From NCBI GenBank assembly GCA_029571215.1, contig JAKPTE010000001.1, forward strand, positions 42,684 to 106,683: a stretch of DNA of 64,000 nt, written 5' to 3'. Origin of the DNA: Bacteroidota bacterium (GTDB taxonomy: Bacteria > Bacteroidota > Bacteroidia > Bacteroidales > JAAYUG01). The notes beneath the pieces were generated by a model. It did no database searches, had not been told where the DNA came from, and was given only the letters and a program-made list of their open reading frames with translations. Made by a program: the position numbers and the translations under genes. The first letter of the stretch is position 1. Every line of letters starts with the position of its first letter. Below are positions 1-64,000 of this stretch, piece after piece.

Positions 1-372
1 AAAAAGATTTTGATTTTTTTTGTCCTTCTTGGAATGTTTTCCATTTCTATTGCCGGTACCACCTCAGGAAGTCCCGACAAATTCATTGGTAAGTGGAATA
101 TCAGTGTTCCTGACTCTCCTTTGCCGGAGTACAGCAACTCAACATTGGTATTCAGTAAGGAAGGGAATACTTTCAAGGGGACCATGGGATTAGGAGAATA
201 TATGACCATGGATGTAGAAAATCTCGTCATTAAAGGGAACAAGGCCGAATTTGTGATTTATATTCAGGGAGAAAAAATTAGCATCAGTCTGAAAAGGAAG
301 GGGAATACACTTAACGGAACGGCAACTTATTCGGAGGGTATTCTTACAGTTAACGGGACGAAACAACAATAA
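1..372 (+). CDS. Secreted hypothetical beta-rich protein; true start probably just upstream of the window
   Basis: Frame is open from base 1 (KKILIFFVLLGMFSISIA, signal-peptide-like), then GKW and alternating beta-strand pattern. Confidence 0.7.
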   Translation, partial: KKILIFFVLLGMFSISIAGTTSGSPDKFIGKWNISVPDSPLPEYSNSTLVFSKEGNTFKGTMGLGEYMTMDVENLVIKGNKAEFVIYIQGEKISISLKRKGNTLNGTATYSEGILTVNGTKQQ

Positions 373-374
373 GG

Positions 375-1838
375 TTATTCAGTTTTTTCATATACCCTTA
401 CCCAGTCAATTTCGAATGTGGCGGGCAGACTGCCATTTACATTGTCTTTGTATATTCCTGAGCTGAAATTAAGATAGAGTGGTTCCTGAGGAACAGCTTC
501 CTTCATTTCAGCCAGTTTTACACCGTTCACTTTCCAAACAAGGGAAGAGGGAGTCCATTCGAGGGTGAAAATGTAAAATCCCTTCATCAGGCGGGAAGCT
601 GACAGGCGGATGGTTTGGTGCCTGATACCATCTTTTTCGGTTATATTTCCCCAGAAGGTACTCATCAGTATTTTGCTGTTGTCTGTCTTGAATACATCCA
701 CCTGGGGTACGATGCGATCGCCTGTAAGCCAGAAAGCGTGTGTAACCTTACCCGGATTATTGAACCGAACCTTGGCCTGAATGACACCATATTTCTGGCG
801 GAAACTTTTTCCGGTATTGACAATACCTGACGTGTAGTTAAAATCTTTCGGATAAAAGCCGAGAGCCGGATCCCATGCTTTACCTGTCACTTCTTCCTTA
901 CGGGTGATAATTTTCAATACACTGCCTGCCAGTTCCAGGTTTTTCCCGTCAGTAAGAAAATGTTTGTCGGAAGCAAGAGAATAAGCATCTTTCAGAACAG
1001 TCTCCCCCCAGAAGTACCGGGTAATCCATTTGGAAGTGTCAAGGCTTTTTGCCGCAAAATCCTCTTCAAATTTCAGGGTCAGCTTTTTCAGTTCCCTGAA
1101 TTTATCCTGTTTCAGCACCCTGAAGTACCATCTAATTTTTTCGGATTTCTTCAGGGTCAGATATTCCTGAAGTTGTTTATATTCCTCTGACAAAAGGTAT
1201 TTTTTCTTTGGTGAGAGGAGCATGTATTCCTTTACCTTTCTGAAATCTTCCGATGCAAGGTATTGTTCAAGTTCCATATACCGGCCAGGGAGATCAGAGG
1301 AATCAACCTGGGAATAAATGCTGTACTTCGGAGAGGCTTTGAAGGAGAAATACTTTCTGGCTTCGGGCAATTTTTTCAACTGAAGGTATTCATTCCAGAG
1401 TTCCGATTCGGGAGTGACCCTGAATTCGCGGGCTGACATGCTGCTTCTTTTCTGCCGGAATTCCTGGGAAGTAACAAGCTTGTCAAGTTCCCCAAGGCGA
1501 TGGTATTCAGGTGATTTTTCAAAAGCCTCGGCAGCTGCAAGAGCAGATGAATTCTTAACTTTTATATAGGTTCTCCAGCGGGGATCTTTTTGTATTCTTT
1601 TAAATTCCTGTTCTTTACGAAATTCTTCCGTATCAGAATATTTCTGTGCTTTTATGGCATTTACCCGACGCGGGAATTCCGGTGAATTAATGAATTTGTC
1701 CAGTTCCTGGTACCGTTTGAGTTCTTCTGAACCGGTGTACGAAGTAAACTCCCTGAATTCGGCCCAGAGAGCATTTTCTCTGGACTCAAGTTTTTCGGTA
1801 TTGGGAATCAATCCGAGAAACAGGCGTAGGTTTATCAT
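375..1838 (-). CDS. GH16-like beta-jelly-roll protein with N-terminal triple helical repeat; catalytic motif degenerate
   Basis: LKFEEDF..LDTSKW, YTSG..NT, FRQKYG, IFTLEWTP..LVWKVNG and FEIDWVRVY are GH16 hallmarks; ExDxxE position reads QVDVFK. Confidence 0.8.
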   Translation of the reverse strand: MINLRLFLGLIPNTEKLESRENALWAEFREFTSYTGSEELKRYQELDKFINSPEFPRRVNAIKAQKYSDTEEFRKEQEFKRIQKDPRWRTYIKVKNSSALAAAEAFEKSPEYHRLGELDKLVTSQEFRQKRSSMSAREFRVTPESELWNEYLQLKKLPEARKYFSFKASPKYSIYSQVDSSDLPGRYMELEQYLASEDFRKVKEYMLLSPKKKYLLSEEYKQLQEYLTLKKSEKIRWYFRVLKQDKFRELKKLTLKFEEDFAAKSLDTSKWITRYFWGETVLKDAYSLASDKHFLTDGKNLELAGSVLKIITRKEEVTGKAWDPALGFYPKDFNYTSGIVNTGKSFRQKYGVIQAKVRFNNPGKVTHAFWLTGDRIVPQVDVFKTDNSKILMSTFWGNITEKDGIRHQTIRLSASRLMKGFYIFTLEWTPSSLVWKVNGVKLAEMKEAVPQEPLYLNFSSGIYKDNVNGSLPATFEIDWVRVYEKTE

Positions 1839-1925
1839 ACAAATAAGATTGAATAAGTGGTTAAATTTAGAAAAAAATATTCACTAAACAGGAAAAGGGA
1901 AAAAATCCAATAAAAGAAAAAATGT

Positions 1926-1973
1926 ATCCTTTGAGCATACCTGGGTTAAAAGCAGGTAAATAGTGCTAAGGAT
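1926..1973 (-). terminator. Interrupted hairpin, probable terminator after the carB-SGNH transcript
   Basis: ATCCTT/AAGGAT, AGCA/TGCT and TACCTG/CAGGTA nested pairs, followed by a U-rich run on the minus strand. Confidence 0.45.
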
Positions 1974-1985
1974 CAACAAAATTTT

Positions 1986-2693
1986 TCAGCGCGAAAGAAC
2001 TTTCTGCAGGTTATCTTTGATGATGGATGACCAGAGCAGATAACCTTCATGGTTGAGATGAAGCTGGTCGTTAATAAAAAGTTCGGGTCTGGGCTGAAGT
2101 TCCGGAGTTAGAAATGCCCCGGAAGTTTGAATGAACCAGGTATTTTTATGGTGCTGACAAAATGATTGTATTTTTCGATTGGCTTTTTGGATCCGTGGCC
2201 AGGCAGACCAGCGCGACGGAGTAGGAGTAATTTCAATCCAGAAAATCGGTACGGAGGGAAATTTTGCCCTGATGGTATGGTGGATTGATTTGACCAAGGC
2301 CTCAATTTCATGGGGTGTCTTGTCGGTGGGAGAGCCGGTAACATCATTCGCAATAAAGATAACGATGGCAGAAGGGTTATGCGGATAAATAATCCGTGAG
2401 GCATACACAGCAAAATCGCTTAGTTTTGCCCCTCCATATCCTCTCCGGACGACCTTCCAGGGCGACATATCTTCCTGAATGGTATTCCAGAGACGAATGC
2501 TTGAACTACCTGTAAAGAGAATGGCATTTTCAGGATCCGTTTCAATTGAGTCGAGGTGTTCAAGTGCACGGATATCCTTTTCCCAGGCAAGTACATCGGG
2601 TGTTTTCTGGTAATGCAATACCGGGGAACAGGCAATGAGGAGGTACAGAAAAACGGATGCAAACAATGGTAGGAAAAAACTTCGCTTTTGCAT
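1986..2693 (-). CDS. SGNH/GDSL hydrolase lipoprotein
   Basis: Lipobox LIAC; blocks FTGSSSIRLW, RGYGG, IAND, DQLH; 9 bp downstream of carB. Confidence 0.88.
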   Translation of the reverse strand: MQKRSFFLPLFASVFLYLLIACSPVLHYQKTPDVLAWEKDIRALEHLDSIETDPENAILFTGSSSIRLWNTIQEDMSPWKVVRRGYGGAKLSDFAVYASRIIYPHNPSAIVIFIANDVTGSPTDKTPHEIEALVKSIHHTIRAKFPSVPIFWIEITPTPSRWSAWPRIQKANRKIQSFCQHHKNTWFIQTSGAFLTPELQPRPELFINDQLHLNHEGYLLWSSIIKDNLQKVLSR

Positions 2694-2702
2694 AATTCCA
2701 AT

Positions 2703-5700
2703 TTAATATTCATCCCAGCTTCTGATGGCAATATCTTCCATTTTCAATTTGCAGAAAGCAATGATAAATGCGCTGGCCAGACGGGCATTGGTAATAAGGG
2801 GGATGTTGAAATCGACGGCACTTCTCCGGATCATGTAGTCATTACTGAGTTCGGTCTTGGAGAGGTCTTTGGGAATATTGATTACCAGGTCGATTGTCCG
2901 GCTGCGCAGATAATCAAGCACGTTGGGTTTTTTGTCTTCATCAGGCCAGTGCAGGGCAGTAGCCGGGATTCCGTTCAGTTCCAGGAATTGTTGTGTTCCT
3001 TTTGTGGCAAAAAGGTTATAGCCTTTTTCATAAAGCATCCGGCAGCTGTTGAGCAGTTCGACCTTGGAGCGCATTTCGCCGGTTGACAGGAGAATATTTT
3101 TCTTTGGGATGGTATATCCGACCGAAAGCATGGCTGTAAGAATCGCTTCATAGAAGGTATCGCCAAGGCATCCAACTTCGCCGGTGGAGGCCATGTCAAC
3201 ACCAAGCACCGGATCGGCTTTCTGAAGGCGCGAGAAAGAGAACTGGGGAGCCTTGACTCCGATATAATCTATATCGAATGCTGATTTATGGGGTTTCTCA
3301 ACGGGAAGTCCCAGGAGAATTCGGGTGGCAATGTCAATAAAGTTCACCTTCAGTACTTTGGATACAAAGGGGAAACTGCGGGAAGCACGGAGGTTACATT
3401 CAATAACCTTGATGTCGTTATCCTTAGCCAGAAACTGGATATTGAAGGGGCCGGTAATATCTAATGCTTTGGCAATTTCACGCGTAATGCGTTTGATCCG
3501 GCGCATGGTTTCAAAATATACTTTCTGTGCCGGAAAAACCATGGTAGCATCTCCTGAATGAACTCCTGCAAATTCAACATGTTCGGAGATGGCGTAGGTT
3601 ATCAGCTCACCGTGGCGGGCCACCGCATCAATTTCGATTTCCTTTGCCTGCTGTATAAATTCAGAAACAACCACTGGATATTGTTTGGATACGTTGGCAG
3701 CGAGCTTCAGGAAGTATTCAAGTTCCTCTTTATTGGAAACCACGTTCATAGCTGCACCGGAGAGAACGTACGAAGGGCGGATGAGGACCGGGAATCCGAT
3801 GTCATCGACAAACTGATAGATATCGTTCATGCTGGTAAGCTCCTTCCAGCGGGGTTGATCAATTTTCAATGTGTCAAGGAGGCTGGAGAACTTATGCCTG
3901 TTTTCAGCCTGGTCGATAGAAACCGGAGAAGAACCGAGAACCGGAACCTTCTGCTCGTAAAGGCGCATGGCAAGGTTGTTGGGTATTTGCCCACCCATGG
4001 AAAGGATAACACCTTTCGGAGTCTCCAGTTCAATAATATCCATTACCCGCTCGAACGACAGCTCATCAAAGTAAAGGCGGTCGCAGATATCATAGTCTGT
4101 ACTTACGGTTTCCGGATTGTAGTTAATCATTACCGAACGGTAACCCTGTTGGTTAACCGTTTGAAGTGCGCTGACGCTGCACCAGTCAAATTCGACTGAA
4201 CTGCCGATACGATATGCTCCTGAGCCCAGTACAATAACTGACTTGCCGTCTTTTTCGAAAGGAATATCGTGTTCTTCGCCGCTATAAGTAAGATAGAGAT
4301 AATTGGTTTGGGCAGGGTATTCAGCGGCGAGGGTATCGATTTGTTTAACATACGGAATGATTCCGGCCTTTTTACGGAATTCTCTCACTTTAAGAAGGTT
4401 CTGGTGCATGTCGCTTTTGGAAGAGTGCAACACCGAACGGGCGATCTGAAAATCGCTGAATCCCGCTTTTTTTGCGTCCAATAGCAGGTTAAGTGGTAAT
4501 TCTTCGAGAGAAGAGTATGTTTCAAGTTCCTGTTTGAGATGGAAAATGCGCTGCAGTTTAATGAGGAACCATTTGTCAATTTTCGTCAGATCGTGGATGC
4601 GGTCGATGGAATATCCTTTTTCGAAAGCACTGGCAATAACAAAAATCCGCATGTCGGTTGGTTCCGACAATTCCCTGTCAATATCGTCAAATTCCAGGTC
4701 ACGATTCCCCACAAAGCCATGCATACCCTGCCCGATCATACGGAGCCCTTTTTGAATCGCTTCCTCAAAGGTTTTGCCGATAGCCATCACTTCCCCCACA
4801 CTCTTCATGCTGCTGTTGATGGTTTTGGAAACTCCAATGAATTTATTGAGGTCCCATCTGGGGATTTTGCAAACGATATAGTCAAGGGCTGGTTCGAAAA
4901 AGGCCGTAGTAGTTTTTGTAATGGAGTTTTTCAGTTCATGAAGTCCGTATCCCAGTGCGAGTTTAGCGGCCACAAAGGCCAGGGGATAACCGGTTGCCTT
5001 GGAAGCAAGGGCACTGGAGCGCGACAAACGGGCATTTACTTCAATTACCCTGTAATCTTCACTTTCCGGATCGAGGGCATATTGAACATTGCATTCGCCG
5101 ATAATTCCGATATGGCGTATAATTTTAATGGAAAGCTGACGCAGCTTGTGGTATTCACTGTTGGTAAGGGTCTGGGAAGGAGCCACGACAATGCTTTCAC
5201 CGGTATGGATTCCAAGGGGATCAAAATTCTCCATATTGCACACGGTGATGCAGTTGTCGTACTGATCTCTTACCACTTCGTATTCAATTTCTTTCCACCC
5301 TTTCAATGATTCTTCCACAAGAACCTGAGGAGAATAGGAAAAAGCTTTTGTGACGGTGCGCAGGAGTTCCTCCTCGTCGGAACAAAAACCGCTTCCCTGG
5401 CCTCCCAGAGCATAGGCGGCACGGACAATTACCGGGAATCCCAGCTTTTTTGCAGCGGAAAGGGCATCGTCAATGTTGGTGACAGCTATGCTGCGTGGCG
5501 TTTTGACATCAATTTCATTCAGCCGTTCGACAAATTTCTCCCTGTCTTCTGTATCGATAATAGCCTGAACAGGCGTTCCCAGGACCCTGACCTGGTATTT
5601 TTCCAGAATTTTGTTTTCGTAAAGAGCTACGCCACAATTCAGGGCGGTTTGTCCTCCAAAAGCCAGAAGAATTCCGTCAGGTCTTTCTTTTTCAATTACT

Positions 5701-5924
5701 TTTTCTACAAAATAGGGTGTAACGGGCAGGAAATATATTTTGTCGGCAATGCCTTCGGTTGTTTGAACGGTTGCAATGTTGGGATTAATGAGAATAGTGT
5801 AAATATTCTCTTCGCGCAGAGCTTTAAGGGCCTGTGAACCGGAATAGTCAAATTCACCGGCTTCACCGATTTTAAGGGCACCGGAACCCAGGACAAGAAC
5901 TTTACGGATTGGAATTTTCTGCAT
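2703..5924 (-). CDS. carB: Carbamoyl-phosphate synthase large subunit
   Basis: [20 protein letters not shown], duplicated ATP-grasp halves, C-terminal MGS domain, 1073 aa. Confidence 0.98.
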
Positions 5925-5946
5925 ACCTTACATGATAATTTCGTGG

Positions 5947-5954
5947 CAAATCTA
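5947..5954 (-). promoter_or_regulatory. Bacteroidota -7 promoter element for carB (TAGATTTG)
   Basis: Exact TAnnTTTG match 22 nt upstream of the carB ATG. Confidence 0.7.
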
Positions 5955-5974
5955 CGAATAAATTTTGTGGAAAA

Positions 5975-6007
5975 TTTGGAATGGAAAGAAAAAATTGCAT
6001 ATATTTG
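5975..6007 (+). promoter_or_regulatory. Bacteroidota sigma-A promoter for the argR operon (TTTG N21 TATATTTG)
   Basis: -33 TTTG at 5975-5978; -7 TATATTTG at 6000-6007. Confidence 0.8.
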
Positions 6008-6032
6008 CAGCACTAATGTATAAATATGCCAT
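5994..6032. promoter_or_regulatory. Tandem ARG boxes (ArgR operator)
   Basis: ATTGCATATATTTGCAGC (5994-6011), 3-bp spacer, AATGTATAAATATGCCAT (6015-6032); canonical geometry, overlapping the argR -7 element. Confidence 0.82.
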
Positions 6033-6507
6033 GCTAAAAACCCGAACACGCCGGCTTATGGAGATCCGGAAACTGATCAGTACCGGTACCATCGGTACCC
6101 AGGAAGAGTTGCTGCAAAAGCTCGAAAAGAAAGGATTCAGGTATACGCAGGCAACTCTTTCGCGGGATTTAAAGTTTCTGAAAGTCGGGCGGAAAGCTGA
6201 CCCGAAAAAGGGCATGGTATATGTTCTTCCGGAAGAAACGGGCTGGAACGAGGTTTTACCGGAAGAAGCCACAGGGAAAAGTGGTTTTATTTCACTGGAG
6301 TTTTCGCATAATCTTGGCGTAATCAAAACCATACCGGGCTTTGCCAGCGGGCTTGCCTATCTGATTGACCACCATCAACCATATGAAGTTCTTGCCACCG
6401 TAGCAGGAGATGATACCATACTGGTAATCGGAAGGGAAGGGGTAAAGAAGAGTGATATTCAGAAGGCTCTGGCATTGATTATTCCGGAAATAGAAAGGAA
6501 ACCTTAG
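6031..6507 (+). CDS. argR: Arginine repressor
   Basis: TQEEL, TQATLSRD winged helix, TVAGDDTI arginine-binding motif; ATG 6031 chosen because it lies downstream of the promoter. Confidence 0.96.
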   Translation: MLKTRTRRLMEIRKLISTGTIGTQEELLQKLEKKGFRYTQATLSRDLKFLKVGRKADPKKGMVYVLPEETGWNEVLPEEATGKSGFISLEFSHNLGVIKTIPGFASGLAYLIDHHQPYEVLATVAGDDTILVIGREGVKKSDIQKALALIIPEIERKP

Positions 6508-6508
6508 G

Positions 6509-6566
6509 GAGGGTGTGGTCGTTTGTGTTGCATTTTCAGGGGGTTTGCACACGACGGCCACCCCTT
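6509..6566 (+). other. Long intercistronic stem-loop between argR and argG
   Basis: GGGTGTGGTCGTTTGTGTTGCA pairs with TGCACACGACGGCCACCCC (about 19 bp, bulged), followed by TATTTTACTTTATTT. Confidence 0.6.
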
Positions 6567-6602
6567 ATTTTACTTTATTTAATGACTTAAAAATTTCATA
6601 CA

Positions 6603-7844
6603 ATGAAAGAAAAAGTAATACTTGCGTACAGTGGCGGTCTGGATACTTCGGTTATACTGAAGTGGTTGATTGACAAAGGATACGATGTAATCGCCTACAT
6701 TGCTGATGTAGGACAGGAAGATGATTTTGACACAGCCCGTGAAAAGGCTTTGAAAATAGGAGCTTCCAAAGTTTATATTGAGGATCTGAAGGAGGAATTC
6801 GTTACAGATTATATTTTCCCGGCCATCCGTGCCAATGCTGTCTATGAAGGCCGGTATCTTATGGGTACATCGCTGGCCCGGCCTCTGATTGCAAAAAAAC
6901 AGATTGAAATTGCTGAGGCAGAGAAAGCTGCCTATGTGGCCCATGGTGCGACAGGTAAAGGCAATGACCAGGTTCGTTTCGAACTGACCTATTATGCATT
7001 GAATCCCAAAATCAAAGTTCTTTCGCCCTGGAAGACGGCCGAATTTCTTAACGAATTCAAGGGAAGAAGCGATATGATCGCTTATGCACAGGCAAAAGGC
7101 ATACCAGTAAAAGCGACCATCAGCAAACCATACAGTGAGGATGACAACCTGATGCATATCAGCCATGAGGCTGGAATTCTGGAGGATCCGGCCTATAAAC
7201 CGGAGAAGGACATGTTTACCAAAATCGTTCTGCCCCAGAATGCACCTGATAAGGAAACCCATTTGGAAATCCATTTCAAGGACGGAACCCCAGTGAAAGT
7301 GGTAAACACGGATGATGGAACCGTAAAGGAAAAGCCACTGGAACTTTTCATGTACCTGAACAAGCTTGGGTCAGAAAACGGAATCGGATTGCTCGATATG
7401 GTGGAAAACCGGTTTGTGGGTATTAAATCAAGGGGAGTATATGAGACACCCGGGGCTACCATCCTGCATATAGCCCACATGGATATTGAAGGAATTGCCA
7501 TGGACCGTGAAGTTATGCGGCTGCGCAATATGCTGTCTCCGGTTTTTGCCGAAATTGTGTATAACGGATTCTGGTTCAGTCCGGAAATGGATTTTCTGAT
7601 GGCAGCCATAAACAAGAGCCAGGAGGTAATTGACGGGAAAGTGTTTTTAACACTATACAAGGGCAATGTCATAGTTGACGGAAGGGAGTCTCCCAGTTCA
7701 CTTTACAATAAGGAATTGTCCAGCATGGATATTGAAGGAGGTTTCAATCAGATGGACAGTGCCGGTTTTATTAAAATCAATGCTATCCGTCTTATGGCGC
7801 ATCATGCCATTCTGCAGGTCAGAAAGGCCAATGGCAGAATCTGA
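6603..7844 (+). CDS. argG: Argininosuccinate synthase
   Basis: [34 protein letters not shown]. Confidence 0.98.
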
Positions 7845-7888
7845 TAATATATATTTCCTAATTATTAACCCCCTTAAAATTTTTTGTT

Positions 7889-9232
7889 ATGAAACTTTGG
7901 GATAAGGGCATAGCCCTTGAAAAACTCATCGAAACATTTACCATTGGGAAGGACAATGAACTTGACGTAGTTCTTGCACCCTATGATGTTCTTGGAACAA
8001 TAGCCCATATCCGTATGCTGAAGCATATCGGATTGCTGACAGAAACCGAACTGAAGAAACTGGAATATGAACTGATCCGGATTTACAACAAAATCAGGGA
8101 GGGTGAGTTCCGCATTGAAGAAGGAGTAGAGGATGTACACTCCCAGATTGAAATGATTCTTACCGATAGGCTGGGAGACATCGGGAAAAAAGTTCATACG
8201 GGCCGTTCAAGGAATGATCAGGTTCTTGTTGATATCAAGCTGTACATCCGCGATGAAATCAGAGAACTGACAAAGCAGACCCGGTCGCTGTTCGATCTGC
8301 TTCTGAGCCTGAGTGAAAAATACAAGGATGTTCTTCTTCCCGGTTACACTCATTTTCAGATAGCAATGCCTTCCTCATTCGGCTTATGGTTCGGGGCGTA
8401 CGCCGAAAGTCTGACCGATGACATGCAGTTATTACTGGCGGCTTACCGCATTGCCAATCAGAACCCCCTGGGTTCGGCAGCAGGATATGGATCTTCCTTT
8501 CCCCTTGACCGTAAGATGACAACCTCCCTTCTGGGTTTTGATACCCTGAGTTACAACGTTGTGAACGCGCAGATGGCAAGAGGTAAAGTTGAGAAAATTG
8601 TAAGTTTTGCCGTTGGTTCCGTCGCATCTACCCTTGGGCGTCTTGCCATGGATGCTTGTTTATACAGCAGCCAGAACTTTGGTTTTATTTCCTTCCCCGA
8701 TGAGCTCACTACCGGTTCCAGTATTATGCCCCACAAGAAGAATCCAGATGTTTTTGAACTGGTCAGAGCACGATGCAATAAACTTCAGGGAGTGGCCAAT
8801 GATCTGAGCCTGATGCTGGCCAATCTCCCTTCGGGATATCACAGGGATATGCAGGTCACTAAGGAAGTTTTTATGCCCGTTTTCTCTGAAATAAAGGAAT
8901 GCCTTAAAATGACCGAGATGATGCTGGAACATATCAGGGTAAATGAGCACATCCTTGATGATCCGCGATATGATTATCTGTTCAGTGTTGAGGAGGTGAA
9001 CCGGCTGGTTCTGGAAGGAATGCCTTTCAGGGACGCCTATAAAAAGGTTGGGAAGTCCATCGCTGACGGTACTTATAAACATCCGGAAAACATACATCAT
9101 ACCCATGAAGGCAGTATGGGGAACCTTTGCACTGAAGAAATCAGGAAGAAAATGGAAAATATACTGGAATCATTTCACTTCGAGATAATTGACAAGGCAT
9201 ACCAGTGCCTGTTGCAGGAAACATCGATGTAA
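7889..9232 (+). CDS. argH: Argininosuccinate lyase
   Basis: HTGRSRNDQ, PGYTH, GSSIMPHKKNPD. Confidence 0.97.
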   Translation: MKLWDKGIALEKLIETFTIGKDNELDVVLAPYDVLGTIAHIRMLKHIGLLTETELKKLEYELIRIYNKIREGEFRIEEGVEDVHSQIEMILTDRLGDIGKKVHTGRSRNDQVLVDIKLYIRDEIRELTKQTRSLFDLLLSLSEKYKDVLLPGYTHFQIAMPSSFGLWFGAYAESLTDDMQLLLAAYRIANQNPLGSAAGYGSSFPLDRKMTTSLLGFDTLSYNVVNAQMARGKVEKIVSFAVGSVASTLGRLAMDACLYSSQNFGFISFPDELTTGSSIMPHKKNPDVFELVRARCNKLQGVANDLSLMLANLPSGYHRDMQVTKEVFMPVFSEIKECLKMTEMMLEHIRVNEHILDDPRYDYLFSVEEVNRLVLEGMPFRDAYKKVGKSIADGTYKHPENIHHTHEGSMGNLCTEEIRKKMENILESFHFEIIDKAYQCLLQETSM

Positions 9233-9243
9233 TTCTTTGAACC

Positions 9244-9912
9244 ATGCCTGATTCGTTACGCATTGTATTCCGGGTGGAGATTGCCACTTTGCTGAAGGAG
9301 GGACAGCTTGATCTTTCACGGATGGAAAGGGTCTCCATGCTGTGTACCAACCTGATGAACTGCGGCCACAAGGTTGTGTTGGTATCGTCCGGAGCTATTT
9401 TCCTGGGATCGCAGCGTCTGGGAATGGACGGAATTCCCGATACACTGACAGGGAAACAGGCTGCTGCTGCCGTCGGACAGGCTGAACTCATTACCCAGTA
9501 TCAAAATTGTTTTGACGGGTTCAACCAAACAGTGGCCCAGGTGTTACTTACACAGGATGTTCTTGAGAACAGAGTCTGGAGACTGAACGCAGAAAATACG
9601 TTTCGCCGCTTAATGGATAAAGGAATTATTCCCATTGTCAATGAAAATGATTCAGTATCGACTGAAGATATTGAACTGGGCGATAATTATCCGTTGGCGT
9701 TGCAGGTAGCACGAATTGTACATGCTCATATGATTATTCTGCGGCATATATCAGAAGGTACCTATCTGGTCTATACTTATGGCGGCGAAGTTGTTCAGGC
9801 AGGAGAAAATGAAATTTTTGAGACAGCAAAGCGTCTGAAACGTGAAACCGGTTTCATGCAGCGGCCCAAACAGTATTTTCCTGCAGGAGTACCACAGGAT
9901 TATATTTACTAA
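9244..9912 (+). CDS. Glutamate 5-kinase-like protein, degenerate (probable pseudo-kinase)
   Basis: VVLVSSGAI, KQAAAAVGQ, AQVLLT and PIVNENDSV present; VVKxGSS, GDND, SDIDGL and GTGGMxTK absent or altered. Confidence 0.85.
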   Translation: MPDSLRIVFRVEIATLLKEGQLDLSRMERVSMLCTNLMNCGHKVVLVSSGAIFLGSQRLGMDGIPDTLTGKQAAAAVGQAELITQYQNCFDGFNQTVAQVLLTQDVLENRVWRLNAENTFRRLMDKGIIPIVNENDSVSTEDIELGDNYPLALQVARIVHAHMIILRHISEGTYLVYTYGGEVVQAGENEIFETAKRLKRETGFMQRPKQYFPAGVPQDYIY

Positions 9913-9913
9913 G

Positions 9914-10735
9914 ATGGAGGAGATGGATTACAGAGAGTTATTGAAAAACCGGAAGCGCATAGTTGTGAAGATCGGGAGTTCCAGTTTGTCGTATCCTAAT
10001 GGTAAGATTAACTATTCGCGGCTGGAGCAGGTTGCCATAGCGCTGTCAAAACTGCAGTCGGAAGGCCGGCAGATGGTTCTGGTATCCTCGGGTGCCACTG
10101 CCGTAGGAGCCGGGAGAATGGGGATTACCGGAAAGCCTTCAGACAAGGTTGAAAAACAGGCTCTGGCTGCTATCGGACAGGCAGGTCTTATCAAAATATA
10201 CCAGCGGTTTTTTGACCGGCATCATCAGGCTGTAGCGCAGGTATTGCTTACGAAGGATGCCATTACCATTCCGGTTCGCCGCAGAAATGCCCGTAATACA
10301 TTGGACACACTTCTGGGACTGAATGTTATTCCTATTATCAACGAGAATGATACGGTTTCGACGGAACAGATTGAATTCGGGGATAACGATACCCTTTCGG
10401 CCTATGTAGCCGAGCTGATTGATGCGGACCTGCTTATGATACTCAGTGATATAGACGGTTTGTATTCAGGTGATCCTCACAATAATCCGGAAGCAAAGAT
10501 AATCTCGCTTGTTACAGAATTTTCACCATGGCTGGAAAACATTGCCTCAGGGTCTGCCTCTTCGTTTGGCACCGGAGGAATGGTTACCAAGATTATGGCT
10601 GCCCGTATCTGCTGGGAGGCCGGAATTGATGCTGTAATAGCCAGTGGAGAAGACCCTTTTGTGCTTTTTAGATTATTAAAGGGAGAACTACTGGGGACCT
10701 TATTTGCCTTTGGAAGCAGAATGACTGTATGTTAA
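9914..10735 (+). CDS. proB: Glutamate 5-kinase (short form, no PUA domain)
   Basis: RIVVKIGSSS, NENDTV, FGDNDTLSA, SDIDGLY, GTGGMVTK; ATG at 9914 lies 1 bp after the upstream stop. Confidence 0.95.
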   Translation: MEEMDYRELLKNRKRIVVKIGSSSLSYPNGKINYSRLEQVAIALSKLQSEGRQMVLVSSGATAVGAGRMGITGKPSDKVEKQALAAIGQAGLIKIYQRFFDRHHQAVAQVLLTKDAITIPVRRRNARNTLDTLLGLNVIPIINENDTVSTEQIEFGDNDTLSAYVAELIDADLLMILSDIDGLYSGDPHNNPEAKIISLVTEFSPWLENIASGSASSFGTGGMVTKIMAARICWEAGIDAVIASGEDPFVLFRLLKGELLGTLFAFGSRMTVC

Positions 10736-10754
10736 TGGCAAACGTCGAAAAAAC

Positions 10755-12014
10755 ATGGCAGGAAAGATGAACAATCTGGAAGAATATGGGAAAAAAGCAA
10801 AGATTGCGTCGCGGATTCTGGCAGGAATTCCGGTTGACCGGAAAAATGAGGTTTTGAATCAGGCGGCTGATCATTTGATCCGTTACCAGGGAAAAATTCT
10901 TGAAGAAAATAGTAAAGATATCAAAGCGGCGCGCAATGCCGGAGTGAAGGGTGCACTTCTTGATCGTCTGATGCTCAATGAAGGTCGTATTGCTTCCATG
11001 GCCGAGGGGCTGAGGCAAATTGCCATGCTGGAAGATCCGGTGGGGGAAGTACTCTGGATGAAACAAAGGCCGAATGGTTTGTTGATTGGCCAGCAAAGAG
11101 TGCCATTGGGGGTGGTTGGTGTCATCTATGAAGCGCGGCCCAACGTGACGGCCGATGTAGCCGGTCTATGCCTGAAAACAGGAAATGCTGCGATTCTTCG
11201 CGGGGGAAGGGAGGCCATTTTTTCCAATCGGGCCATTGTGGAATGCTTGCAGGATGCCCTGAAAAAGACCGGTTTACCAGAAGACAGTATACAACTGGTT
11301 ACCGATACATCGAGGGAAAGTGCGTTGGCTCTCATGCGGATGAATCAGTACCTTGATGTTCTGATACCGCGTGGAGGAGCCGGTTTAATAAAGTCGGTAG
11401 TGGAAAACAGCACGGTACCGGTTATTGAAACCGGTACGGGAAATTGCCATGTATTTATTGACAGCCCGAGTGACCTCAGGATGGGGATCGATATTATTGT
11501 CAATGCAAAGACACATCGTCCGGGAGTTTGTAATGCTGCCGAAACTCTGTTGGTGCACAAAGATATGGCTGAAATCTTTCTGCCGGAGGCTTGCAGGGCT
11601 TTATCAGAAAGGAATGTGGAAATAAGGGGGGATGAAAAGGTATGTACCCTTGTTCCATACGCAAAGAAAGCAACCGAAGAAGACTGGGCAACTGAATATC
11701 TGGATCTCATTCTGGCTGTGCGTGTTGTGGAGTCAATTGACGAAGCCATTGATCACATTCAGAAATACAGTACCGGTCATTCAGAAGCAATTGTTACGAA
11801 CGATTATTCACATGCCAGAAGATTTTTACAGGAAGTAGATTCGGCCGCTGTATATGTCAATGCTTCCACCCGATTTACCGACGGTTTTGAATTTGGTTTC
11901 GGAGCCGAGGTGGGCATCAGTACTCAGAAACTTCATGCCCGTGGCCCCATGGGGCTAAAGGAATTGACAACCTATAAATACATTGTTTTTGGCAACGGAC
12001 AAATCAGGCAATAA
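10755..12014 (+). CDS. proA: Gamma-glutamyl phosphate reductase
   Basis: YEARPNVT, PGVCNAAETLL, NASTRFTDG, ISTQKLHARGPMGL. Confidence 0.97.
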   Translation: MAGKMNNLEEYGKKAKIASRILAGIPVDRKNEVLNQAADHLIRYQGKILEENSKDIKAARNAGVKGALLDRLMLNEGRIASMAEGLRQIAMLEDPVGEVLWMKQRPNGLLIGQQRVPLGVVGVIYEARPNVTADVAGLCLKTGNAAILRGGREAIFSNRAIVECLQDALKKTGLPEDSIQLVTDTSRESALALMRMNQYLDVLIPRGGAGLIKSVVENSTVPVIETGTGNCHVFIDSPSDLRMGIDIIVNAKTHRPGVCNAAETLLVHKDMAEIFLPEACRALSERNVEIRGDEKVCTLVPYAKKATEEDWATEYLDLILAVRVVESIDEAIDHIQKYSTGHSEAIVTNDYSHARRFLQEVDSAAVYVNASTRFTDGFEFGFGAEVGISTQKLHARGPMGLKELTTYKYIVFGNGQIRQ

Positions 12015-12026
12015 AAATCAGAAACC

Positions 12027-13376
12027 ATGGAATGGATAAATCACCTAACCGGCCTTGTGCAGGATGCCTGCGAAATCGACAAGGAATTATTTACGCGGTA
12101 TCAGGTAAAAAGAGGACTGCGGAATGAAGATCATACCGGAGTTCTGGTAGGACTCACCAATATTGGCGATGTGCAGGGATATGTGAGGGAAGGAGATAAA
12201 ATTATTCCCACCGAGGGCCGGTTATTTTACAGGGGTATCGATGTATATGATCTGGTACATGGTTTTCTGAGTGAAAATCGTCCGGGATTTGACGAAACAG
12301 TTTATCTGCTGCTGACAGGTAAGCTTCCATCAGCCAACGAACTGGAGAAATTCAGTGCGTACCTTGCCGGTCTGAGAGAACTTACACCCATGTTGACCAA
12401 GAGCATGGTACTCTCGCTTCGGGGCAAGGATGTCATGAACATGCTGGCACGGACAGTTCTGGTGCTTTATACCATGGATGATGATCCGGAAGATATGTCG
12501 TTGCAAAATCAACTCAGGCAGGCGCTGAATCTCATTGCTAAGTTCCCGACCATCATCACCTATTCTTATTATGGGATGCTGCATTCCTTTTACAGAAAAT
12601 CTCTGATAATCAGGCATCCTGAAATGCATTTGTCCACTGCAGAGAATTTTCTTCATATGCTCAAGGGGGAAGCTTATACTCCTCTCGAAGCAACCATTCT
12701 TGATCTGGTTCTTGTGTTGCATGCTGAGCATGGAGGGGGAAACAATTCCACCTTTACAACCCGTGTGGTTAGTTCAAGCGGTACAGACACCTATTCGGCC
12801 ATTGCAGCAGCTATAGGAAGCCTGAAGGGAAACTTGCACGGAGGGGCAAATCTTAAAGTAATGGATATGATGGACCATTTGAAGGAAAACATTCGCGACT
12901 GGAACGATGATGAGGAAATCGCAGCATACCTTCTAAAAATGCTCAGGGGAGAAGCCTTTGATCGTTCGGGAAAAATCTACGGGATGGGGCATGCTGTATA
13001 TACCCTGTCGGATCCGCGTGCTGTGCTTCTGAAGGAAAAGGCAAAAGACCTTGCTGCTGAAAAGAACCGTACCGAGGAATACAACCTGTACGAAAACATT
13101 GAACGTCTTGTTCCACAGGTGTTTGAGAAGCATAAGGGGGCCGGAGCAAAAATTATCAGTCCCAATGTTGATTTCTATTCAGGTTTTGTGTACGATTGCA
13201 TCCGTATACCCAGAGAAATTTATACCCCGTTGTTTGCAGCGGCCCGCATTGCAGGCTGGTGTGCTCACAGGCTGGAGGAAATAACTTTCTCTTCCAGGAG
13301 GATCATCAGGCCGGCCTACAAAAATGTCTGTCCAAAAGCCCAGTACGTTCCCATCAGTCAGCGCAAGGATGCTTGA
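12027..13376 (+). CDS. gltA: Citrate synthase
   Basis: HAEHGGGNNST, LHGGAN, GMGHAVY, PNVDFYSG; N-terminal VKRGLRN type. Confidence 0.92.
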   Translation: MEWINHLTGLVQDACEIDKELFTRYQVKRGLRNEDHTGVLVGLTNIGDVQGYVREGDKIIPTEGRLFYRGIDVYDLVHGFLSENRPGFDETVYLLLTGKLPSANELEKFSAYLAGLRELTPMLTKSMVLSLRGKDVMNMLARTVLVLYTMDDDPEDMSLQNQLRQALNLIAKFPTIITYSYYGMLHSFYRKSLIIRHPEMHLSTAENFLHMLKGEAYTPLEATILDLVLVLHAEHGGGNNSTFTTRVVSSSGTDTYSAIAAAIGSLKGNLHGGANLKVMDMMDHLKENIRDWNDDEEIAAYLLKMLRGEAFDRSGKIYGMGHAVYTLSDPRAVLLKEKAKDLAAEKNRTEEYNLYENIERLVPQVFEKHKGAGAKIISPNVDFYSGFVYDCIRIPREIYTPLFAAARIAGWCAHRLEEITFSSRRIIRPAYKNVCPKAQYVPISQRKDA

Positions 13377-13433
13377 ATGCAGAGAACATTATAAAATTTC
13401 AACCTGACATCAGGAAATATATGTTTTATAGCA

Positions 13434-13441
13434 TAAATTTG
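13434..13441 (+). promoter_or_regulatory. -7 promoter element for gltBD (TAAATTTG)
   Basis: Exact TAnnTTTG about 65 nt upstream of the gltB ATG. Confidence 0.7.
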
Positions 13442-13506
13442 TTGCGGAGGCATATGGCAGAAAGTAAGCCTGTGCCCATTGTGAAACAAACTAATATGAA
13501 TTGATT

Positions 13507-16500
13507 ATGTGGAAAGGCTTACCAGATAAAAGCGGGCTTTACAATCCGGAAAATGAACATGACAGTTGCGGCATAGGCTTTGTAGCCCATATCAAGGGAC
13601 AGAAATCAGGAGAAATAATACGCCGCGGACTGGAGGTATTATTGAATATGAGTCATCGTGGTGCAGAGAGTGCTGACAATACCACAGGTGACGGAGCGGG
13701 CATTACTATTCAGATACCGCACAGATTTCTTGTTTCGAAGGGTATTTCTCTTCCGGAACCCGGTGAATATGGAACCGGCATTGTTTTCTTTCCACCCGAT
13801 GAAAAGGAGAGAAAAGCAATCGAACAGTGGTTTTACCGTACAGCGGAAGAGGAAAATCTTACAATACCTGCTTTCAGGGATGTTCCTGTGAACAGCAGTG
13901 TTCTGGGAGAAATTGCCCGCCGGAGTGAACCGGTAATCCGCCAGGTGTTTCTTACGGGAGATTATGAACAGGATGAACTGGAGCGCAAGCTCTACATTTT
14001 CCGGAAGAGAATTGAGAACGAAGTCAGGAATTCGGGCCTCAGCCAAAGTAGTTACTTTTATATCAACAGCCTTTCCACACGAACAATTGTTTACAAGGGG
14101 CTATTCACTCCGGTGCAGTTGAAAGAATATTATCCCGATCTGTCCGATCCGGCAATGGAAAGTGCAATAGCGCTGATTCATTCGCGTTTCAGTACCAATA
14201 CTTTTCCGACCTGGGATCTGGCGCAGCCCTTCCGGTATCTTTCGCACAACGGGGAAATCAATACCATCAAGGGGAACAGGCTTTGGATGAAAGCCAGGGA
14301 AGCTTTGCTTCAGAGCCAGTTGTTCGGAAAGGATCTTGAAAAGTTGTTCCCGGTTATTGAGCCCGGGAAAAGCGATTCGGCTTCTCTGGATAACGTTTTT
14401 GAGTTTCTGGTAATGACGGGGAGATCGATGCCCCATGCCATTACTATGCTCGTGCCGGAATCGTTTAATGACCGGAACCCCATTCCCAACAGTCTAAAGG
14501 CCTATTATGAATATCATTCCATGATTATGGAACCATGGGATGGTCCAGCTTCCCTCGTTTTTACCGATGGCAGATACGTGGGTGGTACTCTTGACAGAAA
14601 CGGCTTACGACCTTCCCGCTATGTTATTACCGATGACGATCTCATAGTAATGGGTTCTGAAGTAGGTGTTCAGAAATTTTCTGCTGAAAAAATCCGCGAA
14701 AAAGGCCGTCTGCGCCCGGGAAAAATTTTGCTGGTTGACACCAAACTAGGAATTATTATTCCTGATAATGAGATTAAGAGTCAGCTTTCCCGCCAGAATC
14801 CATATGGAAACTGGTTGAAGGAGAACAGGCTTGAACTGGAAAAGATAGAAGTCAAACAACGTATTCCTTCTACCATTGACCAGTATGAAACCTATCTCAG
14901 GATTTTTGGTTATACCAAAGATGATCTTGATATGGTATTCAAGCCAATGGCTCTGGAAGGGAAAGAGCCTGTCGGAAGCATGGGGAATGATACTCCACCT
15001 GCCGTTTTGTCAAAAAAACCTCAGCGACTTTTCAGTTACTTCAAGCAGCATTTTGCCCAGGTAACTAATCCTCCCATTGATCCGATCAGGGAGGGATTGG
15101 TTATGTCGCTTACGAATTACATCGGAGCCCTGCAGACGAATCTTCTGGAAGAAAATCCTGCCATGTGCAAGCTTATCCGTTTCCAGAGTCCTATTATTAT
15201 CAACACCGATCTGGGAAAGATTAAAAGTTTGCAGCGGGAGGAATTTTCGAATATCACCATCAATATGGTTTTTGATGCCAATGGTGGGGGAAAGGCGCTT
15301 CAGGAGGCACTTGACCGGATTTGCCGTGAAGCAGAGCAGGCGGTTGACAATAAAATCAATTATCTCATTCTCTCCGACAGGGCTGTTGACAAGGATCATG
15401 CACCGATCCCCTCTTTACTAGCTGTTTCAACCCTTCATCATTATCTGATCGGTGTGAAGAAGCGGATGCAGATAGGGTTTATTGTTGAAACAGCAGAAGC
15501 CCGGGAAGTGATGCATTTTGCCCTTCTCCTCGGATACGGAGCCAGTGTAATCAATCCGTATATGGCATTTGCCGTGCTTGATGATATGTGTAAGAAGGGA
15601 GAAATCACACTGGATTACAAAATTGCCCGGCAGAACTATATTAAGGCTATTGATAATGGTCTGCTGAAGATCATGTCAAAAATGGGGATCTCAACATTGC
15701 GAAGTTACCATGGTTCCCAGATTTTTGAAGCCATTGGACTCAGCAATGAAATTGTTGAGAAATATTTTAATGGAACACCATCAAATATCGGAGGTATTGG
15801 CCTGGAAGAAATTGCCGAGGAGGCTCTTATTCCGCACAGGGAAGCTTTCAGGCTGGCACCGGTGAAAGAAGTTTATCCCAAAACCGTTGGAATCTATCAC
15901 TGGAGAAAAGACGGGGAATTTCATGGATGGAATCCAGAAACCATTGCTCTTCTGCAGTGGGCAACAAAGACAAATAATTACGAGAAATTCAGGGAGTTCA
16001 GTAACCTGGTAAATTCGCAGAACCGCGAGCCAAACTTTTTGAGAGGGCTGCTGAATTATAAAAAGAATCCGATTCCTCTTGAAGAAGTTGAGCCCGAAGA
16101 AAACATCATGAAACGCTTTGTAACCGGTGCCATGTCGTATGGGTCCATCAGCAAGGAAGCCCATGAAGCCCTGGCCAGAGCAATGAATTCCATTGGAGGC
16201 CGAAGCAATACAGGGGAAGGGGGAGAAGATGCGGAACGGTTCAAGCCCCTGCCAGATGGTACGCTTATTCGGAGTGCGATCAAGCAGGTTGCTTCCGGGA
16301 GGTTTGGTGTTACTACCAATTATCTGGTGAATGCTGACGAATTGCAAATAAAGATGGCCCAGGGGGCGAAGCCGGGTGAAGGTGGACAATTACCTGGCTA
16401 TAAGGTTGATAAAATAATTGCGCGCCTGCGGCATTCCACACCGGGAATTACCTTGATTTCGCCGCCACCGCATCATGATATTTATTCGATTGAAGACCTT

Positions 16501-18036
16501 GCCCAGCTGATTTTTGACCTGAAATGCGTCAATCCGACGGCCAAAATCAGTGTCAAGCTGGTTTCGGAGCATGGTGTAGGTACTGTTGCAGCCGGCGTAG
16601 CCAAAGCACGTGCTGATCTGATCACTATCAGCGGGAACGAAGGTGGAACCGGTGCCAGTCCGGTAAGCTCCATCAAGCATGCCGGATTACCTATCGAACT
16701 GGGTATTTCGGAAGCTCACCAGACCCTTGTGAAGAACAATCTGCGCGGGCGGGTGCGGCTGCAAACTGACGGGCAGCTGAAAACGGGTCTTGACGTGGTT
16801 CTTATGGGTATTCTGGGAGCAGAAGAGTTTGGATTTGCCACGGCTGCTTTGGTTACTCTTGGTTGTATTCTCATGAGGAAATGCCACCTGAATACCTGCC
16901 CGGTAGGGGTTGCCACCCAGAACCCGGAATTACGTAAACGGTTCATCGGTCGATCGGAGTATGTTGTCAATTATTTCCGGTTTCTGGCAAGAGAGGTGCG
17001 GGAAATAATGGCAGAAATGGGAATCCGCAAATTTGATGATCTGGTGGGCAGGACGGATTTACTGGAACAGCGCACAGATATCGACCACTGGAAGGCCCGT
17101 ACCGTTGATCTTTCGCGGATACTTCACAAACCGAAAGAGGCTGAAAAATTTCCCTTGCATCAGGTAACACATCAGATCCATCCTATTGATGAGATTCTGG
17201 ACCGGGAACTTGTTAAATTGGCCGGAAAAGCGTTGAAAAACAAGGAAAAAGTCTGGATATCTAGAACGATTAATAATACTGATCGTGCCGTCGGAGCCAT
17301 GCTTTCCGGAGAAGTTGCACGCCGTTACGGAGAATTCGGACTTCCTGACAATACCATCAATGCCCGGTTCTATGGCTCAGCGGGTCAGAGCTTTGGGGCT
17401 TTTCTTGCCGGAGGGATTAGTTTCACACTGGAAGGTGATGCCAATGATTATCTTGGGAAAGGACTTTCAGGAGGACGGATTATAGTGGTTCCTCCTGCAG
17501 GAAGCAGGTTTGTCCCTGAAGAGAATATTATTATCGGAAATACCGTACTGTATGGAGCTACCAGCGGGGAATTGTATGTGAGGGGAATAGCGGGTGAACG
17601 ATTTGCCGTGCGTAATAGCGGGGCTTTTGCCGTTGTGGAAGGAGTAGGTGATCATGGGTGTGAGTACATGACCGGTGGCCGCGTGGTTGTGTTGGGACCT
17701 ACCGGGAGAAACTTTGCCGCTGGTATGTCAGGGGGAATTGCCTATGTTCTGAACCGGAACGGAAACTTTGAATATTTCTGCAACAAAGGCCTGGTTGAAT
17801 TATCCCCGCTGGAAGATCGCAGCGATATTCTCGAGGTACAGATGATGCTGAACAACCATCTGTTGTATACGGGAAGCCGGGTTGCAGAGAACATTCTTTC
17901 GAACTGGGATGAGTACCTGCCAATGTTTGTCAAGGTCATTCCCATGGAATACAGGAAGGTTCTTGAAGAGCAGAAATTGGAGGCATTACGTAGGAAACTG
18001 GAGGCAACAGAAGATTCACCCCAGTATCATTATTGA
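13507..18036 (+). CDS. gltB: Glutamate synthase large subunit
   Basis: EHDSCGIGF, HSRFSTNT, QGAKPGEGGQLPG, CHLNTCPVG, GXGXG C-terminal domain. Confidence 0.98.
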   Translation: MWKGLPDKSGLYNPENEHDSCGIGFVAHIKGQKSGEIIRRGLEVLLNMSHRGAESADNTTGDGAGITIQIPHRFLVSKGISLPEPGEYGTGIVFFPPDEKERKAIEQWFYRTAEEENLTIPAFRDVPVNSSVLGEIARRSEPVIRQVFLTGDYEQDELERKLYIFRKRIENEVRNSGLSQSSYFYINSLSTRTIVYKGLFTPVQLKEYYPDLSDPAMESAIALIHSRFSTNTFPTWDLAQPFRYLSHNGEINTIKGNRLWMKAREALLQSQLFGKDLEKLFPVIEPGKSDSASLDNVFEFLVMTGRSMPHAITMLVPESFNDRNPIPNSLKAYYEYHSMIMEPWDGPASLVFTDGRYVGGTLDRNGLRPSRYVITDDDLIVMGSEVGVQKFSAEKIREKGRLRPGKILLVDTKLGIIIPDNEIKSQLSRQNPYGNWLKENRLELEKIEVKQRIPSTIDQYETYLRIFGYTKDDLDMVFKPMALEGKEPVGSMGNDTPPAVLSKKPQRLFSYFKQHFAQVTNPPIDPIREGLVMSLTNYIGALQTNLLEENPAMCKLIRFQSPIIINTDLGKIKSLQREEFSNITINMVFDANGGGKALQEALDRICREAEQAVDNKINYLILSDRAVDKDHAPIPSLLAVSTLHHYLIGVKKRMQIGFIVETAEAREVMHFALLLGYGASVINPYMAFAVLDDMCKKGEITLDYKIARQNYIKAIDNGLLKIMSKMGISTLRSYHGSQIFEAIGLSNEIVEKYFNGTPSNIGGIGLEEIAEEALIPHREAFRLAPVKEVYPKTVGIYHWRKDGEFHGWNPETIALLQWATKTNNYEKFREFSNLVNSQNREPNFLRGLLNYKKNPIPLEEVEPEENIMKRFVTGAMSYGSISKEAHEALARAMNSIGGRSNTGEGGEDAERFKPLPDGTLIRSAIKQVASGRFGVTTNYLVNADELQIKMAQGAKPGEGGQLPGYKVDKIIARLRHSTPGITLISPPPHHDIYSIEDLAQLIFDLKCVNPTAKISVKLVSEHGVGTVAAGVAKARADLITISGNEGGTGASPVSSIKHAGLPIELGISEAHQTLVKNNLRGRVRLQTDGQLKTGLDVVLMGILGAEEFGFATAALVTLGCILMRKCHLNTCPVGVATQNPELRKRFIGRSEYVVNYFRFLAREVREIMAEMGIRKFDDLVGRTDLLEQRTDIDHWKARTVDLSRILHKPKEAEKFPLHQVTHQIHPIDEILDRELVKLAGKALKNKEKVWISRTINNTDRAVGAMLSGEVARRYGEFGLPDNTINARFYGSAGQSFGAFLAGGISFTLEGDANDYLGKGLSGGRIIVVPPAGSRFVPEENIIIGNTVLYGATSGELYVRGIAGERFAVRNSGAFAVVEGVGDHGCEYMTGGRVVVLGPTGRNFAAGMSGGIAYVLNRNGNFEYFCNKGLVELSPLEDRSDILEVQMMLNNHLLYTGSRVAENILSNWDEYLPMFVKVIPMEYRKVLEEQKLEALRRKLEATEDSPQYHY

Positions 18037-18061
18037 AATGTAACTGAGTAAAAGAAGCAAT

Positions 18062-19486
18062 ATGGGTAATCCAAAAGGTTTTCTGGAAGTCAAGAGAAAA
18101 GAGGGTGGAAACCGCCCTGTGAGTGAACGGATTCTTGATTTCAGCGAAGTTGAACAGACACTTGATGAGGAGGATCGCCGGCTGCAGGCTAGCCGTTGCA
18201 TGGACTGCGGAGTGCCTTTCTGCCAATGGGGTTGTCCGGTAATGAACAATATGCCTGAATGGCAAGATGCGATCTATCGTGGCGACTGGCAGGCAGCTAT
18301 TAATATTTTGCAGGCTACCAATAATTTTCCTGAATTTACCGGCAGAATTTGTCCGGCACCGTGTGAAAAAGCCTGTACGTTGAACATACATAAAGAACCC
18401 GTTACCATCAGGGAAAATGAAGCAGCAACTGCAGAAAGAGCTTTTGAGCGGGGACTGATAAAACCTCAGCCTCCGGCTTTCCGGACAGGGAAAAAGGTTG
18501 CAGTGATAGGTTCAGGTCCTGCCGGTATGGCATGCGCTGATCTTCTCAATAAGGCCGGTCATCATGTAACACTCTTTGAGAAGGATGATTCTGTTGGAGG
18601 ATTGCTACGCTTTGGCATTCCTGATTTCAAGCTTGCCAAGAATGTTATAGACCGTAGGGTTCAGCTGATGATGGAGGAAGGATTGGTAATTCGCACCAGC
18701 GTTCATGTTGGTAAGGATATTTCTGCAGAAGAGCTTCTGAATGAATTTGATGCTGTCTGTCTGGCCATTGGTGCCATGAAACCAAGGGATCTTCCGGTAG
18801 AAGGCAGGGATCTGAAGGGAATCTATTTTGCAATGGATTACCTCACCCAGCAAAACAAAGTGGTTCGGGGCGACCAAGTCGCCGAAAAAGACCGGATTCT
18901 TGCAACCGGGAAAAAGGTACTGGTCATTGGAGGAGGTGACACCGGGTCAGATTGCGTAGGAACAGCAAACCGGCAAAAAGCGAAATCGGTGACACAGATT
19001 GAAATTCTGCCAAAGCCTCCCGAAGAACGTACTCCCGATAATCCCTGGCCATACTGGGCCAACGTGCTGAAGGTATCCAGTTCGCATGAAGAAGGTTGTG
19101 AGCGATTCTGGTCATTGTCGACCAAAAGATTTGTTGGGAAAAACGGAAGTGTTACCGGTGCCGAAGTTGTTGAAGTAGCATGGGAAAAGGATGCGAACGG
19201 AAAAATGCTAATGAAAGAAATACCGGGAACAAAGCGAATCATTCCGGCTGACCTTGTTCTGTTGTCGCTTGGTTTTCTTCACCCTGTTCAGGAGGGTTTA
19301 CTGAAGGAACTTGAACTAAAGCTGACGGAAAGGGGAAATGTTCATGTGAGCAGGAACCATCAGACAAGCAAGGCAAAAATATTTGCCGCCGGGGATGCCG
19401 TTAACGGAGCCACTCTGGTGGTACATGCCATAGCATCCGGACGCAGGGCTGCACAGGATATTGACAGGTATCTGCAAAACCTGTAG
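18062..19486 (+). CDS. gltD: Glutamate synthase small subunit
   Basis: RCMDCGVPFC, GRICPAPCE, GSGPAG, GGGDTG. Confidence 0.97.
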   Translation: MGNPKGFLEVKRKEGGNRPVSERILDFSEVEQTLDEEDRRLQASRCMDCGVPFCQWGCPVMNNMPEWQDAIYRGDWQAAINILQATNNFPEFTGRICPAPCEKACTLNIHKEPVTIRENEAATAERAFERGLIKPQPPAFRTGKKVAVIGSGPAGMACADLLNKAGHHVTLFEKDDSVGGLLRFGIPDFKLAKNVIDRRVQLMMEEGLVIRTSVHVGKDISAEELLNEFDAVCLAIGAMKPRDLPVEGRDLKGIYFAMDYLTQQNKVVRGDQVAEKDRILATGKKVLVIGGGDTGSDCVGTANRQKAKSVTQIEILPKPPEERTPDNPWPYWANVLKVSSSHEEGCERFWSLSTKRFVGKNGSVTGAEVVEVAWEKDANGKMLMKEIPGTKRIIPADLVLLSLGFLHPVQEGLLKELELKLTERGNVHVSRNHQTSKAKIFAAGDAVNGATLVVHAIASGRRAAQDIDRYLQNL

Positions 19487-19538
19487 GAGGAAAATGTACA
19501 TTTTAACGGAAAAATGTTTTGATTATTCGAAGAATGGT

Positions 19539-19546
19539 TACCTTTG
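19539..19546 (+). promoter_or_regulatory. -7 promoter element for the RRM gene (TACCTTTG)
   Basis: Exact TAnnTTTG 22 nt upstream of the ATG. Confidence 0.7.
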
Positions 19547-19568
19547 TCTGAATTAATTTTTTTTAGTC

Positions 19569-19850
19569 ATGAACATTTATATCAGAAACATCGATTTCAA
19601 GGTGACCGACCAGCAGTTGAACGATCTGTTTGCAACCTGCGGAGCGGTTCAGTCAGCAAAGGTAATCCGTGACAAGTTCACCGGCCGGAGCAAAGGATTT
19701 GGATTTGTTGAAATGCCGGATGATCAGGAGGCGGAAAAGGCTATTGCCAGCCTGAACGGATATGTTTTGAATAACAGGCCTATTGAAGTCTCTCAGGCCA
19801 GACCGAGAGAGGACAGAGGTAATTATTCAGATTCCGGACATCGACGCTAG
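19569..19850 (+). CDS. RRM-domain RNA-binding protein
   Basis: RNP2-like NIYIRNI and RNP1 SKGFGFVEM. Confidence 0.95.
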   Translation: MNIYIRNIDFKVTDQQLNDLFATCGAVQSAKVIRDKFTGRSKGFGFVEMPDDQEAEKAIASLNGYVLNNRPIEVSQARPREDRGNYSDSGHRR

Positions 19851-19878
19851 GATCTTCTACCTATAACTGACTTTTCAG

Positions 19879-19908
19879 AAGGCTGTCCCACTTACGACAG
19901 CCTTTTTT
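19879..19908 (+). terminator. Rho-independent terminator
   Basis: AAGGCTGTC-loop-GACAGCCTT followed by a T run. Confidence 0.85.
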
Positions 19909-20075
19909 ATTTGCCGTATTCGAACTGCGATGAATTTATGTATTGAACGAGACTATCGCGTGATGGCAATGGGGTTAATCCCTCTGAAATAAAAGCAAAA
20001 GCAACCCTTAACGCAAATTTAACAGATGAAACGAGCCGTTTAAGTTTATTTGTACCTTGGTCAAAAATTTTGGTT

Positions 20076-20720
20076 ATGACAGGAATTGTTTTTCGGATGC
20101 CATTGAATGTCAGATCGCTGATCGAGGCATCTCGTTTTTTTGATTCATTACCGGAAGCCTTTCCGATTAGGGTTTCACCCTGGAAAGAATATCCGTACGT
20201 ACCGGAGGCAACAGTAAAATGTGCCTGGCAGCCACAGGGTCTGTTTCTGAAATACAAAGTAAAGGAGGATTGTGTGAGGGCTGTCTATACACAACCAAAT
20301 GAACCGGTTTATAAGGACAGTTGTGTAGAGTTCTTTGTTTCTCCTCCCGAAACAAGGGATTACTACAATTTTGAATTTAATGCCATCGGGAACATCCTTG
20401 CGGCAGTCGGTCCATCAAGACCTGACCGCGCATTTCTGCCAGCTGAAGAGATTGGAAGAATTCAGGTTCTGCCCTCTCTGGGCAAAAAGCCTTTTCAGGA
20501 AAAAACAGGGGAGATTAGCTGGGAACTAACAGTATTCCTTCCTGATTCACTTTTTAAGAAGCATATATCTGGTTTTCAAGAGAACATGGTTTTGAGGGCC
20601 AACTTTTACAAATGTGGCGACGAGCTTTCCAAACCACACTATCTATGTTGGTCGGAGATAAAAACAGTTGCACCTGACTTTCACTGCCCTGAATACTTCG
20701 GTGAACTGATACTGTCATAA
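20076..20720 (+). CDS. Carbohydrate-binding family 9-like (DOMON-like) protein
   Basis: PVYKDSCVEFF, YYNFEFN, ANFYKCGD, PHYLCWS, PDFH. Confidence 0.85.
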   Translation: MTGIVFRMPLNVRSLIEASRFFDSLPEAFPIRVSPWKEYPYVPEATVKCAWQPQGLFLKYKVKEDCVRAVYTQPNEPVYKDSCVEFFVSPPETRDYYNFEFNAIGNILAAVGPSRPDRAFLPAEEIGRIQVLPSLGKKPFQEKTGEISWELTVFLPDSLFKKHISGFQENMVLRANFYKCGDELSKPHYLCWSEIKTVAPDFHCPEYFGELILS

Positions 20721-20835
20721 AAGGAGAAACTGTTCTTCTTCTCTCTGCCGGAAATACATGAATGTCGGTTTCGGGTTCTCGATAATCAGGGGCACGGCAA
20801 AAAAATACTTGCACCAGAATTTTTCGATGATTAGG

Positions 20836-20862
20836 TAAAGCAAGTTGTGCAATCTTGCTTTA
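20836..20862. terminator. Hairpin between the convergent CBM9-like gene and carA
   Basis: TAAAGCAAG...CTTGCTTTA inverted repeat 8 bp beyond the carA stop. Confidence 0.6.
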
Positions 20863-20870
20863 AGAGGCTT

Positions 20871-21953
20871 TTATCCTTTGCTCTTTCTAATAAGTTCAAT
20901 GAATTCGTCGAACAAGTATTCTGTATCGGTAGGTCCTCCTGATGCTTCGGGATGAAACTGGGATGAGAAAAAGGGTTTTTTTCGGTGACGGATCCCTTCG
21001 TTTGTATTGTCGTTGATGTTGATAAACAGAGGTTCCCAGTCGCCCGGAAGGGTATTGTTATTGATAGCATATCCGTGGTTCTGGGAAGTAATGTACGACC
21101 GGGGTGTTCCCACCTGAATAACAGGCTGGTTGTGGCTGCGGTGACCATACTTCAGTTTATATGTATCGGCTCCGGCGGCAAGCCCCATCAGCTGGTTTCC
21201 GAGGCAGATTCCGAAAACAGGTCTGTCATCCTGAAAGGCAAGTGTGAGGTTTTGAATGGTTTCGCGGCACATTTTGGGGTCACCCGGACCGTTGGTAATA
21301 AACAAACCGTCGTATTCCTCCCTGCTGATGTCATGGTTCCAGGGAACCATAACAATGGTTGTGTCTCTTTTCAGAAGATTCCGGATAATATTGTATTTAA
21401 CGCCACAGTCGATCAGAAGGATGCGGTACTTCCCCGTGCCGAAAATCTTCTTTTCTCTGGTGCTGACTTTTGCAACCAGGTTTTCTTTAGAGGGATCATA
21501 TAATTCAACATCCTGGTTATCAAATACGATTTTCCCCAGCATAGTACCTTTTTCCCGGAGAATTTTAGTGAGTTTTCGTGTATCCACTCCGGTAATTCCC
21601 GGAACCTTGTGTTTTTTCAGCCAGTCACCCAGGCTTTGTACAGCATTCCAGTGGCTGTATTCAAAAGAGTAGTCAGAAACAACCAGCCCACTGATGTGCA
21701 GGGCGTATGATTCGTAAAATTTGAACAGATCATCTTCGGTTTCTGCACCGGGAACCCCGTAATTTCCAACAAGCGGATAGGTCAGAACCAAAATTTGTCC
21801 TTTATAGGAAGGGTCAGTAAGGCTTTCAGGATACCCGGTCATGGCAGTATTGAAGACAACTTCACCGGAAACAGAGCCGGGGTAACCAAATGACTTGCCT
21901 GCAAATACGGTTCCGTCTTCAAGAATCAGTTTGATCGGTGCCAGTTCATTCAT
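20871..21953 (-). CDS. carA: Carbamoyl-phosphate synthase small subunit
   Basis: GEVVFNTAMTGY, NGPGDP, GICLGNQ, QNHGY, QFHPE. Confidence 0.97.
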   Translation of the reverse strand: MNELAPIKLILEDGTVFAGKSFGYPGSVSGEVVFNTAMTGYPESLTDPSYKGQILVLTYPLVGNYGVPGAETEDDLFKFYESYALHISGLVVSDYSFEYSHWNAVQSLGDWLKKHKVPGITGVDTRKLTKILREKGTMLGKIVFDNQDVELYDPSKENLVAKVSTREKKIFGTGKYRILLIDCGVKYNIIRNLLKRDTTIVMVPWNHDISREEYDGLFITNGPGDPKMCRETIQNLTLAFQDDRPVFGICLGNQLMGLAAGADTYKLKYGHRSHNQPVIQVGTPRSYITSQNHGYAINNNTLPGDWEPLFININDNTNEGIRHRKKPFFSSQFHPEASGGPTDTEYLFDEFIELIRKSKG

Positions 21954-21965
21954 TCTAAATTCCTG

Positions 21966-23468
21966 TTAAGTAAGAGGTTTTTTGCTGTTTTCTTTCAGCA
22001 ATGCATTGATGATTTCTTCTGCTGCTTCGGGGGTAATAAGTTTGGCAACTATTTTTTTATTTTCGTCAAGAAGATAAAGAATAGGGGTACTTTTAATATC
22101 ATAAAGTTCTTTGTACTTGTAATCATATGGGTTCCAGGCATTGATCCATCCATAGAGTTCATGTTCATTTACCCATTTGATCCATTTTTTCTTTCCCTCG
22201 ACTCCGCCGAGCATATGAACGGCAACGACCTGAACACCTTTGTCTTTGAGCCGGTTGAAGACCTGATGCAGTTCGGGCATGGCTTTCTGGCAATGGCCGC
22301 AGTCACATTCCCAGAACATGAGGATAGTGTACTTAGCTTTTACATTCATTAACCGGAAGAAACTACCAACATAGACGTTTGCTGCTGCGGTCGTATCGGT
22401 GGCAGCTTGCCTGAAATGGTCGTCGGGTATCAGTACCAGCTGAAAATCGGGTGCAGTCTGGCCAATCAACAAGGGTTTTCGTTTATTGATCTGTTCCTTC
22501 AGCTTGGTTATGAAATCAGTATTAGCCCATGTTGCTTCGGGAATATAATATTTTTCAGCAATGTGAATAAAAACACCGTCATGGCCCATAATCTGGCTCT
22601 GGGCATAATGGTTGAACAGGGTAACAAGCACATACCGGAACACTTCCGGGTCTTTTCTGGCTTTTTCAATCAGAGGATCGAGTTCTTTGATCAGGCTGTC
22701 AGGAACCTGCAGCAGAACCTTCTGGAAGTAAAATTTGAATTTCTCATCATAAATAGGGGTTCTTAACAGCCTTGCATCAGTAAAGTCCATATTATCGAAA
22801 TAGTGAGCCTTATAGTACTTGTACTTGAAAGCCGAATCCAGCACATTTCCCTGCGCATCCCTCGGATAATCGGGAACCTCAACATCGCGTGTAGCTTTTA
22901 CAAAATCGGCCACAAAGTATCCCTTAAAGTTGGTAAGAATTTTGTTTATTTCAGTAATAACCTCATTATCAATTTCTTTGAGTTTTTGGGTAATCCGGTT
23001 TTTGGACGCGCTGTCGGAAGCGGTGCGGAATTCCTCCTGCAGTTGCTGCTGCTGCCTGCGTTTTTCTGCAATAAACTTCTGATAGGCAAAAAACACCTCA
23101 TTATCAGTACTTCCTGTAACAACTGTTTTCCCCTGGAGATCAGTCGTATCGGTCTGGATGGTAAAAATCTGATCGCTTCCAACCAGAAAGTCCAATATAA
23201 CACGGGAAGGGAAGTAAAGAAAGTACATACCTTCTTTCAGTTTATCTTTCCCTTTGAAAACACCTTCTCCTTTTTTGTCGAGTTTAATTGTATCATCGGG
23301 GAGCAGATTGGTGGCAAAATGATGACCAAGAATTATGGAAGCTTCGGGAAGATTGCTAACTTTAACCTTGATTTCGTATCCCTGAGCAGAAAGGTATGCA
23401 ATGGAAAGAAAGAAAACGAGGAAAACAGAAACAAAGTGGAAAACACGTTTGCTGGAAAAAGCTCTCAT
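21966..23468 (-). CDS. Exported redoxin-domain protein (DUF4369/DUF5106 plus TlpA-like thioredoxin)
   Basis: Signal peptide ending LSAQ; IGQTAPDF, FWECDCGHC, YDIKSTPILYLLD. Confidence 0.85.
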   Translation of the reverse strand: MRAFSSKRVFHFVSVFLVFFLSIAYLSAQGYEIKVKVSNLPEASIILGHHFATNLLPDDTIKLDKKGEGVFKGKDKLKEGMYFLYFPSRVILDFLVGSDQIFTIQTDTTDLQGKTVVTGSTDNEVFFAYQKFIAEKRRQQQQLQEEFRTASDSASKNRITQKLKEIDNEVITEINKILTNFKGYFVADFVKATRDVEVPDYPRDAQGNVLDSAFKYKYYKAHYFDNMDFTDARLLRTPIYDEKFKFYFQKVLLQVPDSLIKELDPLIEKARKDPEVFRYVLVTLFNHYAQSQIMGHDGVFIHIAEKYYIPEATWANTDFITKLKEQINKRKPLLIGQTAPDFQLVLIPDDHFRQAATDTTAAANVYVGSFFRLMNVKAKYTILMFWECDCGHCQKAMPELHQVFNRLKDKGVQVVAVHMLGGVEGKKKWIKWVNEHELYGWINAWNPYDYKYKELYDIKSTPILYLLDENKKIVAKLITPEAAEEIINALLKENSKKPLT

Positions 23469-23530
23469 ATATGACACGATAAAAGAACGAACATCCGGGA
23501 TGCGAAAATACACAAATTAAATGAAATGTT

Positions 23531-24514
23531 ATGCTGACATTTGATCAGGCGCGCAAACTTGCAGAGGAAGAAATCAGTAAACTTAATCTGAAGAAAGAAC
23601 CTGCATTGTTGTATGAACCCGTTCGTTATATTCTGGGAATGGGAGGCAAACGCATTCGGCCGGTGTTAACTCTTATGAGCTATTCCCTCTTTGGCAGTGA
23701 CTTTGGAAAGGTGATACCTGCGGCTCTTGCCATGGAACTGTTTCATAATTTCACCCTGATGCACGACGACGTAATGGACAATGCCCCCCTGCGCAGGAAT
23801 TATGCTACGGTTCATGCCAAATGGAATCAGAATGTTGCCATTCTTTCGGGAGATGCTATGCTAATTAAAGCATATGAGCTTTTGAACCAAACACCGGAAG
23901 AAATATTTCTGAAAGCGGTAAGGGTATTTAACCAGACGGCACTCGAAGTGTGTGAAGGTCAGCAGATGGATATGGATTTTGAACAGCAGGAAGAAGTATC
24001 GGTGGAAAAGTATATTGAAATGATCCGATTAAAAACATCGGTTTTGCTGGCAGCTTGCATGAAGATAGGTGCCATTGCCGGAGGAGCACCTGAAGAGACC
24101 TCGGATCAGCTGTACGAGGCGGGCATCAACATAGGTATCGCTTTTCAGTTACAGGATGACCTGCTTGATACATTCGGCAGTAAAGAGACTTTCGGAAAAG
24201 AAATCGGAGGTGATATCAAAAGCAATAAGAAAACCTATCTGTATATTAGATCACTGGAACTGGCAACTTCTGAAGATCGCGAAAAACTGAAGCGATATTA
24301 CAGCCAGGAATCTGACAGCACAATTCTGACAGAAAAAAAGATACAGGATGTAACTTCCATTTTCCGCAAATACCTTGTGGATAAAATAACCGGCGAACTC
24401 ATCCGTTCATATGCCGATCAGGCTTTGGAGATACTGGACAAAACATCAATGGATCCATCTGGCAGAGCAGAGCTCAAAAATCTTTTTCTGCTTTTGCTGG
24501 AAAGGAAAAGCTAG
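23531..24514 (+). CDS. Polyprenyl (FPP/GGPP) synthase
   Basis: GGKRIRP, HDDVMD..RR, EGQQMD, KTS, FQLQDDLLD. Confidence 0.95.
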   Translation: MLTFDQARKLAEEEISKLNLKKEPALLYEPVRYILGMGGKRIRPVLTLMSYSLFGSDFGKVIPAALAMELFHNFTLMHDDVMDNAPLRRNYATVHAKWNQNVAILSGDAMLIKAYELLNQTPEEIFLKAVRVFNQTALEVCEGQQMDMDFEQQEEVSVEKYIEMIRLKTSVLLAACMKIGAIAGGAPEETSDQLYEAGINIGIAFQLQDDLLDTFGSKETFGKEIGGDIKSNKKTYLYIRSLELATSEDREKLKRYYSQESDSTILTEKKIQDVTSIFRKYLVDKITGELIRSYADQALEILDKTSMDPSGRAELKNLFLLLLERKS

Positions 24515-24516
24515 GT

Positions 24517-24560
24517 AAAAAAACAGCAGCCATTCTTGGAACAAGGAATGGCTGCCTTCT
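24517..24560. terminator. Terminator between convergent genes, stronger on the minus strand
   Basis: GCAGCCATTC...GAATGGCTGC with an A7 run on the left. Confidence 0.8.
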
Positions 24561-24576
24561 GAATTATTGGTAAACA

Positions 24577-27500
24577 TTAAAGATTCTGAAATTGCTGATA
24601 GTAAAACGTGAAGTCCTGTTCGAGTTTATCGGCTTTTTCATTCTGGTTATAGGTACGAGCGAGTACCATCAGCTGCTGCAGACTCTGGAGGCACTCCTGG
24701 ATGTCAAGAGAGGCTCTTTCGGCAAATTTCTTTTTCAGCCCGAAGAAATAAGAAAGATCTTTGTCGAGCATCAGGGCAAACTCGTCGAGAATCTGATTTG
24801 CCTTGTCAATGGCTCCAGCTTTATAATACCCTTCAATTGTACCTGGCGTGAAATAGTCGTAAGGTACCTTGCTGTTGGGTGTTAGCTCCATAATCCGGTC
24901 GAGTACATTCAGTGCAGAATCTTTTTTACCTTCCTGCAGCAAGGCCTCAGCAAGCCGGTTGAACTGACTACGCATTCTGACGACTGCAATGGTTCGTATG
25001 GTAAAGAAATCGAGATAAACATCCGGAGCATTCATTCGTCCCCAGCTGAATTTATTCATCAGGTTATCGTAAAGGATATCGGTATCAATTCTTCCGTAGG
25101 TAAAGAAATTCCGGCCCGGAGTTTTAATGGGCACGAACCGCCAGGCAAAACCTTCAAGCTGGGTATAGTCATTGAGGCCGAAGCTTCCTTCTGTTCCTAC
25201 CGAAGCAAAATACACCGGGCGATGCCATTTATTGGTCGCAAAGAGATCCATAACGGCAAATTCGCTTTTGCTGATGCTGTTTCTGGAAATGGTCCAGGGT
25301 ACAAAAGGTTCGATCAATGAAGCATCCTTTCGTTTGACTGTTCCATTGACCAGCACAACCGATGTATCAACCGGGATGCGGAAGTTTTTACCGGGGATGT
25401 GATCGACCAGTTCCGGGTAGTTGGGAATGGTTTTGGTGCGGGGATCATCGCTCAGGACGAATTTGACAGCATCTTCCACATTGATTGGTTCCTTGATGCG
25501 GTCAAGCAAATAAATCTGGTTTCTTCGCCCGGAAATATATTTGTCACGGGTCATGGACAAAGGCATGGGATCGGATCCGTAGGCTTTGCGCTTCATCTGG
25601 TCAATATACCAGTCCATATTCAGCAGCATGAGGTTACAAACCCTGACGTCGGTGCGAATGCCTTCCACTTCCTGGCAGTACCATAACGGGAATGTGTCGT
25701 TATCGCCATTGGTAAACAAAATGGCACCGGGAGCACAGGTTTTGAGGTAGTTGGCGGCAAGATCACGGGTAGTATATCTGCCGGAGCGGTCATGATCGTC
25801 CCAGTTTTCCCTGGCCATAATTCCGGGCACAAAGAGGAGACACAATGCTGTAACAAGAATTGCCTTAAGGATTTCTTTTTTCCGTCCCAGTACTTCCCAT
25901 ATAGCCGCCACGCCGAGCCCTATCCAGATGGAGAAAGCGTAAAATGATCCTACATAGGAATAGTCCCGTTCACGTGGCTGAAGGGGAGTTTGGTTCAGGT
26001 AAATGACTATGGCGATTCCTGTCATAAAAAACAGGACAAGCACGACCCAAAAATCCTTGCGACGACGGGAGAAAGCAGAAGATTCTTCATCCTTTTCTCT
26101 CTGAAGCTGATACAACAATCCGATAATTCCCAGCAAAAGGGGGAGCATATAATATTTATTCCTTGAAGGAACGTTCTTTCTGAATTCCGGAAGTGACGAC
26201 TGATCGCCGAGCATCATGCTGTCGATGGCATCAATTCCGGTAATCCAGTTTCCGTTGGTTATACCCCCGTCTCCCTGGTTATCGTTCTGGCGCCCGCTGA
26301 AATTCCACATAAAATAACGGAAATACATATAGCCAAGCTGATAGCCTATAAAAAAACGAAGGTTTTCAGCAAACGTAGGCCGGATATAGGTCTGAGTTTT
26401 TCCATCCCTCCCGGTAATTCGTACCTGTTTACCTTTTATTTTTCCCCAGTCTTGATAAACCTTAATATGCGAAGGATCATTGCTCCACATACGGGGGAAA
26501 AAACCCGTCAGTTCTTTGGCGAATACATATTTAGGCTTTTTGTAAATGACAACGTATTTCCCGTTAAGTTGAGCGTATTCATTTTCTCCTTCGGCAACAT
26601 CGATGATTGGAGCGCTGTAGTACTGACCTTTAAACAGGGGCCTGTCGCCATATTGCTCGCGGTTCAGATAGCTGAGCAAGGCAAAAACATTATCAGGGCT
26701 GTTTTCATCCATGGGAGGATCCGCCAATGCCCTTATTACAATTGTGGCATAGGAAGAGTATCCAATGAGTGCCACAGTAAAACAGAGAATAATGGTATTC
26801 AGTAAAACTTTCCTGTGGCGGATAGTATAACGGATGCCAAGTATGATAAGGATTATAAGCAGAACAGCATAGAAAATAACCCCTGAATTAAAGGGCAGAC
26901 CGAAGCCATTAACAAAAGCAAGTTCGAACCAGCTGGCCACTTTTATAACCCCGGAGATGACTCCGTACATCATTGCTGCGAGAATGAGCATACCTATGAG
27001 CAAGGCATAGATAAATCCCTTTGTGGTGGGCTTGCATTTTCTGAAATAATATATAAGCACGAGGGCAGGTATGGTGAGAAGATTTAAAAGATGCACCCCG
27101 ATCGATAATCCCATCAGATAGGCTATTAAAATCAGCCACCGGTTGGCGTGTTTTTCATCCGCCACATTTTCCCATTTAAGCATGGCCCAGAAAACAACAG
27201 CGGTAAAAAGAGAAGAAGTGGCATATACTTCAGCTTCAACGGCAGAAAACCAGAATGAATCGGAAAAGGCGTAGGCAAGACTTCCGACAGCAGCGCTGCC
27301 CAATATAGCAATTAGGCGTCCGTTGGTAAAAATGCCGTCAGGTGCAATTATTTTACGAGCCAGATGACTGATGGTCCAGAAGAGAAACAGAATGGTAAAA
27401 GCGCTTGCCAGGCCCGACATGGCATTAATCATGACAGCAACCCTGGTAACATCGCCCCCGGCAAAGAAGGAGAAAAACCTGGCCATCAGCATAAAAAGGG

Positions 27501-27663
27501 GTGCTCCGGGTGGATGACCAACCTGCAATTTGTAGGCAGAAGAAATGAACTCCCCGCAATCCCAGAGGCTTGCTGTCGGTTCCAGTGTCAGAAGATATGT
27601 TATGGCAGCGATGCCAAAAACAATCCATCCGATGAGATTATTCCAGAACCTGAATTTTTTCAT
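24577..27663 (-). CDS. DUF2723 / TMEM260-like (GT117) polytopic membrane protein
   Basis: WDCGEF..GHPPGAP, FWFSAVEAEVY, PRERDYSY, GDNDTFPLWY; many TM segments. Confidence 0.9.
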   Translation of the reverse strand: MKKFRFWNNLIGWIVFGIAAITYLLTLEPTASLWDCGEFISSAYKLQVGHPPGAPLFMLMARFFSFFAGGDVTRVAVMINAMSGLASAFTILFLFWTISHLARKIIAPDGIFTNGRLIAILGSAAVGSLAYAFSDSFWFSAVEAEVYATSSLFTAVVFWAMLKWENVADEKHANRWLILIAYLMGLSIGVHLLNLLTIPALVLIYYFRKCKPTTKGFIYALLIGMLILAAMMYGVISGVIKVASWFELAFVNGFGLPFNSGVIFYAVLLIILIILGIRYTIRHRKVLLNTIILCFTVALIGYSSYATIVIRALADPPMDENSPDNVFALLSYLNREQYGDRPLFKGQYYSAPIIDVAEGENEYAQLNGKYVVIYKKPKYVFAKELTGFFPRMWSNDPSHIKVYQDWGKIKGKQVRITGRDGKTQTYIRPTFAENLRFFIGYQLGYMYFRYFMWNFSGRQNDNQGDGGITNGNWITGIDAIDSMMLGDQSSLPEFRKNVPSRNKYYMLPLLLGIIGLLYQLQREKDEESSAFSRRRKDFWVVLVLFFMTGIAIVIYLNQTPLQPRERDYSYVGSFYAFSIWIGLGVAAIWEVLGRKKEILKAILVTALCLLFVPGIMARENWDDHDRSGRYTTRDLAANYLKTCAPGAILFTNGDNDTFPLWYCQEVEGIRTDVRVCNLMLLNMDWYIDQMKRKAYGSDPMPLSMTRDKYISGRRNQIYLLDRIKEPINVEDAVKFVLSDDPRTKTIPNYPELVDHIPGKNFRIPVDTSVVLVNGTVKRKDASLIEPFVPWTISRNSISKSEFAVMDLFATNKWHRPVYFASVGTEGSFGLNDYTQLEGFAWRFVPIKTPGRNFFTYGRIDTDILYDNLMNKFSWGRMNAPDVYLDFFTIRTIAVVRMRSQFNRLAEALLQEGKKDSALNVLDRIMELTPNSKVPYDYFTPGTIEGYYKAGAIDKANQILDEFALMLDKDLSYFFGLKKKFAERASLDIQECLQSLQQLMVLARTYNQNEKADKLEQDFTFYYQQFQNL

Positions 27664-27848
27664 AACAGTTTGATTCTACTGAACAATAACCAGATTCTTT
27701 AATTACCATGTGGGCGCAAGTTACTATTTTTTCCTTTTGATTTTCCCCCATGTGAATATTCACCTTACGAACAGAAATTGCTATGAGATAAACAAAATAA
27801 TGGCAGGTAATCACTAATATTGCAACAATATATTCTTTGTTCAGGTAA

Positions 27849-28199
27849 ATGGTAAAAAAGTCATTTAAAGGCAGAAGCGGGATAGTCTATTCAACGGATC
27901 CTGATTTTCAATACGAACTCGGAGAAAAGGAGGAGGAAGAAGAAACCCTGCCTCCTGGGCAGCAGGATTTGCGCGTAATGATTGACCGGAAAAACCGTTC
28001 GGGTAAAACCGTAACTCTTGTAAAGGGATTCAGGGGAAAGAAAGAAGACCTGGCTGAGCTTGGGAAGATCCTGAAATCAAGGTGCGGTACGGGGGGAAGT
28101 GTGAAAGAAGGGGAGATCCTTATTCAGGGAGACGTTGCCGGGCGAGTTTTGGATATATTGAATCAACTTGGATACAGAGCCAAAAAGGCCGGAGGGTGA
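27849..28199 (+). CDS. yciH: SUI1/YciH translation initiation factor
   Basis: [30 protein letters not shown]. Confidence 0.93.
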
Positions 28200-28202
28200 T
28201 GA

Positions 28203-31079
28203 ATGAAGGCAGGTCATACGGTTAAGCAGATTGTATTGTTTCTGGGATTCCTGCAACTGATATTTCCTGAAGCAAAGGGGCAGTTTTATACAAGTGGTCA
28301 GGACCCTTCCGGAATCAAATGGATGCAGCTGAAGGGAAATCATTTCCGTCTGATGTATCCTATTTCTTTTTCAGCAGAAGCCAAACGTTTTGCTGTTTTA
28401 CTTGATACCTGCATTGAACCGGTTTCCCGGACAATGCCTTCAGCTACCAGAAAATTTCCTGTTGTAATTCACCCTTACAGCATTGAATCCAATGGATTTG
28501 TTATCTGGGCTCCCTGGCGTATGGAAATATTTCCCCTTCCTCCGCAGGATATTGACGCTGAGGATTGGCTGACACAACTGGCCATACATGAATACCGGCA
28601 CATTGTCCAGTTGCAGAAACTCAATCAGGGTTTCACCAGGGGTTTGGGTATTCTGGCCGGAGAACAAGGGCCGGGAGCCGTTTCAGGACTGATTCCGCGC
28701 TGGTTTCTTGAGGGGGATGCCGTCAATACTGAAACTACATTGGGTATTGGAAAGCGGGGTCAGCTGCCCTCTTTTCATATGGAACTGAGAACACTGCTTC
28801 TTTCGCAACCGGAACCATACCCTTTTCTGAAAGCCATGCTTGGCTCGTACAGGAATTTTGTTCCGGATTATTACCAATACGGCTACGGTATGGTTTCATG
28901 GACTGAAGAAAAATATCCGGCCGGAGTATTTCCGAAAGCTATTGATTTTACTGCACGCAGACCCTATCTGCTGTACCCTTTCGGAATCAGTCTGAAAAAA
29001 ACAACCGGTCTGAACCAGCCGGGGCTATACAAGAAAGCCATGCAGGATCTTCGGGATAAATGGAATCGACAGATGCCCATGCAGGCTTTTCCCGATAAAT
29101 ACATCTGGAACAAAAGAAAGAACAAAGATTATGTTACGTATCGTTTTCCGGTATTTTTCAATGATAGCACGGTGATTGCGTGCAAGTCGGGATTAGGGGA
29201 AGTGCCTTCTTTTATAAAGATTGTAAAAGGCGGGAAAGAAAAAAAGATTCTGCATTACGGAGCAGAAAATATGGTAAGGATCTCCGTTGCCAATAATCAA
29301 CTGGTCTGGACAGAAATCAAATCCGATATACGCTGGCAAAACCGCAGTTATTCGGTAATTAAAAGGTTGGATTTATCTACCGGAAAACAATACAGGGTTG
29401 CGAAAAAGTCACGCTATTTTGCACCAGTTTTGTCTGTTGATGCTGTTCAAATGGTTGTTGTGAGAATTACTCCGGAGAATGCAGTATCCCTGGTCATTTT
29501 GCAGACGAAGGACGGCAAGATACTAAAGGAAATTCCTTCACCAGGCAATGCAATGCTCATGGAGCCCTGCTGGCTTGGTAACAGCAATATAGGTGTGCTG
29601 TTACAGGAACAGGAAGGGAAAAGTATATGGAAGTACGATCTGGAAAGCAATACATGGTGTCGGATACTCCCGGCAACTACTGAAGAACTGGGAGATCTGT
29701 CCGGATTCTGGCCATGGCTCTTGTTCCGCGGAGGATTTACCGGCATCAGCAACATTTTCGCGCTGAACTGCCTCGATTCGTCTGTCTGGCAGGTAACCTC
29801 CGTTCGGTACGGAGCAGTCAGCCCTTCTGTTTCTGCTGACGGAAAACGGATAGTGTACAGTGACTACACGGCCAATGGTTATGACATCGCCGAAATACCC
29901 TTTGATACGGCTTTATGGAAGCGGTGGAATAGTCAAAGTCCTATACCAAATGCACCTTTGGCTGTCGGGCAATATCCTGTGTCACAAAAACATGCTTTTT
30001 CCGGTTCGAACGCCGGGTCATTTACCGAAACACCCTACAGACGGTGGCTTCATCTTTTCAGTATCCACAGTTGGCTCCCATTTTATGCCGATTATGACCT
30101 TCTGCAGCAGGGAGACCCTGCATTAGGATTGGGGTTTATATTACTTGGTCAGGATCTTCTGAATACTTCTTTTTTGTCATTTGGGAACGACTGGTCGAAG
30201 GGGTATCCTATATGGAAAGGCACCTGGACTTATGCTGGCCTTTACCCGGTACTCAGAATTCAGGCTGAACAGGGAGGTCAGCCGCTGGTTTACAAGGCAG
30301 GAGCTAATGCTCTGCCAGCTCTGGAAAAAGATCATTTCAGGATCAGCACCCGTATGTCTTTTCCACTCAATCTTACTAACGGTGCCTGGTTGCAATACAT
30401 GCATCCCTCTGTGGAATGGGAGTACAAAAATGACTGGTTCTATAAACCGGATCAGGCAACCTTTATCCGTGGCATTCATTATTTTAATGTCAATCTTTAT
30501 GGCTATCGTTATCTTCGTCTTGCCCCCCGTGACATAAGTCCTCGGTTCGGGCAGATTGCGGAACTAAATTTGAATTTTTCTCCTTTCAGCTCAGACGAGA
30601 TAGGCCCGTTACTTTACGGAAAATTCGGAATTTTTCTTCCCGGAATAGGGAAACACCATTCCACTTTCGTCAACTATTGGTTTTTGAATCAGTTTTATAC
30701 CAAAAGCCGCTACCTGTATTCATCAGGAGGTTTTTTCCCCCGTGGATACATCCCTGCCGTATCTGCCGAGATGCACAAATGGAGCATTGATTACCGTTTT
30801 CCCCTTTGGTATCCTGACTGGCATGTCCAAACGCTCTTTTACTTAAAACGGATAAGAGCAGATATGTTTTCCGATTATGCCACCGGAAACATTCTCAGCG
30901 ATAACCGGCAGGCATTCAACAAAAAGGAGTTTTTTTCCTGCGGAGCAACCTTGTACACCGATTTTCATCTTTTCCGCATTATTTTTCCGTTCTCGCTGGG
31001 CTTACGAATTCTCTATATTCCGGAATTCAATACCTTCCAGTTTGCCCATCTGATCAATATTGATCTTACGGATTTTTAG
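28203..31079 (+). CDS. Outer-membrane protein: zincin-like domain + TolB-like propeller + C-terminal beta-barrel
   Basis: Signal peptide; HEYRH...WFLEGDAV; PSVSADGKRIVYS repeats; amphipathic strands; terminal Phe. Confidence 0.7.
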   Translation: MKAGHTVKQIVLFLGFLQLIFPEAKGQFYTSGQDPSGIKWMQLKGNHFRLMYPISFSAEAKRFAVLLDTCIEPVSRTMPSATRKFPVVIHPYSIESNGFVIWAPWRMEIFPLPPQDIDAEDWLTQLAIHEYRHIVQLQKLNQGFTRGLGILAGEQGPGAVSGLIPRWFLEGDAVNTETTLGIGKRGQLPSFHMELRTLLLSQPEPYPFLKAMLGSYRNFVPDYYQYGYGMVSWTEEKYPAGVFPKAIDFTARRPYLLYPFGISLKKTTGLNQPGLYKKAMQDLRDKWNRQMPMQAFPDKYIWNKRKNKDYVTYRFPVFFNDSTVIACKSGLGEVPSFIKIVKGGKEKKILHYGAENMVRISVANNQLVWTEIKSDIRWQNRSYSVIKRLDLSTGKQYRVAKKSRYFAPVLSVDAVQMVVVRITPENAVSLVILQTKDGKILKEIPSPGNAMLMEPCWLGNSNIGVLLQEQEGKSIWKYDLESNTWCRILPATTEELGDLSGFWPWLLFRGGFTGISNIFALNCLDSSVWQVTSVRYGAVSPSVSADGKRIVYSDYTANGYDIAEIPFDTALWKRWNSQSPIPNAPLAVGQYPVSQKHAFSGSNAGSFTETPYRRWLHLFSIHSWLPFYADYDLLQQGDPALGLGFILLGQDLLNTSFLSFGNDWSKGYPIWKGTWTYAGLYPVLRIQAEQGGQPLVYKAGANALPALEKDHFRISTRMSFPLNLTNGAWLQYMHPSVEWEYKNDWFYKPDQATFIRGIHYFNVNLYGYRYLRLAPRDISPRFGQIAELNLNFSPFSSDEIGPLLYGKFGIFLPGIGKHHSTFVNYWFLNQFYTKSRYLYSSGGFFPRGYIPAVSAEMHKWSIDYRFPLWYPDWHVQTLFYLKRIRADMFSDYATGNILSDNRQAFNKKEFFSCGATLYTDFHLFRIIFPFSLGLRILYIPEFNTFQFAHLINIDLTDF

Positions 31080-31150
31080 ATTCAGAAACCAATAACACCG
31101 CCCCGATCCGATAAAAAAACGCTTCCACTTTAAACTTAAGGAAACCTTAG

Positions 31151-31158
31151 TAATTTTG
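31151..31158 (+). promoter_or_regulatory. -7 promoter element (TAATTTTG)
   Basis: Exact TAnnTTTG 11 nt upstream of the ATG. Confidence 0.6.
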
Positions 31159-31169
31159 CACAGTTACCA

Positions 31170-31973
31170 ATGACAAGGAATGTGTTTTCCAAAATCCTGC
31201 ATATTATCAACAGAATAAACAGGTTCTTTTCAGCGTTTTTACGGCTCAATATAACCGGTTTGCTGGGAACCATTGCCTTCCACCTGCTTGTGTTGTTTGT
31301 TTTTCTGAGTACCAGGATCATTACGCGGACCAATTATCCACCCAAAGAAATAATGATTGAATTTCCTGAAGAATTAAAAACGGAAGAAATCGAAAAACTC
31401 GAACAAATAAAAATGGCACAGCCTGAAGTGGAAAAAATGGCCGATAGGTACATCGGGCGTAATATAGCAGTGGATGCAACGGAAAAAGTGAAGGAAGAAG
31501 TAAGCACCGAGAAATATATTCAAGAGCTGGAACAAAAGATGGATTTGCCCGGATTCAAGGCGTTACAGAGTTCTTCTCCAACGGAAATGAATCAGAACAA
31601 TGATGTAACTGACACCCGCAACGATGCAGGGTTTCAGGTGCAACAGCAGCAACCGCCAAAAAAGAATGAGGAAAAGATTTACAGAGGCCCTACAACCATC
31701 ATGTTTGAATTTGAGAAACCAAAGAGGAAACAGAGATTCATTCCTGTACCCGTTTATAAATGTGAAGGACAGGGTTTGGTGGAAACAGAGATTTATGTGG
31801 ATCAGCAGGGTAATGTTATTTCAGCCCGCGTTATTGCGGAAAAATCGACCACAGCCGATGAGTGTCTTTTTGATGCGGCGGTAAAATACGCTCTGCGAAG
31901 CAAATTTAATGCTGATCCTACTGCGCCTCCCAGACAGAAAGGGAAAATCTGGTACCAATTTATTGCCCAATAA
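31170..31973 (+). CDS. TonB-like protein (TonB C-terminal domain)
   Basis: N-terminal TM with GTIAFHL; C-terminal PVYKCEGQGLVETEIYVDQQGNV...QKGKIWYQF. Confidence 0.8.
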   Translation: MTRNVFSKILHIINRINRFFSAFLRLNITGLLGTIAFHLLVLFVFLSTRIITRTNYPPKEIMIEFPEELKTEEIEKLEQIKMAQPEVEKMADRYIGRNIAVDATEKVKEEVSTEKYIQELEQKMDLPGFKALQSSSPTEMNQNNDVTDTRNDAGFQVQQQQPPKKNEEKIYRGPTTIMFEFEKPKRKQRFIPVPVYKCEGQGLVETEIYVDQQGNVISARVIAEKSTTADECLFDAAVKYALRSKFNADPTAPPRQKGKIWYQFIAQ

Positions 31974-32146
31974 TGAACCCCCTAGCTTTTCATCCTGCCA
32001 AAATATTTTCCCGCAGCAAACATGCTGCTTCAGGAACTTTCGGAGATAATAACAGGAATTTCAGACCTTTTTTCTGCTTTCATGGAATGCCCCAATGTTT
32101 TTCCGGCAACATAAAACTGGTTGCAGGTCAGAGAAGGCTTGCTCCG

Positions 32147-35100
32147 ATGCTATTTCTATATGTGGTTCTTTACCTTCTTTTCTCGGTTACGGTTGATGGG
32201 CGGAGTCTACAGGAAATTAAACGCAGCGGAAAGCTCTACATCGGTTTCACACAATGGGATTATTCGAACATTAATTATCCTCTGGCTCTTGAATTTGCCC
32301 GTTATCTCAATGTCAAACCTGTTGAGGTTACCATCGACTGGAATGAAGTTTTCAGCAAGCACGGAAAGATTCCTTCCGATCTTGAAACAAATCCTTCCAT
32401 CAGTTATACGCCGGATGCATTTGACAAGGTTGATATTGTATGCAGTACGTTTTCGATCCTGGAATGGAGGCAAAAACTTTTCGATTTTGCTCGTACACTA
32501 TATTCGGCCGAGCTGTTACTTGTTGGAACCGACGGGAATGTTCCCGAGAATTATCAGGATCTTTCCGGCAAAAAAATTGCCTTTATGAAAGGCACGAGTT
32601 ATGAGACCCACATGCAGGAAATAAATCAGGAAACCGGAAATTCAATACAGTTGCTGCCCGTCAAAACAACCGATGAATCAAAGGATTTGCTTCTTAAAAG
32701 GAAAGTATTCGGGATAATTCTGGATGCCGATGAAGCTTTACAATTTTTCAGCGAGAATCGGGAAAGGGTCCGGATAGCTTTTCCGGTGAGTCCTATATCA
32801 CGGAGCGCATGGGCTGTAGAAAAAAACAGCGATCTACGTTTTGAAGTGGAGGATTTTTTTGAAGCAATTGCCGAAAACGGAGTTCTCGACAGAATATTTT
32901 CCGGGAAGTTTCATATCAGGTACACATCCTATGTTGCCCAACTGCGAAAAACAGCCCGGCCGAAATATATCCATCGTGACCTGGACCAGATAATTGCTGC
33001 CAAGGAACTCATTGTTGCGTTCAGGGAAAGGAATTTTGTGTTTCATGAAGGCGAAAACAAGCAATTTATGTACGCCCTCGCCGAAGAATTTGCTGATTAT
33101 TTAGGGGTGAGGCTGGATTATGTTATTACACCAAATTCCTCGAAATACTTTGAGAACAAAGAAGGTAAAATTGTCAAAGACAGTTCTTACACACCTGACT
33201 GGTTCAACTGTTTTGACCTAGCCTGTGACATTTTTGTACCGGTTTACTGGCGGACAAATAAGGTGGATCTGGTACCTCTTTTCCCTGGTGAATATTCACT
33301 CGTAGCGAGGAAAAAAACACATATTTCAAATGTAAATGATTTACTGGAGCTTAAGGGTGTGGTAGCGAAAGGTACTATTTATGAAGATATGCTGCTGGGA
33401 AAAGGATGCAAGAATCTTTTGTATACTGATGTGGATCATTTTCTTGAAGCGGTTCATGAAGGGAAGGCTGATTATACCATCATTCTAAATGCATTCTTTG
33501 AACTTTCAGAATACCCTGATCTGGAAATCAAATTTCCGATGGGCGAAACGGAAATCTGCTGGGCTGTAAGAAAAGATCAACCTCTTCTGAAAAAATCCCT
33601 TCAGCATTTTATTGCAGAATCAAACAGAAATGGGCTGTTGAAAGTTCTTCAGGAATCCCTGCATGCCGAGTACAGATTTTCCACGGAGGCGATCATGGAT
33701 AATTACTATGAGTCGTTTCAGGCGGGGCAGTTTCCCTATGTTTTGTATGGGACAGAAGACGGGTTACCACAGGAAGATGTTTTATCCATAATACAGGATA
33801 GGCGCGGGTATATGTGGTTTGGAACCAATGCAGGTGCGGCCAGGTATAACGGACGTGAAATGCAGGTATATGACCGGCGCAACGGGCTTCCGGGAAATGC
33901 TGTTAACGGGATGGCAATCGATTCCTCAGGAACCCTGTATTTTGCTACTTCAAGGGGTATTGCTGTAATGGCAGGAGAAAAGATACAAAAGGTCTTACTG
34001 GAAGGTGAACCATTTACCGGTGTGTATATCGATTCCTTTCAAAACAAATGGTTCCTTGGCAATACGGCTCTCCATTCGTTGAATGCTAGCGGTACTTTGG
34101 TCAGCTATGCCGGAAGTATTCCCATAGTTAGTGATATGGGGTGTATCCCGAAAACCCGCCAGTATTTTTTTGCAACCAGTGAAGGAGTTTTTTTACTGAA
34201 TCCGGAAGGCAGTTTTATCCGACTAACCAGGGAACCATGCCTGTCTCTGCTGATTGACCCAAACGAAAATGTGTGGTATTCCACCACCGGGGGATTATTT
34301 GTCATTCCGGCTTCTGATCTGGCTGAAGGGAAGTTTAGTCAGCGTCGTCAGCTGAATGAAACATTGGGTTTGTCAGGAGGCTTTATTAAAAAAATTCTCG
34401 CTTCACGTTACGGGGGAATCTGGCTTCTTTCCGACTACCGGTTTTATCAGGTCTTTTCTGATCATCAACGGGCTAAATTATTTGAACAGGAAATCGGATT
34501 GAAGAACAACACCATTCTTTCGCTGTATGAGGATACGGAAGATAATCTGTGGATTGGATTCAGCGGCGGGTTGCAACGGATGTCAAACAAAAAAGGATTA
34601 CGGAATTTTTATCCGAATATTATAAACAGTTATGTGTACTCTGTTACCCAGGACCAACAAGGATCCATATGGATAGCTTCCAACAACGGAGTGTTTTGTT
34701 ATGACGGCCGGCTCACCGATTTTGGAAAGAAATTGGGATTTGCCCCAGGCAGGGCTGTTTTAGGCAAATACCCTGATGGAAGAATTATCATTGCAACGGC
34801 AGAAAATCTGTACCTGCTGAATCCGGTTTCAGGAAACGTTGTTAAGACATTTTCTTTTCATCAGCCGCTTCTCCGGCTGGAAAGAATGTTTATCAGCTCA
34901 AAGGGAGAAATATTCCTGCTAACCGGTTCCGAAGGGAAAGTTTATTATCTGCGCCATCCGGGTGATCCTGTAGTTACCTATGAAAGCCGTGCCACATCAA
35001 ATATTCATACACTTATCGAAGCAGAAGGCAAAATTTATGGCGGAAACCGGAATGGTATCGTTGAATTTGGAAGCTATGGGTTCCGGCTTGTTAAAGATAT

Positions 35101-36757
35101 TGGCCATGCCACCTGGTCGGTATGTTATGATGATGGTAAATTCTGGATAGGAACGGATAACGGGCTTTATGTCATGCAGAACAATGAGCTTCAGAAAGTA
35201 CCCTATTCCAATCAGACAGATGTGGTCATCAAATCAATCATGCCGGCCAAAAACAAAGCATACCTGTGGTTGGGAACAAACAAAGGTTTTGTTTACCTGA
35301 ACAAGCTCACTCTGAGGGAAGAACTCAGTATGTCGACCAAGGATGGTTTACTTGGAGGAGAAATTACCACCGGAGGGCTTTTTGTTGATGCTTCCGGTAT
35401 CTTATGGATAAGTACCTACCACGGATTATCAAATTTTAATTTGCGGGCAGCATCGATTCAACCTTATGCACCAATCTGCTATCTGGAAAAGATTTTCCTG
35501 AACGGGAAAGAAATCAAACCCGAAAATCATAGAAAATTCAAGAGAAAAGAAAACAATCTTGTATTTGAAATATCAGCTCTCACATTTTCGGATGAAGGTT
35601 CAGTGGAGTATGAATTTTATCTGCGGGGTCTGGAAAACGACTATTCATCGTACAACAAGGGAATGGACTACAAAGCCGTTTATACAAATCTTCCTCCGGG
35701 CCGATACGAATTTGTTTACAAGGCACGGGGAAAAAACGGAATCTGGGGGTATTCACAGAAGTACAGTTTCCTGATACGAAAAGCCTGGTATGAAACCTGG
35801 ATCTTCAAAATAGGTCTTTTTATCCTGCTGATTACCGTGTTTTTTCTGATTAACCATTGGCGGATACGCAGAATACAAAAGCAGAAAGAAATACTCGAGA
35901 AACTGGTCAGAGAACGGACAAAAGAATTGGAAGAAGCAAAGGAAGAAATTGAAATGCAGAGGGATCTTGCTGAACGTCAGAGGGATCAGATTTATCAGCA
36001 GAAAAAGGAAATCCTTGACAGCATTCAATATGCAGCTCAGATTCAGCAGGCCATCCTTCCTTCCGTCGATGATCTGAACCGGATTCTTCCGGATCATTTT
36101 ATTTTTTTCCGTCCTAAAGATGTTGTTAGCGGCGATTTTTACTGGGCTGCACAAAAAAACGGGCGGCTCATTATTACAGCAGCCGATTCGACAGGACACG
36201 GCGTTCCCGGAGCGTTCATGAGTTTTCTTGGTATTACTTTTCTCAATGAAGCTGTGGGGAAGAATGATGATATCACACCCGCTCTCCTGCTGGACAATAT
36301 GCGCAATAATATTATAAGAATTCTTGGGCAGAAAGGAGCCGAAGCAGAGCATAAAGACGGCATTGACATGGGTTTATGTATATTAGATCCTGTGACCAGG
36401 AAAGGTGAATTTGCGGGTGCCAATCATAACCTGCTGATCATACGGAAAGGTGAACTTATAGAGATTAAAGGAGATAAAATGCCAATCGGAATTCACCGGA
36501 ATATGATGCCATTCACAAATCATCTGCTGACGCTGGAGGCCAATGATATGCTTTATTTGTTTTCTGACGGTTATTCTGACCAGTTTGGCGGGCCATCAGG
36601 CAAAAAAATGCTGCGAAAAACCTTTAAGGAGATTCTCTTGGAAATAAGTGCCCTGCCAATGAGTCTTCAGTACGATATCCTGGAGGAACGTTTTCTTAAA
36701 TGGAAAAAGGATTTTGAGCAAACTGATGACGTTCTGGTTATAGGAGTACGCGTATGA
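32147..36757 (+). CDS. Membrane sensor phosphatase: 2x family-3 SBP + Reg_prop propeller + Y_Y_Y + TM + SpoIIE/PP2C
   Basis: RSLQEIKRSGKL and RDLDQII SBP starts; QDRRGYMWFGT repeats; YTNLPPGRYEF; VSGDFY, ADSTGHGVPGA, DGIDM, FSDGYSDQFGG, QTDDV. Start uncertain (31973 or 32147). Confidence 0.88.
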   Translation: MLFLYVVLYLLFSVTVDGRSLQEIKRSGKLYIGFTQWDYSNINYPLALEFARYLNVKPVEVTIDWNEVFSKHGKIPSDLETNPSISYTPDAFDKVDIVCSTFSILEWRQKLFDFARTLYSAELLLVGTDGNVPENYQDLSGKKIAFMKGTSYETHMQEINQETGNSIQLLPVKTTDESKDLLLKRKVFGIILDADEALQFFSENRERVRIAFPVSPISRSAWAVEKNSDLRFEVEDFFEAIAENGVLDRIFSGKFHIRYTSYVAQLRKTARPKYIHRDLDQIIAAKELIVAFRERNFVFHEGENKQFMYALAEEFADYLGVRLDYVITPNSSKYFENKEGKIVKDSSYTPDWFNCFDLACDIFVPVYWRTNKVDLVPLFPGEYSLVARKKTHISNVNDLLELKGVVAKGTIYEDMLLGKGCKNLLYTDVDHFLEAVHEGKADYTIILNAFFELSEYPDLEIKFPMGETEICWAVRKDQPLLKKSLQHFIAESNRNGLLKVLQESLHAEYRFSTEAIMDNYYESFQAGQFPYVLYGTEDGLPQEDVLSIIQDRRGYMWFGTNAGAARYNGREMQVYDRRNGLPGNAVNGMAIDSSGTLYFATSRGIAVMAGEKIQKVLLEGEPFTGVYIDSFQNKWFLGNTALHSLNASGTLVSYAGSIPIVSDMGCIPKTRQYFFATSEGVFLLNPEGSFIRLTREPCLSLLIDPNENVWYSTTGGLFVIPASDLAEGKFSQRRQLNETLGLSGGFIKKILASRYGGIWLLSDYRFYQVFSDHQRAKLFEQEIGLKNNTILSLYEDTEDNLWIGFSGGLQRMSNKKGLRNFYPNIINSYVYSVTQDQQGSIWIASNNGVFCYDGRLTDFGKKLGFAPGRAVLGKYPDGRIIIATAENLYLLNPVSGNVVKTFSFHQPLLRLERMFISSKGEIFLLTGSEGKVYYLRHPGDPVVTYESRATSNIHTLIEAEGKIYGGNRNGIVEFGSYGFRLVKDIGHATWSVCYDDGKFWIGTDNGLYVMQNNELQKVPYSNQTDVVIKSIMPAKNKAYLWLGTNKGFVYLNKLTLREELSMSTKDGLLGGEITTGGLFVDASGILWISTYHGLSNFNLRAASIQPYAPICYLEKIFLNGKEIKPENHRKFKRKENNLVFEISALTFSDEGSVEYEFYLRGLENDYSSYNKGMDYKAVYTNLPPGRYEFVYKARGKNGIWGYSQKYSFLIRKAWYETWIFKIGLFILLITVFFLINHWRIRRIQKQKEILEKLVRERTKELEEAKEEIEMQRDLAERQRDQIYQQKKEILDSIQYAAQIQQAILPSVDDLNRILPDHFIFFRPKDVVSGDFYWAAQKNGRLIITAADSTGHGVPGAFMSFLGITFLNEAVGKNDDITPALLLDNMRNNIIRILGQKGAEAEHKDGIDMGLCILDPVTRKGEFAGANHNLLIIRKGELIEIKGDKMPIGIHRNMMPFTNHLLTLEANDMLYLFSDGYSDQFGGPSGKKMLRKTFKEILLEISALPMSLQYDILEERFLKWKKDFEQTDDVLVIGVRV

Positions 36758-36840
36758 GAGCACATTTTTCGCGTTTCGGCATTCAGACCATACAATACTA
36801 ATCCCTGCACCTTTGGATGGAATCGTATTCCGGATGGAAC

Positions 36841-37695
36841 CTACTGTTTGATTTTCTTTGTCAGGATATTATCCAGGCTAACTATGTATTCAAGCGCTTT
36901 TTGTTCACCGAAAATCTTTTCAAATTCGTTCCGGAGGAATTCACGGATATCGGTTTCCCAATCAAGATATGATAAAGTTGAAATACGGCCGAGTTCTCTT
37001 TTCTCAAAAAATCGCTTCAGAATATTTACTTTGGTATGATAGGCAAGGTAAGCTTTGATGGACACGCGCAATTCGTTGGAAAGCATGTTCTCCAGCATTT
37101 TCAGTTCACTGGGAAGTATTTCAAAGGTGGTTTCATAGAAGGAACTGAATGAATTGTTCCAGTTGATAAAGTGTATAAAAAAGTTTGTCAGCCGGAACAA
37201 CTCTTTGTTTTCATCCTGATCAATGGTTTTCAGGAAGAGATTTTTCAGCTCATCCCGGTACCATTCCTTTATGCTTTCGTCAAGTATGTGTGTAATTTCA
37301 GTAGAATGTTTCTGGTATTCAACGCTGAAATTCGAAAGGGAAAAATCCTTATTGTGAAACGGATTGTGATACTTGATAATACGAATGATAACATTAATCT
37401 CATCATTCAAAAGATGCCAGAGGGGAAAAAGCTTCTGCTTATGGATCAACTTCAGCCAGGTTTCACTGAAATATCCTTCCAGAAACAGATTTTTGAGTTC
37501 CGGGTTATTATGGGTGATGCGTTCAATATCACTTCGGTATATTTTCAGATGCTCATTGATGCGGCTTTTGATCTGTGCCTTTTTCCCGGTAACTATGATT
37601 TGAATATAAAGAGGAAAGAATTTCTCCTTCCCATAAAACTGAGGTTTGGCCCGAAGGTTTAAATAATGCTTTACCGTTATCTTTCTTGGTTCCAT
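36841..37695 (-). CDS. Hypothetical protein with Arm-DNA-binding-like N-terminus
   Basis: ITVKHYLN..FPLYIQIIVTGKKAQIKS resembles the N-termini of Bacteroidetes integrases; remainder helical. Confidence 0.6.
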   Translation of the reverse strand: MEPRKITVKHYLNLRAKPQFYGKEKFFPLYIQIIVTGKKAQIKSRINEHLKIYRSDIERITHNNPELKNLFLEGYFSETWLKLIHKQKLFPLWHLLNDEINVIIRIIKYHNPFHNKDFSLSNFSVEYQKHSTEITHILDESIKEWYRDELKNLFLKTIDQDENKELFRLTNFFIHFINWNNSFSSFYETTFEILPSELKMLENMLSNELRVSIKAYLAYHTKVNILKRFFEKRELGRISTLSYLDWETDIREFLRNEFEKIFGEQKALEYIVSLDNILTKKIKQ

Positions 37696-37805
37696 GCAAG
37701 CCTATGAAACTTCTAAATTACAAAAAAATCATTTGAAATAAAAACGGAACTTAAATACTTGTTTATTAGGAACATGATTTCTTATTATGTACATAAATAA
37801 ATTTC

Positions 37806-38822
37806 TTATTCTATGCAGTTCATGCAAATGTCCGGTGGGGCCGAATGGTTAAATACCTTTCGTCTAAATTGCCTTGCTTTATTTCCTTTCCAAAGTTCGT
37901 AAAAAGACGATTGGTTCAGATTCCCAAACGAGTAAACGGCATTTTTGTCGAAACAACAAGGCAACAGAAATCCATCCCAGGTTATTACAGGAGAAGCCCA
38001 CATGCGGTGGCATACATTATGAAAAGGGTGTTGTTTTTTTCCGGAATACCGTGACCATTTGCCACTGGCAGGTCTCACTCCTCCGGGACTGGATGGATTT
38101 AGGATCTGTGGTGTTTTAACAGAGAAAAGGTCGGCTCCCATTTGCTTTGCCAGTTTTTCTGCCTGCAGCATCTGATGCTGGTTGTGGTTGAATACCAGAA
38201 ACTGTATTACAATAAGGGGGTGATATACTTTTTTCTTTCGGCGAACCTGCACCAGTGTTCTGATGCCTTCTGCTACCTGACTAAAATTACCGTTCTTTCG
38301 GTAAGTTTCGTATGTTTTCTGGTCAATGCCATCGAGGGAAATGATAATTCTGTCAAGCCCGGCCTCGGTAATATCGCTGCTAATCTTTTGGGTAAGGAAA
38401 TGACCATTGGTTGAAATGCTTGTATACATTTTTTGCTGAGCGGCGAAAGATATCATTTCTATAAGAGATGGATTCAGAAAAGGCTCTCCCTGGAAATGCA
38501 GCTGAATCCATAATGACTTTTCTCGGGTTTGTTCAATAACTGAACGAAATAAACCAACATCCAGCAATCCTTTGGGTCTTAAAAGTCGGTTGGAACCTAT
38601 AAAGCATTCAGGGCATTTCAGGTTGCAGAGGGCTGATGATTCAACGGAAAAGGCAACCGGCATGCCGAGGTGAGTAAATTTGCCTGTTAGCTTCGACAAA
38701 CGGTAGGATCCTTCCAGAAGAATCCAGTTTCCAATCCGTGCAGGAGTGAGCAGGCGCAGGATCCTGAAAAGATCGGCATTGAAATGCTTCCAGGAAAGAA
38801 TATGCGTTCGGATAATTTTCAC
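37806..38822 (-). CDS. Radical SAM protein with SPASM/twitch domain
   Basis: CNLKCPEC, FQGEPF, STNG, ISLDG; C...PCCFD...CMNC; GTG start. Confidence 0.92.
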   Translation of the reverse strand: MKIIRTHILSWKHFNADLFRILRLLTPARIGNWILLEGSYRLSKLTGKFTHLGMPVAFSVESSALCNLKCPECFIGSNRLLRPKGLLDVGLFRSVIEQTREKSLWIQLHFQGEPFLNPSLIEMISFAAQQKMYTSISTNGHFLTQKISSDITEAGLDRIIISLDGIDQKTYETYRKNGNFSQVAEGIRTLVQVRRKKKVYHPLIVIQFLVFNHNQHQMLQAEKLAKQMGADLFSVKTPQILNPSSPGGVRPASGKWSRYSGKKQHPFHNVCHRMWASPVITWDGFLLPCCFDKNAVYSFGNLNQSSFYELWKGNKARQFRRKVFNHSAPPDICMNCIE

Positions 38823-38825
38823 CGG

Positions 38826-39821
38826 CTATTCCGATTCGAGAATTTTGAAGAGTTCGTCAAGTTTTGGAGTGAGGATAATTTCGGTACGCCGGTTTTTTTG
38901 CCGCGCTTCTTTGGTCTTAGCCGGATCAACAGGCACAAATTCACCCCTGCCGCTGGCAGTAAGGCGTCGGGGATCTATTTTTGTACCATCAAGTAAAATC
39001 CGAACAATTGCTGTTGCACGTTTGACGCTAAGGTCCCAGTTATCGCGTATGGATGCGGAGGGTATTACCGGTACATCATCCGTATGGCCTTCGATGGTTA
39101 TGTTGATATCGGGGTTTTGTTCGAGTACTCTGGCCAGTCTTTTCAAAGCTGCAACCCCGCGTGGATCTACCTCAGTACTGCCACTTTGAAACAACAGCTT
39201 TTCCTCGAGCGAAACATACACTTTTCCGTTTCGGATGTTTACAGAAAGGCCTTCTTTTTCAAATCCGAGGAGGGCATCACTCACTTTGTTCTTCAGTGCT
39301 TTAACGGTGGAATCTTTGCGGAAAAGAATGGTTTCGAGTTCTTTCATTCGGGCATTCCTTTGATCAAGCTCCACGGCCATACGGTCAAGGATCATTTTTT
39401 TCTCCTGAAGATCGCGTTCGAGTGTTTTCAGTCTGTTTTCCCTGTCGTAAAGTTCTTCCTGTGAAGCCTGGAGTTTTTTCAACAGACGGGCTGTTTCTCT
39501 CTCATTTCCTTTGAGCAGGTCTTCCTGAGCTGCCTGCAGTTCATTATAAGCGCGGTCCAATAGGTTATAATTTTTTCTGAGCGCCTCAAGCTGCTGCGCC
39601 CGATCAGCGCTGTCAGAAACCAAAGACGCAACTTTCTCTTCCATTTGCTGTATCTTAAATTTCAGTTCCCGGGTCTGAACTGTCAATTGTTCGTTTTCCT
39701 GCTTCAGTTGCTCCGATTCGGCGGTGCATTTTTTTTCCAGATCGTTAAATTTTTTCATGGTTACGCAGGATCCCAGAAAAAAAAGCGGCACAAAAAGCAA
39801 TAGGATATATTTTCTTTTCAT
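38826..39821 (-). CDS. OmpA/MotB-family coiled-coil lipoprotein
   Basis: Lipobox LGSC; long coiled coil; EGHTD, NWDLSVKRA, NRRTEI. Confidence 0.92.
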   Translation of the reverse strand: MKRKYILLLFVPLFFLGSCVTMKKFNDLEKKCTAESEQLKQENEQLTVQTRELKFKIQQMEEKVASLVSDSADRAQQLEALRKNYNLLDRAYNELQAAQEDLLKGNERETARLLKKLQASQEELYDRENRLKTLERDLQEKKMILDRMAVELDQRNARMKELETILFRKDSTVKALKNKVSDALLGFEKEGLSVNIRNGKVYVSLEEKLLFQSGSTEVDPRGVAALKRLARVLEQNPDINITIEGHTDDVPVIPSASIRDNWDLSVKRATAIVRILLDGTKIDPRRLTASGRGEFVPVDPAKTKEARQKNRRTEIILTPKLDELFKILESE

Positions 39822-39837
39822 GGCAATATCTTTCCGG

Positions 39838-39845
39838 CAAATATA
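39838..39845 (-). promoter_or_regulatory. -7 promoter element for the OmpA/MotB-rSAM operon (TATATTTG)
   Basis: Exact TAnnTTTG 16 nt upstream of the ATG. Confidence 0.7.
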
Positions 39846-40083
39846 CGGCAAAAGATGCTATGCTTTTTTTGCCGGGTTTGTTTATTATGGAAGGATTGCC
39901 AATTAATCTGTACACGTTGAACCTAATGAATGCATTTCCAATGTTTTCATCTCCTTTCAGGCCGATTAAATTTTCGATTCATCAGGGTTAACCCGGATAC
40001 CATGGCTCAACGCGTACGCTTTATACATTAATTCTTTCCACTCCTGATACATAATCCGGGTTGAACAAATTCATAGAAATATC

Positions 40084-40091
40084 TACCTTTG
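40084..40091 (+). promoter_or_regulatory. -7 promoter element for dxs (TACCTTTG)
   Basis: Exact TAnnTTTG 16 nt upstream of the ATG. Confidence 0.7.
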
Positions 40092-40107
40092 TGCATATTC
40101 ATTATGT

Positions 40108-42027
40108 ATGGCTCATTATCCTTTACTGGAGAAGATTTTTTATCCGGATGATCTGAAAAAACTGAATTCTGAGGAGTTAATTCAGGTCTGCCATGAATTA
40201 CGTGAATTCATCATTGATATTGTCTGTGAGAATCCGGGACATCTTGGAGCCAATCTTGGGACTGTTGAATTAACGGTTGCTCTGCATTATGTTTTTGATG
40301 TACCTAATGACAAAATTATCTGGGATGTGGGGCATCAGGCATACGGACATAAGATTCTGACAGGAAGAAGGCAGGTTTTTCATACCAACCGCAAGTACGG
40401 GGGCATCAGTGGCTTTCCCAAGCGGGATGAAAGTCCGTATGATGTTTTTGGTACGGGGCATTCATCAACTTCCATTTCAGCTGCTTTGGGGATAGCCATG
40501 GGTCTCAGGTACAATAGCAGGGAAGAGTCCAACGTGATTGCTGTAATAGGAGATGGCAGTCTTACGGGGGGTATGGCTTTTGAAGGGTTGAACAACGCAG
40601 GTACTTTGCATCCCAACATGCTGGTTATTCTCAATGACAACAACATGTCAATTGATCCTAATGTGGGTGCCCTGAAAGATTACTTACTTGATATTACAAC
40701 CTCGAAAACTTACAACCGTTTTCGGGATGAAATATGGGATATGCTGGGGAAGCTGGGTCGTATGGCTCCGTTTGCCCGTCAGTATGTTCAAAAAATTGAA
40801 GCATCTCTGAAGGCTTTGTTTCTAAAGCAGAGCAATCTTTTCGAAGCGTTAAATTTCCGCTATTTCGGACCAGTTGACGGGCATGATGTTGTTCACCTTA
40901 CCGAGGTTTTGCAAGATTTAAAAGGGATAAAGGGGCCGAAACTCCTGCACGTTATCACGAAAAAAGGCAAAGGATTTCCAAGAGCCGAAGAGAACCAGAC
41001 GGCTTTTCATTCCCCCGGTCCGTTTGACCGGAAAACGGGTGAATTTCTATCAAGGAAAGTTACTGACACAGAACCTCCAAGGTACCAGGATGTTTTTGGT
41101 CATACGCTTCTTGAGCTGATGGAACAAAACAACAAAGTGATTGGTATTACGCCTGCTATGCCAACAGGTTGTTCTATGAATATAGCCATGGAACGTTACC
41201 CGGAACGTATTTACGATGTTGGCATAGCCGAACAGCATGCGGTCACGTTCGCTGCAGGATTGGCCACCCAGGGTCTAATTCCCTTTTGCAACATTTATTC
41301 CTCCTTCATGCAGAGGGCTTATGATCAGGTCATTCACGATGTTGCCATACAGAATCTTCCTGTAGTGTTGTGTCTTGATAGAGCCGGTCTCGTCGGAGAC
41401 GATGGTGCCACGCACCATGGAGCATTTGATCTGGCCTATTTACGCTGCATCCCCAATATGGTTGTTGCCGCCCCGATGGATGAAATTGAACTGCGGAATC
41501 TGATGTATACCGCACAGCTTCAACCAAAAGGTCCTTTTGCTATCCGATACCCAAGAGGGAAAGGAGTTCATACCAGCTGGCGGGAAACGTTTCAGGAAAT
41601 ACCGATAGGGAAGGGCAGGATTATCGAAGAAGCAGAAGGTCTTGCGGTACTGTCCCTGGGGCATCCGGGGAATTTTGTGCGGGAAGCTGCCCTGAAACTG
41701 TCGGAAGAAGTGATTCATTTTTCACATTATGATCTCCGTTTTCTTAAACCAATTGACAAGGAGCTTTTGCGTCATATATTTCAACGGCACAAACAAATTA
41801 TTACTGTTGAAGACGGTGTCCTTGCCGGAGGCTTCGGAAGCGCTGTTCTTGAATTTATGGCTGATGAAGGGTTTACAGCGCAAGTGGTACGGTTAGGAAT
41901 TCCTGACCGGTTTATTGAACACGGCACTCAGGACGAATTACGGCGGGAATGTGGATATGATACAGATAGTATTGCTGCAGTAATTAAAAAGATGCTTGTG
42001 GGAAAAATCCTGCAGAAAGTAAGCTGA
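40108..42027 (+). CDS. dxs: 1-deoxy-D-xylulose-5-phosphate synthase
   Basis: WDVGHQAY, GHSSTSISA, GDGSLTGG, DVGIAEQHA, DRAGLVG. Confidence 0.98.
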   Translation: MAHYPLLEKIFYPDDLKKLNSEELIQVCHELREFIIDIVCENPGHLGANLGTVELTVALHYVFDVPNDKIIWDVGHQAYGHKILTGRRQVFHTNRKYGGISGFPKRDESPYDVFGTGHSSTSISAALGIAMGLRYNSREESNVIAVIGDGSLTGGMAFEGLNNAGTLHPNMLVILNDNNMSIDPNVGALKDYLLDITTSKTYNRFRDEIWDMLGKLGRMAPFARQYVQKIEASLKALFLKQSNLFEALNFRYFGPVDGHDVVHLTEVLQDLKGIKGPKLLHVITKKGKGFPRAEENQTAFHSPGPFDRKTGEFLSRKVTDTEPPRYQDVFGHTLLELMEQNNKVIGITPAMPTGCSMNIAMERYPERIYDVGIAEQHAVTFAAGLATQGLIPFCNIYSSFMQRAYDQVIHDVAIQNLPVVLCLDRAGLVGDDGATHHGAFDLAYLRCIPNMVVAAPMDEIELRNLMYTAQLQPKGPFAIRYPRGKGVHTSWRETFQEIPIGKGRIIEEAEGLAVLSLGHPGNFVREAALKLSEEVIHFSHYDLRFLKPIDKELLRHIFQRHKQIITVEDGVLAGGFGSAVLEFMADEGFTAQVVRLGIPDRFIEHGTQDELRRECGYDTDSIAAVIKKMLVGKILQKVS

Positions 42028-42077
42028 CTCTTTTAAAAAAATTGTATTTTCGCACGCTCTGCGTTCTTTGCACAACT

Positions 42078-42160
42078 GCCCGGATGGCGGAACAGGTAGA
42101 CGCGCTGGTCTCAAAAACCAGTGGGATTTTCCCTTGCCGGTTCGATTCCGGCTCCGGGTA
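42078..42160 (+). tRNA. tRNA-Leu(CAA)
   Basis: Acceptor GCCCGGA/TCCGGGT; anticodon arm CTGGT-CTCAAAA-ACCAG; long variable arm; T arm GCCGG-TTCGATT-CCGGC; 3' CCA not encoded. Confidence 0.96.
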
Positions 42161-42318
42161 CTACTTTTTTATATTAGAACCTTTTTTTGAGTTTGGTGGA
42201 AAGGTAAGAGAAGTCGGTATATTTTCCTTGTTGAATCGGGGGTAAATCATTTCGTCTGTCCAGGGTTTGTACAATAAAAAGTTTTGCAGCGCTGTAATTT
42301 TTGGTAAATGCATGTGGT

Positions 42319-42765
42319 ATGGCAGAAAAGGATCCAATAAAACCTTATGGTGACAAGCAGTTTCAGTTTGACAGGCGGTATCTTGAGATGGCCCGGATCT
42401 GGGGGCAGAACAGTTACTGCAAACGCCGCCAGGTTGGGGCTCTGATTGTAAAAGGGCGGATGATCATTTCTGACGGATACAACGGAACACCTGAAGGGTT
42501 TGAGAATGTCTGCGAGGATGAATCATTTCATACCAAACCCTATGTTTTACATGCTGAAGCAAACGCCATCACCAAGGTGGCAAAATCAAACAACAGCAGC
42601 GAAAATGCCACACTGTATGTGACATGTTCCCCGTGCATGGAATGCGCCAAGCTGATCATTCAGTCAGGCATCAAACGGGTCGTTTTTTCAGAGAAATATC
42701 CCAATGAAGATGGAATCCGATTGCTGGAAAGAGCTGGTATTGAAGTTGTACATATAGAGTTGTAA
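42319..42765 (+). CDS. dCMP deaminase (ComEB family)
   Basis: QVGA, GYNG, HAEANAI, SPCMECAK. Confidence 0.93.
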   Translation: MAEKDPIKPYGDKQFQFDRRYLEMARIWGQNSYCKRRQVGALIVKGRMIISDGYNGTPEGFENVCEDESFHTKPYVLHAEANAITKVAKSNNSSENATLYVTCSPCMECAKLIIQSGIKRVVFSEKYPNEDGIRLLERAGIEVVHIEL

Positions 42766-42768
42766 TTT

Positions 42769-44364
42769 ATGGAATCAAAAAACAGCCGTATATCCGTTCT
42801 TCTTCCTTTGTTGTTGGCCATTATGCTGGGGGGAGGAATTTTGTTGGGTATTACCATACGGTCCCGGTCAGATAGAAGTCAGTATCTTATATATCCCCGT
42901 ACCGACAAGATCGGAACGGTAATGAGCTATATTCTGAGCGAATATGTTGATACGGTTAACAAAGAAAAACTTACTGAGGATGCCATTAAAGCCCTTCTGA
43001 ATGATCTTGACCCACACTCAGTGTACATTCCGGCTTCGGAACTTCAGGCTGTTAATGAACCTCTCGAGGGCAATTTCAGCGGAATTGGTGTTCAGTTCAA
43101 CATGCAGAATGATACAGTTGCAATCATACTAACGGTTGCAAACGGTCCTTCCGAACGTGTCGGAATCCGACCGGGAGACAGGATTATTAAAATAAATGAC
43201 ACGCTGGTTGCAGGAGTAAAACTCGGCACCGATAAAATTATGAAGAAACTCAGGGGACCACGCGGCACCAGGGTTAAGGTCAGTATTTTGCGAAGAGGGG
43301 TTCCAGGCCTTCTCGATTTTGAAATTACAAGGGACCAGATCCCTATTTACAGTGTGGATGCAGCCTACATGCTTACTTCTACAACAGGATATGTGAAAAT
43401 AAGCAGTTTTTCGCGCACTACCCATGAGGAGTTTGTCAGTGCCGCTGATAAACTTCACCAACAGGGGATGAAGCGGATTATTGTTGACCTGAGAGGGAAC
43501 GGAGGAGGCTATATGGAGTCTGCTACCTCGGTTGCTGATGAATTTCTCGGGGATAATGAAATGATCGTATTTACCCAGGGCAGGCAGCGTCCCCGTTCGG
43601 TTGTTAAAGCCCGTCCAGGTGGCGTATGTGTGTCGGACGACGTCATTGTAATGATTGATGAATGGTCAGCTTCTGCAAGTGAAATTCTGGCAGGAGCTAT
43701 TCAGGATAATGACCGGGGGATCATCATTGGCCGGCGGTCATTTGGTAAAGGACTCGTTCAGGAACAGATTCCTCTTCCGGATGGTTCCGCCCTGCGGTTA
43801 ACGGTGGCACGCTACTATACTCCTACCGGACGATGCATTCAGAAGCCATATCGCGACGGAACAGAAGCCTATTACCATGAACTGATGGATCGCTACAATC
43901 GGGGAGAACTTAACAAACCTGACAGTGCCCTTTTGCCCGATAGCCTCAAGTACCGCACACCCAGAGGGAAAATTGTGTATGGTGGCGGTGGCATCATGCC
44001 CGACGTTTTCGTTCCTCTGGACACATCTGGAATTACTCCATGGTTTACCCAGATCAGAAGCAAGGGACTAACCTATTCTTATGCCTTTAAATACACCGAT
44101 GACCACCGCCAGGAACTTGAAAAATGCAAATCCGTCAATGCCCTTCTTGAATATCTCGACAAAAAAGATGTTTTCGAAGGCTTTTTAAAATATGTTAGTA
44201 ACCAGGGTATTGTGGCGAAGCAGAAGGAAGTGGTTAAATCAAAAATACTGGCCGATACGGAGGTGAAAGCATATATAGCCAGGAATATCTTTGACAATGA
44301 AGGTTTTTACAGGGTCATCTCGCGAATTGATGAAACTCTGAAAAAAGCGTTGGAACTTCCCTGA
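42769..44364 (+). CDS. S41 carboxy-terminal processing peptidase
   Basis: LDPHS, PDZ GIGV, DLRGNGGG, SASASE, SFGKG. Confidence 0.95.
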   Translation: MESKNSRISVLLPLLLAIMLGGGILLGITIRSRSDRSQYLIYPRTDKIGTVMSYILSEYVDTVNKEKLTEDAIKALLNDLDPHSVYIPASELQAVNEPLEGNFSGIGVQFNMQNDTVAIILTVANGPSERVGIRPGDRIIKINDTLVAGVKLGTDKIMKKLRGPRGTRVKVSILRRGVPGLLDFEITRDQIPIYSVDAAYMLTSTTGYVKISSFSRTTHEEFVSAADKLHQQGMKRIIVDLRGNGGGYMESATSVADEFLGDNEMIVFTQGRQRPRSVVKARPGGVCVSDDVIVMIDEWSASASEILAGAIQDNDRGIIIGRRSFGKGLVQEQIPLPDGSALRLTVARYYTPTGRCIQKPYRDGTEAYYHELMDRYNRGELNKPDSALLPDSLKYRTPRGKIVYGGGGIMPDVFVPLDTSGITPWFTQIRSKGLTYSYAFKYTDDHRQELEKCKSVNALLEYLDKKDVFEGFLKYVSNQGIVAKQKEVVKSKILADTEVKAYIARNIFDNEGFYRVISRIDETLKKALELP

Positions 44365-44445
44365 ATAACGGGTTGGTTTTGGTTGAATTTTTTGTATTAT
44401 TGAGTTGTTTTAACTTCTTTCTTGAAAACGTTCAACCAACCAACC

Positions 44446-46932
44446 ATGAACACTGCCGGGACGTTTATTCTTCCGAGAGGAACTGCACGCGCAGTTCTCT
44501 TTCTTGTACTTTTCTTTTCGGGTGTAAGTGCTCTTATTTATCAGATTATATGGATCCGGAAATTCGGACTGGTTTTCGGGGTTCATGTTTTTTCCATGAG
44601 CACTGTGCTTACTGCATTTATGGCCGGACTGGCTCTGGGAGCGCTTTATTTCGGGCGGCTTGTTGACAAAAAAAAGAATCCCCTGCTACTGTTCATGGCA
44701 CTTGAACTGGGGATAGGTCTGTTTGCCATATTTTTTCCGTTAACTTTTCGTGGTTTGGAAGAAATTTATGCCGCAATTTCCCGGAATATTCCTCTCGGAA
44801 ATTACTCCATTCAATTGATTCGTTTTCTACTGGCCTTTTTGTTTCTGCTGGTACCTACAACACTGATGGGGGGAACCATGCCGGTTATCGTCAAAATTTT
44901 CACTGACAACATTGGAAAAGTTGGCAATCGCGTAAGTCTTCTTTACGGAACCAATAATTTGGGAGCTGTTGTGGGTGGATTTCTGGCCGGATTTGTGATT
45001 ATTCAGCACCTGGGGTTAAATCAGTCAGGATATCTGGCAGCGATGCTTAATCTGTTAAATACAGTCATGGTGTTTCTTGTGGTGCGTTTTGCAGCCAGAA
45101 TTGAAGTCGGCATGGAGCCACAGGAAGAAAGAGATTCCTTCAGCACCGTTACGAAAATTACTCCGGGTATCCTTAAACTGGTTTTATGGGTTTTTGCCAT
45201 TGAAGGTTTTACTACACTCTCCTATGAGCTTATCTGGTCGCGTATACTGATCGATTTTTCCATCGATAAGACTGTATATTTTTCCAGCACAATTGTCATC
45301 AGTTTTATTTTTGGACTTTCGCTGGGAAGTTTTCTTGTTTCCGGGTATCTTGACAAAAGAAAAAACCTGCTGACTCTTCTTGGTTTAATAGAAATACTTA
45401 TCGGATTGTTGTCTGTTTTTTTTCTTTTGTTTTTTGTATGGATAGCTCCGAAACTTGTCGCTCAGCGTTCGATGCTCGACAGCTGGTTTCAGACTGCCGG
45501 GAAGGAATACATCATTTTCTTTCTCATTCTTACACCGCCAACCCTGCTCATGGGAATTACCTATCCTCTGGTGACGAAGCTCGCAGCCGATAATCTTACC
45601 TGCCTGGGAAAACGGATGGGACTCCTGGGTTTTCTTGATACCATCGGATCGGTGGTTGGTTCTTTTGTTGCTGGTTTCGTTATGATTCCTTTTCTCGGTG
45701 TGGTCAAAACGTTTATTATTACCGTATGTATTAATCTGGTTATCGGATTGCTTGTTTTTACCTTTCATCCTGTATTGTCAATCAGGCAGAAAACGGCCAT
45801 TACCGGAATTACTCTTCTGATTGCTGTACTGATGATGATCCGCATCCCATCTGGTTCCTATACGCGTGAATGGTGGGACAAAACAAAACGAAGCTGGTTT
45901 GATAACAACTATTATGAAAGTATTTTGTTTTTTGATGAAGGCGCCGCAGGAACTGTTACGGTTCGAAAATACCCCCACGGATTAGCTTTAAATATTAACG
46001 GACATAATACCGCATATACTACATCAAAGGACCTAAGGGTAAACCGGCAGCTTGGATATATTCCCTATTTGCTTCATCCTAATCCCAAAAGTGCCCTTGT
46101 TATCGGTTTTGGGATGGGGGCAACAGCATGCAGTCTCGTTCAGCCTGATATGGATAGGGTGGATGTGGCTGAGATATGTTCCGGCGTGATAAAGGCAGCG
46201 CATGTTTTTGCGCCATGGAACAGGAATGTAATTCTTAATCCGAAGGTGCATTTGTATGATGACGATGGGAGAAGCATCGTTTTTATGACAAAAAGTAAAT
46301 ATGACATTATTACCTCCAACGCCATTCATCCGAGGCTGAGTAATAATATCTATACCAAGGACTTCTATACTCTTTGCCGCGAAAAACTCACAGAAAACGG
46401 AATATTGTGCCAGTGGATGCCTCAAAACTGGCTTACGGAAGATGAATATAAGGCTCTTGTAAGGGCGTTTACCGAGGCTATGCCATATTCTTACCTATGG
46501 TATGTTAATGAATATAGCACCCTCATAATTGGTACCATGCAGCCTTTGACAATAAATGCAGAGCAAATCAGAAGAAAGTTTCATTCAAATGATGCCATGC
46601 AGAAAGATTTTCAGGAATTTGGTGTACCCAATGAATGGTATTTTCTGGCTCAGTTCTGGTTTACCGATCAGGAACTTAGAAATTATGTCAGCAGGGCAGA
46701 TTGCAATACTGATAATATGCCGCTTGCTGAATTCAGTAAAGTTATCAACATTGCTCCCGTGGTTGAAGTGATGGATACCCTGGCCAACCATGCTGTTTCG
46801 TACGAAGAGGTTTTAACACACATTGATTCTTCTCAGCTGGATTCCATAAAATTCTATGCAATGATTGAACGGGATCATATCAGGAGCATTGCAAGGAATG
46901 TAAGGGCATTTATGAAGCACAGGGGTTATTAG
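44446..46932 (+). CDS. Fused polytopic membrane domain + spermidine-synthase-like SAM-binding domain
   Basis: FFSGVSALIYQIIW repeated TM halves; LVIGFGMG, DVAEI, DDGR, YDIIT. Confidence 0.88.
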   Translation: MNTAGTFILPRGTARAVLFLVLFFSGVSALIYQIIWIRKFGLVFGVHVFSMSTVLTAFMAGLALGALYFGRLVDKKKNPLLLFMALELGIGLFAIFFPLTFRGLEEIYAAISRNIPLGNYSIQLIRFLLAFLFLLVPTTLMGGTMPVIVKIFTDNIGKVGNRVSLLYGTNNLGAVVGGFLAGFVIIQHLGLNQSGYLAAMLNLLNTVMVFLVVRFAARIEVGMEPQEERDSFSTVTKITPGILKLVLWVFAIEGFTTLSYELIWSRILIDFSIDKTVYFSSTIVISFIFGLSLGSFLVSGYLDKRKNLLTLLGLIEILIGLLSVFFLLFFVWIAPKLVAQRSMLDSWFQTAGKEYIIFFLILTPPTLLMGITYPLVTKLAADNLTCLGKRMGLLGFLDTIGSVVGSFVAGFVMIPFLGVVKTFIITVCINLVIGLLVFTFHPVLSIRQKTAITGITLLIAVLMMIRIPSGSYTREWWDKTKRSWFDNNYYESILFFDEGAAGTVTVRKYPHGLALNINGHNTAYTTSKDLRVNRQLGYIPYLLHPNPKSALVIGFGMGATACSLVQPDMDRVDVAEICSGVIKAAHVFAPWNRNVILNPKVHLYDDDGRSIVFMTKSKYDIITSNAIHPRLSNNIYTKDFYTLCREKLTENGILCQWMPQNWLTEDEYKALVRAFTEAMPYSYLWYVNEYSTLIIGTMQPLTINAEQIRRKFHSNDAMQKDFQEFGVPNEWYFLAQFWFTDQELRNYVSRADCNTDNMPLAEFSKVINIAPVVEVMDTLANHAVSYEEVLTHIDSSQLDSIKFYAMIERDHIRSIARNVRAFMKHRGY

Positions 46933-47081
46933 TACCTGCCATCCGATTTACTGAGGCGTATTTTACCTTTAACATTTTGTATTCATTTGTTTTGTGTTTG
47001 TGGAGCTATATATAATCGCAGCATGTTACCCATTGCGATTACCAAAATCGAAGCTAAGAGGGCAGGTGCAAACCCAGAAGT

Positions 47082-47113
47082 AAAAAAACAAGGGGGTCAA
47101 TAATAACCCCCCT
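47082..47113 (-). terminator. Terminator of susCD
   Basis: Minus strand AGGGGGGTT...GACCCCCTTG followed by T7. Confidence 0.85.
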
Positions 47114-47139
47114 GCTGAAAAGGATTCATTCAATATGAA

Positions 47140-48744
47140 TCAGTAGCCTGTGTTCTGTTTAATGGATGGATTAGCATTCACTTCGGCAGTGGGAATCGGG
47201 AACAGCATCTTTCCAGCGGTTTGGTTATACCAGTCGCTGAATTTGAAATCGATACGTACACTGCTAAAATCATTATCACTGGCAGTCCAGTTGGCAAGGT
47301 TAATATAACCGGCGGCGTGCCAGCGTTTGAGGTCAAACCAACGTATACCCTCTTCAGCACAAAGTTCAAGAAGCCTTTCATCCATAATCCATTGCATAAT
47401 TGTGCTTTCATCGGTTTCCGAGACTGAACGGTCAGCAGGCACTGCCGAAGCTGGAGAAGCGCTATTGCGTGCACGTTCCCTGATTTGATTAATTAGAGCA
47501 ATGGCATCTGCTTTATTTCCTCCGGACTTAAGGATAGCTTCTGCTTTCAGAAGAAGGACATCGGCGTATCTCAGGATACGCGGATTGTCAATGGAGGAAG
47601 TAACATCTCCTTCTTTTCCTCTTTTGACATACTTGGCAAAGCCTATCTTGAGTGTGTCGGTGCCAAATACCATTGGAGGATAACGATAGGCATTGCCATT
47701 ATCCGGGGCTATTGTATCAAGAGTTTCGCTTATACGCGGGTCCCCCGCTTCGAATTTCATTAACAGTTTTTTGCTTGGCACAATGCACATATTATCCAGA
47801 TTCCACCAGCTCCAGGCTCCGTAAAAGAATCCCCAGTAAGAAGACATTGGGCCAATAGCAATATCGAAATCATTCCATAACCAGATATTTTCGAATGATG
47901 GAGCATTACTTGCCTGGAATTCAAAAAGAGATTCCTCATTGTTTTCATTATATGCATCAAAGTTGGCTCCAAAATCGGCTACGAGGTGGCGAGTGGTAAT
48001 TTTGTCGAAAGCTGTGATGGCAGCTGTATAATCTGTTGTATTTTTTGCATAGCATGCTCTGAAGACAAGAGCTTTTCCCAGCATTCCGTTTGCTGCATCC
48101 TTCGTAATTCTTCCAATCTGGTTTTCGGGATAACTCACAGGAAGAAGCTCAGCCGCCTCCTGAAAATCGGCTATTGCCTGATCAAGCAGTTGGGTACCTG
48201 TTGAAGAAGGAGGGTAAATGTCCTTGAGCGACGAGATTCTTTCAGTTATAACCGGTGCGGTTCCAAAGAAGTTATACAGGCCAAAAAATGCCCAGCCGCG
48301 AAGAAAAAGAGCTTCTCCTTTTATATTATCTTTCAATCCTGGAGTTTTAATAACACCGTTTTCCTCATTAATTTTCTGAAGAACTACGTTAGCGCGGTTA
48401 ATGAGCTGGTAAGCTGCAGTCCAGTACTGTCCCAGTAGCCCCTGACCAGGCTGCATTCCGGAGAAAGACTCAAAAGGGCTTGTTCCTGCTGTTGTAGCAT
48501 CGTCACCAGGTAACAGCCACATGGGATGCGTAGGGTTATTTGCATGGAAATAATAGAAATCGGTAAGTTTTGCATACACGCCGATAATTGCGCCCACAAA
48601 GTCTTCTTCTGACTGAAACATCATAGCCTCAGTTTCTGTGCCGGGTTTCAGATCGAGATGGGAGGGATCACAGCTGTGGATTATGGGGAGGGTCACTAAT
48701 CCTGCAGCCAGGGATAATATGATGAATATTTTTTTTGCTTTCAT
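47140..48744 (-). CDS. RagB/SusD family lipoprotein
   Basis: Lipobox IHSC; GEALFLRG, RYADVLLLKAEA, ERLLELCAEEG.RWFDLKR, QNTGY. Confidence 0.95.
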   Translation of the reverse strand: MKAKKIFIILSLAAGLVTLPIIHSCDPSHLDLKPGTETEAMMFQSEEDFVGAIIGVYAKLTDFYYFHANNPTHPMWLLPGDDATTAGTSPFESFSGMQPGQGLLGQYWTAAYQLINRANVVLQKINEENGVIKTPGLKDNIKGEALFLRGWAFFGLYNFFGTAPVITERISSLKDIYPPSSTGTQLLDQAIADFQEAAELLPVSYPENQIGRITKDAANGMLGKALVFRACYAKNTTDYTAAITAFDKITTRHLVADFGANFDAYNENNEESLFEFQASNAPSFENIWLWNDFDIAIGPMSSYWGFFYGAWSWWNLDNMCIVPSKKLLMKFEAGDPRISETLDTIAPDNGNAYRYPPMVFGTDTLKIGFAKYVKRGKEGDVTSSIDNPRILRYADVLLLKAEAILKSGGNKADAIALINQIRERARNSASPASAVPADRSVSETDESTIMQWIMDERLLELCAEEGIRWFDLKRWHAAGYINLANWTASDNDFSSVRIDFKFSDWYNQTAGKMLFPIPTAEVNANPSIKQNTGY

Positions 48745-48778
48745 ATTCTTTGCAAATTAATTATTAGGTAAGGTTTCA

Positions 48779-51700
48779 TCAAAAGGTTGCCTTCAATCCA
48801 AAATTCAGAACCCTTGGGATCGGGTAATATTCGTTTTCGGGATCCAGCCCGGTCCATTTAGTAATGGTAAAGAGGTTGGAGCCGCCCACATAAATTCTCA
48901 GGCCCTGTGCCACCTTGATCATATCAAAAAACTTTTTGGGAATAGTGTATCCGAGTTCAAGATAAGCAAAGCGAAGGTAGCTTGCATTTTCCACCCAGCG
49001 GTCTGAAAAGCGGGTGTTGGCACCCGGGTCAGTTGCGGCTGCTCTTGGCATTTTGGTCGATTTATTGGTGGGAGTCCATCGGTCAAGCACATCGGTAAGC
49101 TGGTTTAAACCATTGCTTTGCATTCCGGTAAGGTGCCATTTAGGACCATTGATTTGCTGAATATCACCTACACCCTGAAAGTTGGCTGAAACATCGAAAC
49201 CTTTGTATGCCAGGTTTATACCAAATCCATAGAAGAACCCTGGAAGAGTGGAACCCAGGTAAACCCTGTCGTATTCATTCAACGTGCTGTCAGCACCTGG
49301 CGTATAAAAACGGTGGGTTTCATCGGGGGCTCCCCTCAGGTCTTTAAACCAGATATCGCCAGGATGCTGGTTGCTGGCAATAATATCAGTTACTTTTGAC
49401 TGGTAGTTGGCAACTTCCTGGTCATCCTGGAAAATGCCTCCCATTTTGTAACCCCACAGGTAGTTGATAGGATAACCTTCTTCTATTCGACCGCTTTCAC
49501 CACCCATAGGAATATGGTCGTACATTTTCACCACTTCGTTATGGTTGGTTGTCAGATTCCCAAATACAGAATACTGAAGATCACCAATATTCCCTCGATA
49601 ATTAAGAGCAATTTCCAGACCGGTGTTTTTTACTTGTGCGATATTGATAACTGGATTATTGAATGAACCTACGCTCGGAGCAATTGGGGTTTCCTGGAGA
49701 ATGCCATCGGTAAATTTGTGGTAATACTCAATGGTGATGTCAAGGCCTCCAAATAAAACTCCATCGAGAGCAAAGTTCGAGGTCGTTGTGGTTTCCCATT
49801 TCAGATCCTTGTTGGGGAAATCAGGGAAGTAGAAGCCAATGTTCATAATTCCCTCAGGATTCCCCAAAGCTGCGGTAGAACCAAGGGAATACTTTGCATT
49901 TCTGTTAATTTTTGAAAGGTATGGGAAGGCCTGCGTTTCCTGGTTCCCAAGCTGACCCCAGCCAACCCTTACTTTCAGATCATTCAGCCACGTGAGATTT
50001 TGCATAAAGGACTCGGCGGAAATACGCCATGCAGCCGAGAAAGATGGAAAGGTACCCCAACGGGTTTCTTTTGCAAACTTGGATGTTCCGTCACGGCGTA
50101 CTGTAGCGTCCAGATAATATTTGCTATTGTAATTGTAACTTACACGTCCCATATATCCCTGCAGCGCGCCTTTGTCATAACCAGTAAATCCATTGATGTA
50201 TTCCTGAGGGCCGCCAACACCCCGGTAATCTTTCCCTGCATTGGTAAGATACTCTGTAGAAGCGTCAGTATAATCAACCCGATAGCTTTGATCCATGGCA
50301 TTGAATATGAAGTCAAAATTATGGTTTCCAAAGCTTTTGGTGTACATTACCGCAAATTCTTTCACCAGGTTGAAATTTCTGACCTGTCTTTCCCCGTAGG
50401 AGCCTTTGGTATCATCAACTCCGTCTGCTGCAAGTGCAAGAGGGTCGCTGGGAGTAATATTGAAATAGGCGTCGTACATACCGGAAAAACTACGGCGAAG
50501 ATTGGCATACCAGTCAGCACTGATGGTTCCTTTGAAACGCAAGCCGGGCAAAGGTTCAAACTGCAGATATCCGGTACCCATGCTGCGCAGCAGAAGATAG
50601 TCCTGATCATTGTTCCACATAATGCCATACGGGTTCATATTGGTCGCCGGCCCCCAGAGTTTATTTGCAACAAAATCAGGAGTCCAGGAAAGGGCCATTG
50701 AGGGAGCATACCCACCGGGGCCGTTGGGATCATATATTGGTTGCCAGGGTGCTATTCCGGCCAGGGCATCAAGGTCCCCTCTGCCTCCGCCCCAACCTTG
50801 GTTGTCATACGACTTGGAATAGCTGGTGCGGAGATTTAACCCGGTGGTAAAGTATTTTGAAAGACGTCCGTCAAGGTTCGAAGTTATGGAATATCTGCGG
50901 ATGTTGTTATTAATGTATGGGCTTTCCGTGTAATTGTATCCTGCTCCGATAAAGTAATTAAAAGCTTCCTTTGCTCCGCTGATCTGCAGGTTGTAGTCCT
51001 GGGTGGGAGCATTTTTGTTCAGGAAAGGAGTTTGCCAGTCTGTAGAGGGTCTGCTTCCCAGATAAGACGGATCATTCGGATCGAATACACTGGGCATCTG
51101 GTCGGTAGCCTCCGGCACATTGGCATAAGCTTCTCTATACAGGGCAACATAATCCGGGACTTTCAGAACATCATATTTTTTAGGTATGTTCTGATAGCCT
51201 GATTTCATCGAAAATTCAACTCTCGCCTGCGCCGTCTTCCCCCGTTTCGTTGTAATAAGGATCACCCCATTGGAAGCCCTCACTCCATATATGGCTGCTG
51301 CTGATGCATCTTTCAGCACCGAAATGGATTCAATATCTTCCGGATTTATGAACGTCATGATATTGATGGGTGAGCGGAGGTCCTGGTTGCGGGGATCGGA
51401 ACCTTCGGCACCGGAGCCGAATTCTGTTATGGGCACACCATCAATTACATATAGAGGGGAAGCAACCTGCCAGGTGTTCATTCCGCGAATACGAATGGTT
51501 GGACGAGCTGTTGGAGTAGCGCCTCCTGATACTACCTGAACCCCTGCCATTCTCCCTTGCATTGCCAGTTCGGGAGTGACGGCATTCAGCTGCCGGATAT
51601 CTTCAGATGAGATGCTGGAGATGGCAGTTGTGACATCTTTTTTAGCACGCGAACCATATCCGATGACAACAATTTCTTCAAGTTCCTTTGCCTCCTCTTC

Positions 51701-52009
51701 TAGGGAGACTGAAATTGTTTTTCTTCCTTCCAATGGCACTTCCAAGGTTTTGAAACCTATAAAGGAAAAAACAAGGGTGGCGTTGGCATCAGAAACATTT
51801 AATGTAAAGACACCGTCGACATTGGTGGTAGTTCCAATGGTCGTTCCCTTGACAACAACATTTACTCCGGGCATGGGCGTATTATCGGTTTTTGAAGTAA
51901 CCGTTCCCGTGACCGGGATCTGAGCCATGGCTGCAGAGGCCGACAGAACCAGCCATAATAAAAGGGCAGCCACAGAGTACATCTGTTTCACCTGGGTTTT
52001 GTTTTTCAT
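48779..52009 (-). CDS. SusC/RagA TonB-dependent transporter
   Basis: CarboxypepD_reg-like N-terminus; VVIGYG; DIESISVLKDASAAAIYGVRASNGVILITTKRG; terminal ATF. Confidence 0.97.
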   Translation of the reverse strand: MKNKTQVKQMYSVAALLLWLVLSASAAMAQIPVTGTVTSKTDNTPMPGVNVVVKGTTIGTTTNVDGVFTLNVSDANATLVFSFIGFKTLEVPLEGRKTISVSLEEEAKELEEIVVIGYGSRAKKDVTTAISSISSEDIRQLNAVTPELAMQGRMAGVQVVSGGATPTARPTIRIRGMNTWQVASPLYVIDGVPITEFGSGAEGSDPRNQDLRSPINIMTFINPEDIESISVLKDASAAAIYGVRASNGVILITTKRGKTAQARVEFSMKSGYQNIPKKYDVLKVPDYVALYREAYANVPEATDQMPSVFDPNDPSYLGSRPSTDWQTPFLNKNAPTQDYNLQISGAKEAFNYFIGAGYNYTESPYINNNIRRYSITSNLDGRLSKYFTTGLNLRTSYSKSYDNQGWGGGRGDLDALAGIAPWQPIYDPNGPGGYAPSMALSWTPDFVANKLWGPATNMNPYGIMWNNDQDYLLLRSMGTGYLQFEPLPGLRFKGTISADWYANLRRSFSGMYDAYFNITPSDPLALAADGVDDTKGSYGERQVRNFNLVKEFAVMYTKSFGNHNFDFIFNAMDQSYRVDYTDASTEYLTNAGKDYRGVGGPQEYINGFTGYDKGALQGYMGRVSYNYNSKYYLDATVRRDGTSKFAKETRWGTFPSFSAAWRISAESFMQNLTWLNDLKVRVGWGQLGNQETQAFPYLSKINRNAKYSLGSTAALGNPEGIMNIGFYFPDFPNKDLKWETTTTSNFALDGVLFGGLDITIEYYHKFTDGILQETPIAPSVGSFNNPVINIAQVKNTGLEIALNYRGNIGDLQYSVFGNLTTNHNEVVKMYDHIPMGGESGRIEEGYPINYLWGYKMGGIFQDDQEVANYQSKVTDIIASNQHPGDIWFKDLRGAPDETHRFYTPGADSTLNEYDRVYLGSTLPGFFYGFGINLAYKGFDVSANFQGVGDIQQINGPKWHLTGMQSNGLNQLTDVLDRWTPTNKSTKMPRAAATDPGANTRFSDRWVENASYLRFAYLELGYTIPKKFFDMIKVAQGLRIYVGGSNLFTITKWTGLDPENEYYPIPRVLNFGLKATF

Positions 52010-52055
52010 AGTCAATCAGATTAGTTTAAGTTGGTTGGACGAAGGATTGCACAAT

Positions 52056-52091
52056 AAAAAAAGCCGCGTATGTATTATTTTACATACCGGC
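52056..52091 (-). terminator. Intrinsic terminator inside the susC leader (attenuator candidate)
   Basis: GCCGGTATGTA-AAATAA-TACATACGCGGC-TTTTTTT on the sense strand, 46 nt before the susC ATG. Confidence 0.75.
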
Positions 52092-52259
52092 CATAGTTCA
52101 TTTATGGTGGCATCATCATAGTTAGGTTGGTTGGTTTCATTCGGTGCCAATTGGTTGGTTCATTTGACACCAAAATCTGTTCGTAAAAATAGTAAAAAAA
52201 ATAAAAGATTAATTATGCAACAAAAAAAAAATACATATCATAAAAAATTAAAAAAATTT

Positions 52260-53549
52260 TCATCCTTTAGGATGCATAATTGATTCAATTTCATCCGGCA
52301 TCATTGGCAGGGAATCAGTAAGAACCTGATTGCCGTTTTGGGTTATTAGTAATGTATTCTCAATACGGATTCCGATGTTTTCCACGGGAATATAAATTCC
52401 AGGCTCGCAGGTCAATACCATTCCAGGTTCCAGCGGCAAGGTCTTTTCACCCGGGTCATGCACATCGAGTCCGAGAAAATGGGAAATGCCATGCGGAGAG
52501 TATCTTTTGGAAAGCGGCTCTGACGGATTTTGTGATGCGATGTCATTTTTTGTGTACAATCCAAGCTTCTGGTGTTCTTCTTCGATGAGAGGCCTGATTT
52601 CCTGTTCCACCTCTTCCATGCTTTTCCCGGGAAGAAGGCGCTTCGCACTTTCTTCATAGATTTTCAGAACGGAAAGGTACACTTCTTTTTGCCGGCCGGT
52701 AAAACGCCCGTCAACTGGAAAGGTTCGTGTGCAGTCGGAGGCATAATACCAAAATTCGGCACCGGCATCAATCAGCAGAAGGCTTCCTGCCTTGCAAATA
52801 TCCCTATTTTCGGTATAATGCAGGGTACATGCATTAGCACCTGAAGCGATAATAGGTGCAAAGGCCAGCCGGGCATTGTTAATAGTACATTCATGCAGGA
52901 ATTCCGCTTCCAGAAATTTCTCCGGTATATCCGGCCGGCATTTCTGTGCTATCCGTTTCATACCGGATACCGTTATTGCCGAAGCATGCCGGATCAGAGC
53001 AATTTCCCATTCTTCCTTTCGGAAGCGCATCTCCTGAATATACCGGGACACCTGCTCGTATTTGTGCAATGGGTACATTTCTCTGATCCGTTTCAACTCT
53101 CGCTGATTTTTTAGTGGAAATTCCACTTTTAACTTTGAAGATGTTGGAACATTAAACCAGAATGTTTCCGTAATTGCCGATACCTGTTGAAGAATTGTGT
53201 CCAGTTCCTCTGTATAGCGGATGGTATCAACTCCTGAAATTTCGATAGCTTCTGAAGGTGTAAGTTTTTTGCCATTCCATGCTTCATCTTTCGGATCGGG
53301 TTTTTCAATGAACAATATCTCCCGCATGGTTGTGTCACTGGCATGAGGTACCAGGAGGAGAATACTATTTTTTTGCTCGATTCCTGTCAGGTAATAGAAA
53401 TCCGAATTCTGACGGTAAGGATAAAACTGATCCCCGTTACGGAGCATCGAATCAGCTGAGAAAAGGATGATGGCTCCGTATTGCACCTTACGTGTCAACA
53501 GGAGGCGGTTTCTTATAAAGCAATTTCGATCGGGTGTGAGGCTTTCCAT
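52260..53549 (-). CDS. pepP: Xaa-Pro aminopeptidase (M24B), paralog 1
   Basis: YRQNSDFYYLTG, DAG..YASDCTRT, HFLGLDVHD, EPG, GIRIE. Confidence 0.9.
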   Translation of the reverse strand: MESLTPDRNCFIRNRLLLTRKVQYGAIILFSADSMLRNGDQFYPYRQNSDFYYLTGIEQKNSILLLVPHASDTTMREILFIEKPDPKDEAWNGKKLTPSEAIEISGVDTIRYTEELDTILQQVSAITETFWFNVPTSSKLKVEFPLKNQRELKRIREMYPLHKYEQVSRYIQEMRFRKEEWEIALIRHASAITVSGMKRIAQKCRPDIPEKFLEAEFLHECTINNARLAFAPIIASGANACTLHYTENRDICKAGSLLLIDAGAEFWYYASDCTRTFPVDGRFTGRQKEVYLSVLKIYEESAKRLLPGKSMEEVEQEIRPLIEEEHQKLGLYTKNDIASQNPSEPLSKRYSPHGISHFLGLDVHDPGEKTLPLEPGMVLTCEPGIYIPVENIGIRIENTLLITQNGNQVLTDSLPMMPDEIESIMHPKG

Positions 53550-53573
53550 AATGCCATTTTGGTTTAGTGTTTA

Positions 53574-53611
53574 CAAACATAAAAATTATCTGTGTGAACC
53601 TGTTAAATTTG
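53574..53611. promoter_or_regulatory. Divergent -7 elements for pepP (TATGTTTG, minus, 53574-53581) and sdhCAB (TAAATTTG, plus, 53604-53611)
   Basis: Two exact TAnnTTTG matches pointing away from each other. Confidence 0.65.
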
Positions 53612-53658
53612 TTTTTATATTGGATTGCGTTTGGTGGAGTGTAATAAAAAACCCGTTT

Positions 53659-54327
53659 ATGAGCAGCATTTTCACTTCATCGGTCGGGAAAAAACTCATG
53701 ATGTCACTGGCCGGTTTATTTCTGATTGTTTTTCTGTTAGTACATTTAGGAATCAATCTTTTGCTGATTCTTTACAATTCTCCGGAAACATATAACCGGG
53801 CAGCACATTTCATGCAAACCAATATTCTGATTAAGATAATAGAAATTGTTTTGTTTGGTGGCTTTTTCCTCCACATGATTTACGGAGTAATTGTGCAGAT
53901 TGAAAACTGGCTGTCAAGGCCGAAAGGATACCGGGTTGCCAATTATTCCCAGACTTCTTTTTTCTCCCGTTTCATGATTCATACGGCAGCCATTATTTTT
54001 GTTTTTCTTGTTATCCATCTTCTCGATTTCTATTTCAAAGCAAAATTCGGTGAGCCGAAACTTGTTACTTATTCTGACGGGAAAGAAATGGTTGATTTCG
54101 GCAGCATGATTATCGCAAAATTCCATTTACCTGGGTTTGTTATTGGTTATATTCTGGCAATCCTTTTTCTTGGCTTTCATTTATTGCACGGGTTCCAAAG
54201 TGCCTTTCAGACGCTGGGGCTGAACCATAAAACGTATACGCCCGTGGTAAAAGCACTTGGTATTATCTACACCTTAGTTGTAGTTTCAGGCTTCACAGCC
54301 ATTCCCTTGGTGATATATTTTGATTAA
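53659..54327 (+). CDS. sdhC: Succinate dehydrogenase/fumarate reductase cytochrome b subunit
   Basis: [13 protein letters not shown], conserved His in TM helices, [11 protein letters not shown]. Confidence 0.93.
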
Positions 54328-54346
54328 AAGTATAAAAAAAGATCCT

Positions 54347-56287
54347 ATGTCAGTATTAAATGCGAAAATACCTTCCGGACCACTGGAACAAAAATGGAGC
54401 TATTACAGGGCGCATCAGAATCTGGTGAGTCCGGCCAACAAGAAAAAGCTGGATGTTATCGTAGTGGGAACGGGCTTAGGGGGAGCTTCGGCCGCAGCTT
54501 CGCTCGGGGAGTTGGGATTCAGGGTAAAAGCATTTTGTTATCAGGACAGTCCGCGCAGGGCACACAGCATTGCAGCGCAGGGAGGAATCAATGCTGCAAA
54601 GAATTATCAGAATGACGGCGACAGCGTGTACAGGTTGTTTTATGATACCATTAAAGGCGGAGATTACCGTTCACGCGAGGCAAATGTGTATCGGCTTGCG
54701 GAACTCAGCGGTCCGATTATTGATCAATGTGTTGCACAGGGGGTTCCTTTCGCAAGGGAGTATGGTGGTTTGCTAGAAAACAGGTCCTTTGGAGGGGCAT
54801 TGGTTTCCCGTACGTTTTATGCCCGTGGTCAGACAGGCCAGCAATTGCTCCTTGGTGCGTATAGCGCCATGATGCGCCAGGTGCATCTTGGGACTGTGGA
54901 ATTATATACCCGACATGAAATGCTGGAATTGGTTGTGGTTGACGGGAGAGCCCGTGGCATTATTGCACGAAATCTGGTAACAGGAGCTATTGAGAGATTT
55001 TCAGCCCATGCTGTTGTTCTGGCAACCGGTGGTTATGGTAATGTCTTTTACCTGTCAACCAATGCAATGGGTTCGAATGCTACGGCCATCTGGAGAGCAT
55101 ACAAAAAAGGTGCTCTGTTTGCCAATCCCTGTTTTACACAGATTCATCCTACCTGTATTCCGGTTCATGGAGAATATCAGTCCAAGCTCACCCTGATGAG
55201 CGAAAGTTTGCGGAATGACGGAAGAATTTGGGTTCCCCGGAAAAAGGAAGATGTGGAAAAAATCAGAAAAAAACTTATAAGGGCACGTGATATACCTGAG
55301 GAAGACCGTGATTATTATCTGGAGCGGAGGTATCCTGCTTATGGGAACCTGGTTCCGCGCGATGTGGCCTCCAGAGCTGCCAAGGAACGATGTGATGCAG
55401 GATTTGGAGTGAACGAAACCGGCCTGGCCGTGTTTCTTGACCTGAGTGATTCGATAAAGCGTCTTGGAAAAAAAGTGATTGATGAACGGTACGGGAATCT
55501 GTTCCAGATCTATGAAAAAATAATGGACGAAAATCCATGGGAAAACCCGATGATGATTTATCCTGCTGTGCATTACACCATGGGAGGGTTATGGGTTGAT
55601 TATGAACTTCAATCCACCATCCCTGGTTTGTTTGTACTGGGTGAGGCCAATTTTTCTGATCATGGTGCCAACAGACTGGGGGCATCTGCACTGATGCAGG
55701 GACTGGCTGACGGTTATTTTATACTTCCCTATACGATACAGAATTATCTGGCTGATCAGATTAAGGTTCCCAGAATATCTGTCCAAAGCGATGAATTTGC
55801 CCTGGCTGAAAAGCAGACACGGGAGCGTATTGAACGTTTGTTCTCGGTAGGAGGGAAAACTCCTTCGGAGCGATTGCACCGTGAACTGGGCAAGGTTATG
55901 TGGGAGTACGTTGGAATGAGCCGCACCAAAGAAGGACTGGAAAAGGCCATTCAAATGATCAGGGATTTGAGGGAAAATTTCTGGAAAGATGTAAAGGTTA
56001 CAGGCTCCAATGATGAGCTGAATCCTGAACTGGAAAAAGCATTGAGAATAGCTGATTTTCTTGAACTGGGAGAATTAATGGCACGAGATGCCTTGCATCG
56101 CAATGAGTCCTGCGGGGGACATTTCCGGGAGGAATACCAGACTGAAGAAGGCGAAGCAAAGCGAAATGATCAGGATTACATGTATGTAGCTGCCTGGAAA
56201 TTTCTTGGTGATGACAGGGAACCAGAACTCGTCAAAGAGGATCTGGAATACGAGTTTATCGAAGTCAAAGCAAGGAGCTATAAATAA
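54347..56287 (+). CDS. sdhA: Succinate dehydrogenase/fumarate reductase flavoprotein
   Basis: [36 protein letters not shown]. Confidence 0.96.
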
Positions 56288-56343
56288 ATTGATATTCCAA
56301 ACCAGAATTAACAAACGGAGTCACGTTTTCAAACCGTACTGAA

Positions 56344-57084
56344 ATGGATTTCACATTGAAAATCTGGAGGCAGAAAGATGCAGCAAGCCGGGGGAGGTTT
56401 GTTACCTATCATCTTGAGGGTATTTCTCCGGACTGTTCATTTCTTGAGATGCTGGACATTCTGAATGATCAGCTTGTTCAAAAGGGAGAAGATCCTGTTG
56501 CATTTGATCATGATTGCAGGGAGGGTATTTGCGGAGCATGCAGTTTGTATATCAATGGCCGTCCTCACGGGCCTGATGATGCAATAACAACCTGTCAACT
56601 GCATATGCGTCGTTTCAGGGACGGTGATACCATCGTTGTAGAACCCTGGCGGGCAAAGGCATTTCCTGTGATAAAAGACCTGATTGTGGACCGTTCGGCA
56701 TTTGACAAAATAATTCAGGCAGGAGGGTACATTTCCGTTAATACAGGAGGAGTACCTGACGCGAATACCATTCCCATACAGAAAGAACATGCCGATATTG
56801 CAATGGATGCGGCAGCCTGCATAGGATGCGGAGCCTGTGTGGCTGCCTGTAAAAACGCCTCAGCCATGTTGTTTGTTTCGGCAAAAGTCTCCCATCTTTC
56901 CATGCTACCTCAGGGAAAGATTGAAGCAGCCCGGAGAGTGAAAGCTATGCTGGAGGAAATGGACAGACTGGGATTTGGTAATTGTTCCAATACGGGAGCC
57001 TGCGAAGCGGAATGTCCCAAACAGATATCCCTCAGCCATATTGCAAGGCTCAACAGAGAATATTTCAAAGCTATTTTGGGCTAA
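56344..57084 (+). CDS. sdhB: Succinate dehydrogenase/fumarate reductase Fe-S subunit
   Basis: [32 protein letters not shown]. Confidence 0.96.
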
Positions 57085-57091
57085 TCGGGCT

Positions 57092-57112
57092 AAAGCATTT
57101 TAAAGATGCTTT
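57092..57112. terminator. Short hairpin between sdhB and the second pepP
   Basis: AAAGCAT...ATGCTTT inverted repeat between convergent genes. Confidence 0.45.
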
Positions 57113-57149
57113 CATTCATTGGAATTGCGCTGTAAAATGCAGGTTAAAA

Positions 57150-58538
57150 TTAACTCCTGCAGGCTTCTTCTATTTCAATTACAGTTTTTGGAATGGGATT
57201 TCCCAGAACCCGACACCCGGTTTCGGTTACAAGAAGATTATCCTCGATGCGAATTCCGCCAAAGTCTTTGTATTCGAGAACCCGGGGATAATTAATAAAT
57301 TGTTCGAATTTTCGTTCACTGTACCAGCTGTCGATAAGTGCCGGAATAAAATAAATTCCGGGTTCATCGGTAAGGACAAAACCCGGTCTTAGTTTTTTAC
57401 CAAGCCGCAGGTAAGCGGTTCCAAACTGCTGAATCCTTTTTGTTTCTTCATCGTAACCGACGAACTCTTCTCCAAGTCCTTCCATGTCATGAACATCCAT
57501 TCCAAGCATATGTCCCAGCCCATGCGGAAAGAAGAGTGCATGAGCACCGGCTCTGACAGCTTCGTCAACATCGCCCTTCATTAATCCTATTTCCTTCAGT
57601 CCATGCGCAATATCGCGTGCTGCCGCCAGATGAACCTCCAGGTGAGGTTTTCCGGGTTTGATTCGGTCGATAGTATTATTCTCAGCTGCAAGAACAATCT
57701 CATATATTTCCTTTTGTCGTGCAGAGAATTTTCCTCCCACCGGAACGGTACGTGTTATATCGCTTGCATACAGCAGTTCACTCTCGGCACCGGCATCCGT
57801 GACAAGAAGATCCCCGGCTTTCAAAATATTTGCATGCGAATGGTTATGAAGAATTTCCCCATGTTTGCTCAGAATTACCGGATATGCAGATGCTCCGCCG
57901 GAAGCCAGGGCAATGCCTTCAATGATCCCTGCTATTTCAGCTTCCTTTCTCCCGGGTTTGGCAAGGCGCATAACCGTTATATGCATTTCCCGGGCTACAT
58001 TGACCATTTTCTCTATTTCAGCAATTTCGTATGCATCTTTAATGGATCTAAGGCTTACAACAGCTTTAACCAGATCGGTTGATGCACCGGCCACAACCTC
58101 TCCCGGGCTTATGCCCATAATATTATGCAGGAATAAAAGAATCTCTGACCGATAAGGTGGCAAATAATGGATTTTTCTTTTCGCCTGCAGGGTTTTTTGA
58201 ATAAAGTCCTGGAAGGCTGACAGATTCAAAGTTTCATTGATACCAACGGCAGCGGCTTTTTCTTTCAGCAGGGGTTGCGGGCCCATCCAGATAATATCTT
58301 CGAGATTTACATCATTGCCAAAAAGTATTTCCCTTTCATTTTCAGGATCGATTATTCCTGCCAGGTCGGGTTCATTTAGCCCGAAGAAGTATGAAAAGGA
58401 GCTATCCTGCCTGAACCGATATGTATTGGCGGGGTAATTATATGGAACTTCCCTGTTACCTGGAAAAAGAATAACACCCTCAGGTAAAAGCTCTTTCAGC
58501 TTCTGACGGCGTTTTTTGTAAACTTCTGCTGGAAACAT
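57150..58538 (-). CDS. pepP: Xaa-Pro aminopeptidase (M24B), paralog 2
   Basis: FRQDSSFSYFFG, YASDITRT, HGLGHMLGMDVHD, EPG, GIRIED; -7 TACTTTTG at 58560-58567. Confidence 0.92.
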   Translation of the reverse strand: MFPAEVYKKRRQKLKELLPEGVILFPGNREVPYNYPANTYRFRQDSSFSYFFGLNEPDLAGIIDPENEREILFGNDVNLEDIIWMGPQPLLKEKAAAVGINETLNLSAFQDFIQKTLQAKRKIHYLPPYRSEILLFLHNIMGISPGEVVAGASTDLVKAVVSLRSIKDAYEIAEIEKMVNVAREMHITVMRLAKPGRKEAEIAGIIEGIALASGGASAYPVILSKHGEILHNHSHANILKAGDLLVTDAGAESELLYASDITRTVPVGGKFSARQKEIYEIVLAAENNTIDRIKPGKPHLEVHLAAARDIAHGLKEIGLMKGDVDEAVRAGAHALFFPHGLGHMLGMDVHDMEGLGEEFVGYDEETKRIQQFGTAYLRLGKKLRPGFVLTDEPGIYFIPALIDSWYSERKFEQFINYPRVLEYKDFGGIRIEDNLLVTETGCRVLGNPIPKTVIEIEEACRS

Positions 58539-58787
58539 GTCATTGAATTAAGAATGAACCAAAAGTAAAATGATTTTGTCAATCGTCAAATGATTTCCTG
58601 CAATAGCATGTGGTCTTTGTAATTGCCGAACCACTTGATTTGTTATACCTATTTCGAACCCGACGGGAAAGTTCTTAAGTAAAAATTTGTTGAAAATTAA
58701 TTAGCGAAGAATATTAAGAAATAAATATTTTTGATACATTCGTATTTAAAACCAGGTTATTAACAGTTAATTAACAAATTTTGTTTC

Positions 58788-59519
58788 ATGCCGTACCGTC
58801 GTTTGCCCAATACCGATTCATCAAGGCTGCGTGCTTTGCATCTTCTTTACAACAAAGGGAAGGAACTACCTCCTTTTAAACTGGGGTTTTCCCAGAATGT
58901 TTATACCCGAATACAATCATTTTTACCGGGTTTTGAAAATGCCATCAGCCATTTCCGCCAGGCGTATGCCGTGCAGGTAAAAAGGAGCAGGGAATATCAG
59001 TCTTCCATGAAAAAGGCACGGATGTATATTTCGCATTTCATACAGGTATTGAATATGGCTATTGCCCGGGGAGAACTTCCTCCACAGACAAGGGTGTACT
59101 ATGGATTGGAAGAGCATTCGTCAAGGTTGCCATCGCTGGTTTCCGAAAGAGATATCCTGAAATGGGGAGAAGCGATTATCAAAGGTGAGCAGCAACGGGT
59201 TATGAAAGGATTGGCGCCGGTTACTAATCCTACTGTTGCAGTGGTAAAAGTCAGATTTGAGAATTTCAGAGAAGCATGTCAAAACCAGAAAGTATTACAG
59301 AAAAACAGTGAAAGGGCATTGGAAGAGCTTTCCAGGCTGCGAAAACTGGCTGATGAAATTATCAGTCAGGCATGGAATGAGGTAGAAAATTCATTTGCAG
59401 GATTGCCCGATGAAGTTCGTCGTTCCAGGGCTTCAGAGTATGGGGTTGTTTATGTTTATCGAAAAAATGAACTTCCGGGACTTTCTGTTTTTGACAGGAT
59501 TCAGGTATCGGTGGAATAG
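58788..59519 (+). CDS. Conserved Bacteroidales hypothetical protein (MPYRRLPNTD family)
   Basis: N-terminal MPYRRLPNTD and C-terminal YGVVYVYRKNE recalled from Bacteroidales hypotheticals; helical. Confidence 0.8.
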   Translation: MPYRRLPNTDSSRLRALHLLYNKGKELPPFKLGFSQNVYTRIQSFLPGFENAISHFRQAYAVQVKRSREYQSSMKKARMYISHFIQVLNMAIARGELPPQTRVYYGLEEHSSRLPSLVSERDILKWGEAIIKGEQQRVMKGLAPVTNPTVAVVKVRFENFREACQNQKVLQKNSERALEELSRLRKLADEIISQAWNEVENSFAGLPDEVRRSRASEYGVVYVYRKNELPGLSVFDRIQVSVE

Positions 59520-60430
59520 GGGCGGGATTGCAAAGTACTTTTGCGGAAAATCCATAAGGTCATCAGCGTTAAAAGAATACTCAGCAACACAATCGGAAGT
59601 TCTGGTTTTTCGGTCCCCATTTTTTCAAGTTGCTGCATCCCGGAGAAGAAATTTCCGAAATAGGCAAACAGAATGGCCATAGTATTGTTCAGAAAATGAA
59701 CAAGTATGGGATACCAGAGGGAGCGGCTGTATTCGAGCAGGTAACCAAACAGGGAACCAAGAATTATGCGGGGAAGAAACGTGAAGAACTGAAGATGCAG
59801 GGCTCCGAACAGGACAGAGGTAATCCATATTCCACCGTGCATATTCCTAACCAATCTGATAACCAGTTGCTGAACAACAGCACGAAAAAGCAATTCCTCT
59901 CCCAGGGCAGGAATCACCGCAATCATGAGGAGGTTAATCGGTAACTTGGATGCAGGGCGGTTCATGAAAGCTGAAGACACTTCATTGGCAAAGTTTTCCT
60001 TTTCCTGCATCCATGCGTCAATTTCTTTCATAAAATCAGGAAGGTGAATCTGGCTGTTCAGTTTTCCTGCATAATTGATCAGGGGCACCGAGAAAAAAAG
60101 CAAAGCAATTGAAAGCAAAATCCCAGCTATGTTGGGTTTTACTTTAATACACAATGAATCTGAAATATTGCCGGAAACAAGGTATGCATAAACGAATGGT
60201 GGTAAAACAAAGAGGCACACCGATTGAATTATTTGTAACATCTGGAGTACATCTACATACCTGCCTGCTTCACCAGAGGAAATTTTCTGAAGGACGGTTA
60301 AGTCATAGCCAGCAGAAGCCAACACGATTGTCGCTGCTATCGACGATAACACCCAGAAAAGAAGAAGAATGGCGGCCAGGAGCAACAGGTGGATTCTGAG
60401 AGGAGCCTCACGGAAGACGTAATGCCACAT
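59501..60430 (-). CDS. CPBP (Abi/CAAX) intramembrane glutamic protease
   Basis: EELLFR, FGALH, HFLNN; multiple TM segments. Confidence 0.92.
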   Translation of the reverse strand: MWHYVFREAPLRIHLLLLAAILLLFWVLSSIAATIVLASAGYDLTVLQKISSGEAGRYVDVLQMLQIIQSVCLFVLPPFVYAYLVSGNISDSLCIKVKPNIAGILLSIALLFFSVPLINYAGKLNSQIHLPDFMKEIDAWMQEKENFANEVSSAFMNRPASKLPINLLMIAVIPALGEELLFRAVVQQLVIRLVRNMHGGIWITSVLFGALHLQFFTFLPRIILGSLFGYLLEYSRSLWYPILVHFLNNTMAILFAYFGNFFSGMQQLEKMGTEKPELPIVLLSILLTLMTLWIFRKSTLQSRPYSTDT

Positions 60431-60443
60431 GGGGCAATTGTAT

Positions 60444-60462
60444 TAATTTTGCAGCAAATGTA
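60444..60462. promoter_or_regulatory. Face-to-face -7 elements for dusB (TAATTTTG, plus) and CPBP (TACATTTG, minus)
   Basis: Exact matches at 60444-60451 and 60455-60462 within a 40-bp spacer. Confidence 0.7.
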
Positions 60463-60470
60463 ACAAACAA

Positions 60471-61478
60471 TTGCTAAGCATAGGCAACATAAAAATTGAT
60501 CGTTACCCCCTGCTTCTTGCGCCCATGGAGGATGTGACTGATCCTACCTTCCGGATTATGTGCCGGGAATTTGGAGCTGATCTGGTTTATACCGAGTTTA
60601 TATCGTCGGATGGGCTGATACGGGGTGGCAAGAAAAGTGTTGATAAGCTGAACATACTGGATGAAGAACGACCGGCAGGAATTCAGCTTTACGGACATAT
60701 TCCGGAAGCCATGGCAGAAGCAGCGGCAATTGCAGAAAAGGCATACCCGGAACTTATTGATATAAACTTCGGATGCCCTGTAAGAAAAATTGCCGGTAGA
60801 GGAGCCGGAGCCGGGATGCTAAATAATATACCGGCGATGGTAGCGGTTACCGAATCGGTAATTAAGTCTACACAGCTTCCGGTTACGGTAAAAACGCGTT
60901 TGGGTTGGGATGAAACGCAAAAAAATATCCTCGAAATTGCCTTAATTCTTCAGGACCTGGGCATTAAGGCAATTACAATTCATGGACGTACCCGTTCGCA
61001 GATGTACAAAGGGAAAGCGGACTGGACTCTTATCGGGGAGGTTAAGCATCATCCTCTGATTCATATTCCCGTGATTGGCAACGGGGATATTGATTCTCCG
61101 GAGAAAGCAAAGGAGATGTTTGACCAGTATGGTGTTGACGGAATTATGATAGGGCGGGCGGCCATTGGGAGGCCCTGGATATTCAGAGAAATCAAACATT
61201 TCCTTCTTACGGGTGAAAAGCTGCCCGAGCCTTCGGTACGTGAAAAAGTCGAGTGGGCCAGGAGGCATTTTCTTCGATCAGTCGAATACAAAGGAATCCC
61301 CAGGGGCATATTTGAGATGCGGCGCCATTTTTCCAATTATTTTAAAGGACTTCCGGGATTCAAAGAAATACGGCTGAAGCTGGTTACCAGTGTGCAGGTT
61401 GATGAAATTCTCGGATTGCTTGATTTGATAGCCCTGAAATATGAAGGCTATGATTACTCTTCCGTTGAATCGGTTTGA
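60471..61478 (+). CDS. dusB: tRNA dihydrouridine synthase
   Basis: LAPM, DINFGCP, VKTRLG, IHGRTR, GNGDI, MIGR; TTG start. Confidence 0.95.
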   Translation: MLSIGNIKIDRYPLLLAPMEDVTDPTFRIMCREFGADLVYTEFISSDGLIRGGKKSVDKLNILDEERPAGIQLYGHIPEAMAEAAAIAEKAYPELIDINFGCPVRKIAGRGAGAGMLNNIPAMVAVTESVIKSTQLPVTVKTRLGWDETQKNILEIALILQDLGIKAITIHGRTRSQMYKGKADWTLIGEVKHHPLIHIPVIGNGDIDSPEKAKEMFDQYGVDGIMIGRAAIGRPWIFREIKHFLLTGEKLPEPSVREKVEWARRHFLRSVEYKGIPRGIFEMRRHFSNYFKGLPGFKEIRLKLVTSVQVDEILGLLDLIALKYEGYDYSSVESV

Positions 61479-63046
61479 AAATTCCGCCGGAACGGATAAT
61501 CAATATTGTAGTGCAATCCCCGGCTTTCCCTTCTATCTGTGGCATTTTTGATTACAAGATATCCGACGTTGATCAGGTTACGGAGTTCACATAACTGCCG
61601 TGATAGCTTCGATTTCTGATAGAGCTCTTCGGTTTCGCGGTAAATTATTTCAAGCCGGTCCAGTGCCCGTTTCAAACGAAGGTTTGATCTGACAATACCA
61701 ACGTAAAAGCTCATAATTTGCTGAACTTCTTTCAGATTTTGGGTAATCAGCACCATTTCTTCAGTAAGAGTAGTGCCTTCATCATTCCAGTGCGGAATGC
61801 CTTCAGGGATTTTGTATTGAGCAATATTTTCCAGGGCATGGGATGCTGCATGACGGGCAAAGACAATGGCTTCGAGCAATGAATTGGAAGCCAGACGGTT
61901 TGCTCCGTGAAGTCCTGTTGATGCGGTTTCACCAATAGCATATAACCGCTTTATCCAGCTTTCCCCGTTTTTGTTCACTTTTACACCTCCGCAAAAATAA
62001 TGTGCCGCGGGAACAACAGGGATGTAATCACGGGTTATATCAATGCCGATGGATCTGCATTTTTCGGTAATAGTTGGAAAGTGAGCAACCAGTGAATTGG
62101 GATCAAGATGGGTACAATCGAGGTAAACAAAATCATCTCCTCTGATTTTCATTTCATTATCAATAGCCCTTGCAACGATATCGCGGGGAGCGAGACTTCC
62201 TCTCTGATCATACCTGTGCATAAATTCTTTTCCGTCCTGTGTCCGCAGGATAGCTCCGAACCCTCGCAATGCTTCAGTAATTAAAAAAGCAGGCCTTTCA
62301 TTGGGGTTGTAAAGAGAAGTTGGATGGAACTGAACAAATTCCATATTTTCGATAATTCCCTTGGCGCGGTAAACCATGGCAATACCATCTCCTGTAGCCA
62401 CCGGAGGATTGGTTGTCACGTGGTAAACGTTGCCTGCTCCTCCGGTTGCTAGAACGGTAACTTTTGAGCGCAGGGTAAGAATCTCATTGGTTTTCAGATT
62501 CAGAACATAAGCGCCATAACATTCGATATCCGTCTGGTAGCGTTTTACAAGTTTTCCAAGGTGGTGCTGGGTAATCAGGTCGATAGCAAAATGATGTTCC
62601 AGGATCGTGATGTTGGGATGTGTCTTTGCCCGGGAACTAAGAGCTCTCTGGATTTCTTCCCCGGTTTTATCTTTATGGTGCAGAATTCTGTGTTCAGTAT
62701 GTCCGCCTTCACGGGCAAGATCGAATTCCCCTTTTTCATTGGTGTCAAAATGAGCACCCCAAGAAACCAGTTCCCTGATGCAGTCAGGTGCTTCGGTAAC
62801 TACCATGCGGACAATTTCTTCGTCACACAGTCCGTCACCGCATTCAATCGTATCCTTTATATGCTTTTCAAATGAATCAGGTGCATAGGTAACCGCTGCG
62901 ATTCCCCCCTGTGCATAGCGCGTATTTGTTTCATCGAGGGTACTTTTTGTAATCAGAGTTACTTTGCCGTATTGGGCAACACGGAGAGCAAAACTTAATC
63001 CTGCCAGACCTGTTCCAATTACCAGAAAATCAGTGTCCTGGTACAT
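61454..63046 (-). CDS. nadB: L-aspartate oxidase
   Basis: YAQGGIA, REGGH, QFHPT, LAPRDIVAR, HGANRLASNSLLE, ESRGLH. Confidence 0.97.
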   Translation of the reverse strand: MYQDTDFLVIGTGLAGLSFALRVAQYGKVTLITKSTLDETNTRYAQGGIAAVTYAPDSFEKHIKDTIECGDGLCDEEIVRMVVTEAPDCIRELVSWGAHFDTNEKGEFDLAREGGHTEHRILHHKDKTGEEIQRALSSRAKTHPNITILEHHFAIDLITQHHLGKLVKRYQTDIECYGAYVLNLKTNEILTLRSKVTVLATGGAGNVYHVTTNPPVATGDGIAMVYRAKGIIENMEFVQFHPTSLYNPNERPAFLITEALRGFGAILRTQDGKEFMHRYDQRGSLAPRDIVARAIDNEMKIRGDDFVYLDCTHLDPNSLVAHFPTITEKCRSIGIDITRDYIPVVPAAHYFCGGVKVNKNGESWIKRLYAIGETASTGLHGANRLASNSLLEAIVFARHAASHALENIAQYKIPEGIPHWNDEGTTLTEEMVLITQNLKEVQQIMSFYVGIVRSNLRLKRALDRLEIIYRETEELYQKSKLSRQLCELRNLINVGYLVIKNATDRRESRGLHYNIDYPFRRNFQTDSTEE

Positions 63047-64000
63047 TATTTGTTTTATATTTTCTTAATTTTAATACTACCGGAAGCAAAGGTAAACAAA
63101 TTACACCCAAAATTGCGAAAACAGATAAGTAAGAATGTACTGTTCCTCCGAGGCTGTATATTAAACCACCGGCAAAGGCTGCCCCGAAAATCTGTCCTGT
63201 GCTGGTGAAAAGTGTCAGGATACTCTGTCCCGAAGCCCTGCTTTCTTCGGTAGTTTCATTGTTGATAATATACCGCAGTGGAGCTCCCAGCAGGAAGGAA
63301 AGTCCAGCCCCAATTACCGAAGAGGAAACATAAAATGATGTTTTACTTAGTGCGAAAAAATAGAGGGAGAAAAGTCCTGATGCCAGGAGTATAATTCCAG
63401 CCAACAAGACAATTCTGACTTCTGTTCTGTCAATCAGTCTGCCAGCCACCGGGGAGAAGATGAACAAAGTTATCACAAGGGGAAGGAGCATAAAGCTGGC
63501 ATTTGATTCGGTGATATGGAAGGCATTAACTGCAAGGGAAGGCAGATAAACGGTGGAAATTTCCCCAAGCCCGGCGGTGAAAGCAATTAAATAGGTAATC
63601 AATAGCTGCTTTGAAGTAAGGAGAGACAGATTAAAAGTTGGAGATACAGAAGATTTTTGTTGGAAGTAAAACACTGGTAGAATTAAAACTGCCGCAATCA
63701 GGGAGGCTATTATCCGTGGTTCCAGTAAACTGTTCCAAAATCTGTTGGTATCAATCTGGTTCATTCCGTATGCAAAAAGGGAAAGAGAGGCAATCAGGAG
63801 GATCATTCCTTTCCAGTCGGGTCTATGCCATACATGTTTTTTTACTGAGGGTAACAGTTTCCAGGCATAGTAAATGATTATTAAGGCGAAAGGAATGTTA
63901 ATAATAAAAATCCATCTCCAGCCAAACGGAAGGAGAATGCCACCAAGAACAGGGCCAATGATAAACGCCAGGCCAAAAACTGCGCCGATCCATCCCAGTG
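63030..64000 (-). CDS. MFS transporter (DHA2-like), 5' end outside the window
   Basis: Frame open to the window edge: LGWIGAVFGLAFIIGPVLGG..WRWIFIINIP..DWKG. Confidence 0.88.
   Translation of the reverse strand, partial: LGWIGAVFGLAFIIGPVLGGILLPFGWRWIFIINIPFALIIIYYAWKLLPSVKKHVWHRPDWKGMILLIASLSLFAYGMNQIDTNRFWNSLLEPRIIASLIAAVLILPVFYFQQKSSVSPTFNLSLLTSKQLLITYLIAFTAGLGEISTVYLPSLAVNAFHITESNASFMLLPLVITLFIFSPVAGRLIDRTEVRIVLLAGIILLASGLFSLYFFALSKTSFYVSSSVIGAGLSFLLGAPLRYIINNETTEESRASGQSILTLFTSTGQIFGAAFAGGLIYSLGGTVHSYLSVFAILGVICLPLLPVVLKLRKYKTNNVPGH

Follow-up and report, generated by a model that had tools for sequence, protein, structure and literature searches.

A conserved, non-catalytic-looking paralogue of glutamate 5-kinase encoded in tandem with ProB in an arginine-proline gene cluster

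In an arginine gene cluster of a Bacteroidota bacterium, the gene for an intact glutamate 5-kinase (G5K), proB, is preceded by a second, shorter reading frame that is clearly related to it and that we refer to as proB'. This arrangement raises the question as to whether proB' is a duplicate that is decaying beside its working copy, or whether it encodes a conserved protein with a role of its own, and if so, what that role might be. The DNA that was analyzed (the window) is a stretch of 64,000 nt from assembly GCA_029571215.1, contig JAKPTE010000001.1, positions 42,684 to 106,683 of the forward strand; the features of the locus are collected in Table 1.

Table 1. Genes of the arginine-proline cluster, with positions in the window
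Feature	Position	Strand	Basis or remark
argR (arginine repressor)	5965-6507	+	PF01316 and PF02863; heads the conserved cluster
argG (argininosuccinate synthase)	6603-7844	+	ORF translation and synteny
argH (argininosuccinate lyase)	7889-9232	+	PF00206 (Lyase_1), E 6.7e-50
proB' (truncated, non-catalytic-looking glutamate 5-kinase paralogue, 222 aa)	9244-9912	+	ORF, BLASTP, PF00696, TIGR01027
proB (intact PUA-less glutamate 5-kinase, 273 aa)	9914-10735	+	PF00696, TIGR01027
proA (glutamate-5-semialdehyde dehydrogenase-like, 419 aa)	10755-12014	+	PF00171 (Aldedh), E 9.9e-22
citrate synthase	12027-13376	+	downstream of proA
glutamate synthase large subunit (1511 aa)	13501-18036	+	3' of citrate synthase

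The proB' reading frame is intact, as an initial annotation made from the letters of this DNA had stated. It begins 11 nt after the end of argH, which is its conserved upstream neighbor, and it closes with a TAA stop (9910-9912) that is separated by a single base from an ATG at 9914. The initial annotation had placed the stop 1 bp before the proB start codon, which holds if that ATG is used, but proB has an alternative in-frame ATG at 9923 (MDYREL...), and because orthologues align from there, the gap between the two genes is either 1 or 10 nt. In related loci, the gene at the argG position matches PF00764 and PF20979.

Anatomy of ProB' and its residue conservation

ProB' and the adjacent ProB share 44% identity over 170 aa (BLASTP, E 1e-43), and the similarity stops at ProB' residue 174. 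ProB matches the full PF00696 (AA_kinase) profile with 151.8 bits and scores 311.5 bits against TIGR01027, above the cut-off of 186; it matches the structure 4q1t (phmmer, E 5.5e-64), and the residues of its catalytic motifs (K19, G21, D159, G221, G222, and K226) are invariant in the ProB family alignment. AA_kinase is the only Pfam domain that it contains, in agreement with the initial annotation's description of it as PUA-less. ProB' also exceeds the PF00696 cut-off of 24.9 bits, with 52 bits, in a partial match spanning profile positions 17 to 171 of 234; its TIGR01027 score of 170 bits lies under the 186-bit cut-off and covers positions 2 to 163 of 363 only.

Alignment of the two proteins bears out the motif differences that had been read from the letters. 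Where ProB reads VVKIGSS and GDNDTL, ProB' reads VFRVEIA and GDNYPL, respectively; ProB' has nothing that aligns with SDIDGLY or GTGGMVTK; and the motifs SSGA, KQ..AAVGQ, AQVLLT, NEND, and GDN are all retained. The C-lobe is indeed shortened, with ∼48 residues standing for ∼89 in the adjacent ProB, and ∼55 for ∼100 in the comparison with G5K. ProB' can thus be laid out as an N-lobe (residues 1 to ∼166), a mini C-lobe (∼167 to 200), and a tail with a conserved F212-P213, the only conserved element of the C-terminal ∼55 residues.

The changes extend to the whole family of short proteins, which we defined as 74 proteins of 200 to 255 aa among the best 120 database matches together with the window protein (75 in all); three further matches, two of them fragments and the third (P0074, 261 aa) chimera-like, were left unclassed. 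Numbering of E. coli G5K was transferred by a phmmer alignment to 2j5t, and we take K10, D150, D170, and K217 of that enzyme to have catalytic roles. The roles of individual E. coli G5K residues are absent from PMC6099280, and PMC8963878 provides a general domain description only. All 75 short proteins have K/R-x-E-[IFL] replacing K-x-G-S/T-S (R-V-E-I-A in the window protein), such that the G12 position is Glu in 75/75, versus Gly in all 44 canonical PUA-less ProBs. Similarly, the D150 position is Tyr in 75/75 versus Asp in 44/44, and the D170 position, which is assigned only approximately, is occupied by 18 different residues in the short family versus Asp in every canonical protein. ATP and phosphoryl-transfer elements are therefore absent across the short family, by residue counts and by alignment, as had been proposed for the window protein. 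The inclusion of K10 among the lost residues was overstated, however, as this position is Arg in ProB', Lys in 54 and Arg in 21 of the 75 short proteins, and Lys in 44/44 canonical ones; it is conservatively kept, and the true loss is next to it, in the G-S/T-S loop, where Gly is changed to Glu.

The amino acid site is kept, as the initial annotation had it: S50, N134, D137, D148, and N149 are identical in 75/75 short proteins, and the same positions are conserved among the 44 canonical PUA-less ProBs, with D148 being Asp in 37 and Glu in 7. An alignment of 61 ProB' members has 32 invariant columns, almost all of them in the N-lobe, and outside of it P213 is Pro in 74/75 members of the short family and variable in canonical PUA-less ProBs. 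Judged by these substitutions, ProB' is not expected to phosphorylate glutamate.

A second set of 24 ProB' proteins, drawn from genomes by profile match independently of the database matches, shows both the constancy of this pattern and where it varies. The N-Y and NEND motifs are present in 24/24, Glu is at position 12 in 21/24, and the Lys position is K or R in 18/24; the remaining six, all basal members, have E, M, D, S, N, or A there. These six also have Ala in place of S50, three of them have S, N, or G at position 12, and D148 is replaced by Asn in four. Because N-Y is present in 24/24 despite the basal variation, loss of the phosphoryl site is universal in the ProB' family, and K/R-x-E-I is what its main clade has settled on. 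The unclassed P0074 combines a ProB'-type N-terminus (KVEI) with a ProB-type C-terminus (…GTLF), which may reflect either recombination between the two tandem genes or an error of assembly.

An AlphaFold2 model of ProB' built on the 61-sequence alignment (pLDDT 90.6, pTM 0.89) contains the whole N-lobe; three short strands and one helix (residues 163 to 200) take the place of the ATP lobe, and the tail has no regular secondary structure. Foldseek gives the G5Ks of E. coli, Burkholderia, and Campylobacter as its top PDB matches, at E values of ∼1e-16 to 1e-13 with TMq of ∼0.70 over ∼160 to 173 aligned columns (E. coli G5K: E 4e-16, TMq 0.70). Chains of G5K, UMP kinase, and aspartokinase are all matched with a Foldseek probability of 1.00, but the matches to kinase-fold proteins other than G5K are far weaker. 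ProB' thus belongs to the amino acid kinase fold both by PF00696 score and by Foldseek; in the ESM Atlas, the exact ProB' sequence is present but has no usable neighbor.

Compared with G5K/ProB itself (EC 2.7.2.11; PF00696; TIGR01027), ProB' has the same fold and the same N-lobe, is 34 to 41% identical over ∼160 to 173 residues to the enzymes of solved structure (2J5T and 8ZPJ from E. coli, 4Q1T from Burkholderia, and 2AKO from Campylobacter), and retains all of the glutamate/proline-pocket motifs. Unlike G5K, it lacks the K-x-G-S/T-S loop, the catalytic Asp, and the ATP-binding C-lobe with SDIDGLY..DP and GTGGMxTK, and it falls under the TIGR01027 cut-off. Because it departs from G5K in these four defining features, ProB' should not carry a G5K annotation. 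Database records label ProB' proteins either 'glutamate 5-kinase' or 'hypothetical protein', the former of which is probably wrong functionally.

Distribution, selection, and origin

A ProB' family profile was searched against 401 genomes sampled across the window's order, with ProB' recognized as an ORF of no more than 252 aa whose profile coverage extends to at least position 199 of 224. Among the matches listed, ProB' is found in 27/401 genomes belonging to 13 families, with 17 weaker matches besides. All 27 carriers have a PUA-less ProB, the only kind with which ProB' co-occurs in the sample, and in 24 of them proB' immediately precedes proB in the same orientation, such that the tandem, which the initial annotation had proposed to look for among homologues, is indeed conserved; across the 14 loci compared, the intergenic distance is between -4 and 33 nt. 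Three carriers are assemblies of one to three contigs, which argues against an assembly artifact. Among the matches listed, 16 other sampled genomes have a high-scoring PUA-less ProB without ProB', approximately 95 of the 401 have only a PUA-containing ProB (355 to 420 aa), and 262 have no match.

In the remaining three carriers, all from one family, proB' is not linked to proB, which is either 36 kb away or on another contig. In two loci of this family, L141 (G294:C2, 6588-7250) and L143 (G180:C32, 6711-7370), the unlinked proB' sits beside a gene for a 7TM receptor with an HD hydrolase domain (7TM-HD), and proB adjoins a Peptidase_C26/GATase gene. No other ProB' copies diverge as far as these, which have D or N in place of the Lys and ENNY for GDNY. 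In another genome (G343:C5:45920-46576), one in-frame TGA was flagged near the ProB' match; the 221-aa ORF is intact, and the TGA therefore sits upstream of its start.

A phylum-wide sample of 400 other genomes, seven of them from the window's order, gave no ProB'-like match at E ≤ 1e-50, and, as far as the sampled genomes go, the family thus seems to be limited to this order. The named records with a proB'-proB tandem are 'Bacteroidales bacterium' metagenome-assembled genomes (MAGs). A contig-level locus search with the ProB' alignment found the tandem in just two of the 80 loci kept (L022 and L023, both from Bacteroidales MAGs); because one of the two search patterns, PxxNENDxV, is common to ordinary ProBs, the other 78 are canonical Clostridia-type and other ProBs. 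No ProB'-ProB fusion was found among longer database proteins, among which the best matches, covering no more than 78% of the query, proved to be ordinary G5Ks with a PUA domain, often from fungi.

We measured dN/dS by the Nei-Gojobori method for three same-genus pairs and one pair in another family. For the same-genus pairs, ProB' gives 0.086, 0.055, and 0.075, versus 0.060, 0.041, and 0.048 for the adjacent proB, and for the pair in the other family the values are 0.026 and 0.020, respectively. Values for proB' are thus well below 1, the limit that the initial annotation had set, and close to those of proB. Within ProB', the N-lobe (0.01 to 0.05) and the C-terminal tail (0.07 to 0.21) are both constrained. 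With the family-wide motif pattern and the conserved tandem, these values describe a selectively degenerated paralogue, as was first suspected, and not a decaying gene.

The origin of ProB' was examined in a quick maximum-likelihood tree of 83 sequences, comprising 24 ProB', 23 partner ProBs, 7 solo ProBs (PUA-less ProBs from genomes without ProB'), 19 further PUA-less ProBs (mostly from Clostridia), and 10 PUA-type ProBs as the outgroup. All 24 ProB' proteins form one clade (SH-aLRT 100, stem 1.16) nested inside the PUA-less ProBs, which points to a single origin of ProB' from a PUA-less ProB; the sister group is not pinned down by the tree, and one sequence (G367) is on a very long branch. 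ProB' subclades mirror those of the partner ProBs (for example, G011 with G272, G014 with G275, and G000 to G002 with G004), and pairwise distances of ProB' and partner ProB correlate with r = 0.84 across 23 genomes, although ProB' evolves faster (mean p-distance 0.57 vs 0.42). A correlation of this kind would be expected from co-inheritance, and is by itself no proof of binding. We note that solo PUA-less proB also directly follows argH, in six of the seven loci examined, and the events are therefore most simply explained by proB having been duplicated in tandem, with the new copy lying between argH and proB and the upstream copy then losing its kinase machinery.

ProB' thus has the properties of a dead paralogue: duplication from an active enzyme, loss of catalytic residues, and purifying selection. 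It is a real, conserved pseudoenzyme family within a known fold, and one that is apparently undescribed. The initial annotation knew of no described example, and in our search of full texts, largely from outside the subscription journals, truncated or inactive paralogues of ProB were likewise not described. ProB' would add a clear case of a pseudoenzyme of the amino acid kinase fold, a stand-alone dead twin retaining only the substrate half, and its conservation spans 13 or more families of a single order, including organisms of sludge- and digester-type habitats.

Operon context and arginine-pathway content

Thirteen tandem loci were fetched with 14-kb flanks, and in 10 of them the gene order is argR-argG-argH-proB'-proB-proA, as in the window. 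One of the other three reads valS-proB'-proB-proA, and two are without adjacent proA or arg genes; overall, proA follows proB in 11/13 loci and the argR position is kept in 10/13. Citrate synthase follows proA in eight related loci and gltB is present in one, and the cluster groups supply of 2-oxoglutarate and glutamate with proline and arginine synthesis. In one of the 10 loci (L133, G351:C1), proC (P5C reductase) is inserted between argG and argH at 4174-4977, forming a combined arg/pro operon.

Contigs assembled from RNA libraries (Logan; two studies) match this part of the window at 98 to 99%, with one bridging the argH/proB' junction (9109-9537) and two bridging the proB'/proB junction (9622-9978 and 9683-9977). 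The matches have small word shares (0.05 to 0.19), and the parts of the stretch that they leave uncovered carry no meaning. Because DNA may be present in RNA libraries, and a contig is no proof of one continuous transcript, they are only a weak hint of cotranscription.

The carriers have an unusual complement of arginine genes. In five carrier genomes searched, four of which are 93 to 99% complete, argB (TIGR00761) and argC (TIGR01850) are both under cut-off, and both are detected in Bacteroides thetaiotaomicron as a control. Across the sample, argB is over cut-off in none of the 27 carriers, versus 115/374 other genomes of the order (115/401 overall), and it is found in 4 of the 16 genomes with a solo PUA-less ProB and in none of the other 12. 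A canonical ornithine carbamoyltransferase (OTC) is encoded in 5/5 carriers searched, adjoining carbamate kinase in the window's genome, where there is also a gene for an ornithine-oxo-acid transaminase (699 bits; cut-off 378). Ornithine aminotransferase (OAT) is present in 27/27 carriers and in 302/401 genomes overall (75%). The association of ProB' with the lack of argB is not independent evidence, as the carriers cluster in the phylogeny, 5 of the 27 genomes fall short of 90% completeness, and OAT is widespread in the order anyway.

Taken together, the lack of argB and argC and the presence of OAT, OTC, ArgG, and ArgH suggest a nonacetylated route from glutamate to ornithine and arginine, with ProB and ProA probably feeding arginine as well as proline. 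Glutamate semialdehyde from ProB-ProA would probably be transaminated to ornithine and converted onward to arginine, such that one kinase serves two end products. If carriers do make ornithine through ProB-ProA and OAT, as they appear to, automated pathway tools would score an arginine gap in them. In the available parts of GapMind and of a gut-microbiome reconstruction paper, there is no mention of a ProB twin or of a ProB-based arginine route.

Possible roles of ProB'

The reading that we favor, with a probability of about 0.55, is that ProB' is a conserved noncatalytic G5K paralogue, a pseudoenzyme, with a putative amino acid ligand and a putative role as a noncatalytic subunit alongside ProB. 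In outline, proB' arose once, in one lineage of the order, when proB was duplicated in tandem within an argH-proB-proA cluster, and the upstream copy then lost its kinase machinery: the phosphate-binding loop was replaced, with Gly becoming Glu, the catalytic Asp became Tyr, and the ATP-binding C-lobe was reduced to a stub of ∼55 residues that ends in the Phe-Pro tail. The N-lobe, which keeps a complete glutamate/proline-type pocket, would bind glutamate, proline, or a related amino acid, and through the same conserved lobe ProB' would associate with ProB, perhaps tuning the activity or feedback of the first committed step as a regulatory or stabilizing subunit. That one ProB-ProA pair would supply both proline and arginine offers a reason for an extra control element, and a regulatory subunit, as the initial annotation proposed, seems plausible. 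Its further suggestion that ProB' helps to channel glutamyl phosphate to ProA is weakened, and is less attractive, in light of Newton et al.

A more specific form of this proposal has ProB' as the subunit that senses arginine or ornithine in a hetero-oligomeric glutamate kinase, which with ProA, OAT, and OTC would replace ArgB and ArgC in a nonacetylated arginine pathway of many Bacteroidales. We consider this a rather unlikely refinement. If true, the dead twin would allow one kinase to answer to both proline and arginine, and would explain both the position of the pair in an ArgR-headed argG-argH operon and the absence of argB from carriers. We note that ProB' is evidently dispensable for PUA-less ProBs as such, given the sampled genomes in which these occur without it.

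How do other explanations compare? The least probable by far is that proB' represents either a recently duplicated gene that is decaying neutrally (an unprocessed pseudogene whose frame happens to be open) or an assembly artifact, for which the truncated C-lobe and the TIGR01027 score under cut-off could be cited. The initial annotation had regarded a gene unique to this genome and decaying neutrally as counting against its own proposal; what we find instead is a gene present in 27 genomes of 13 families, with dN/dS of 0.03 to 0.09, a single clade of 24 members, 32 invariant columns in 61 sequences, a confidently predicted fold, and occurrence in closed or near-closed assemblies. Conservation, distribution, dN/dS, and the single clade rule out both the pseudogene and the artifact. 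A free-standing amino-acid-binding protein is a more serious contender, either a sensor or buffer acting on some other partner (such as ProA, OAT, ArgR, or a membrane receptor) or one that sequesters its ligand. The ligand pocket is, after all, the best-conserved part of ProB', PUA-less ProB does without it in the 16 solo genomes, and in the one family of 3/27 carriers where proB' has left proB it lies beside a 7TM-HD receptor gene. We nonetheless think this unlikely, as 24/27 carriers hold proB' within a few bases of proB and the subclades of the two match. Moreover, amino-acid-kinase-fold enzymes of the G5K family oligomerize through the N-lobe, which is exactly what ProB' retains.

The conserved K/R at the K10 position and the invariant Glu and Tyr could also reflect a new catalytic or binding function instead of simple inactivation. 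ProB' would then be an enzyme with ATP-independent chemistry, using Glu12 and Tyr149 as catalytic residues and acting on glutamyl phosphate, GSA/P5C, or 5-oxoproline. Fixation of both residues (75/75 each in the short family, and 21/24 and 24/24, respectively, in the genomic set), dN/dS as low as that of a working enzyme, and the Phe-Pro tail (P213 in 74/75) would all be accommodated. We find it quite doubtful, because basal members exchange Glu12 for Ser, Asn, or Gly and the Lys for six different residues, a variation more in keeping with a site that was lost than with a precisely built new one; in addition, Pfam and NCBIfam give no other family for ProB', and literature searches provided no precedent. 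A noncatalytic subunit working with ProB thus remains the reading that we prefer.

There are informative parallels for such a subunit. N-acetylglutamate synthase (NAGS) has a catalytically inactive kinase-fold domain, and the yeast enzyme forms a complex with N-acetylglutamate kinase (NAGK). ProB' resembles this system in being a dead kinase-fold module, putatively for ligand sensing and oligomerization, next to a working kinase that shares its fold, the NAGS system belonging to the neighboring glutamate-to-ornithine pathway. The NAGS domain differs in being fused to a GNAT acetyltransferase and derived from NAGK, whereas ProB' is a stand-alone protein of 222 aa with PF00696 only and is derived from G5K. 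HisZ, which acts with short-form HisG, and the AdoMetDC 'prozyme' of trypanosomatids are dead-paralogue regulatory subunits, and the likeness here is that an inactive paralogue is encoded next to, or partnered with, a catalytic protein that lacks a regulatory domain of its own, as ProB lacks PUA. The complex and the regulatory effect are proven for HisZ and the prozyme, and putative for ProB'. HisZ also differs in descent, since it and HisG belong to separate enzyme families; ProB' and its presumed partner are paralogues. ProB' and ProB would provide a direct handle on how dead paralogues regulate live ones in bacterial amino acid synthesis.

Follow-up and report, generated by a model that had tools for sequence, protein, structure and literature searches.

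A conserved susC leader in an uncultured Bacteroidota lineage, with possible sRNA docking sites upstream of an intrinsic terminator

Introduction

SusC/SusD transporters are the nutrient uptake route of Bacteroidota, and to our knowledge their post-transcriptional control has been described only for the FopS sRNAs and the protein RbpB of one gut species. We also know of no Hfq in this phylum. Among enterobacteria, the chbBC intergenic region reportedly traps the sRNA ChiX, and SroC is said to sponge GcvB. Leader-peptide attenuators include trpL and hisL of Escherichia coli, the proline-codon leaders mgtL and mgtP of Salmonella, and the Bacteroid-trp motif of Rfam. In Bacteroides thetaiotaomicron, translation of SusC is repressed by FopS sRNAs that base-pair close to the start codon, an effect counteracted by RbpB (PMC11697453). 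In the same species, sRNAs derived from 5′ UTRs by premature termination are a reported class, and long 5′ UTRs contain short, unvalidated ORFs resembling attenuation leader peptides (PMC7366714).

Here, we analyzed the spacer between pepP and a susCD pair in a 64,000-nt stretch of the Bacteroidota bacterium assembly GCA_029571215.1 (hereafter, the window). A first-pass annotation of this stretch had described the spacer as a leader with three mini-ORFs, repeats, and a terminator, and had proposed a ribosome-relay attenuator. We compared the leader with those of four metagenomic relatives (L036, L037, L038, and L039) and searched the genome for RNAs that might pair with it. The reading that we favor, at a probability of roughly 0.4, is that of a leader targeted by FopS-like sRNAs, with two extra sites placed before the terminator, possibly as decoys. 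The leader suggests that the logic of FopS control also arose in an uncultured wastewater/digester lineage, with unrelated-looking GGUUAG-repeat sRNAs and possibly with an added layer, namely, extra target-site copies placed 5′ of a terminator. If right, this would provide a compact example of target mimicry where no Hfq is known, together with a simple sequence rule for sRNA targets.

Results and Discussion

Conservation and architecture of the leader

On its minus strand, the window carries pepP (52260..53549; Xaa-Pro aminopeptidase, M24; Pfam Peptidase_M24, 3.2e-49, and AMP_N, 3.4e-32), followed by a gene for a susC-like TonB-dependent transporter (48779..52009; 1076 aa from the ATG at 52009; Pfam CarbopepD_reg_2, Plug, and TonB_dep_Rec_b-barrel) and, as the second of the pair, a gene for a susD-like lipoprotein (47140..48744; Pfam SusD_RagB, 1.6e-34, and SusD-like_3). 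The pepP gene also adjoins susC in L036 and L038, where it lies upstream with 76–77% amino acid identity (tblastn). The pepP–susC spacer was 72–75% identical to those of the relatives, compared with 39–51% identity at four-fold degenerate sites (39–40% in susC, 153 sites, and 51% in pepP, 140–144 sites, against L036 and L038); the spacer is thus under selection. The 201-nt leader folded at −41.3 kcal/mol (z = −3.55), a value reached by none of 200 shuffled sequences. The elements kept in all five leaders were a 5′ hairpin (hairpin 1), three accessible CCAACC boxes, the 12-mer ATGCCACCATAA, the terminator, and the susC start region. The spacer is a conserved, selected, and structured leader with a real intrinsic terminator directly 5′ of susC. 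The hairpin, mini-ORFs, terminator, and repeats of the first-pass annotation were all recovered on the minus strand at the positions given here.

The AT-rich spacer next to pepP (52180..52259) probably contains the promoter of the leader. Its best −7-like boxes were TATTTTTA (52191-52184) and AGATTTTG (52178-52171), neither of which is an exact TAnnTTTG, and the blocks TTTTTTATGAYAT and TTTTTTTGTTGCAWAATTWATCTTTT were common to the window and its relatives. Hairpin 1 (52140..52174) has an 11-bp stem including two G-U pairs, with the arms TTTGGTGTCAA and TTGGCACCGAA, and a 13-nt loop, ATGAACCAACCAA, which displays box 1 (AACCAACCAA, 52151..52160). This hairpin was found in the MFE structure of every leader, and its loop sequence ATGAACCAACC was unchanged in all five; in the RNAalifold consensus, one of nine stem pairs showed a double-sided change (A-U to U-A) and one was broken in the window. 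Box 2 (AACCAACCAACCTAACTA, 52119..52136) lies in a single-stranded linker, and its core ACCAACCTAAC (52131-52121) was invariant across the five leaders. Box 3 (CCAACCAACT, 52038-52029) belongs to the susC translation start region (52010..52039), whose score of 5.6 corresponds to the 99.6th percentile of random ATGs. The boxes are G-free, occupy the same three places in all five leaders, and are invariant or nearly so. The predicted unpaired probabilities were 0.79–0.87 (mean) for box 1, 0.94–0.96 for box 2, and 0.89–0.99 for box 3 with the susC start region. The octamer CCAACCAA occurs three times in the leader (52158-52151, 52134-52127, and 52038-52031), as had been claimed; its 49 copies on both strands of the 2.13-Mb assembly correspond to approximately 0.0015 expected per 130 nt of one strand. 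The likewise reported triplicate ACTATG was confirmed in the window (52122-52117, 52097-52092, and 52012-52007) and was found in none of the four relatives.

The intrinsic terminator (52056..52091) comprises an 11-pair stem whose 3′ arm has a single bulged G (52091-52063), followed by a T7 tract (52062-52056) that ends 46 nt 5′ of the susC ATG (52009-52007). It was kept in all five leaders with compensatory changes; among 13 aligned pairs, one showed a double-sided change, two showed one-sided changes, and two were broken in the window, and the T tract of the relatives was interrupted (TGTTTTC). A simple terminator scan missed this hairpin, and the sole site that it listed was a weak one over the pepP stop (52274-52261). 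Regarding expression, the RNA libraries were available as assembled contigs, which carry no start, end, or strand information. These covered 51833-52008 (X17), 51849-52030 (X18), and 52377-52642 (X16), and the stretch 52031-52106 lay outside all of them (three short contigs from three runs). Contigs of a further library that probably represents DNA (X15) covered 52107-52256 and 52330-52479.

sRNA-like genes and their complementarity to the leader

The genome to which the window belongs (G000) contained at least seven sRNA-like loci, at C15:14443, C24:27562, C26:49729, C27:68832, C29:2337, C39:25129, and C44:2436, as well as an eighth at C27:110594. These genes share a G/U-rich 5′ part with GGUUAG/GGUUGG repeats, predicted to be weakly or little folded, followed by a strong terminal hairpin and a U run. 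The pattern GGTTAG-N2-6-GGTTAG gave 10, 12, and 11 matches in three genomes of the genus, compared with 2, 0, and 2 in the backwards-read controls, and 0–4 matches each in 36 genomes of other families. At orthologous loci of two sister species (G001 and G002), the seed was nearly letter-identical and a TTTTTG box lay upstream, while the terminator loop and upper stem differed and the stem itself was kept. These putative sRNA partners of the AACC/CCAACC repeats had escaped the first-pass annotation because their genes lie on other contigs.

The leader and these seeds are extensively complementary. Perfect complements reached 10–12 nt at the susC start region and elsewhere in the leader: a 12-mer in the C29 sRNA is exactly complementary to the invariant AACCAACCTAAC, a stretch in the C15 sRNA to CCAACCTAACTA, and one in the C44 sRNA to CCAACCAACT. 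Box 2 has 12-nt perfect complements in the sRNA-like genes at both C29 and C15, and box 1 is complementary to seeds over at least 9 nt without mismatch. Complementarity of at least 9 nt covered 38 nt in the window, 35 nt in L036, and 31 nt in L037, in each case at the three boxes. When predicted duplexes were ranked over 1358 start regions for five sRNAs, three of them placed the susC start region near the top, at rank 1 (C26, −37.0 kcal/mol), 2 (C29, −33.6 kcal/mol), and 8 (C44).

Part of the sRNA set had been found via the complement of the leader motif, which makes its use circular. With seeds taken from G001 or G002 only, which possess the sRNA-like genes but not this leader, the leader ranked first of 696 and 806 windows, respectively, with 9-mers and first of 2263 and 2461 windows with 8-mers. 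With seeds of C24, C27, and C39 only, which contain GGUUAG and little GGUUGG, the leader fell outside the 404 windows above the listing threshold for 8-mers and ranked 258 of 2260 with 7-mers. Genome-wide, complementary 8-mers were enriched 2.1-fold upstream of starts, compared with 1.2-fold in the backwards control, and G-poor, C/A-rich start regions were generic in this genome. SusC-like genes as a class were not significantly enriched among the predicted targets (n = 16, Mann-Whitney p = 0.07–0.45).

The locus resembles the FopS/RbpB/SusC system of B. thetaiotaomicron in having sRNAs in several copies, each with an unpaired 5′ seed and a Rho-independent terminator (both predicted here), in the predicted seed complementarity to the susC start region, and in the RRM-1 protein encoded in both genomes (PMC11697453). 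In the window, this protein is a 93-aa single-RRM protein (19569..19850, plus strand; PF00076, 83.8 bits), the sole RRM_1 protein found in the assembly and a possible counterpart of Bacteroides RbpB. The published FopS probe, written as the target-like strand, resembles the susC start region by eye, and a search of G000 with the probe sequence returned no FopS homolog. Unlike FopS (RF04319), the sRNAs here consist of GGUUAG/GGUUGG repeats, the best match to the FopS model in G000 reached 29.3 bits against a gathering threshold of 56, and the sRNAs are enriched only in this genus; four of the loci gave no sRNA family match in Rfam at E ≤ 1. FopS targets, in the published account, have one site near the start codon, whereas the leader here has three predicted sites, two of them upstream of the terminator.

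Judged on sequence, pairing sites for a multicopy G/U-rich sRNA family account for the CCAACC repeats better than parts of a relay do. The spacer would be transcribed as the 5′ leader of the susCD operon, in which the three boxes could pair with genus-specific multicopy sRNAs. By analogy with FopS and SusC of B. thetaiotaomicron, translation would be blocked by pairing at box 3, which extends into the susC start codon. Boxes 1 and 2 are conserved copies of the target site outside the start region that are predicted to be unpaired, and since they precede the conserved terminator, both the truncated leader RNA (approximately 110–160 nt) and the full-length transcripts would carry two extra target copies. 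These copies might titrate the repressor sRNAs as decoys or provide auxiliary docking sites, while partial termination would set the share of transcription that reaches susC. The conservation of hairpin 1 and of ATGCCACCATAA is left over by sRNA docking.

Alternative explanations

The closest competitor, which we regard as unlikely, involves no regulatory link: the hairpin and T tract would end pepP or a separate small transcript, susC would have its own promoter overlapping or just following the terminator, and the boxes would reflect the G-poor composition of start regions, locally duplicated. In line with this, CCAACCAA stands just 5′ of the ATG in five other genes for large signal-peptide or membrane proteins. 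Moreover, 11 of the 34 terminators found by a crude scan were located <60 nt from the next start; closeness is thus common and by itself no proof of read-through control. A 5/6 match to a −7 box, AATTTTTG, directly follows the terminator in L036 and L039, but it is not kept in the window (ATCCTTCG) or in L037 and L038 (AATTTTTA). As a point for the favored reading, the 20 nt between the terminator and the susC start region are the least conserved part of the leader, which leaves no conserved promoter box there, and an exact TAnnTTTG was absent between the terminator and susC in the window, as previously reported. Against the rival explanation, the spacer as a whole, with the 120 nt from the AT-rich region to the terminator included, far exceeds four-fold degenerate sites in conservation, which a plain 3′ UTR would not need. 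The three boxes are accessible and kept in fixed places in all lineages, and the leader is the top genome-wide cluster of sRNA complementarity.

A stronger form of the sRNA docking proposal, which we consider unlikely, holds that the promoter-proximal 110–160 nt released at the terminator are a dedicated sponge of the genus-specific, FopS-like sRNAs. The protective 5′ hairpin would present one target mimic in its loop and the linker would present the second, so that activation of the locus would first neutralize the sRNAs that repress it and possibly those that act on other outer-membrane transporters. Like the enterobacterial decoys, such an RNA would be an mRNA-borne target copy that comes from the regulated locus and lifts the repression of a function in the outer membrane or in uptake. 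Those decoys are found in Proteobacteria and work via Hfq and RNase E, whereas here an intrinsic terminator would release the putative decoy as a 5′ leader. If true, no sRNA sponge and no cis-encoded target mimic would have been described in Bacteroidota before this one. The putative RNA would also resemble the 5′ UTR-derived sRNAs of B. thetaiotaomicron, which are promoter-proximal RNAs that share the mRNA start and end ahead of the coding region, at a terminator or a drop in coverage (PMC7366714).

The first-pass annotation had proposed a ribosome-relay attenuator with three head-to-tail mini-ORFs, sensing methionine, proline, or the state of translation, or else a riboswitch or RBP switch. 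Comparison of the five leaders did not support the three-ORF relay. For uORF1 (MNQPIGTE, 52137..52163), the start and first seven codons were kept, while the stop shifted between leaders to give 8, 13, or 7 codons; its ATG lies inside the hairpin loop, and the scores of its start region were 2.2 (window) and 5.2 (relatives). In uORF2 (MKPTNLTMMMPP, 52140-52102), which has an ATGA overlap with uORF1, the upstream ATG was present in three of five leaders and the MMM run in the window only, whereas the last three codons and stop, encoded by ATGCCACCATAA (52102..52113), were invariant in all five. The third, uORF3 (MNYGRYVK, 52075..52101), joined by a TAAATG junction, was limited to the window: it was absent from L036, L037, and L039, and L038 has the L037 sequence in this stretch. 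Apart from the beginning of uORF1, M-P-P-stop is the conserved part of the mini-ORFs, which on the favored reading would mostly be incidental. The case also shows that leader mini-ORFs noticed in one sequence should be checked by comparison before an attenuator is called from them. An antisense ORF of 63–68 aa in the relatives was rejected as a gene, as stops interrupt the copy in the window.

A reduced form of the attenuator appears improbable. In this form, translation of M-P-P-stop, and perhaps of uORF1, would decide the outcome at the terminator 10–11 nt downstream, so that a pepP-linked peptide-uptake locus would respond to proline supply, EF-P, or general translation capacity. It shares with known leader-peptide attenuators a short ORF, Pro codons, and a terminator just before the gene, which lies between leader ORF and gene in all five leaders. 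Pro-Pro and Pro-stop slow ribosomes, the neighboring pepP product cleaves Xaa-Pro bonds, ATGCCACCATAA follows a C/A-rich start region like that of susC, and the spacing between ATGCCACCATAA and the terminator stem is constant within 1 nt among the five leaders. The leader copy is the sole intergenic one among 12 M-P-P-stop copies in the genome (approximately 10 expected). A predicted alternative, pairing of the mini-ORF with the 5′ terminator arm (−9.2 kcal/mol), is limited to the window; in the relatives, ATGCCACCATAA lies inside a hairpin of its own (CUUAUG-CCAC-CAUAAG), from which it is excluded in the window, and no antiterminator was common to the three lineages. A ribosome at the stop codon would, from geometry, reach approximately 52092, the base of the stem, and so would not melt it. 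In addition, the start region of the conserved three-codon ORF scored just 0.7–1.0 (approximately the 36th percentile of gene starts), and two Pro codons are few for a sensor. The absence of a recognizable riboswitch class, noted previously, also held: an Rfam 15 scan of 51500-52800 at E ≤ 10 returned six matches of 9–20 bits against gathering thresholds of 44–95, all to unrelated families and none to a leader family.

Rho classically loads on C-rich, G-poor, and unstructured RNA. A protein that binds the C/A-rich boxes and controls termination or translation, be it the single-RRM protein, ribosomal protein S1, or Rho, is the least probable alternative. In its favor, the boxes are G-free and predicted to be unpaired, an RRM_1 gene lies in the window, and RbpB binds a susC 5′ UTR directly in B. 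thetaiotaomicron (PMC11697453). Against it, these proteins have no known binding motif (the main text of PMC11697453 never uses that term), sequence alone does not tell protein binding from sRNA pairing, and complements of sRNA seeds that are exact over 12 nt would have to be put down to coincidence.

Searches for further copies of the leader

Outside the five leaders, no comparable element was detected in the following searches. BLAST of the 251-nt spacer against its own genome returned only itself, the other 20 matches having E > 1, and a 701-nt query against 40 relatives gave coding or T-rich matches without a leader homolog. A search of 301 genomes of the order with the SusC protein yielded seven at E ≤ 1e-150, including its own (best identity, 53%), and none in the three other family genomes searched. 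By eye, the regions upstream of more distant SusC relatives (≤57% N-terminal identity) and of 16 other CarbopepD_reg genes of G000 contained no comparable leader. A covariance model of the leader, searched against 60 relatives, recovered its own copy only; a 36-bit match in G021 was dismissed as two generic hairpins without boxes or 12-mer. A look-alike, CCAACCAATTGTATGGCACC, before ruvA (G000:C29:46180) was attributed to chance, with no Rfam match and a fold z of +0.63. Hairpin 1 was also considered as an operator and rejected, as the assembly contains no second copy comparable to its GGTGTC...GGCACC palindrome. The other matches to this pattern in the assembly were one terminator hairpin and two more.

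The susC locus and its relatives

The leader (52010..52180, minus strand) lies in the 250-nt spacer between pepP (53549-52260, minus), encoding an M24 Xaa-Pro aminopeptidase, and the gene of a susC-like TonB-dependent transporter (1076 aa; ATG at 52009, minus). The locus includes a susD-like gene (48744-47140, minus), convergent genes lie past susC/susD, and no regulator of the sigma/anti-sigma or hybrid two-component type was found adjoining the pair. The assembly holding the window (2.13 Mb, 48 contigs, 76% complete, 45% G+C) showed A enrichment at -14 to -11 before the starts of its 1361 long ORFs and no Shine-Dalgarno signal upstream of them; this start-site pattern, like the gene content, is indicative of Bacteroidota. 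The DNA runs containing the stretch were metagenomes of biofilm, anaerobic digester, and activated sludge.

No second copy of the spacer was found in this assembly, no spacer DNA match in 40 relatives, and no close SusC homologue in the three other family genomes searched; the best SusC match among 300 genomes of the order had 53% identity. Four metagenome contigs (L036-L039) encoded SusC and PepP with 92-93% and 76-77% identity, respectively, with pepP upstream there too. Because leader homologues were found only in these contigs, which fall into the lineages L036/L039 and L037/L038, the comparative evidence comprises three lineages, the window included. The next SusC relatives had 48% identity, no comparable leader was seen by eye upstream of the more distant ones, and a leader covariance model retrieved only its own copy from 61 genomes. 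A 36-bit match of this model elsewhere was rejected, as it had no conserved sequence block.

Constraint on the leader

All leader features listed in the first-pass annotation were found where it had placed them. Folding of the leader was stronger than in 200 of 200 shuffles (z = -3.55), and CCAACCAA occurred three times within 130 nt, far above its genome rate (49 copies in 2.13 Mb, both strands counted). The hairpin at 52091-52056 was not picked up by a simple terminator scan, whose only call here was a weak site overlapping the pepP stop codon. There, a weak 5-bp hairpin (52261-52274, minus) is followed by AAAATTTTTTT; it could be a weak terminator of pepP itself, and the relatives carry a similar TTCC/GGAA hairpin.

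When the window was compared with L036 or L038, identity at four-fold degenerate sites was 39-40% for susC (153 sites) and 51% for pepP (140-144 sites), as against 72-75% across the spacer, so that constraint is well above the neutral expectation and the leader is functional by this test. The invariant blocks were both arms of hairpin 1 (52140..52174), its loop ATGAACCAACC, the linker ACCAACCTAAC, ATGCCACCATAA, the base of the terminator (52056..52091), and CAACCAACT and CTAATCTGATT before the susC ATG. Conservation was lowest in the 20 nt from the T tract to the start region, and thus no conserved promoter box lies between the terminator and the start region; the window has ATCCTTCG there, the L036/L039 lineage AATTTTTG, and the L037/L038 lineage AATTTTTA. 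Covariation in homologous leaders, a check suggested in the first-pass annotation, was present as pair-preserving changes in both structures: one pair of hairpin 1 was kept through an A-U to U-A exchange, and in the terminator one was kept by two-sided changes and two by a one-sided change. RNAalifold also paired the U tract (GUUUUCAUU, 52053-52062, minus) with an A-rich stretch that follows hairpin 1 (AAUGAAAAC, 52136-52144, minus). This is a perfect 9-bp match in L037 and L038 but a weaker one in the window and L036; as modelled, such pairing might give a terminated leader RNA a more stable 3' end.

A family of sRNA-like genes

The motif CCAACCAA also stands at most 25 nt before the ATG of five other genes for large signal-peptide or membrane proteins, and other susC-like genes have related start regions (ACTAAC/TAAACC). 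Among its intergenic complements were loci in which G/U-rich GGUUAG/GGUUGG repeats precede a strong terminator. A composition-based scan gave five such loci and the trivial antisense of the leader, a pattern search gave two further ones (on contigs C24 and C39), and the eighth was a sub-threshold match of the Rfam FopS model. All eight lie outside the window in the same assembly, at C15:14443-14527 (+), C24:27562-27455 (-), C26:49729-49615 (-), C27:68832-68917 (+), C27:110594-110668 (+), C29:2337-2421 (+), C39:25129-25222 (+), and C44:2436-2520 (+); two adjoin tRNA genes. They had no Rfam match, none passing the threshold of the FopS model. In all seven loci that were folded, the 5' part was little or weakly folded and a terminal hairpin preceded a U run.

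Matches to the pattern GGTTAG-N2-6-GGTTAG numbered 10, 12, and 11 across the three genomes from this genus (2, 0, and 2 in backwards-read controls). Two further genera in the family had 4 and 0, and 36 genomes of other families had 0-4 each. At orthologous loci in two sister-species genomes (G001 and G002), the seeds were nearly unchanged, an upstream TTTTTG box was common, and the terminator hairpin varied in its loop and upper stem while the stem was kept. Judged from sequence, these loci look like genuine sRNA genes. Tandem tRNA genes (C33:~41900-42100, minus) have the seed motif GUUGGUUAG as their D-loop sequence, which is why tRNA-gene antisense strands scored as top 'targets'; the likeness may be a coincidence or a hint at the origin of the family.

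According to one report, Bacteroides thetaiotaomicron has 14 FopS sRNAs, each with a single-stranded 5' seed and a terminator, whose pairing near the start codon represses SusC translation and is counteracted by the RRM protein RbpB (PMC11697453). The window encodes a 93-aa single-RRM protein (19569-19850, +), the only RRM_1 match in the assembly and of the kind that acts with FopS in Bacteroides.

Complementarity between the leader and the sRNA-like genes

Three CCAACC boxes of the leader matched the seeds. Box 1, in the hairpin-1 loop (52151..52160), had complementary stretches of at least 9 nt; box 2, in the linker (52119..52136), was exactly complementary over 12 nt to the seeds of C29 and of C15; and box 3, in the susC start region (52038-52029), had a 10-nt complement of the C44 seed. 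By predicted duplexes, the susC start region ranked 1st (C26), 2nd (C29), 8th (C44), 43rd (C15), and 77th (C27) among 1358 start regions, and a 60-nt stretch around box 2 would come 4th with three of the sRNAs. Perfect 9-mers covered 38 nt of the leader in three blocks, the first rank in the genome with sRNA-gene antisense strands set aside. Since some sRNAs had originally been found via the leader motif, the count was redone with seeds from G001 or G002 only, and the leader again ranked first (of 696 and 806 windows with 9-mers, and of 2263 and 2461 with 8-mers, respectively). In L036 and L037, the three blocks kept their positions and covered 35 and 31 nt, respectively. With the C24, C27, and C39 seeds only, the leader was not among the 404 windows at the 8-mer listing threshold and ranked 258 of 2260 with 7-mers; the complementarity signal rests on the GGUUGG-bearing members.

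Genome-wide, complementary 8-mers before starts were only 2.1-fold enriched (1.2-fold in the control), and enrichment of the 16 SusC-like genes as a class among predicted targets was not significant (p = 0.07-0.45). The top windows included a second susC-like start region (gene C4:58961-62248). In G001 and G002, the sRNAs were present and the susC leader was not found. Among the best predicted targets was also a repetitive 331-aa ORF (C38:8858-9853, +) that starts MITMTTLTTPPTLTT and has CCAACCCTGACAACCCCG repeats in front; it may not be a real gene.

We assign a probability of roughly 0.4 to the best-supported reading, in which the susC leader is an sRNA target as in the FopS system and carries two additional target-like boxes, conserved and accessible, before a conserved terminator. 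Boxes 1-3 were predicted to be unpaired (0.79-0.99), and the M-P-P-stop 12-mer (52102..52113) and the terminator arm were not. With box 2 unpaired and the terminator arm fully paired, we see no structural route by which sRNA pairing would switch the terminator, and on this model we would favour a role as decoys or auxiliary sites over control of termination by sRNAs. That the two upstream boxes are decoys in particular seems rather unlikely. Decoys of this sort are known from enterobacteria (chbBC-ChiX and SroC-GcvB). A full-text literature search for an RNA sponge of Bacteroides SusC gave no such system among the matches listed, and the terms 'sponge', 'decoy', 'attenuat', and 'leader' were all absent from the main text of a 2026 gut sRNA review (PMC13750123). 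Closeness of a terminator to a start is common here (11 of 34 terminators less than 60 nt from the next start in a crude scan).

Leader ORFs

The first-pass annotation had proposed an attenuator in which ribosomes relay over three uORFs, which is not supported by uORF conservation, start-region scores, alternative pairing, ribosome geometry, or M-P-P-stop counts. uORF3 was present only in the window, the upstream ATG of uORF2 was missing in L036 and L039, and uORF1 kept its ATG and seven codons with a length of 8, 13, or 7 codons across leaders; the ACTATG repeats and the MMM run were absent from L036-L039, leaving only M-P-P-stop, the 3' end of uORF2, common to all five leaders. With a weight matrix trained on the 1361 long ORFs, the susC ATG scored 5.6 (99.6th percentile of random ATGs), whereas the mini-ORF ATGs scored only 0.7-1.0. 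When the leader was folded up to the terminator loop, pairing of the mini-ORF with the terminator 5' arm (-9.2 kcal/mol) was confined to the window; the 12-mer of the relatives formed a hairpin by itself (CUUAUG-CCAC-CAUAAG). A ribosome with the stop codon in its A site would have its leading edge at ~52092, the stem base, and would abut the hairpin without melting it. M-P-P-stop occurred 12 times genome-wide (about 10 expected), the leader copy being the sole intergenic one. Reading the leader as sRNA-targeted leaves the conservation of the invariant 12-mer unexplained, and a minimal sensor built on M-P-P-stop, which would draw on that conservation, is an unlikely alternative without a mechanism. 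Leaders that involve proline codons include mgtL and mgtP. In Bacteroides, leader-peptide-like short ORFs are mentioned as unvalidated in one paper (PMC7366714).

SusC genes on other contigs

In a metagenome contig from another sample (L040:1-1286), susC was 100% identical from codon 34 on, and in place of the leader it was preceded by an IS3-type transposase, present as two overlapping frames on the strand opposite susC; either an insertion into the susC 5' end or an assembly join would account for this arrangement. In four distant SusC relatives (L030, L032, L034, and L035), the frames were open for ~100 codons upstream of the part aligned with the SusC of the window, which suggests an N-terminal signalling extension that the latter lacks.
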